A DNA stretch of 63,228 nucleotides, counting the filler, from Octopus bimaculoides (taxonomy: Eukaryota), in the NCBI RefSeq assembly GCF_001194135.2. It is 3 parts of 3 records of this genome, joined end to end, with 100 filler letters (N's around TTAATTAATTAA, not from the genome) between each part and the next. Parts side by side here need not be neighbours in the genome. Positions count along the whole stretch, not along the records: positions 19,098 to 46,065 come from NC_068981.1; 2 more parts are not named here. One strand, 5' to 3'. The first letter of the stretch is position 1, and each line of letters opens with the position of its first letter. The translations under genes were made by a program, and so were the position numbers. Positions 1-63,228 of the stretch are shown here, piece by piece. The notes below the pieces were generated by a model. It was not told where the DNA came from and did not search any database. It worked only from the letters and a program-made list of their open reading frames with translations.

Positions 1-469
1 TATTTATATACACATATATACAAATGTTTATATGTATCGATATATACACACACGCGCATATATATATGTGTGTGCATGTGTGTGTGTGCATGTGTGTGAG
101 CGTGTGTGTGTATTCAATAAGCATGATCTGCTTTGAAAAAGGAAAGAGAAGTGATATCTAGACAAACAACAACCGGAGAGTGTATTTAAAGACGTTATTA
201 GTCATGCTAGATTTCGAATATAACAATGTGTGTGTATGTGTATGTGTGCGTGTGTATGTCTATGAATATGTATGTGTATCGATGTGTGTATGTGTGTATG
301 TGTGTCCCTATTGTTACTAATCGCCATGGAAAATGATCAGCTACAATATTACTGTTTTCGTATTTTGTTTTCAGGTGGCCCGAACTTGCCATGTGGTCAT
401 TCAGTCGTACGAGCATTGTCAATTAACCTTAGAAAGTTTTTTGACGTGCCTATGGGGAAGGCAGTCACA

Positions 470-521
<52 letters not shown>

Positions 522-561
522 TATGTAAAGAGAAACAGACAGACAGACAGATAGTTAGATA

Positions 562-953
562 ACTTTCTTTTATTAGCCACACAGGGCTGCACACAGATGG
601 GACAAATACAATGTAGAGCTTTTCTTTTTGGGAGGGAGAAGGAAAAAGAAAAAAAGGGTGTGTCGATCAAAAGGGATCGTAGGAAGGGAAAAAGGGGGTT
701 TTCGATCAAAAGGGATCGAGAAAAAAAAGATAGATAGATAGATAGATAACTTTCTTTTATTAGCCACACAGGGCTGCACACATAGGGGACAAATACAACT
801 GTAGAGCTTTTCTTAAAAAAAAAAAAAAGAAAAAATCCGATCAAAAGGGATCGGTAGGGGCAAAAAAAAAATGGGGGTATCGTATATCACAGAAAATGTC
901 AATTGTGTAAAATGGGGTAACATTAGGTTTATCCATGGAGAGAAAAGCCTACG
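562..953 (-). mobile_element. Two tandem 5'-truncated non-LTR retroelement 3' ends inserted in a (GATA)n tract
   Basis: Unit ACTTTCTTTTATTAGCCACACAGGGCTGCACA occurs at ~562 and ~749; on - strand each ends AATAAA then (TATC)n; 12-bp direct repeat GATAGTTAGATA at 550-561 and 954-965. Confidence 0.6.
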
Positions 954-1078
954 GATAGTTAGATAGAAAGATTGATATATTTGTATGTGTACACATTCAC
1001 ACACACATACAAATACATACACACACACGTCATTAAAACACTTCTCCAGCAAATGTTAGACATCTAGTTAATGGTCAG

Positions 1079-1523
<445 letters not shown>

Positions 1524-2041
1524 TGGGGAAGGCAATCACACACACACACACACACACACATATGTAAAGAGAGAGAGACAGATAGATAGATAGTTAGATT
1601 GATAGAAAGATAGATATGTCTGTGTGCGTACACATTCACACACACATACAAATACATACACACACACGTCATTGAAACACTTCTCCAGCAAATGTTAGAA
1701 ATCTAGTTAATGGTCAGATCTTTCAAATCTTCAAGATTTTTCTTTTTGTTTTTTCATTTTTTTTATGCTGAACGTACAGACAAATGATTTAATTGTATGC
1801 ATGTTGACTGACTTTGATCTCTTGATATTGGTCTTTCATCGATCATCGTTAGTTACTTCCAGGTTAATTTTTTTTTGTCGGGTTACAACCTTATATAATC
1901 GTTGTCATCATTCCTGTTTTTCCTTCTTTCTCATCTAAAAGGTTAGTCTTTAATTTATGCACACTCCAGTATATATAAACATAAGGTGTTTTAAACAAAC
2001 ATTCTTCAGGATTTTGTGGTGTTTTAAGACCAATGAACAAT

Positions 2042-2450
2042 AGGCGCAGGTGTGACTCTATGGTAAGAAGCTGGTTTCCAAACCACATGGTTCTGGATTC
2101 AGTCCCACTGCATGGCACCGTTGGCTATAGCCTCGGGCTGACCAAAGCCTTCCTTCAGTTTCCGTCAACTAAATTCCCTCAGGGGATTTAGTTGACGGAA
2201 ACTGAAAGAAGCCTGTCATATATATAAATATGTGTGCGTTTGTGTTTGTTCCCGCGCCATCGCTTGACAACCGATGGTGGTGAGTTTACGTCCCCGTAAA
2301 CTAGTGGTTCGGCAAAAAGAGACCGATAGAATAAGTAGTAGGCTTGCAAAGAATAAGTCCTGGGGTCGATTTGTTCGAATAAAAGCCTTTAAGGCGGTGC
2401 TTCAGCATGACCACTGTCAAATGACTGAAACAAGTAAAAAAATAAAGGAA
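2042..2450 (+). mobile_element. SINE S1 copy with internal fold-back
   Basis: Homology to other S1 copies; 25-bp hairpin at 2154-2206. Confidence 0.85.
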
Positions 2451-2519
2451 TATATGCATTACCACGGCTTTTCACTTTTAAAAAATTGCGCTGTGTTAAA
2501 TGAGTCAGCATAAATGAAC

Positions 2520-3845
2520 AATTGAACATGAGGAAATAGGGTTTTGTTACTAAACATCCAAGCTGCTCTGAGTATTGTGGATGGTCTCTAGGGCACGCTT
2601 TTGCAGTCCAAGCAGAATCTTTTACTGGTTGCTGACCCGTGTTATCACAGATCAGTTCGTGATAAGCATAACGGGATTCACATTTAGCGTACCATGTTTT
2701 CCCGTATCGCTGATACTGGATTCCAAATAAATATTGATTATATCTGTAAACTGTTCAATAGGGGGATTTTGGGACATCGCTGTTTCGACATGCTGAGTCT
2801 CGTCAGTCGGAGGTACTAGTTGGTGGCTTTGCTTATAGTTTCAGCGGACAAAACTGTCGAAACAACTGTTTACCGATCAGTGCATATATCTGCCAACCGG
2901 TGTGCAGTGAAATCTGAAAGGATGAGCTGACAGTTTATTCTTAACGCGTTTCCGCAGATTCAAACGCAAATACGCTAGTTGTTGTTGTGTACGTCACAGT
3001 TTTTCAATGACAGTGTGTTCATGCCACATTCAGCTCATTTGTGGACCCAAATACAGTAGGTTTTCTTGTCCATCTCTTAATCTTTGACTCTAAATATTCT
3101 ACTTTAAAATGGATCTCTTACAACAAACAGTAAATTTGTTTCCTGATAATGAACTAACACTGTTTTTTTTCAACCAACATTTTCTTAAACAAATTGAAAT
3201 CTTTGTCGCATCCAAGTGGCCATTTTCTCCAAAATAATTCTATCTTTTCTACTCAATCCATTTAATGGCCTACAAATCATTGGAAAATTTTTCAAAAATT
3301 TTCCATGATAATTCATTTTCCCCACCAAATAAAAAACGTTTCCAATCCTTTAAATTTATTCTGGTTTGGGGAAATTTTCAATTGTTTTGACTCTTTCTCT
3401 TTCTCTCTCTTTCTCTCTCCTTGTTAGCTTGTCGGTGCCAGTTAACTTGTTTCCTAAGTAATTCACTCCAAATTCTAAAAACATGGCATTTTTCCATTTT
3501 GATATAATGCAAATTCTTCTATTTTTTGGAAAAAAAAATCCTGACAAAATTCTATCGTCTGCTTGTCTATTTTCACCTCTCACCAATATATCATCGAAAT
3601 AAGCCACAGCCTTTATTCAACCCACTTGTCAACGAATCAGTGATTTTCTGAAATATGGCTGGCGATGATGGCGGAAAAAATGGCAAGCTTTCAAAGTGGA
3701 ATAACCATTCTGGAGTAATATTTGCAAAAAGCTCTTTAACATTTTGAATAGATCTTCAGCTCTAGGAACTGGATGTTTGTGTACAGCTGGTCGTGGTTTT
3801 ACACTAACCTTATAATCACCGTAAATTCTTATTTTGGAATTACGA
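2520..3845 (-). mobile_element. Degenerate Ty3/Gypsy pol remnant (RT, probable integrase Zn-binding region)
   Basis: Translations IRIYGDYKVSV, HPVPRAEDLF, AYFDDILVRGE (RT motifs incl. YxDD) at 3356-3845; weaker HP...GRYMH*SVNSCFDSFVR near 2850-2930; many stops and frameshifts. Confidence 0.75.
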
Positions 3846-3861
3846 AAGATGGTACCCATAT

Positions 3862-4020
3862 GGCCGTGTGGCAACAGGCTTGCTTTTTACCGACATGCTG
3901 TCAGGTTCGGTCCCACTGCATGGCTCCTTAGTCAAGCGCTTTCTACTACAGCATCGGGCTGACCAAATACTTTTGAGTGAATTTGGTAGACGAAAACTGA
4001 AAGAGGTTTCTCGTGTGTAC

Positions 4021-4053
<33 letters not shown>

Positions 4054-4195
4054 TGAGCGCACGCTGCCCGACCACATGGTTCCGGGTTCAGTCCCACTGC
4101 GTGGTACCTTGGGCAAGTGTCTTCTACTATAACGTCGAGCCGACCAAAGCCTTCTGAGTGGATTAGGTAGACGGAAACTGAAAGAAGACTGTTGT
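3862..4195 (+). mobile_element. Two tandem SINE S1 5' halves separated by (TATG)n
   Basis: Repeated GGTTC(A/G)GTCCCACTGC...GACCAAA...GAAACTGAAAGA blocks. Confidence 0.8.
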
Positions 4196-5296
4196 ATATA
4201 TATATATATATATATAAATATATGCGTGTGTGTATTAAATAAAAAGCAACAACAAATGAATGAGACGTAGATATTAGATAGAGGACTATCTGTGTCTGTA
4301 TATACACAGATATATAAATATAAATATATATTTATATTTATATATTGGGTTGGCCTTGTTGTAACGTGCCTTGTTTCGGCAAGCAGACTTCAGGCTGTAT
4401 TTGAAATCAAGACTCTATTTTCAGCAATTCATTGTTTGCAGCTACAGACACAACTGTTTCAGTAACCCCAACTGTATTCATTTATTTGGCCATTGACTTC
4501 CAATGAAATATTTATGGTCCTGTTTCCTCACATTTGTTTCTACTACTGCAATATTTCTCAAAACTAGATAGCTGATTTTACTTTAATTTTATTTTTTATG
4601 TTTGAAATATTGCCCACATTTGTTTTAATTAAATCTGAATCAGCAATCCTACACGTTTATGTCAAAAATTATTCAATACTTTATATNNNNNNNNNNNNNN
4701 NNNNNNNNNNNNNNNNNNNNNNNNNNNNNNNNNNNNNNNNNNNNNNNNNNNNNNNNNNNNNNNNNNNNNNNNNNNNNNNNNNNNNNNNNNNNNNNNNNNN
4801 NNNNNNNNNNNNNNNNNNNNNNNNNNNNNNNNNNNNNNNNNNNNNNNNNNNNNNNNNNNNNNNNNNNNNNNNNNNNNNNNNNNNNNNNNNNNNNNNNNNN
4901 NNNNNNNNNNNNNNNNNNNNNNNNNNNNNNNNNNNNNNNNNNNNNNNNNNNNNNNNNNNNNNNNNNNNNNNNNNNNNNNNNNNNNNNNNNNNNNNNNNNN
5001 NNNNNNNNNNNNNNNNNNNNNNNNNNNNNNNNNNNNNNNNNNNNNNNNNNNNNNNNNNNNNNNNNNNNNNNNNNNNNNNNNNNNNNNNNNNNNNNNNNNN
5101 NNNNNNNNNNNNNNNNNNNNNNNNNNNNNNNGTGTGTGCGTGTGTGTGTATTTATGTTTATATTCATATATATACATGCATATATGGGTGTAGGACGTCA
5201 ACGACAGTGCAAATAACATGAAATACGTAAACACGAAAACAAAATGGAAAACAGGACGTGTATGTATATGTGTGTGTGTATGTATGTGTATGTGTT

Positions 5297-5329
<33 letters not shown>

Positions 5330-5448
5330 ATAATTGAGATTCAGTTGAATTAAATACTTAAGTTGAAGCACCAAGTCAGTCCGGTATTATCCGCACAACT
5401 CGGTGAATAAAATCAAAAATAAGCGGCAATCCTGTTGGTTATTTTGAG

Positions 5449-5511
<63 letters not shown>

Positions 5512-6176
5512 ATACATGTATATATCCATATATATANNNNNNNNNNNNNNNNNNNNNNNNNNNNNNNNNNNNNNNNNNNNNNNNNNNNNNNNNNNNNNNN
5601 NNNNNNNNNNNNNNNNNNNNNNNNNNNNNNNNNNNNNNNNNNNNNNNNNNNNNNNNNNNNNNNNNNNNNNNNNNNNNNNNNNNNNNNNNNNNNNNNNNNN
5701 NNNNNNNNNNNNNNNNNNNNNNNNNNNNNNNNNNNNNNNNNNNNNNNNNNNNNNNNNNNNNNNNNNNNNNNNNNNNNNNNNNNNNNNNNNNNNNNNNNNN
5801 NNNNNNNNNNNNNNNNNNNNNNNNNNNNNNNNNNNNNNNNNNNNNNNNNNNNNNNNNNNNNNNNNNNNNNNNNNNNNNNNNNNNNNNNNNNNNNNNNNNN
5901 NNNNNNNNNNNNNNNNNNNNNNNNNNNNNNNNNNNNNNNNNNNNNNNNNNNNNNNNNNNNNNNNNNNNNNNNNNNNNNNNNNNNNNNNNNNNNNNNNNNN
6001 NNNNNNNNNNNNNNNNNNNNNNNNNNNNNNNNNNNNNNNNNNNNNNNNNNNNNNNNNNNNNNNNNNNNNNNNNNNNNNNNNNNNNNNNNNNNNNNNNNNN
6101 NNNNNNNNNNNNNNNNNNNNNNNNNNNNNNNNNNNNNNNNCCGTACACACACATGCATATATAAATACATACATAG

Positions 6177-6222
<46 letters not shown>

Positions 6223-6996
6223 ATGTACACACACACACTTAAACACACAGACACACACATACACACATCAAATATCTTCCTCCATGATTGAATCTTGAAC
6301 TACACTATGGTATCAATTTCATGGTGGTCACCGCGATTGACCTATCCTGTCTCCCTTGTATACTAATTTCACGGCATTCGTTGACAACTAAAGAAAGAAA
6401 TTAAAAAAAAGACCTTTCAAAAATATATAGATACAAAAACAAATTATCTTACTGAAGAAATAATGGTTACATTGACTTCTCTACATCCCGATTTTTCACT
6501 AGTTTCTGAGATAACTACAAAACTTATTCATTCATGGATCAAGCAGCGTGCCCTAAATACAAAAGTACATATGACTAAGATGAATCGATTTATTTTTAAA
6601 ATATACAGAATAGATACACACGTATATCATTTGATGGATGTGTCGTTGTGTTTCATAATTTAGTATATCTAAGCCTAAAAGTAATCGTTTTCTAGACATG
6701 TTACGTATATATAAAGCGATTGTGATTGATGTAAGACCGGCCGGCGATTTCTATTAAGTAAAAAGTGAAGAATTTTACAGATGCTTGTCAAAAATAATTG
6801 AGTTATTATTTTTCACTCGACAAATGTAAATATATATATGATTGAATATCAATAAAGTGAGGGCAAACAATATCGCATACATCACATTCGCTGTTTTAGA
6901 TGTTACAAAATATGAATGTAGTGAGGTGGTCCGATAGCCACACTAAGGTCATAATTTCATCATTTGGCTTAAAGAATCAGTTATAATACGTACACA

Positions 6997-7070
<74 letters not shown>

Positions 7071-8564
7071 NNNNNNNNNNNNNNNNNNNNNNNNNNNNNN
7101 NNNNNNNNNNNNNNNNNNNNNNNNNNNNNNNNNNNNNNNNNNNNNNNNNNNNNNNNNNNNNNNNNNNNNNNNNNNNNNNNNNNNNNNNNNNNNNNNNNNN
7201 NNNNNNNNNNNNNNNNNNNNNNNNNNNNNNNNNNNNNNNNNNNNNNNNNNNNNNNNNNNNNNNNNNNNNNNNNNNNNNNNNNNNNNNNNNNNNNNNNNNN
7301 NNNNNNNNNNNNNNNNNNNNNNNNNNNNNNNNNNNNNNNNNNNNNNNNNNNNNNNNNNNNNNNNNNNNNNNNNNNNNNNNNNNNNNNNNNNNNNNNNNNN
7401 NNNTAGATAGATAGATAGATAGATAGATTGTTGATAACATAATAATAATTTATAAACTTTCGACAGAACGTGAAATAATCCTGTTTGGAACAGTAGATCT
7501 CGAAGGATGTAAAGCTTTGGGGTTGAAAATCACATCATTTGGATAGAAAAATACGAGAGCTTGGGTCCAGTGTTAGAAAAGCTGAAAGGGTGAAAAAAAG
7601 AAAGCGAAAACCATGAAAAAAAAAGAAAGAAAGATTTAGAGTTATGTCCCTTTTGACTTTAAAGCCATGATAAATCTACTTGGTGTTGAGTCCGGAGAGG
7701 AGGTGTCCTCCAATTCGCCGAAAGAAACTTTGGCGTATGATCTACAACTTCAAGAGCGAATATTTTAGGTTAGTTTTTTTTTTATGTTGGCAAACACGCA
7801 GCCGCCAAACTTGTGTGATCTCCACGCTGATTCTAATTATTATATGGTTTATTCTTGGTTTCTTAGCATTATTTACTAAGACATAAATGCAACATGCTTT
7901 TATTATTAATAAAATAGTAAAAAGTTTGAAAAAATACATTTACAATGCTACGTATGCACAAAAGAATTTATTGTAAAAAATCTGTAGCCAACATGTCAAG
8001 TTTTTTTTAGAAATGGAAAAGTAAACTAAAAAGTAGTCTAAAGTAATCGTTCTTTAGGTTGTAGATCACACGCCGAAATAGCAACGAAACTTGTCTATAT
8101 GTTTACATTTACCCAATATTTCTGATCTGGAATTCAGAAGTGCGGTAGAGTTCTTAGATTCTTAACTGAAAGTTCGTATAGCCTTTTTAGATCTAAGATT
8201 CCCATCGCCCTGCTAGACGAAGTCCCTCATATAAGAGGTTATTAGTAGTTCACAACTATATCCTGTGTACATTAAACGATATTTGTCTCTCATTAGAAGA
8301 GGTACTTTTTTTGTTAATCTTATCTTAATTTTGTTAATCTTATCTTATCTTAACGAAAAAGTAAACTATATATATATAATGATGGAGGTTTTTTTTGGTC
8401 GTCTCCATTTATAAAATCGCCACGAAGTAGGAAAAGGATAAATGATGAATCAATCATCAGGGAACATGAAATTCTCCATTTATCACTTCGAAGGGAGGCA
8501 GGAGAGGTTTAACAATTGGAGCCCTTCCATTGATAGCACGCCAAGCGATTTTGGTTCATACACG

Positions 8565-8810
8565 TTGGCGACCAAAGCCTTGTGAAGAAATTTCGTAGAT
8601 AGGAAACTGAAAGAAGTCCGTCGTATGTGTGAGTGTGTTTGTCCCCTAGCCTCCACCCAACTAGCGCTTGATGCTGGCTTGTTTATGTTCCCGTAACCGA
8701 GCAGTTCGGCGAAAGAAACCGATAGAATCAAATAATCGTTCAACTAGAACCTTTCAAAGCAGTACCCTAGCATAACCGCTGTCCAACTACTGAAACAAGT
8801 AAAAGATAAT
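8565..8810 (+). mobile_element. SINE S1 partial copy
   Basis: GACCAAAGCCTTGTGA...GAAACTGAAAGAAG...ACTGAAACAAGTAAAAG. Confidence 0.7.
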
Positions 8811-8904
8811 CTGTGTGTATGGGTGTCTGTGTGTGTTTGTGTTGGTGTTTTTCCTCCTGCAGTCAACCGCTTCACATTGTTCACAATTGTTAACTTAGCA
8901 GAAT

Positions 8905-9330
8905 CTAGGTAAAAAAACACAGGTAAAAAATACCAGGAAAAAAATGTCACGGTAATAAAGTCACAGGGGTATTGTCTACGGGCGGGGGTTGTCCGGGGAT
9001 GTNNNNNNNNNNNNNNNNNNNNNNNNNNNNNNNNNNNNNNNNNNNNNNNNNNNNNNNNNNNNNNNNNNNNNNNNNNNNNNNNNNNNNNNNNNNNNNNNNN
9101 NNNNNNNNNNNNNNNNNNNNNNNNNNNNNNNNNNNNNNNNNNNNNNGGGGGGTTGTCCGAGGGGGGTTTTGTCCTAGGGAGGTGGGGTATCTAGATCCCA
9201 TCAATTGTGACTTTTTTTCCTGTGACTTTATTACCGGCCACCATAAATTAATTGTGACTTTTTTCCTTAGTCAAAATTGTGACTTTATTACTGTGACATT
9301 TTTATCTGTGACTTGATTACCGGTCACCAC
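8905..9330. mobile_element. MITE-like element with inverted subterminal repeat arrays and a G-rich core
   Basis: GGTAATAAAGTCACAG on left versus several CTGTGACTTTATTACCGG on right; GGGGTTGTCCGGGG units around an N gap. Confidence 0.5.
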
Positions 9331-9734
9331 TTAGCAGTTAGGCAAAAAAGTTGATCTGTTCGACTAAAACAAACTCTTGAAGGTGATGCCCCAGTAAAAC
9401 CGCAGACTAATGACTAAAACAAGTAAAAGATATCATTACTTTCAATAAAAACACATGATTTTAGATATTTGTACAAAATAATAAACTGTTTCGTTTTTCT
9501 TCTTAATCTGACGTTAATCTGAAAGAAGTAGTAAAAGAAACGTGAAGAATTTTCGCCAACGTTTCCCACATTTGCAGCCAGATTATCCAAAAACAAGCAG
9601 GCGTTATACTAGCACTTTTATGAAGAAAAAGTTATGAGAGGAAATCTTACAATGTTTGAAACTTTTCAGAATATATCAAGATTAGAACAATTTTGGTATA
9701 GTCAGAATTTTACTGGAAGATTCTTATCACAGAG

Positions 9735-9813
9735 TAGACGGAGCTTATGTTCTCAAAATACACCGAAATAAAGAGTAAAGATCTCTCTCTCTATCTATCT
9801 ATCTATCTATCTA

Positions 9814-9853
<40 letters not shown>

Positions 9854-9927
9854 CGGTGAGAAAGAGAGAGAGGGGGGAGATTTTTACTATTTATTTCTGA
9901 GTATTTTAAGAACATAAGCTCCGTCTA
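9735..9927. mobile_element. Small MITE-like hairpin, ~52-bp inverted arms around a microsatellite
   Basis: TAGACGGAGCTTATGTTCT..AAATA at 9735-9787 is the reverse complement of 9874-9927. Confidence 0.65.
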
Positions 9928-10263
9928 GAGATATAGATGTGTGTTGTGTGCGTGCGTGTGTATGTATGTGTGTGTGTATATTGTGTGTGTATAATATGCA
10001 CACATAAGTATGACGTCATAAGAATTTTATAAACTTTTAAGTGAACGTGAAATATATATATATGTATATGCGTGTGTGTATGTATGTATGTATGTATGTA
10101 TGTATATGTATGTATGTATATATATATATATATGTATGTATGTATATATATATATATATATGTATGNNNNNNNNNNNNNNNNNNNNNNNNNNNNNNNNNN
10201 NNNNNNNNNNNNNNNNNNNNNNNNNNNNNNNNNNNNNNNNNNNNNNNNNNNNNNNNNNNNNNN

Positions 10264-10400
10264 TATATACCAGACGAACCAATGGCTCGTAATGAGACGC
10301 AGTTTAGGGCAGCTATGTCAAATTCTCTTATACACCAGATGTGCCATCAAAACTCTTGATTGGACCATGTCAGGTGGGGGGAGAAGAGCCATGCAAGGAA
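10264..10400 (+). mobile_element. CR1/L2-group LINE 3' end fragment
   Basis: IPDEPMARNETQFRAAMSNSLIHQ resembles the PDEP...SNSL C-terminus of CR1-type ORF2. Confidence 0.55.
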
Positions 10401-10549
10401 GTGAAAATCACGGTGGTGCACCAGCATGACCGCAGCCACTTGGCTGAAACACATAAATAAATAAATAAATAAATAAATAAATATATGTATGTATGTATAA
10501 ATATGTTTGTGTGAGTGTGAACATACATACATACATACATACATATAGA

Positions 10550-10745
10550 AGCATGGCTCTCCGTCGGTTACGACGATGAGTGTTCCAGTTACTACGATCA
10601 GCTGAAGAGCCTCCTTGTGAGATTAACGTGCAAGTGGTTGTGAACTCCACAGACTCGCGTAACCTTAACCTAGTTTTCGAGGAGATTCAGCGTAACACAC
10701 AGAATGCGACAAGGATGGCCCTTTGAAGTAACTCTCGACATTACG
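10550..10745 (+). repeat. Interspersed repeat family R4
   Basis: CTCCGTCGGTTACGACG...ATTAACGTGCAAGTGG; also at 14165-14345, ~35835 and 60545-60660 (-). Confidence 0.75.
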
Positions 10746-10778
10746 ATCGTGAGCCGAATACTCTAGTTGAGTGTCGGT

Positions 10779-11165
10779 GTGGTTGTGTGGTAAGAAGCTT
10801 GCTTCTCTATCACATAGTTCCTGGTTCAGTCCCACTGTGTGGTAGCTTGGGGAAGTGTCTCTTGCAATATACTCGGACCGACCAAACCTTTATGACTGGA
10901 TTTGGTAGATGGAAACTGAAAGAAACCCATCATATATCTATCTATGTAGGTGCGTGTGTTTGTCTCCCACTACCGTTTGGTAACTGTTGGTGGTGCGTTT
11001 ACGCTACCGTAACTTAACGGTTCAGTAAAATAAACCGATAGATTAAGTACATGTTTAAAAAAAAAAAGTCATGAGGCTGAGTTGTTCGACTGAAATTCAT
11101 CAAGGTGATGCCCCAGCGTGGCCACAGTCAAATGACTGAAACAAGTTAAAGGTAAAAGTAAAAGA
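10779..11165 (+). mobile_element. SINE S1 copy
   Basis: Homology to S1 head, core and tail. Confidence 0.85.
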
Positions 11166-11394
11166 ATGTGAATTTATATGTAGACATAGGAANNNNNNNN
11201 NNNNNNNNNNNNNNNNNNNNNNNNNNNNNNNNNNNNNNNNNNNNNNNNNNNNNNNNNNNNNNNNNNNNNNNNNNNNNNNNNNNNNNNNNNNNNNNNNNNN
11301 NNNNNNNNNNNNNNNNNNNNNNNNNNNNNNNNNNNNNNNNNNNNNNNNNNNNNNNNNNNNNNNNNNNNNNNNNNNNNNNNNNNNNNNNNNNNNN

Positions 11395-11620
11395 GGGGGG
11401 GGGGACAAACACAGACACACAAACACACACATATATATATATACATATACATATATACGACGGGCTTCTTTCAGTTTCCGTCTACCAAATCCACTCACAA
11501 GGCTTTGATCGGCCCGAGGCTATAGTAGAAGACACTTGCCCAAGATGCCACGCTGTGGGACTGAACCCGGAACCATGTGGTTGGTGAGGAAGCTACTTAT
11601 CACACAGCCGCTCCTGCGCA
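11395..11620 (-). mobile_element. SINE S1 copy (3' part lost in gap)
   Basis: Homology to S1; head ends CCGCTCCTGCGC. Confidence 0.85.
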
Positions 11621-12745
11621 CATTTACTCCTTTATAATATTTTTCTGGTAAGTTTGATGTACTCCTACTCATGAACACTCAATATTGGAAAATAGTTTTC
11701 GACTTTACCAATGACTCTTAGTCTTTGCATTAATTAAGATGGCACAACAATCTTTTCCTGGATTTTTCGCTCAATGATTTATGAATAAGATATATTAAAA
11801 ATGCCAACCTTTTTCACCCCGTTTTTCTATTTGCTCAGGCCAGAATTATAACTTTTCTTCTTCCCTTTTCCTTATTGCGTTTATTTATCACAAATAACAT
11901 TAAGAAACAAACAAATACTTTCGTATTTTATTTCGATAAATATTTATAATTTCCTCTAAATTGATGCAATTGGTATTTGCTTTAGTTCACATAGGTTACT
12001 CAACTCTTCATAAAATAACTAAGAATCTAAACGTATTATACGAAAATATACTTAATTCGCTGTTTTACGTTCTTATTCAAATAGTATCTTCCTTTCGTAA
12101 TTTAAAACGCAAAATTTAAATTGACCTTTGCTAGCCTTATGTCTATAAAATGAAGTCAAGACAGCCAATGTTTGTTCTCAGAAATTTATAGTTTAAAACT
12201 TATCAAAGTTGAAACATCGTAAAAAGTAAATTTAGATAACATATTAGAGAAGCAAAAAGAAAAGGACTATTTGTTTTGTGTGGGGGTAGTATTTCGTGTC
12301 AAATCTACAGAATGAGGACATCAAATTGAAGAAACTTCTAAAAATACCCAAGTATTTCAACAGACAGACACACGCACACATACATGTACATAGACGCTCA
12401 CACAGATACAAGCGTAAACGCACACACATATTTACACACACATGCACGTATATACGTATATTTTGAGCCAAGGAAAAGCTTTTATTAGTCATACGATTTC
12501 TTTTTAGAAATAATAGCAAGTAGTCCCTAATTATCACCTTTCCATTTCAAAAAAAGGCAGACATGTTTGAAAACAGATGTGTGGGTGTAGGCGTGTGTGT
12601 ATAGATATGTAACATACGCACACACACATATACATATACATAATACATATATTTATATACATACATCTCTCTCTCTCTCTGTCCATCCCTCTCTCTGTCT
12701 GTCTCTCTGTATATATATATATTTGTGTGCGTGTGTGTGTGAGTA

Positions 12746-13301
12746 TGGAGGTCTAAGGACGGCATAAGGACTACCATGAAGTCACTTGGAATGGATTCAG
12801 AAGTGATAGAAACCCTTACTTCGAATCGAACTGGATGGTGAACAAAAATGTGGAGTGGAGTGAAAGCTTTTGAGGAGGCCAGGACAACACATGTATGCCT
12901 CAAGAGAGATTGAAAGAAAAATATTGCCATCGAGAAGGTGAATTTCAGTGATATTTTTGTGTGCATAGGTTTGTGATAGACCGTGCCTTTCTTTTGCTGG
13001 GCTCAAATCTCATTTGCGGACCCATGAAAAAACGAACCTCTACCAACAACTATGCACATCTTCCAATGCTGTGTTTGCCATAAGGTCCGCAAATCTAACG
13101 GAAGCCTTAAAAGACGTTTTAAGATCTGCAAACATCAGAACTTAACTGCAGCTCTTGGTGGTCCAAATCAGATATGCAATCTATGTGGGTGTCTTTTCAA
13201 TATAAAGTCTGGTTTAAAAAATCACATCGTATGCCATGATGGATCTAAGGTGTAGGTACAAGAGGTGGTTAGACTCTGCATAAGGAGTAGACAACCACCA
13301 T
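12746..13301 (+). mobile_element. RTE-clade LINE 3' end with three C2H2-type zinc fingers
   Basis: RSKDGIRTTMKSLG...NRTGW*...GVKAFEEAR...KR (RTE/BovB-like C-terminus), then CDRPCLSFAGLKSHLRTH, CCVCHKV..LKRRFKIC, CNLCGCLFNIKSGLKNHIVCH; stops and a frameshift. Confidence 0.75.
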
Positions 13302-24404: not shown

Positions 24405-25128
24405 TCGATCGACTTTTCCAACCGGTCAATCGCTGGTTCAGAGCTACGGTTGTACTATACCTCTGTTAATAAATGTTTCTCTGTGCCTTTGGCGTATAGG
24501 GAGGAATTTCAACCATGTTTCGTGGTCTGCTACCAGAACAGCTCCTTTATAGGATCCAGTTAGCTGAAGACATCATCAGGAGGAACCACGTCCGGTTTCG
24601 GTCCCTACTCCTCTACCGTTTTGACGTGGCGGGGCCCCTCCTTTCGGAGGTGTCTTCAGCTCTGGTGTTGGGTGCATGTCTTCTTTCTTCTATTCCCTGG
24701 CCTCTTCGATGCAGCATCAACGAGTGTCAGCGTCCGACTGATCGTCGTGTCAAGTTCCCCTTTTTATATCTGCTGCTAGGCTCCAGCAGGCAGCCCCAGC
24801 TAGTTGTCACGTGACACTGTCTAAATTTCCCGCTGCTAGGGTCCAGTAGGCAGCACCAGCAAGTTGTCACATGACACTGTCTAAACCTCCCGCTGCTAGG
24901 CCCCAGCAAGTAGTTCCAGCAAGTTGTCACATGACACTGTCATTGTAATTATGGCGTCATTCAAGATCGTAAGACAAAACATAAAGCGTTCTACCTAAGT
25001 TCTCTACCCAGTGTAATCACAAGAATTCAAATATCATCAATAGCCAGCTTAGGAATACAATGTAAAGCAGCGTTATCATATTTAGTGCAGGAAGCATCTA
25101 TTGAGATCCGCGATTTGGTTAGAGCGAA
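24405..25128 (+). CDS. Candidate 231-nt exon split by the 488-bp insertion (24405-24454 + 24948-25128)
   Basis: After removing insert and one TSD: CATAG acceptor, AA|GTAGGT donor, 76 stop-free codons RSTFPTGQSLVQSYGCNYGVIQ...EIRDLVRA, phase 2->2. Confidence 0.35.
24455..24942 (-). mobile_element. 488-bp LTR-like insertion
   Basis: TTGTA duplicated at 24450-54 and 24943-47; - strand starts TG, has 3x60-bp repeats then TATAAAAAGGGG (24757-24768); 3' end lacks canonical CA. Confidence 0.6.
24772..24941. repeat. Tandem repeat, 60-bp period, ~2.8 copies, each with an E-box palindrome
   Basis: GCTGCTAGG...CCAGC.AGTTGTCAC(G/A)TGACACTGTC at exact 60-bp spacing. Confidence 0.95.
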
Positions 25129-25309
25129 GTAGGTGTTGATACATGAGTTGCAAACAGAACGTGATAACTTGTGTTTATAACATGTAGGTCACTTTCACAT
25201 GTTTCTTTGAGGTATACATATAAATGAGTTTATTCAAATAAATACTTATAAAGATGTGAATGTTGTACAATCCGGTATTTTAATCTAATGTTTTTTGGGT
25301 TGTTTTCAG

Positions 25310-25357
25310 TTCCGTATATTTATTGAACTCTAGCCTGGTTAGCTCTCACAAAAATCA
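25310..25357 (+). CDS. Candidate 48-nt exon
   Basis: CTAAT branch-like site, TTGTTTTCAG acceptor, GTAAAT donor; only phase 2 is open, matching the preceding candidate. Confidence 0.3.
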
Positions 25358-27044
25358 GTAAATGTTGTGTTTATAGAAATTTATATCTGGACAAAGTGTT
25401 TTCGGCCTGGTTTGAAACGTCAGTAGTCACTGACTAGACTACATTTGGTCAAAACAACGTGTCTGGCGATCCTTCAGCGTCCTGATCTAGCCCCTGTGGA
25501 TGTAACACACACGTTCTTAGGGAATTTTTTCTGGAGCAAACTATTATGGTGTTTCTGTCCATGCTTATATACACATTATAAACGTTATAAACAGTAATAT
25601 GATTTTCATTTCCGTTCATATTTCTAACTACGAAAGCAAAAGGAACAGTAATACTTACAAAAGCAGAATCACGTGTAAATTTCAGTATATCATACATTTG
25701 CTCACGATATATTTGAATTCACTAATGTTATTCTCTCGATATAATAATAAATATCACGATATTATCATTAGCTTATTAATACTCTCATCTACAAATAAAT
25801 AAGTAAATGTCTAGAACCGCTCTCTGCATAATTTATTTCGAATCACTTGCGTACGTAACTCAAAATGTTTATAAATTCATACGTTTTAAACTAAAAGTAA
25901 ACGAACTACTATAACAAATTCATTTGAACAAATTTTAACCTCATGGTAGAACGAGAGTTGGGAGAGACAAATACATATCACGAATATATAACTTTCACTT
26001 AATTTTGGTCTCATATCTAAAGAGATTTATTACTCTTTTGTTTATTGTATTGTTCTAGAGAGTAAAGATTTGAAGGTGAACGTATTTTCTGGGATGTTGG
26101 TGTATATCGAATTTGCAAAAGGAGAAAACATATATAAACAAATAAAATTTATGACATATTTCATATTTGTTTAAACATTTACAGAGTCAAATGCTTATGT
26201 TCCTTAACATTTCCCTTACTATTAAAACCTGCACGAAAAGAAGATTTCATGAAAACGTGTTTCGTCCAGCAGTTATTCTCAGGTGCAATGAATACATATG
26301 TGAAAGAAAACGTAGCATCTCACGGTGTAAAATCCTAGCCTTCTTCACCTGATAGTTTTAAGAGGAAATGCAGGTTAGTGATTAGTAGAAAATTTCAAAT
26401 TACGAACATCACAAGTTTATGTTTTGTCTGAGTAACACTAAAGATTTATTTTTGTGCAAATTTGCACTAAACTGTTTCAGAATGTTGAAATAAACATACA
26501 CACAAAAGTAAACACTTGGGATGCTTAAATAAATAAATAGTGAGTCTTATAAGCATGCGGTTACAAAGCGCTGAATCTTTGTAGATATACTACATAAACA
26601 TGCAGTGGTATGTGTTAAAGTCGTTAGCACTTATTGTTTTCACGTTGCAGCAGCTAAACAAACTTTTATACATGTCGCAAATGAAAACTTGAACTGACAG
26701 ATGTAAAGTTAAATATTGGTAATTATTTGGGCTGAAGGGAAAAACTCACCGCAGTGGGATCCGAGGTCAGAAAGCTACAAGGCATAATTAAATATACAAG
26801 TAACGATTTCGTAAAATGCTTTACCAATCATAACAATTAATCAGCCATAAACTAGATAGACATAAAGCATTTAGTTGCAGATTTTATTGGCATGGTAATT
26901 GCTAGATTTCAAAGACTTTCGCGCTCAATTTCACTGGATATATTTCATATATGAAGTTACTAAACATTATTTAATTTTCTGTTACGATTTTAAACAAAAT
27001 ATTAGAACTGAAAAACTGGATTCCACTTGTTTGCTTTGTGACAG

Positions 27045-27077
27045 TTCAATTTATCTGAAGTGGGGAATTTCACTGGT
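27045..27077 (+). CDS. Candidate 33-nt exon
   Basis: TTTGCTTTGTGACAG / GTATGT; FNLSEVGNFTG, phase 0->0. Confidence 0.2.
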
Positions 27078-28561
27078 GTATGTAGTTAGATGTTAATGAG
27101 TTTAAGAAGATATTCTGATTTAATGATTTCCATTGCGCGTTGAGAATTGCTGGTATTGAAACTGAAGTGAACAGCTCACTTCTAATAAATTGCCAATGCA
27201 TTGAGAAATATTCTTACCAGTCTATGAATTCTGTGCCTATATTTGAGTCTACATACACTACGGATAAGTATTTTAGCTATCAAAATAACATTTCACTGGT
27301 TGCTATTTAAAAATTAGTATTGATTATTTATGTAACATATACTTCTTTTACTATCACCGCATACACATAAATACACACTTGCATACATATATGTGTGTGT
27401 ATAGATGTGTTTGTGTGTGCGTATGTTTATGTTTGCATGTATGTACCTGTATGTGTAAGTGCACGCGCGTGTGTATGCCTGTGTGTGTCTAAGTATGAGC
27501 TGAGTTCATTGATATGTAGAGGGCTTTGATATTATTATTGTTAACGAATTCCATTACAATTCACATACACATGCATGTGTGCGTATGTCCATGTGCGAGT
27601 GTGTGTGTGTGTGTGTGTGTGTATGCGTGCGCGCGCACGTTTAGTACTGCTTTCAACCTAAATAATATCCCGGAGGTTTCATTCCAAGAACGGTTTAATC
27701 ATACAACAGTCAACATCGTAACTAAAAATACATGCCAGAAGCAACATGACTGACTTCCGTCGCTTTTGAAACAGCAGTTGGAAAGAGGATTCCGATTAAG
27801 GAGATATTTTTAGTGAGATGTCTGTTTCATTGATCATCTACGTCATTTGGAACACGTTCACCTCTATTAGCAAATAAAACAAACAATAAATAAATGCATT
27901 CCATTTCTTTCCCTATCTTTCAGAAAATCTGTCGGAGTTACTTATTGTTGCATTGTTTTCACTTTTATTTTTACACATTGAAAGGCACATAATATGATGT
28001 TGCTTTTTATATAATGGAGTATAACTTTGCTAATTCCAATATAATGGAAATAACATCGCTAAATTAGTGCTATATATTGTTTTGGTTAGTCCTTTCAATA
28101 TATCTCAAATGAATGTAATAATGGTGGAGGGTGTTGTATGGTTCCTGGAATCGTAGACGTACCACTGAGAATGTTTTTCTTCTTTCAGTTCATTCAAGTA
28201 AAATGAGCCGGATATTTCAATGGTATAGATTTCATTAGTTTAGAATGCTTATACTACTTTCGGAGAGAATAATTGATATTTCTGTTTTTATTTCACCCGA
28301 TGAAATCTTTCATTGAACTGGTACAAGATCAAAGGTGCTGCAGCCATGACGTCCCGTTTATTTAAGTTATAAGCCAACGAGTAGTTTCCTAGTCTATGAT
28401 TAAAGGTAATATGTGAGGGAGATTGGTTACTAGTAGGTTCGATTCGAACATTTGTCAGAGTGACAGTTAATTACTGTTAGGTGAGTAGGAAATGTGAAAT
28501 TGTTGTGCAATTTTTTAGTGATATCACATGCATAATAATCATTTCTACTATAGGTACACCG

Positions 28562-28950
28562 CTTGAAATTTTGAGGGCGGGGGCTAGTCAATTACATCGG
28601 CGCAAGTGTTCGAGTCATACTTAATTTATGGAGCCCGAAAAAATGAAAGGCAAATTCATCATCGACGGAATTTGATCCCAGAGCGTAAAGACGGACGAAA
28701 TGCAGCTAACAATTTTGCACTGTATGCTAATCATTCTGCTAGCTCGTCGCCTTATCATCAGATGCATAATAATAGGAAGAATTAAATAATTACAACTATA
28801 TGGCCCGAAGGCGGCAAGCTTACAAAATCGGTACCACCTGAGATGAAAATGATTAAAAGCATCGCTTCTGACCCTTTATGTTAGAAGTTCAAATACCACG
28901 AAGATCAACTTCGCCGTTCATCCTTTCAGGGCCGATCGAATAAATGCTAG
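28562..28950. mobile_element. Head-to-head pair of old SINE S2 copies (28562-28752 -, 28806-28950 +)
   Basis: Degenerate GAAGGCG..GAGCT head and TTCATCCTTTC.GGG core on both strands. Confidence 0.6.
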
Positions 28951-29756
28951 TCAAATTACTAGAATTGAAATAACCTACTTCGCCTTCCTCTCAAATTATT
29001 GCTGCGTCAAAAAGAAAGAATTATTAAACAGCGCAAATTAACTAACACTGAACGTATTTCTAGTGAGCCTTCAACTTGAACTTACCACAATGACATCATA
29101 TTGGACAAACACATTTTAATTCTTTGTACCTCATACTATTTACTCTGCAATATTACTTAACTCATTCAGTATTCATAAAAACGAATTGATTAGTATTAGA
29201 AAAACTGTACTGTATTGCATCTCGACATTACTTTGAAATATGTTCAATCATCTGCGATGAAACCGTGTGTAAAATTATTTGCAATAGAGTGATAACACAA
29301 TAATGACTCATTTTAGCAATGCTATGGTTGAATAGCTCTGTAGAGGAATATGGACAGAAACATGTATAGAAATGGTATGTTGGTGGTATCAAAAGAATAC
29401 ATTGCATATGGAAACGATTGTACAAATTGGAAAACATGTATAAGCTTGAAAAATTCAAAACAACAACACATGTACTAATACTGCATATTTACATAGTTCC
29501 TCTCATTCTCATCAGGAAACGCACGTGTATTACAGTAAATGCAATAAGAGGTGCATTGCAGTTTTTCACACACAAATACGTATGCGCGCGCACAAGCACA
29601 CACCGACTGACAAAATCAGGTGTTGTTTATTATATATAATATTCATTATGCATGCTTACACATCGTATCTATTTAGTCATCTAATTATAATACACACACA
29701 TCACACATACACATACGGGCATAGACACACAAGCAACAGCCGCACACACAGACACA

Positions 29757-29791
<35 letters not shown>

Positions 29792-29830
29792 GCGCGCACA
29801 CACACATATATATATATATATATCGGGAAG

Positions 29831-30277
29831 TATATTTGCCCTATATGTGGCTGACCTATAAGGGACAATTCTACTGTAGTTTAAAGCCCCAGAAAGACAT
29901 CTCCTCCAGCTGGCAATTGATACGTTGTCTGTGCCCTATCAGTATTTGCAAAGGGAAATCATCGCTCCTTTTTCCAGCCTGACCTGATACACACGACCCG
30001 AGTTTCTGGGTAATAACCTGTCATCAGCGTGTGACAAACACTGGCTGGGCGATGATAACTGATTTCTCAATGCAAATACATGTACTTTTTTCTTTTGGCG
30101 AAAAGTCACTAATCTCGAAAAAAGAGAAACAAGCAATAGTATAACTCCGAGCGAGATATAAACAGTAGCAGTACGACATCGTGAATTATATTTGCCACCT
30201 AAATGTAGCTGAGCCATAAGGGACGATGTTGCTGTAGTTTATAACCCCGGGAAGACATCTCCTCCAACTGACTAATT
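29831..30277. repeat. Pair of ~88-bp direct repeats ~357 bp apart
   Basis: TATATTTGCC...ATAAGGGAC...CTGTAGTTT...AAGACATCTCCTCCA at 29831 and 30187. Confidence 0.85.
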
Positions 30278-30888
30278 AATGGAAATTACCACGTGTTCTT
30301 ACAGGAAACCGAGAAGTACACTATGAACGTTTATTTTATTCATAATCTTTTTTCTCTACGTATTTCATTTAAGTACATATTTTTGACAAGGTTTATAAAC
30401 AACCGAAACATGAAAGACAAAAACATTTTTTAATGTATTTATATAAAGAAATTTAAATGTACCTAATTTTTTAAAAGTAGCATTTTGTTCTTCTTTTTCA
30501 TATATATGTGTGTGTGTGGTGTGTGTGTGTGTGTGTATACATGCATATATATATGCATGTATATATATATAATTTAATGTAGACTGTATTAAAATAAGAA
30601 CTACTAATATTTTCTTGCCACTGAGACACGATGTTAGAAAGATTTTTCTAACCAGTCTTGTATCTCCAAGTCTCATGGAAAATAATTTATGCAATTTCAT
30701 AAACAAGTCGATGGTATATGCGAAGCAACGAAAAAAAAGAAAAAGAAGTGGGGTGATGTGAAAAGTAGAATCAGAAGACAAAGTGGGTATAAAACGGGGA
30801 GAATAAAGTAAATTAAACAAGGAAATTAGAGTTAAACTCTTTGGACGGGGAAAATCGCAATTCAACAAGCTGGTTTAGAATAATTCAG

Positions 30889-30974
30889 TGGAAAGAGTTC
30901 AAATTCAGAGGGACAGCGGCCGTCAAATATAAAAGATCATGGGCTCAAAAGATGCACATTGATTGGAACAAAAG
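30889..30974 (+). CDS. Candidate exon P1
   Basis: AAAG|GTACGT donor; two open frames; phase 2->1 joins P2 across a 127-nt intron-like segment. Confidence 0.25.
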
Positions 30975-31101
30975 GTACGTTATAAATATCTGTCTGACCA
31001 GGTGTTTCAATAGCAAGATACAGGTATTAGTTGAATTTTAGTCTGTTAAATGATATTTTTCCATTAAAGGCCTATAAAAGTTCTGTTTTTTTCTCTCACA
31101 G

Positions 31102-31141
31102 GAGTTAGTAACTTCATTGTTGATACTGCTGTAACGGGACA
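31102..31141 (+). CDS. Candidate exon P2
   Basis: Strong TTTTTTTCTCTCACAG acceptor, GTAACC donor; VSNFIVDTAVTG in phase 1. Confidence 0.25.
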
Positions 31142-31217
31142 GTAACCAATATATATATNNNNNNNNNNNNNNNNNNNNNNNNNNNNNNNNNNNNNNNNNN
31201 NNNNNNNNNNNNNNNNN

Positions 31218-31264
<47 letters not shown>

Positions 31265-31388
31265 AAGAAAGATAGATAGAAAGAGAGAGAGAGGAAGATA
31301 GAGAGACAGAAAGAGAGAGTGATAGAATAATAGATAGATACATATACATATATACATACACACACATATATTTATATATATATGTATA

Positions 31389-32252
31389 CCCAAAATAACC
31401 AGACGCGCTTTCTGTGGGACAAACCCGCAGTAGTTCAGACTTCCGCCGTTAGAAACCACCTAATGTGACCTTCATACATCACTCTGCCGACCTCCGTCGT
31501 CCATTGGAGCCGTACTGACACGTGATACTTTTTGTTTTGTTTTGTTTTGCGGTTCTTCTTCCTTGTTCGTCGATTTTTGCGATGGCTGAAACGAAGGAAC
31601 AGCGTGTTTCCGTGAAATTCTGTTTTCTGCGGGGAAAACGGCGGCCGAAACAGTTGTTATGCTTCAAGCAGCTTATAAGGACGTTTCCATGCGCAAAACA
31701 TGAATTTACAACTGGTTTCCCCGCTTTAAGAACGGTCAGTTGTAGCTTGAAGACCAGCCTCGTCCGAAAGAATAAAAACATCATGAAAATTATTGAAACG
31801 ATCTTGGACGACCGTCACCAAATAATTGACGAACATCTTGATATGACTGGTGTGTCCTGAAGCACCTACGAACGAATATTGAGTGAGGGATTTTGCAAAT
31901 GAAAAGAGCTGCAGTAAAATCTGCACCTCGCTTACTCACGGAAGATCAAAAGCAGTCACAACTGAATTTGTGTCGTGTACTGAAAGTACAGATGAAAGTT
32001 GATCGCGATGTTTTTTCGAAGGTCATCACTGGTGACGAAATCTGGCGCTATGGAATTCGCAGATGTAGAAGAGGTGAAGAAAAAAAACGACGAGGGTATT
32101 GAAATGCATCACTTGGCAAGAGTCCTAGCACTGGAAAACACCCCTGAAACGATGCATTGTTTAAAATGGAGAACATTTAGAAAGTGATAGAAGTGTAAAC
32201 ATGTAAAACTAAATGAATAAAATACTATTGTAAAATTCCGCGTTCTTTCGTG
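31389..32252 (+). mobile_element. Internally deleted mariner-family transposon
   Basis: MAETKEQRVSVKFCFLRGKTAAET..ML..AY (Mos1-type HTH) from 31582; PRLLTEDQK and VITGDEIWRY; degenerate TIRs next to TA; C-terminal catalytic part missing. Confidence 0.85.
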
Positions 32253-32626
32253 TATATATATATATATATATNNNNNNNNNNNNNNNNNNNNNNNNNNNNN
32301 NNNNNNNNNNNNNNNNNNNNNNNNNNNNNNNNNNNNNNNNNNNNNNNNNNNNNNNNNNNNNNNNNNNNNNNNNNNNNNNNNNNNNNNNNNNNNNNNNNNN
32401 NNNNNNNNNNNNNNNNNNNNNNNNNNNNNNNNNNNNNNNNNNNNNNNNNNNNNNNNNNNNNNNNNNNNNNNNNNNNNNNNNNNNNNNNNNNNNNNNNNNN
32501 NNNNNNNNNNNNNNNNNNNNNNNNNNNNNNNNNNNNNNNNNNNNNNNNNNNNNNNNNNNNNNNNNNNNNNNNNNNNNNNNNNNNNNNNNNNNNNNNNNNN
32601 NNNNNNNNNNNNNNNNNNNNATATAT

Positions 32627-32657
<31 letters not shown>

Positions 32658-32796
32658 CCAAAAACCCGGTATTTTGCAATATTATTTTATTCACTCAGTG
32701 TTACATATTTACATTTTTATCGTTTTCAAAGTAAGCATAGGATACTCGTAGGATACAGGAAATAACAAAAATAAACAACAGTTTATCTGGAATTAA

Positions 32797-34260
32797 ATTT
32801 AAATGAAGCAGAAAATGGAGAAATCTTGATCAACAACAATTGACTACTATAGATTATTATTTTTTAATACAACACTTTATCCCATCTAACAGCTGTTTCT
32901 GGTTCCAATGTCCCACAGTGAAAATTCTGAGAATACTATTCGTCATATTTTATAATACATCCGATCTGGAACATGGAGCTTCATCAGAGTAAACAAAAAT
33001 ACATAAAATAGATGAAATAAAAAATGAAGAAGAACATCAAGAGGAGGAATGAAGGCTTAATATATTTGAATCATATCATTTTGCAGTGTAACCTTTCAGG
33101 CCGTTGAGTAAATGACTAAACTTGAAAATTAGTTGGTGGGTTAATCTTACTTTAGAGGTAACAGGTTGTATAAGTAATAAAAAATTAAAATAAGTACTTT
33201 AGTACAACGGGATACGCGAATACGTCTAGAAAAAAGAGGGAGTGATAGTGCTATAATATTTAGAAGTAATCATAATAGTTCTTAAGATTACGTACTAATT
33301 AATATTTATCCAAATAATATGCCCATAAATTAATCACATTTATTTATTTACTTATGAATTGTAAAGACCAACCACCTATTGTCCGTAATGGGATTGGCCA
33401 CAGTCCAGCCATCAATATAATTGGCCATTTAAATTCAAAAACAAATGGCAAGCTGTTAAGACAGTTAAATGGGTAGATGTAAATAAAGAAGTAAATAAAA
33501 AATAAAAGCATGGTGCCATATGTTATAAGTAGCCCAAGGCCGCTTATGGCACAATACATAAAACAACCAAACATGTAAAAACGTACCATGCGTAGGAAGG
33601 AACTACGGTTAATGGGAGACTACAGTTAAGGCGAGGTGATGGCTACGTCATTGACCTTTAATTATATATCTTCTGAAATAACCACCACAGTACTCAAGCG
33701 GTGGTCTTACTAGATAAACAGTACTTGTCTAAACATTCCTAGACAATTACTGTTTGTCTAGTAAGATCACCGTTTGCGTACTGTGATGGCTATTTCAGAA
33801 GATAGACAGTATTATAATTATATAATTGAAGATCAATGACCTATTGGCGTATCCCGTTATACTAAAGTACTTATTTTACTTTTTATTACATATACACCCC
33901 GTTACCCATAAAGAAAGATTAATACACCAACTAATTTTCTAGTTTAGGTATTTACTCAACGGCCTGAAGCGTTACACTGTAAAATGGTATGATTCAAATA
34001 TTTTCAGTCCTCATTCCTCCTCTCGAAGGTTTTTTTTCTTTTCTTTTCTTCAATGTATTTTTCTTCACTCTCATGAAGCTCCATGTTCCAGATCGGGTGT
34101 GTTATAAAATATTACAAATATTATTCTCAGAATTTTCTATGGCAACGCTGTGGGACATTGAAAGCAGAAACGGCTGTTAGAATAAAGATTTGTATTAAAA
34201 ATAATAATCGATAGTAGTCAATTGTTGTTGATCAAGATTTCTCCATTTACTTCTTAATTT

Positions 34261-34261
<1 letters not shown>
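32797..34261. repeat. Long imperfect palindrome (arms ~520 bp, 8-nt loop at 33732-33739)
   Basis: 32813-33226 pairs with ~33836-34248; 33644-33731 pairs with 33740-33841. Confidence 0.9.
33227..33643. mobile_element. 417-bp unclassified insertion in the left palindrome arm
   Basis: TACGTC duplicated at 33221-26 and 33644-49; segment has no partner in the right arm. Confidence 0.55.
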
Positions 34262-34293
<32 letters not shown>

Positions 34294-35208
34294 CATACAT
34301 ACATACATATATATNNNNNNNNNNNNNNNNNNNNNNNNNNNNNNNNNNNNNNNNNNNNNNNNNNNNNNNNNNNNNNNNNNNNNNNNNNNNNNNNNNNNNN
34401 NNTATACAGTGTATGTGTGTGTGTGAAAAAAAAGGGGTTTCAGGAAACCAGCCGGTTACCTGAGATCATTATTCCTCCTGATCTGGCCAACAGACGGAAT
34501 AGAAAGGAAAGTTATTTTAACCGATAAAATACAAACGCTCCGTCCATGCAATGAAGCCGCGGTAGCTTCGAAGAAGCATAGGTGATTACTAAAAGAAAAC
34601 AAAACCATTACGAAAATATATTCAAAAATGTTCAACATTTAATAACACCATCAGAAAATCGGCTTTCAGACGGTTTTCTGCTAGCTGCTATATGTATGGT
34701 AATTACACACTTGATTCCTAATTTGTACAATGTTTCTGATTTGTTATGCTACCCTAACAAGTACGAAGTCTAATGACTGAGATAAAGGAATAATGACTAA
34801 GATAAAAAATAATTCCAACTATTCTCCCTTATAACAGTTTCTAATGAATACGCCACATTCACGCAACATAAACTATTAAGAAAGCATACGAGTTACATCT
34901 CAGAAAGTTATGCATTTGCAGCAAAATAAATAACTAAATAACTGCCCCACAAATTCTCAATTGTTTACCATACACAGAACCCCCCTCCCCACGAATCCTT
35001 AACTTAAAAAACGACGAAGCAAGGCCAAATGATACAAAAAATGTGATAATACGACTCTCAATACAGGAATAACAAATTCGGCTGAAAAGTGATCTTTTCA
35101 AGAATTATTCACGTAATTTCTACGTACATAAATACGTATACATATACATACTCATATACATATATAATCGTATATCTTATTTATATCTTCTTTTTCTCTC
35201 TCTCTTTA

Positions 35209-35251
<43 letters not shown>

Positions 35252-35369
35252 NNNNNNNNNNATATGTATGTATGTATGTATATATTCATACACACCTATA
35301 AATAATATGTGTGTGTTAATTATTCCTGTATATATCTACAAAACGTTATATAGCATATATAGCTAGTTG

Positions 35370-35410
<41 letters not shown>

Positions 35411-36357
35411 AATGATACATAAAAAAAGAAAGGGAAAGGAAGTTAGAAAAAATGATTTGCTTCAATATGAAGAATAATACTTCGATCGGATAATACATTT
35501 ACATTTCTTCGTTTTTATATCTAAATTATTTTTTTTCCATTCACTTTCGAGAAATGATCTTTTAGGTATATTCAGAAAATCAATAGAGACAACAGATGGT
35601 AAACTGACTTATGGCGGAATGTACATACATACATGCATGCATACATACATACATACATACATACATACATACATACATGCATGCAAACATATATACAAAC
35701 ACACAAGCACTTCCGCGCGTACACAGATATACTTACATATACTCACACACGAGCATTTGCGCCAGTGCATATAAATTGTGTGCGTGCATGTATTTACGCG
35801 TTTGTATGTACGTCTATATATGGACATGGTGGATCTCCGTCGTTCGATGAATACTATTCAGTTATGCGATCATCTTAAAATTATGTCCTTCATTTAATAT
35901 GTAATTCGTTGAGAAGACACATGAGCCTTCAGTTCAACTGTCAATCAGTATAGTATAATGGAGTGTAAACCATTCGAATTAAAGGTACAACACTTCCAGC
36001 GTTCTTCTCTCTAGTTTTAGTCACATGGTGTTTGGTCAACCTATACATTTATCAGGTAATGAGTACGATGTAAGGTGTAGACACCTTCAATTTTGAGGTC
36101 TTTCATGGAGTCTTCACGAAATGACTTGAGCAAACAAGTACATCGAAGTAAGAATATCCTTGTTTGAGGGAAATTACATTTTTTACGTCTCTGAAATTAA
36201 TATACATCTCTCCAGAAAACCTCTCGAAATCTCTGGAATACACCTCGTATCTGGTCTAATTAATGCCATTATTAATGCAACTAAAAAGACCTCCATTGAC
36301 TATTGAAATTCATCTTCTTGTATGCAATATTAGTTCTTTACATATGAATTTATATTC

Positions 36358-36620
36358 TACTAGCAGCTAAGCCCGGTTTCACCCGGTCTGTTTGGATGAT
36401 GTGGTTGTGATTGTTTTCGGTAAGGCATAATCTATAACAGCGTTTCTCAACCTTATCATTTCGGGTCCCCTGTTTGGATTGGAGCCTCCAGTTGTATGAA
36501 AATTTCCTTACTCCCGCCGCCTTGTCAGAAAACAGCTTCAGGAGTTGTGAAGAACGAATTTGTACGTAGTCTGTTTCTAAGAGCTATTCTATTGGACCTC
36601 TGTCTAATCATTAAAATATT
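36358..36620 (+). mobile_element. Helitron/Helentron-like non-autonomous end with possible nested hAT MITE end
   Basis: TACTAGCAGCTAAGCCCGGTTTCACCCGG start; TCTATAA|CAGCGTTTCTCAACC Charlie-like terminus. Confidence 0.35.
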
Positions 36621-36738
36621 GATTTAATTACGAAAATAGAAAGAAATTATACATTAATCCCTGTTTTTGTAAGCAGTTGTATCCGTAAAAATTTTATTTG
36701 CAGAGAGCAGAAATTGAAAGAAGATATATGAAATGGAC

Positions 36739-36777
<39 letters not shown>

Positions 36778-51740: not shown

Positions 51741-52112
51741 CAATCTTTCAGGATGATAATGCACCAAATCACACTGCTAAAGTTGTTACTGAATGGCACA
51801 AGGAACATTCTCATGAAGTTGAACATCTTATCTGGCCACCACAGTCCCTAGATCTCAATATTATTGAACATTTATGGTACATTTTAGAAAAACAGGTAAG
51901 GAGTCAATATCTTCCACCATCATCACTACAAGAACTGAAGATCATTTTAGCTGAAGAATGGACAAAAATTCCTTTGGAAACAATTCAAACTTTGTACGAG
52001 TCCATAACTCGTAGAATTCAAGCTGTAATTGCTGCCAAAGGTGGTCCTACCCCATATTAAAATAAATTTGCTTGAAATTTTAAGGTGTTTCCATTATTTT
52101 GTCCAACCCCTG
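51741..52112 (+). mobile_element. 3' fragment of the same Tc1-like family
   Basis: Open IFQDDNAPNH...SLDLNIIEH...KGGPTPY*; right TIR ends CCAACCCCTG followed by TA. Confidence 0.95.
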
Positions 52113-52239
52113 TATATATTTACTTGATCAGAAGTGACCTGGGGCTAAACGACAACTTTGAGGCAGTGTTCTATGAAAATAAGACAAGATGTTCATTGGT
52201 GGATTGCCTTTAACCAAACCATGCATCTGCTTGGTCAGA

Positions 52240-52305
52240 ACTTACCTGGAGTTAAACAATGACAATGTTAAAGGAAAGGAGAATGATTGGAGAAAATGGT
52301 TAGTA
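52240..52305. other. Overlapping splice-signal cassette (- strand TACTAAC/PPT/CAG|GTAAGT or + strand 60-nt exon)
   Basis: Motifs read directly; function unknown. Confidence 0.35.
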
Positions 52306-53104
52306 AGGGGCTTGGGTGTAAAGACACGTTAGGGGTGATGAGGGGACAGCAAATGAGAGTTTTGGGTGTGCTTGGGTTCGGGTACTATGCAATTAGTTCA
52401 AAAGGTAAAAACAGTTGTGGTAAGAAAAGAATCGTTTGGAAGGAACATAGATGTGTGAATGTTAAAGAAATGTTGAAATACAATTGAGTTAATATTGTAT
52501 ATATCAGTTGACATTTTAACACTGAATAAATATTGAATCAACACGTTAAATCAATATTGTTTAATGAATCATTTTCAAATAGAGATTTATGTTGAAATCT
52601 GACACCGGATCAACACAATTATTTGTGAACTTGACAACAGCATTCAAACATAATTGATTTAATATTGAATTTTTTTTAATTACAAAGTCAGAGCTTTTTC
52701 TTAGCTTTAATATTTAGCTTGACTATAAAATAAACAAACTGTTTTCTACTACACAAGATCTTTATTTTCAGTCAGGTTCAGGTAGTAATGATTCTTTTCA
52801 TTTTAGAAATGTTATCCGCTCTCTGGCAAATTTCCTGTAACACCTTGTTCTCTTTTATTCTTTAAGGCAATTTATATTATATTTGTGCAAAGAATGGGAA
52901 TGAGTGAAAAAAAAAAAATTGGGGTAAAAATCTTTAAAAGTAAATGATATAAGAATGAGAAATCCTTCAATAGATTTTTGTCATGTAGCTTTCTTACCTA
53001 TTGGATAAGAGGTACTTATATGAAAACCTAATCTCTGGATTAAAATCAAAATGTATCATTAATAATCCCTTCTACTAAAGGCACATGGTTTGAAATTTGT
53101 ATCA

Positions 53105-53225
53105 CTGGTACTTAATTTATCAACCCCGAAAGGATGAAAAGCAAAGTCAACCTTGGAGGAATTTGAACTCAGAATGTAAAAACAGACGAAATGCCACTAA
53201 GCATTTTGCTCGGCATGCTAACAAT
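53105..53225 (-). mobile_element. SINE S2 copy
   Basis: Homology to 57025-57259. Confidence 0.75.
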
Positions 53226-53519
53226 TCTGCCAGCTCTCCACCTTAAACCTATCATTAATGAAATAACAGGTGTGACAAAGGTACCTGTTTGACTGACTAA
53301 TTGACAAATTTGAATGGTGCTGATGATCCTAAGATCAAATGTTGATGGTTAGATAGTAGTCAGTTGATCCAGTAGGCAGGGCCTCATATCAGTGAGGGGT
53401 GGGGCAGTGTGTTGTAAAACCATTGAGACGAAGGTCCCAGAACAGAGTGCATTCACTCCTGATGACCCCTAAAATCCACTGGTATCTGGTATGCAGAGAT
53501 TTCAATTGACAGCACTTGT

Positions 53520-53664
53520 CAGACATGGGCAAACTAGCCCCATGGAACTTTTTGAATGGGTATGCCTAAATGAAAAATTATCAGGAATTTTTTTATTAAT
53601 GTGGCCCACATGATGATGATCCACGTTTCATGTGGCCCACTTGTAAAAGCTTGCCCATATCTTG
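53520..53664. mobile_element. hAT (Charlie-like) MITE
   Basis: CAGACATGGGCAAACT ... AGCTTGCCCATATCTTG termini with internal GTGGCCC motifs; no clean 8-bp TSD. Confidence 0.5.
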
Positions 53665-53852
53665 TCTACTTTGTGCTTTGACTTGCTAGAAATTACAACC
53701 AAATTCCTCTTGAAATACACCATATTGCATTAAGATTAAGAGAGGACACGCTGAATAATGTAGTCCAAGGTACATTATGCCAGAAAAATCCAAACTAGTA
53801 TGTTTTGTAATTCCTTTGATTGTAGGTCTTATTCAATCTGGGCTGACTTGAA

Positions 53853-53883
<31 letters not shown>

Positions 53884-54344
53884 GCAGCAGCAGCAGCAGC
53901 AATGACAAAGTGTTGTTAATTCTGTTTGACTCTACCGTTTGTCTGAGGAAAACGTATTTTTCCTATTTGTCATAATATTCTGAACGAATCTGAAGTTTCT
54001 TTTTATATGTAATTCAATTGGAATTACTTTGAATAATGTTTTCATGTAGTTTGTTTGTTCTCATGGTACAGAATGCATTCTTTTATATTCCTTAATTAAT
54101 TTAAGTCATTGAACTGTGGTCAGGTTGGGGCAATGTCTTCAAGGGTTTTAGATGATTTTTATCAATTTATTAATTTATCTGGTACCCTATTTATTGAGCT
54201 TGTTAGAATATAAAGTGGGCTTTGACATAAGTGAAGAATATTTGGTTGGATATAAATACTTACTGCAGGGTAATGCTGTTTAAATGTATCCTTTGGTCAC
54301 CCTATTATGATAAAAGTATAAAAAAAGGATAAAGCCCTTTTCCA

Positions 54345-54950
54345 AGTCACATAGACTCATAGGGCTGGTTTCCTAGTTTTACTGGATGGGACGTCAGTCT
54401 ATCACATAGTTACTCACTTTTACCAGCTGAGTGGACTGGAGCAATGAGAATTGAAGTGCTTTGCATAAAAATACAATGCATTGCCCAGCCCAGGAATCGA
54501 AACCACAACCTTATGATCATGAGTCCAACACCCTAACCACTAAGGCATGCACACACAACTGTGTTGTAAGAAGTTTGTTTCCCAACCACATGGTTTTGGG
54601 TTTAGTCCCACTGCACAGAACCTTGGGCAAGTGTCTTCTACTATAACATCAGGTTGACCAATGCTTTGTGAATGAATTCAGTTGATGGAAACTACATGGA
54701 AGCCCATCACAGATATATATATAGTTATATATGCAGGTGTGTGTTTGTGTTTGAGTTTGTCTCCTACCACTCCTTGACAACCATTATTGGTTTGTTTGCA
54801 TCCCCCATGACATAGCATTTGACAAAAGAAACCAACACAATAAGTGCTAGGCCTAAAAATAAGTACTAGGGTTGACTTGTTTGACTTAAAACCATTCAAA
54901 GTGGTGCTCCAGCATGGTCACAGTCCAATGAGTGAAACAAGTGAAAGATA
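54345..54950. mobile_element. SINE S3 (-, to ~54550) head-to-head with SINE S1 (+, from ~54557)
   Basis: Homology to each family. Confidence 0.75.
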
Positions 54951-57024
54951 AAAAAAACCAACAAAATATTAAAAAGTAATTTGGATTTACCAAATATATA
55001 AATCAATGTATCTATGTACATTGTGTACTGGATATCAAGGAATTGGTACCAGGTTTCCTAGAAAAATCAATGAGGAAAGAGACTTATCTCTTACCAACAT
55101 TACAGGAACCTAGAGATAAGGATTGGTCCTCTGAAGTCGTATTAGACTACAGCTGACCCATGGACTATGTAAAATGCTGTTTAAAATCTATTTTCGTTTG
55201 CTTCACTTCATAGCAACAAAACAATTAATAGAATGTGTCATTAATTTGATCTTCCTCTTTTTGTTTGATCAGTGGATTAAAGACAATCCTTAATCATACA
55301 GCTCAGATCAAATTTTTATTATCATCATCATCATCATCATAAACATCATTATCACCACCACTGTCACCAAAGCCCACCATTACCACCCTCACTACTACAA
55401 CCATCGCCACCATCATCTAAACCACCACTTCCATTACCACCACTACCACAGCCACCGCCGCCGCCACAGCACAAGCAGGAACAGCAGCAGTGGTAGTGGC
55501 TCCCTCTTATAGGTCATGAAGAGTAGTTATTCAACCCTGGGCCAACTCTGATCAAGCTGACCCATGATGGAAGGCATTGAGATCATGGCCATTACTTCTT
55601 TCCAGTTTATATAAAACTACATTTGGTAATGTATCCTCCCTTCATTCAAATTAGCAAAGTATAATATGAGGGAATTCTGTTTCTATTTCTAGCATTTCAA
55701 ACAGACCACATCAAGGTTTTCTTCTCTTGTTATTGTCGGGTGATATGGTAGCAAGGTGGTCTGTCTATAGATAAGATAGTGCTATGATACATTACATAAC
55801 TGTGTGGTTATGTGGTGGTGGTGGTGNNNNNNNNNNNNNNNNNNNNNNNNNNNNNNNNNNNNNNNNNNNNNNNNNNNNNNNNNNNNNNNNNNNNNNNNNN
55901 NNNNNNNNNNNNNNNNNNNNNNNNNNNNNNNNNNNNNNNNNNNNNNNNNNNNNNNNNNNNNNNNNNNNNNNNNNNNNNNNNNNNNNNNNNNNNNNNNNNN
56001 NNNNNNNNNNNNNNNNNNNNNNNNNNNNNNNNNNNNNNNNNNNNNNNGTGGTGGTGGTGGTGGTGGTGGCGGTGGTGGTGATGGGATGAAGTGTTAATAA
56101 TTGTGAAGATAGTGATAGTGGTGGGGGTGGGAGTGGGAGTGAGGTAATGGTGGAGGGGTTCTGGTGGTGATGATGGTAGTGGTGGTGGTGGTGTAGCTAA
56201 AAGTTCAATGTAAACTTTAACATATGAACTATGGTCAAAAAGTAGGATGATAGGCTTCAATTAAAAATCTATGTTAATTTCTAATATTATTAACATATTT
56301 TAACCAGAAATAATCATCCAGCAGGGAAAAACAATGTTAACCATTGATTAATGTTACTTTTCATTTTTCCAACAAGCACTAGAGACAACTCTGATTATGT
56401 TTCAGCTTTATTCTGATTTCATTAGCAAAGTAATTACTTTCAGTTATAATTGTCAAAATGATGGTGAAGTAGAATATGTGTAAAGTATTTAGGCACTGAT
56501 TAAGTGTAGCAATTTAGTTAGTGACTGTTAGTTTAAACTCATGGTGAAGTAATTCACGAACAGAGAAGTGTTGGAACCTGGGCGAGTTGCTTGCTGAGCT
56601 GTGTACGTAGAGAGATGATGTTGATGACATTAAGAAGATGATGGTGGCGACGAAGATGGAGGTTGCCGTAATGCTGTTGGACGAAGTTTGTAAGTCTCAA
56701 TGTGGCCGCTGTGGTGTTGTCACTGGAACTGACTGTGTCTACGTGGTCAGTAGCTTGACCTTAAAAAGTCAGGAACCAAAGATGTATTGAGGAAAAAGCT
56801 GGATTTTTATAGAAAGTAGTAGGCTTGAAATAGGGTTTGAAAAGGTTGTTCATGTGATGCTATCTAAAGTCTCTGACTGGTTATCCATGGTCAGTTGGCA
56901 CAACAGAGTAGAAGGCAAACTGCACCAACACCAACCAACCAGAGCAGTGGACACAATGGGATACAAACAACAGTCAAAGGCCAGTTGGTCCCTGCTACAT
57001 CCGAATGCACGTATATATAGATTC

Positions 57025-57259
57025 GTATTTCTTTATTGCCCACAAGGGGCTAAACATAGAGGGGACAAACAAGGACAGACAAAGGGATTAAGTCGATTAC
57101 ATTGACCCCAGTGCGTAACTGGTACTTAATTTATCGACCCCGAAAGGATGAAAGGCAAAGTCGACCTCGGTGGAATTTGAACTCAGAACGTAACGGCAGA
57201 CGAAATACCGCTAAGCATTTTGCCCGGCGTGCTAACGATTCTGCCAGCTCGCTGCCTTA
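57025..57259 (-). mobile_element. Young full-length SINE S2 with 17-bp TSD
   Basis: CACGTA(T/C)ATATAGATTC at 57008-24 and 57260-76. Confidence 0.95.
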
Positions 57260-57684
57260 CACGTACATATAGATTCTATGCTACAAAAGGTTCAGTTTGA
57301 AATTCCAAGAATGATATCTACCATAACAGACTTTTGAAGTAGGTCCCTTGGAGTACAACAACTTAAATTTTGAGACTGTGATGCCCAAGATGAGGACAAT
57401 AGTTTTAATTTAACAATGCATGTTAAAACTCCTTTAGTAAATGTACATGATAGTACGTTAGTTAGCATAGGACACACGTCTCTCTGAATTAATTATGGGT
57501 GATAATTATGTAATTATATAAATGATGGTGTTTATATTCTACTGAAACAGCTGTTAAACACAATTAAATTATGAATTATATGAGAGATCTGTGATTTTTG
57601 TTTTTGTTTTATTCTAAATACACTACTCTTGTAGATCATTTAGTAAATTCTGCTTGTGTACTTCAAGTTTATTCTACCAGGATT

Positions 57685-58020
57685 TACTACAATCCCACTG
57701 TGTGGCACCTTCTACTATAAGACTTGTGAGTGGATTTAGTGGATGGAAGTTGAAAGAGACCCGTCATATATATATATATGTATATATATTTAAAGGTGTC
57801 TTTTTTTCCTGTGTTTATCTCCAACCACTGCTTGACAACTGGTGTTGTGTGCTTATGTCCTCATAACCTAGCGGTTCAGCAAAAGAGGCCAATAGAATAA
57901 GTGCCAAGCTTTAAAAAAATAATAAATACTGGAATTGATTCATTTGACTAAAAATGTTTCAAGATGGTGCCCCAGCATGACCACAGTCTAATTACAGAAA
58001 CCAGTAAAAAGTAAAAGATT
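57685..58020 (+). mobile_element. SINE S1 copy
   Basis: Homology to S1. Confidence 0.8.
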
Positions 58021-58105
58021 GTGAGAATGTATTGATGTTTAATGATGTGTTATCATTTGAGCTCTTAAATATGGTGAATATATTTTATGAAAATATTGAT
58101 ACTTA

Positions 58106-58455
58106 TGAACAACTGAGCCAGTTTTTGTACCTGACAAAACAGAACGACACATGCATCTTATGATCTGGTAACATTATCTGCAGCCCAGAACAAAATGTTT
58201 ATTTAAACAAGTCTAGCTGGAGAATTTTCTCCCAAGACAATTCCTGCAGTATTAGGCCTTATCACAGCCAATAAGTATTTATACTTAGAAGTCTTTGAAC
58301 AACTGAGTTAGTTTTTGTTGCTAATGAAGCAGAACAACACAGAAATGCATGAAATTTCCCAAAGCCCAAAACAAAATTTGTATTTACACAAGTCTGGGTG
58401 GAAATTTTCTCCCTAGATTATTCTTGCAGTGTTTGGTCTTATCAGAACTGATTAC
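58106..58455. repeat. Diverged tandem duplication, ~190-bp period
   Basis: TGAACAACTGAG at 58106 and 58296; shared CAAGTCT, AATTTTCTCCC, TGCAGT, CTTATCA blocks. Confidence 0.75.
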
Positions 58456-58734
58456 AGTCAAACATTGGTGTTAAACATGAATTTACACGTATATATTTTA
58501 TGATATTTATACATCCTTTTACAATATAAATATTAAATCCTTACAATAGTAGGAGGAGAAGATTGAGCTACAATACTGTTGGTTTCTATCTCTGATGTAT
58601 GTGTGTACTGGTGGAATTAGCTGCAACAAATTCAAAACATTATTGGTATATTTTTCTTTTTTGATTCTAGAGAATAAAAGACAGTCAACCCTCATAGGAT
58701 TTGAACCCAGGATTTGAACTCATAGGATTATCAC

Positions 58735-58940
58735 CATCATCATTTAACATCTGTTTTCTCATGCTGGCATGAGTTGGATGGTTCAACAGGAACCAACATG
58801 CCAGAGAGCTGTGTCAAACTCCAATGTCTACTTTGGCATGGTTTCTATAGCAGAATACCCTTCCTAATGTCCACCACTTTACAGTGTACTGATGGCTTTA
58901 TTCATGGCATCAGTACTAATGAGATCGCCAATTACTTGCA
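58735..58940 (+). repeat. Interspersed repeat family R5 (begins CATCATCATTTAAC)
   Basis: Related copies at 62586-62900 (+), 59560-59712, 61620-61835 and 49500-49680 (-). Confidence 0.7.
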
Positions 58941-59139
58941 AGACAAAACCTCTCAACCTAATTGAGTATAGCATTGAAGTAGGTGTGAGTCTGACATGTG
59001 TAAGTGACCATTTCAAAGGATTTTGTCTGCTCACAACGCTTTCTGCAAACCCTGCTGTTTTTTGCAAGTACATTAAATATCACATCGGAAATGAAATGTA
59101 TCTGTCATTTATGACAACATAACAGCAACAAGTCTCAAA

Positions 59140-59275
59140 TCAAGTCATAGAGGAAAAAGATCCCATCATCTTTTAATGGAATGTGGACAAATTTCTTGAA
59201 GGGATATCAGATAAGCCACCTATATCTGGATACAACTCACTCAACAAGAACTCCCTACTTGAATGGGCCATGATA
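59140..59275 (+). mobile_element. CR1/L2-group LINE 3' end fragment
   Basis: VDKFLEGISDKPPISGYNSLNKNSLLEW resembles the LD.FL...PD.P...GY...NSL C-terminus. Confidence 0.55.
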
Positions 59276-59720
59276 CCAAAAATACTTGACTTAAAAAAGG
59301 ATTTAGAAAATCCTATCAGGTGGTGTTATTAAGTTTGACATGGCCTGGACCAATCTTTGGTTGAAACCTATCTAAATTATATCTAAGGTATTGTTAGCTG
59401 TTGCTGGGAATGGCAAAGCACTCAATGCAAAATTTCATGATAGAAATGACATCGCTTGAAATTGAGTTGCAGCCGTTGTGTATTGGGATGGAATGTGATG
59501 TCAGTTTGTGTTATAATACATTTGTTATATAATACAAAGCATGACATCCAACAAGAAGCACATGTGAGTAGCACAACAATTGCTTTGTAACACGATAAGA
59601 CTTGTGTAAGATAAGAAATTATTGCAAGACAAGGCTCGTCAGATCCTGTCAAACCATCCAATCCATGCCAGCATAAAAGACGGCTGTTAAATGATTGCGA
59701 TGATGATGATGATATATATA

Positions 59721-59757
<37 letters not shown>

Positions 59758-60295
59758 NNNNNNNNNNNNNNNNNNNNNNNNNNNNNNNNNNNNNNNNNNN
59801 NNNNNNNNNNNNNNNNNNNNNNNNNNNNNNNNNNNNNNNNNNNNNNNNNNNNNNNNNNNNNNNNNNNNNNNNNNNNNNNNNNNNNNNNNNNNNNNNNNNN
59901 NNNNNNNNNNNNNNNNNNNNNNNNNNNNNNNNNNNNNNNNNNNNNNNNNNNNNNNNNNNNNNNNNNNNNNNNNNNNNNNNNNNNNNNNNNNNNNNNNNNN
60001 NNNNNNNNNNNNNNNNNNNNNNNNNNNNNNNNNNNNNNNNNNNNNNNNNNNNNNNNNNNNNNNNNNNNNNNNNNNNNNNNNNNNNNNNNNNNNNNNNNNN
60101 NNNNNNNNNNNNNNNNNNNNNNNNNNNNNNNNNNNNNNNNNNNNNNNNNNNNNNNNNNNNNNNNNNNNNNNNNNNNNNNNNNNNNNNNNNNNNNNNNNNN
60201 NNNNNNNNNNNNNNNNNNNNNNNNNNNNNNNNNNNNNNNNNNNNNNNNNNNNNNNNNNNNNNNNNNNNNNNNNNNNNNNNNNNNNNNNNNNNNNN

Positions 60296-60349
<54 letters not shown>

Positions 60350-60791
60350 CGTGTGTGTAGGTGTGCAATAGCTAAATAGCTAAAAAATTTGCTTCATAAT
60401 CACAAGGACTCAGTTTCAATTTCACAGCATGGCATCTTGGGCAAGTGTCAATTATCTATAATTCCAGTTCATCCTTCCCTTGTGAGAGAAATTGGGGTGA
60501 CAGAAGCTGTGTAGAAGCCCATCAGATAAATTGTATCTGTAATTTAATACTGCCTCCATACTGACATGTGTCTGTGGAATACTCAGCCACTTACATGCCA
60601 ATTCAATAAGCCAGTTGATCAAATAGCTGTACACTTATGATCGGAACCTTGACTGAGATCCACTGGTTTTTGTGTTCAGTTTAACTGCATGGCATCTGCT
60701 CCCATCTTTCCCAACAAACTTGAATTTGAACAACAATGGCATTAATTTTACCATTTTCTTCAGTCAAAATAACATAATATTAATGATTTCT

Positions 60792-61209
60792 GAAAGGCGG
60801 GGAGCTGGCAGAAACGTTAGCATGCCGGGCGAAATGCTTAGTGGTTACATTCTGAGTTCAAATTCCGCCGAGGTCGACTTTTCCTTTCATCCTTTCAGGG
60901 GTCAATAAATTAAGTACCAGTTACGCACTGGGGTCGATGTAATCGACTTAATCCGTTTGTCTGTCCTTGTTTGTCCCCTCTATGTTTAGCCCCTTGTGGG
61001 CAATAAAGAAATAAGAAACGTTAGCAAACCAGGGTAAATGCTTAGCAGTATTTCATCTGTCTTAACATTCTGAGTTCAAATTCCGCTGAGGTTGACTTTG
61101 CTTTCATCCTTTCGGGGCCGATAATAATTTATTATTTGCATACTGGGGTCGATCTAATTGACTGGCCCCCTGCCCCAAAATTTCAGGCCTTGTGCCTAGT
61201 GTAGAAAAG
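60792..61209 (+). mobile_element. SINE S2 dimer bracketed by a 16-bp TSD
   Basis: AATATTAATGATTTCT at 60776-91 and 61210-25. Confidence 0.9.
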
Positions 61210-61302
61210 AATATTAATGATTTCTAAACAAGGCATAAAACTATAAAGTATGGAAGAGCAAAGGTACATTCAATGAAATTGATCTTGATATTTGAAAAAG
61301 AT

Positions 61303-61480
61303 GCAGGAGTAGCTGTGTGGTAAGTAGCTTGCTTACCAGCCCCATGGTTCCGGGTTCAGTCCCATTGCATGGCACCTTGGATAAGTGTCTTCAACTATAG
61401 TGTCGGGCCAACCAAAGTCTTGTGAGCAGATTAGATAGAGGAAAACTGAAAGAAGCCTGTCATGTGTGTGTGTGTTTAGT
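61303..61480 (+). mobile_element. SINE S1 5' half
   Basis: GCAGGAGTAGCTGTGTGGTAAG...GGGTTCAGTCCC. Confidence 0.85.
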
Positions 61481-62538
61481 GTTTGTTTTCTAATGGGAAA
61501 TACAATTATACATCAAGAATTTCACTAACTAAAAAAAATTAATAAAAGTCTTTGAGATACAGGTTTTGCTATAAATTTTTGTCTTTTTATTCAGGAAGGA
61601 AGTCTTTACCCATGACCTTTTACAAGGATTTTGATACTGGGAGAGAGAGTGGCAGGAAGGCACCCTTACACTAGGGACCTACTCCTCTCTAAAGCGGTTG
61701 GCATTAGGAAAAGCACCTAGCCATAGAAACCATCCCAAAACAGACAATTGGAACTTGGGCAGCTCTCTTGCTTACCAGCTTCTGTCAAGCTGTCCAACTC
61801 ATGCCAGCAAGGAAAACAGATGTTAAATGATGATTTTGTACTTGGAACTTCATACAGACTTTTGTTCTTCCATCAACACCAACCAAACAAGTCTTCTGTT
61901 GCAGTTCTTTCTTTCAACCATATCATATTCCATGTTACATCAACCCTATAAAGACAAAAGCAAAGTCGATCTTGGCAGGATTTGAACTCAGACCACAGAG
62001 AATCAGAATAAATATAACAAAGCACTTTATTTCAATGCTCTAACAACTCTGGATGTTCACCAGACAAAAAATAGAAAACAAAAAGTAACAAACTTGTGCC
62101 ATTTATTACTTGGTCGTTAATACTGTACTTCTTCATATTTGTGATCAATAATAAATGACTGGCTGTCATATTTCTAATCCATTTATAAATAATGTTGTTT
62201 CACTGTAAGGGTGTTGAATAATTGCCTGACTTTTATTATGTCAATAACCGCCCATCTTGTAGACAATGATGTGGTCTGACATAGGAGAACAAATCACCCA
62301 TGACTGAAGGGAAACAAAGGAATATGTGTTACATGATATGTGATATGCAATTGTAAACGAGCATGCAGGTGCATGCACGTATGTATATAAGTGTATACAT
62401 GTATGTGTCATTGTGCATTTACATTAATTTCTGTGTGCATGTGTGTATGTAGGTGTGTGGGCATATGCATGTATGCTTTTATGTGTATGTACATCTTTAG
62501 TGCATTAGTCATCATGGTCAAAGCCATGCTGGACTTAA

Positions 62539-62588
<50 letters not shown>

Positions 62589-63228
62589 TCATCATTGTTG
62601 TCAGTTGATGTTCGCTTTCCATGCTGGGATCGGTCGGATGGTTTGACTGAGGACTGGCAAGTCAGGAGGCTGCAGCAGGCTCCAATCTGATCTGGCAAGG
62701 CTTCTAAAGCTGGATGCCCTTCTTAATGCCTACCACTCACAGAGTGTAGTAGGTGCTTTTTACATGCCACCAAGATGGGTGCCACTTGGGCAGCACTGGC
62801 ATTAGCCATGCTTGCATGGTACTTTTTATACGCTACTGGCATGGGTGCCAGTCAGGCGGCACTGGCTTCGGCCACACTTGAATGGTGCTTACTTAGCCAT
62901 ATAATATTATAACTCATACATAACCTTATCATTTCGCATTGATTCCCTGACGATGAATATATGTGCAATTCCAGCACCTCTTATTTCTTTGGAGTAGAGT
63001 GCACATATATTTTGAAACATATGGAGGAATTAAAGGAACTTTTGTTTATATGCGTTTTGCTCCATTTATTAAAATTATTCATATCTACTCAAAATGCATC
63101 ACTTTAACTTGGTATTTATACCTATAAAATGGGTGTGATATCCTGGGGCTTTTTTGTGTGATTTTTGCTACCCATGGTAACTATTAACATATTTACATTG
63201 TCAAGGTTTTTTTAAACTGAGATAATAT

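What the first reader, a model, noticed from the sequence alone, without database searches (positions are those of the whole stretch)
24405..25128. Removing a TSD-flanked 488-bp insertion restores a 77-codon candidate exon
Seen: TTGTA is duplicated at 24450-54 and 24943-47. Joining the flanks gives a 231-nt stop-free, phase 2->2 segment between CATAG and GTAGGT (RSTFPTGQSLVQSYGCNYGVIQDRKTKHKAFYLSSLPSVITRIQ...EIRDLVRA). The next well-signalled acceptor (25310) is open only in phase 2. Inference: a recent mobile insertion disrupts a coding exon of the + strand gene (a null or exon-skipping allele), or it landed in an older ORF relic.
Basis: partly seen in the sequence, partly recalled or inferred. 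Interest (0 to 1): 0.7.

Follow-up and report, generated by a model that had tools for sequence, protein, structure and literature searches.

The report
Repeat insertion, not a broken exon
A 436-base copy of a very abundant mobile repeat did land here after the species split from a close relative. The "exon" it seems to interrupt is an ordinary chance open frame in untranscribed single-copy DNA, so the finding is ordinary.

Summary
The interpretation mostly fails.

- **Real insertion boundaries.** A contig from a sister species (organism B) carries the empty site. It shows the insertion is 24500-24935 (436 nt), not 24455-24942.
- **TTGTA is not a target-site duplication (TSD).** Both copies are already at the uninterrupted site in B. 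A shared 5-mer occurs in 86% of random window pairs. The real junction has no TSD, only a 6-nt microhomology (ACTGTC).
- **What the insert is.** It is one copy of a repeat present about 2-5 x 10^4 times per genome. One end is fixed at 24500. The other end is truncated relative to other copies. It is most likely a 5'-truncated non-LTR retroposon on the minus strand. It is present in all 8 organism-A samples checked.
- **The open frame.** Correct excision gives an even longer open frame of 105 codons. Eleven stretches at least that long occur in this 27-kb piece.
- **No sign of a coding exon.** B has a stop at the first proposed codon. No RNA reads or contigs cover the flanks. No protein homologue was found.

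One small unexplained hint remains. The right half of the frame shows 5 synonymous against 3 non-synonymous changes.

The parts
24500..24935 (-). The inserted repeat copy (436 nt). It is most likely a 5'-truncated non-LTR retroposon (SINE-like), with its 3' end at 24500 and its truncated 5' end at about 24935-24941.
   Evidence: Organism B's contig runs 24284-24498, then one letter, then 24936-25149. Summed DNA word depth is 1e5-1e6 here, against about 6-55 for single-copy flanks, in organisms A and B. Many other copies end at 24500/24501 with unrelated flanks. Other copies and RNA reads continue past 24941 with a shared sequence, TGAACTTTAACTGACAATGGAGGGCG.
24500..24700 (-). The most abundant module of the element, read as its 3' tail. 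It contains an 11-bp long-range stem (24562-72 / 24651-61) and a CCUCC-GAAA-GGAGG hairpin.
   Evidence: Depth peaks at 24537-24603 and falls to the right. A sister family shares only 24500-24687. The RNA fold is -66.9 kcal/mol, z = -2.9 against shuffles. The inverted repeat is I2.
24772..24941 (.). A 60-nt tandem array of 2.8 units inside the element. Each unit holds the palindrome GTCAC(G/A)TGAC. The last unit is cut off at the junction.
   Evidence: period 60, 87% matches. Joints in other copies show that the unit number varies.
24936..24941 (.). ACTGTC, a 6-nt microhomology at the truncated junction. It fits both the next letters of the repeat unit (ACTGTCTAAA) and the target DNA (ACTGCC in B).
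   Evidence: junction view.
24450..24454 (.). Left TTGTA. This is ordinary flank DNA, not a TSD copy.
   Evidence: It is present in B's uninterrupted site with no change at 24450-54. The chance rate is 86%.
24943..24947 (.). Right TTGTA. This is ordinary flank DNA; B reads TGGTA here.
   Evidence: 24944 T>G in B.
24379..24499 (+). Left part of the chance open frame that spans the true empty site. It covers 40 codons plus the first base of the codon that spans the junction.
   Evidence: A-versus-B changes are 0 synonymous and 8 non-synonymous, including a stop at 24406.
24936..25130 (+). Right part of the same open frame, about 64 codons up to TAG at 25128-25130. It is single-copy, untranscribed and has no homologue.
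   Evidence: A-versus-B changes are 5 synonymous and 3 non-synonymous.

Best explanation
**What it is.** Positions 24500-24935 are one copy of a very high-copy interspersed repeat. It entered single-copy, non-coding, untranscribed DNA in the lineage of organism A after the split from sister species B. It now looks fixed in A.

**Shown**
- The empty site exists in B.
- The exact boundaries are known.
- There is no target-site duplication.
- There is a 6-nt microhomology at the right junction.
- The copy number is high.
- The family has a fixed end at 24500.
- Other copies continue beyond the right end of this one.

**Inferred**
- The element is a non-LTR retroposon (SINE-like) lying on the minus strand.
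- Its cDNA was primed from a break in the + strand after ...GTATAG (24499) and copied from the element's structured 3' tail.
- Synthesis stopped inside the 60-nt repeat array, which is a 5' truncation.
- The free end was joined to the target through the ACTGTC microhomology.

**The open frame.** The insertion disrupted nothing that is expressed.
For: **Empty site**
- B's contig aligns 24284-24498 and 24936-25149 with one letter between.
- Its junction reads ...TTTGGCATATAA|ACTGCCATGGTAATTATGGCGTC.

**Repeat nature**
- Summed word depth is up to 7.6e5 (X1), 1.1e6 (X5) and 3.2e5 (X16), against single-copy depths of about 17, 55 and 6-8. That is about 2-5e4 copies.
- Depth falls from 24537 towards 24938.
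- Loose ends of other copies at 24500/24501 have unrelated flanks, with agreement of only 0.38-0.42.
- Copies run on beyond 24941 with agreement of 0.99-1.

**Age**
- This copy differs from the family majority at 10 or more of 436 sites.
- A and B differ by 5-9% in the flanks.

**Fixation**
- 8 organism-A samples have filled junction contigs at full single-copy depth and no empty-site contig.

**Not an exon**
- There are zero RNA reads on the unique sequence of 23746-27000 in three runs.
- There is no cover in three RNA contig sets.
- RNA runs hold 0.00 of the words of 24948-25350.
- No homologue was found for the 105-aa peptide at E<=10.
- No homologue was found for the 64-aa right half in a full HMMER pass over 1.84e9 representatives.
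- Pfam gave no hit.
- B has a stop at 24406.
- pN/pS over the whole frame is 0.64, p = 0.37.
- 11 stop-free stretches of at least 105 codons occur in the piece.
Against: **On the retroposon reading**
- There is no poly(A) or simple-repeat tail at the proposed 3' end, and no TSD. Classic L1-type features are therefore missing.
- Orientation rests only on the argument that one end is fixed and the other truncated.
- No tRNA, 7SL or 5S head, and no ribozyme, was found. This copy lacks the 5' part, so the element class is not established.
- The partner LINE was not looked for.

**On the chance-ORF reading**
- The right half of the frame shows 5 synonymous against 3 non-synonymous changes (nominal p = 0.015, post hoc split).
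- Up to 5 further A-versus-B differences near 25112-25149 could not be read.

**Limits of the negative evidence**
- The RNA evidence comes from three raw runs of one study, each read to about 6%, plus assembled contigs. Tissue coverage is unknown.
- I could not confirm that the protein databases contain organism A's own annotated proteome. The element's own 104-codon frame also found nothing.
Confidence: 0.85

Rival explanations
1. The insertion split a genuine coding exon of a + strand gene, giving a null or exon-skipping allele.
For: The frame stays open across the true empty site and gets longer, 105 codons. AG and GT dinucleotides sit at 24403-04 and 25129-30.
Against: There is no RNA and no homologue. 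B has TGA at the first codon, and the left half has 8 non-synonymous and 0 synonymous changes. The frame length is ordinary for this piece. The insertion is present in all 8 samples checked, so it is not a segregating null allele. The proposed next acceptor at 25310 lies next to a 6-nt deletion and two substitutions in B.
Confidence: 0.03
2. Only the right half (about 24938-25128) is functional. It would be part of a rarely expressed or unannotated exon, or a conserved non-coding element, and the repeat landed just upstream without breaking it.
For: There are 5 synonymous against 3 non-synonymous A-versus-B changes, pN/pS 0.17, nominal p = 0.015. A GTAGGT donor-like site sits at 25129. Divergence here is about 6%, against about 9% plus indels further downstream.
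Against: The split into halves is post hoc and rests on 8 substitutions. There is no RNA in any run examined. There are zero hits in a full HMMER scan of 1.84e9 proteins. Several differences near the 3' end could not be read.
Confidence: 0.06
3. The element is not a minus-strand retroposon. It could be a plus-strand SINE whose shared head starts at 24500, with this copy 3'-shortened. It could also be another class of element, or a DNA-level capture at a double-strand break.
For: There is no poly(A) tail and no TSD. Falling depth away from 24500 could instead reflect several families sharing a head module. A loosely B-box-like string, GGTTTCGGTCC, is on the + strand (read; it was not scored).
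Against: Retroposed copies keep their 3' end and lose the 5' end. This copy keeps the fixed 24500 end and lacks what other copies have beyond 24941. No tRNA-like head was found by ARAGORN or Rfam. There are no terminal inverted repeats. The termini do not fit Helitron (TC...CTRR) or LTR (TG...CA) ends.
Confidence: 0.2

Closest known systems
SINE/LINE retroposons that share a structured 3' tail ('stringent' type). RTE-derived SINEs are an example. See Ohshima & Okada 2005 and Malik & Eickbush 1998, both seen only as references 39-40 of PMC9115989, so this rests on my own knowledge.
   Same: The family has tens of thousands of dispersed copies. One terminus is fixed and the other is variable. 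The end module is the most abundant part and is shared with a sister family. The tail is structured and there is no poly(A).
   Different: No partner LINE was identified. The head of the element is missing from this copy. No TSD is present. Membership is inferred, not shown.
Unclassified SINE families of octopus genomes. SINEs make up 11.6% of the O. vulgaris genome, and 893 unclassified SINE families have recent copies (PMC13282606).
   Same: It is a very abundant, unclassifiable short repeat with lineage-specific young copies. SINE fragments are common in transcripts (PMC9115989), and reads from other copies of this element are plentiful in the RNA runs.
   Different: The organism of this window is coded and I could not verify that it is an octopus. 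No consensus from those papers was compared with this sequence.
5'-truncated L1 insertions joined by microhomology, and endonuclease-independent L1 insertions that lack TSDs (my own knowledge: Zingler et al. 2005; Morrish et al. 2002).
   Same: The copy is truncated at one end. There are 6 nt of microhomology at the truncated junction. There is no TSD and at most 1 nt of target change.
   Different: Those are mammalian L1 events with poly(A) tails. Here there is no A-tail and the reverse transcriptase source is unknown.
   Same: A mobile element sits inside a long open frame.
   Different: The frame has no transcript, no homologue and no conservation. It is no longer than many chance frames nearby.

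Membership tests
Protein-coding exon | Covered by RNA, with spliced reads at its ends | tested here: not met
   There are zero reads on the unique flanks of 23746-27000 in raw RNA runs X24, X26 and X27. RNA contig sets X28, X29 and X37 give no cover. RNA runs hold 0.00 of the words of 24948-25350.
Protein-coding exon | The encoded peptide has homologues or a known domain | tested here: not met
   105 aa, none at E<=10; 64 aa, full HMMER, 0 hits; Pfam, none.
Protein-coding exon | The reading frame is intact at the orthologous empty site | tested here: not met
   B has CGA>TGA at 24406, the first full codon of the proposed exon.
Protein-coding exon | Excess of synonymous over non-synonymous change | tested here: inconclusive
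   Whole frame: 5 synonymous, 11 non-synonymous, p = 0.37. Left half: 0 and 8. Right half: 5 and 3, nominal p = 0.015, on a post hoc split.
Protein-coding exon | Open frame longer than chance in this sequence | tested here: not met
   There are 45 stop-free stretches of at least 77 codons and 11 of at least 105 codons in the piece.
   Both TTGTA neighbourhoods exist in B's empty site. They lie 45 nt and 7 nt outside the true ends. The chance rate is 86%.
Non-LTR retroposon / SINE | High-copy, dispersed, with unrelated flanks | tested here: met
   Depth ratios give about 2-5e4 copies. Loose-end flanks agree at only 0.38-0.42. There is no second copy in the 27-kb piece.
Non-LTR retroposon / SINE | Fixed 3' end with variable 5' truncation | tested here: inconclusive
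   The end at 24500/24501 is fixed, depth declines away from it, and other copies extend beyond 24941. This fits, but which end is the 3' end was not shown independently.
Non-LTR retroposon / SINE | Poly(A) or simple-repeat 3' tail, and a TSD | tested here: not met
   There is no tail next to 24500 in this copy or in the loose-end consensus of other copies. There is no TSD. Some LINE clades lack both (my own knowledge).
Non-LTR retroposon / SINE | Pol III head (tRNA, 7SL or 5S) or a partner LINE with the same tail | not testable with these tools
   This copy lacks the far end. ARAGORN and Rfam found nothing in what is present. No eukaryotic genome or repeat library is searchable here.
MITE / TIR DNA transposon | Terminal inverted repeats and a TSD | tested here: not met
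   There are no terminal inverted repeats, only an internal 11-nt pair. There is no TSD.
Solo LTR or Helitron | TG..CA ends with a 4-6 bp TSD, or TC..CTRR ends inserted between A and T | tested here: not met
   The termini read GGAGG...CATGAC (reverse complement GTCATG...CCTCC), and the site in B is A|A.
Ribozyme-bearing retroelement (Penelope-like element or retrozyme hammerhead, HDV-like) | Match to a self-cleaving ribozyme model | tested here: not met
   CUGAUGA and GAAAC strings occur on the minus strand. However, Rfam at E<=1 gives no hit inside 24500-24940, and the helix order does not fit by eye.

The most novel reading that the evidence does not exclude
The right half of the open frame (24938-25128) would be a real, lineage-restricted and very narrowly expressed coding exon, or a young orphan gene. 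Its 5:3 excess of synonymous change would reflect selection. The repeat would have landed at its upstream edge and become fixed.
Probability: 0.04. Interest if true: 0.4.

Novelty: already known. Interest (0 to 1): 0.08.

Why it matters
It matters little biologically. A lineage-specific copy of an abundant retroposon in non-coding DNA is routine in a repeat-rich animal genome.

The useful lessons are methodological:
- Short direct repeats picked by eye near a repeat's edge are usually chance.
- The boundary must come from an empty site or from the family's own ends.
- In AT-rich, microsatellite-rich DNA, stop-free stretches of about 100 codons are common.

The locus does give a cleanly dated insertion with an exact empty site, no TSD and a microhomology junction. 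That could serve as one data point for how this repeat family integrates.

Tried and rejected
- **tRNA-derived head.** ARAGORN found no tRNA in the piece.
- **Known RNA families or ribozymes.** All Rfam hits at E<=1 lie on TA/TG simple repeats and fall below the gathering score. None lies in the element.
- **Hammerhead idea.** This came from CUGAUGA and GAAAC on the minus strand. I dropped it for the same reason and because the helix order does not fit.
- **Other copies in the piece.** blastn found none.
- **Element's own + strand frame.** The 104-codon frame at 24500-24811 has no homologue and no Pfam hit, so it shows no sign of coding for a protein.
- **Joined peptide in the full HMMER library.** I searched the right half instead.
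- **A further outgroup.** A search with flank-only words returned only organism-A runs.
- **Organism name.** I could not establish it. Run and organism names are coded.
- **Pfam on 13 other long open frames of the piece.** Nothing credible was found.

Full report
**1. The observation**

TTGTA stands at 24450-24454 and 24943-24947. Joining 24405-24454 to 24948-25128 gives 231 nt, open in one frame (RSTFPTGQSLVQSYGCNYGVIQDRK...EIRDLVRA). CATAG lies before it and GTAGGT after it. The block between is GC-richer: 0.42 in the 1-kb window that holds it (24098-25097), against 0.25-0.32 in the neighbouring windows. It ends in 2.8 copies of a 60-nt tandem unit at 24772-24941.

**2. Where the insertion really is**

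I laid assembled DNA contigs of several public runs on 23800-25800. Positions 24500-24940 carry a summed word depth of 1e5-1e6. The flanks sit at each run's single-copy level, about 17 in X1, 55 in X5 and 6-8 in X16. The block is therefore a repeat of roughly 2-5 x 10^4 copies, in organism A (the source) and in a second species, organism B (run X16).

Many other copies end at 24500/24501 with unrelated flanks; their loose-end agreement is only 0.38-0.42. So the family's own terminus is at 24500, not 24455.

One 447-nt contig from B aligns to 24284-24498 and then directly to 24936-25149, with one letter between. It differs from A by 11 and 13 substitutions in the two parts. Narrow lays gave its junction letter by letter...TAAATGTTTCTCTGTGCCTTTGGCATATAA|ACTGCCATGGTAATTATGGCGTCAGTCAA.... 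This is the orthologous empty site.

The insertion in A is therefore 24500-24935 (436 nt).

**3. The 'TSD'**

Both TTGTA neighbourhoods are present in B's uninterrupted site. The right one reads TGGTA there. The pair therefore predates the insertion and does not abut its ends.

A shared 5-mer between two boundary windows of this size occurs in 86% of random window pairs from this piece. A 6-mer occurs in 44%, and a 6-mer (TGGCGT) is in fact also shared here.

At the true junctions there is no direct repeat of 5 nt or more. The only feature is ACTGTC (24936-24941). It fits both the continuation of the 60-nt unit (…GACACTGTCTAAA…) and the target (ACTGCC in B), which makes it a 6-nt microhomology.

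**4. What the element is**

- There is no second copy in the 27-kb piece.
- There is no tRNA.
- No Rfam family matches at E<=1 inside the element. All Rfam hits in the piece lie on TA/TG simple repeats and fall below the gathering score.
- There are no terminal inverted repeats.
- The termini do not fit LTR or Helitron ends.
- Depth is highest at 24537-24603 and declines towards 24938.
- DNA contigs and RNA reads from other copies run on past 24941 into a shared sequence, TGAACTTTAACTGACAATGGAGGGCG (agreement 0.99-1). This copy is therefore shortened at its right end but complete at the 24500 end.
- A sister family shares only 24500-24687 and then switches to ACTGTTTGTGACTGTTC....

Retroposed copies keep the 3' end and lose the 5' end. 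The best reading is therefore a 5'-truncated non-LTR retroposon (SINE-like) on the minus strand, with its 3' tail at 24500. That tail module folds better than shuffles (-66.9 kcal/mol, z = -2.9). It has an 11-bp long-range stem and a GAAA-capped hairpin. This fits a structured tail of the kind recognised by a partner LINE's reverse transcriptase, which is an inference from my own knowledge of 'common-tail' SINE/LINE pairs.

Against a textbook retroposon, there is no A-tail and no TSD. Orientation and class are therefore inferred at about 0.65-0.7, not shown.

**5. Age and frequency**

This copy differs from the family majority at 10 or more of 436 sites. A and B differ by 5.1% and 6.1% in the two flanks, and by about 9% plus indels further downstream. 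The insertion post-dates the A/B split, unless B lost it precisely.

Eight organism-A samples each give a single contig across a junction. The runs are X1, X3, X5, X9, X6, X7, X10 and X42. The contigs are identical to the window, sit at full single-copy depth, and show no empty-site contig. X4 also shows the filled right junction. The insertion looks fixed. It is not a segregating null allele.

**6. The 'restored exon'**

A's restored frame is therefore longer: 105 codons, 24379..25130 (LQFYIHYHSRSTFPTGQSLVQSYGCTIPLLINVSLCLWRIDCHCNYGVIQDRK...DLVRAK*). Length is nevertheless no evidence here. The piece holds 45 stop-free stretches of at least 77 codons and 11 of at least 105. Markov simulations expect about 14 and about 2.

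- **Sister species.** In B the frame has TGA at 24406, the first full codon of the proposed exon.
- **Substitutions over the whole frame.** There are 5 synonymous and 11 non-synonymous changes, pN/pS 0.64, p = 0.37.
- **RNA.** There are zero reads on any unique sequence of 23746-27000 in three raw RNA-seq runs of about 12 million reads each. Reads fall only on the repeat, and they carry other copies' variants. Three RNA contig sets give no cover. No indexed RNA run holds any word of 24948-25350.
- **Protein homology.** There is nothing for the 105-aa peptide at E<=10 among 5.8 billion clusters. There is nothing for the 64-aa right half in a full HMMER pass over 1.84 billion representatives. 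Pfam gave no hit.
- **Not a TE relic.** The flanks are single-copy, so they are not a relic of a repeated element.

**7. What remains unexplained**

Split post hoc, the right half (24938-25128) has 5 synonymous and 3 non-synonymous changes (pN/pS 0.17, nominal p = 0.015). The left half has 0 and 8. With eight substitutions, a chosen split, and up to five unread differences near 25112-25149, I treat this as a weak hint only. It is the basis of the second rival explanation and of the novel case.

**8. Surroundings**

RNA lays on 38950-43000 show only simple-repeat reads, plus 1-4x cover at 40854-41261. I found no evidence for a + strand gene in the roughly 7 kb sampled. A degenerate mariner-type transposase relic lies at about 31.58-32.1 kb (+) (Pfam HTH_48, E = 4.9e-9).

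**9. Comparison and verdict**

The closest known things are:
- common-tail SINE/LINE retroposons;
- 5'-truncated insertions joined by microhomology that lack a TSD;

The mobile insertion is real but ordinary. The TSD, the boundaries and the disrupted-exon reading are not supported. Interest is low.

Noticed in passing
window 31580-32100 (+): A degenerate mariner-type transposase relic. Its reading frame shifts from +1 to +0 and contains several stops. The read-through translation hits Pfam HTH_48 (Mos1 transposase HTH) at E = 4.9e-9, above the curated cut-off. The word-based homologue search on the single open frame found nothing.
   Followed up: partly
window 40854-41261: Weak RNA cover of 1-4x in three runs, with an odd 50-nt skip joint from 40986 to 41037. 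It overlaps a 128-codon stop-free stretch on the minus strand (40827-41210) that has no Pfam hit. It could be another repeat or a low-level transcript.
   Followed up: partly
window 24938-25128 (+): The right half of the chance frame has 5 synonymous against 3 non-synonymous A-versus-B changes (nominal p = 0.015, post hoc). The left half has 0 against 8. This is unexplained and the sample is small.
   Followed up: partly
window 24670-24690: Many DNA copies and abundant RNA reads leave this element's sequence here for ACTGTTTGTGACTGTTCTAATTCAACTGTG (agreement 0.97-0.98). This points to a sister, well-expressed repeat family that shares only the 24500-24687 module.
   Followed up: no
window 24757-24941 (minus strand): Read on the minus strand, the 60-nt units each carry the palindrome GTCAC(G/A)TGAC. 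Downstream of them comes ATATAAAAAGGGG (24757-24769). Other copies have a CCAAT-containing stretch further upstream (loose ends). This layout looks like a promoter, but its function was not tested.
   Followed up: no
window 25274-25407: DNA depth is 3-5 times the single-copy level in organisms A and B, which indicates a low-copy repeat just downstream of the finding.
   Followed up: no
window 25297-25314: Organism B has a 6-nt deletion at 25297 and substitutions at 25306 and 25314.
   Followed up: no
window 21800-23520, 27360-27640, 35100-35880, 38750-38870 and others: TA/TG/CA microsatellite-like tracts give many sub-threshold 'miRNA' hits in Rfam (mir-297, mir-466, mir-5014 and others). All fall below the gathering scores and are artefacts of simple sequence. 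These tracts also inflate the count of long stop-free stretches.
   Followed up: yes
The likely cause is long (TC)n or (CA)n tracts. RNA evidence for this part of the piece is therefore missing.
   Followed up: no
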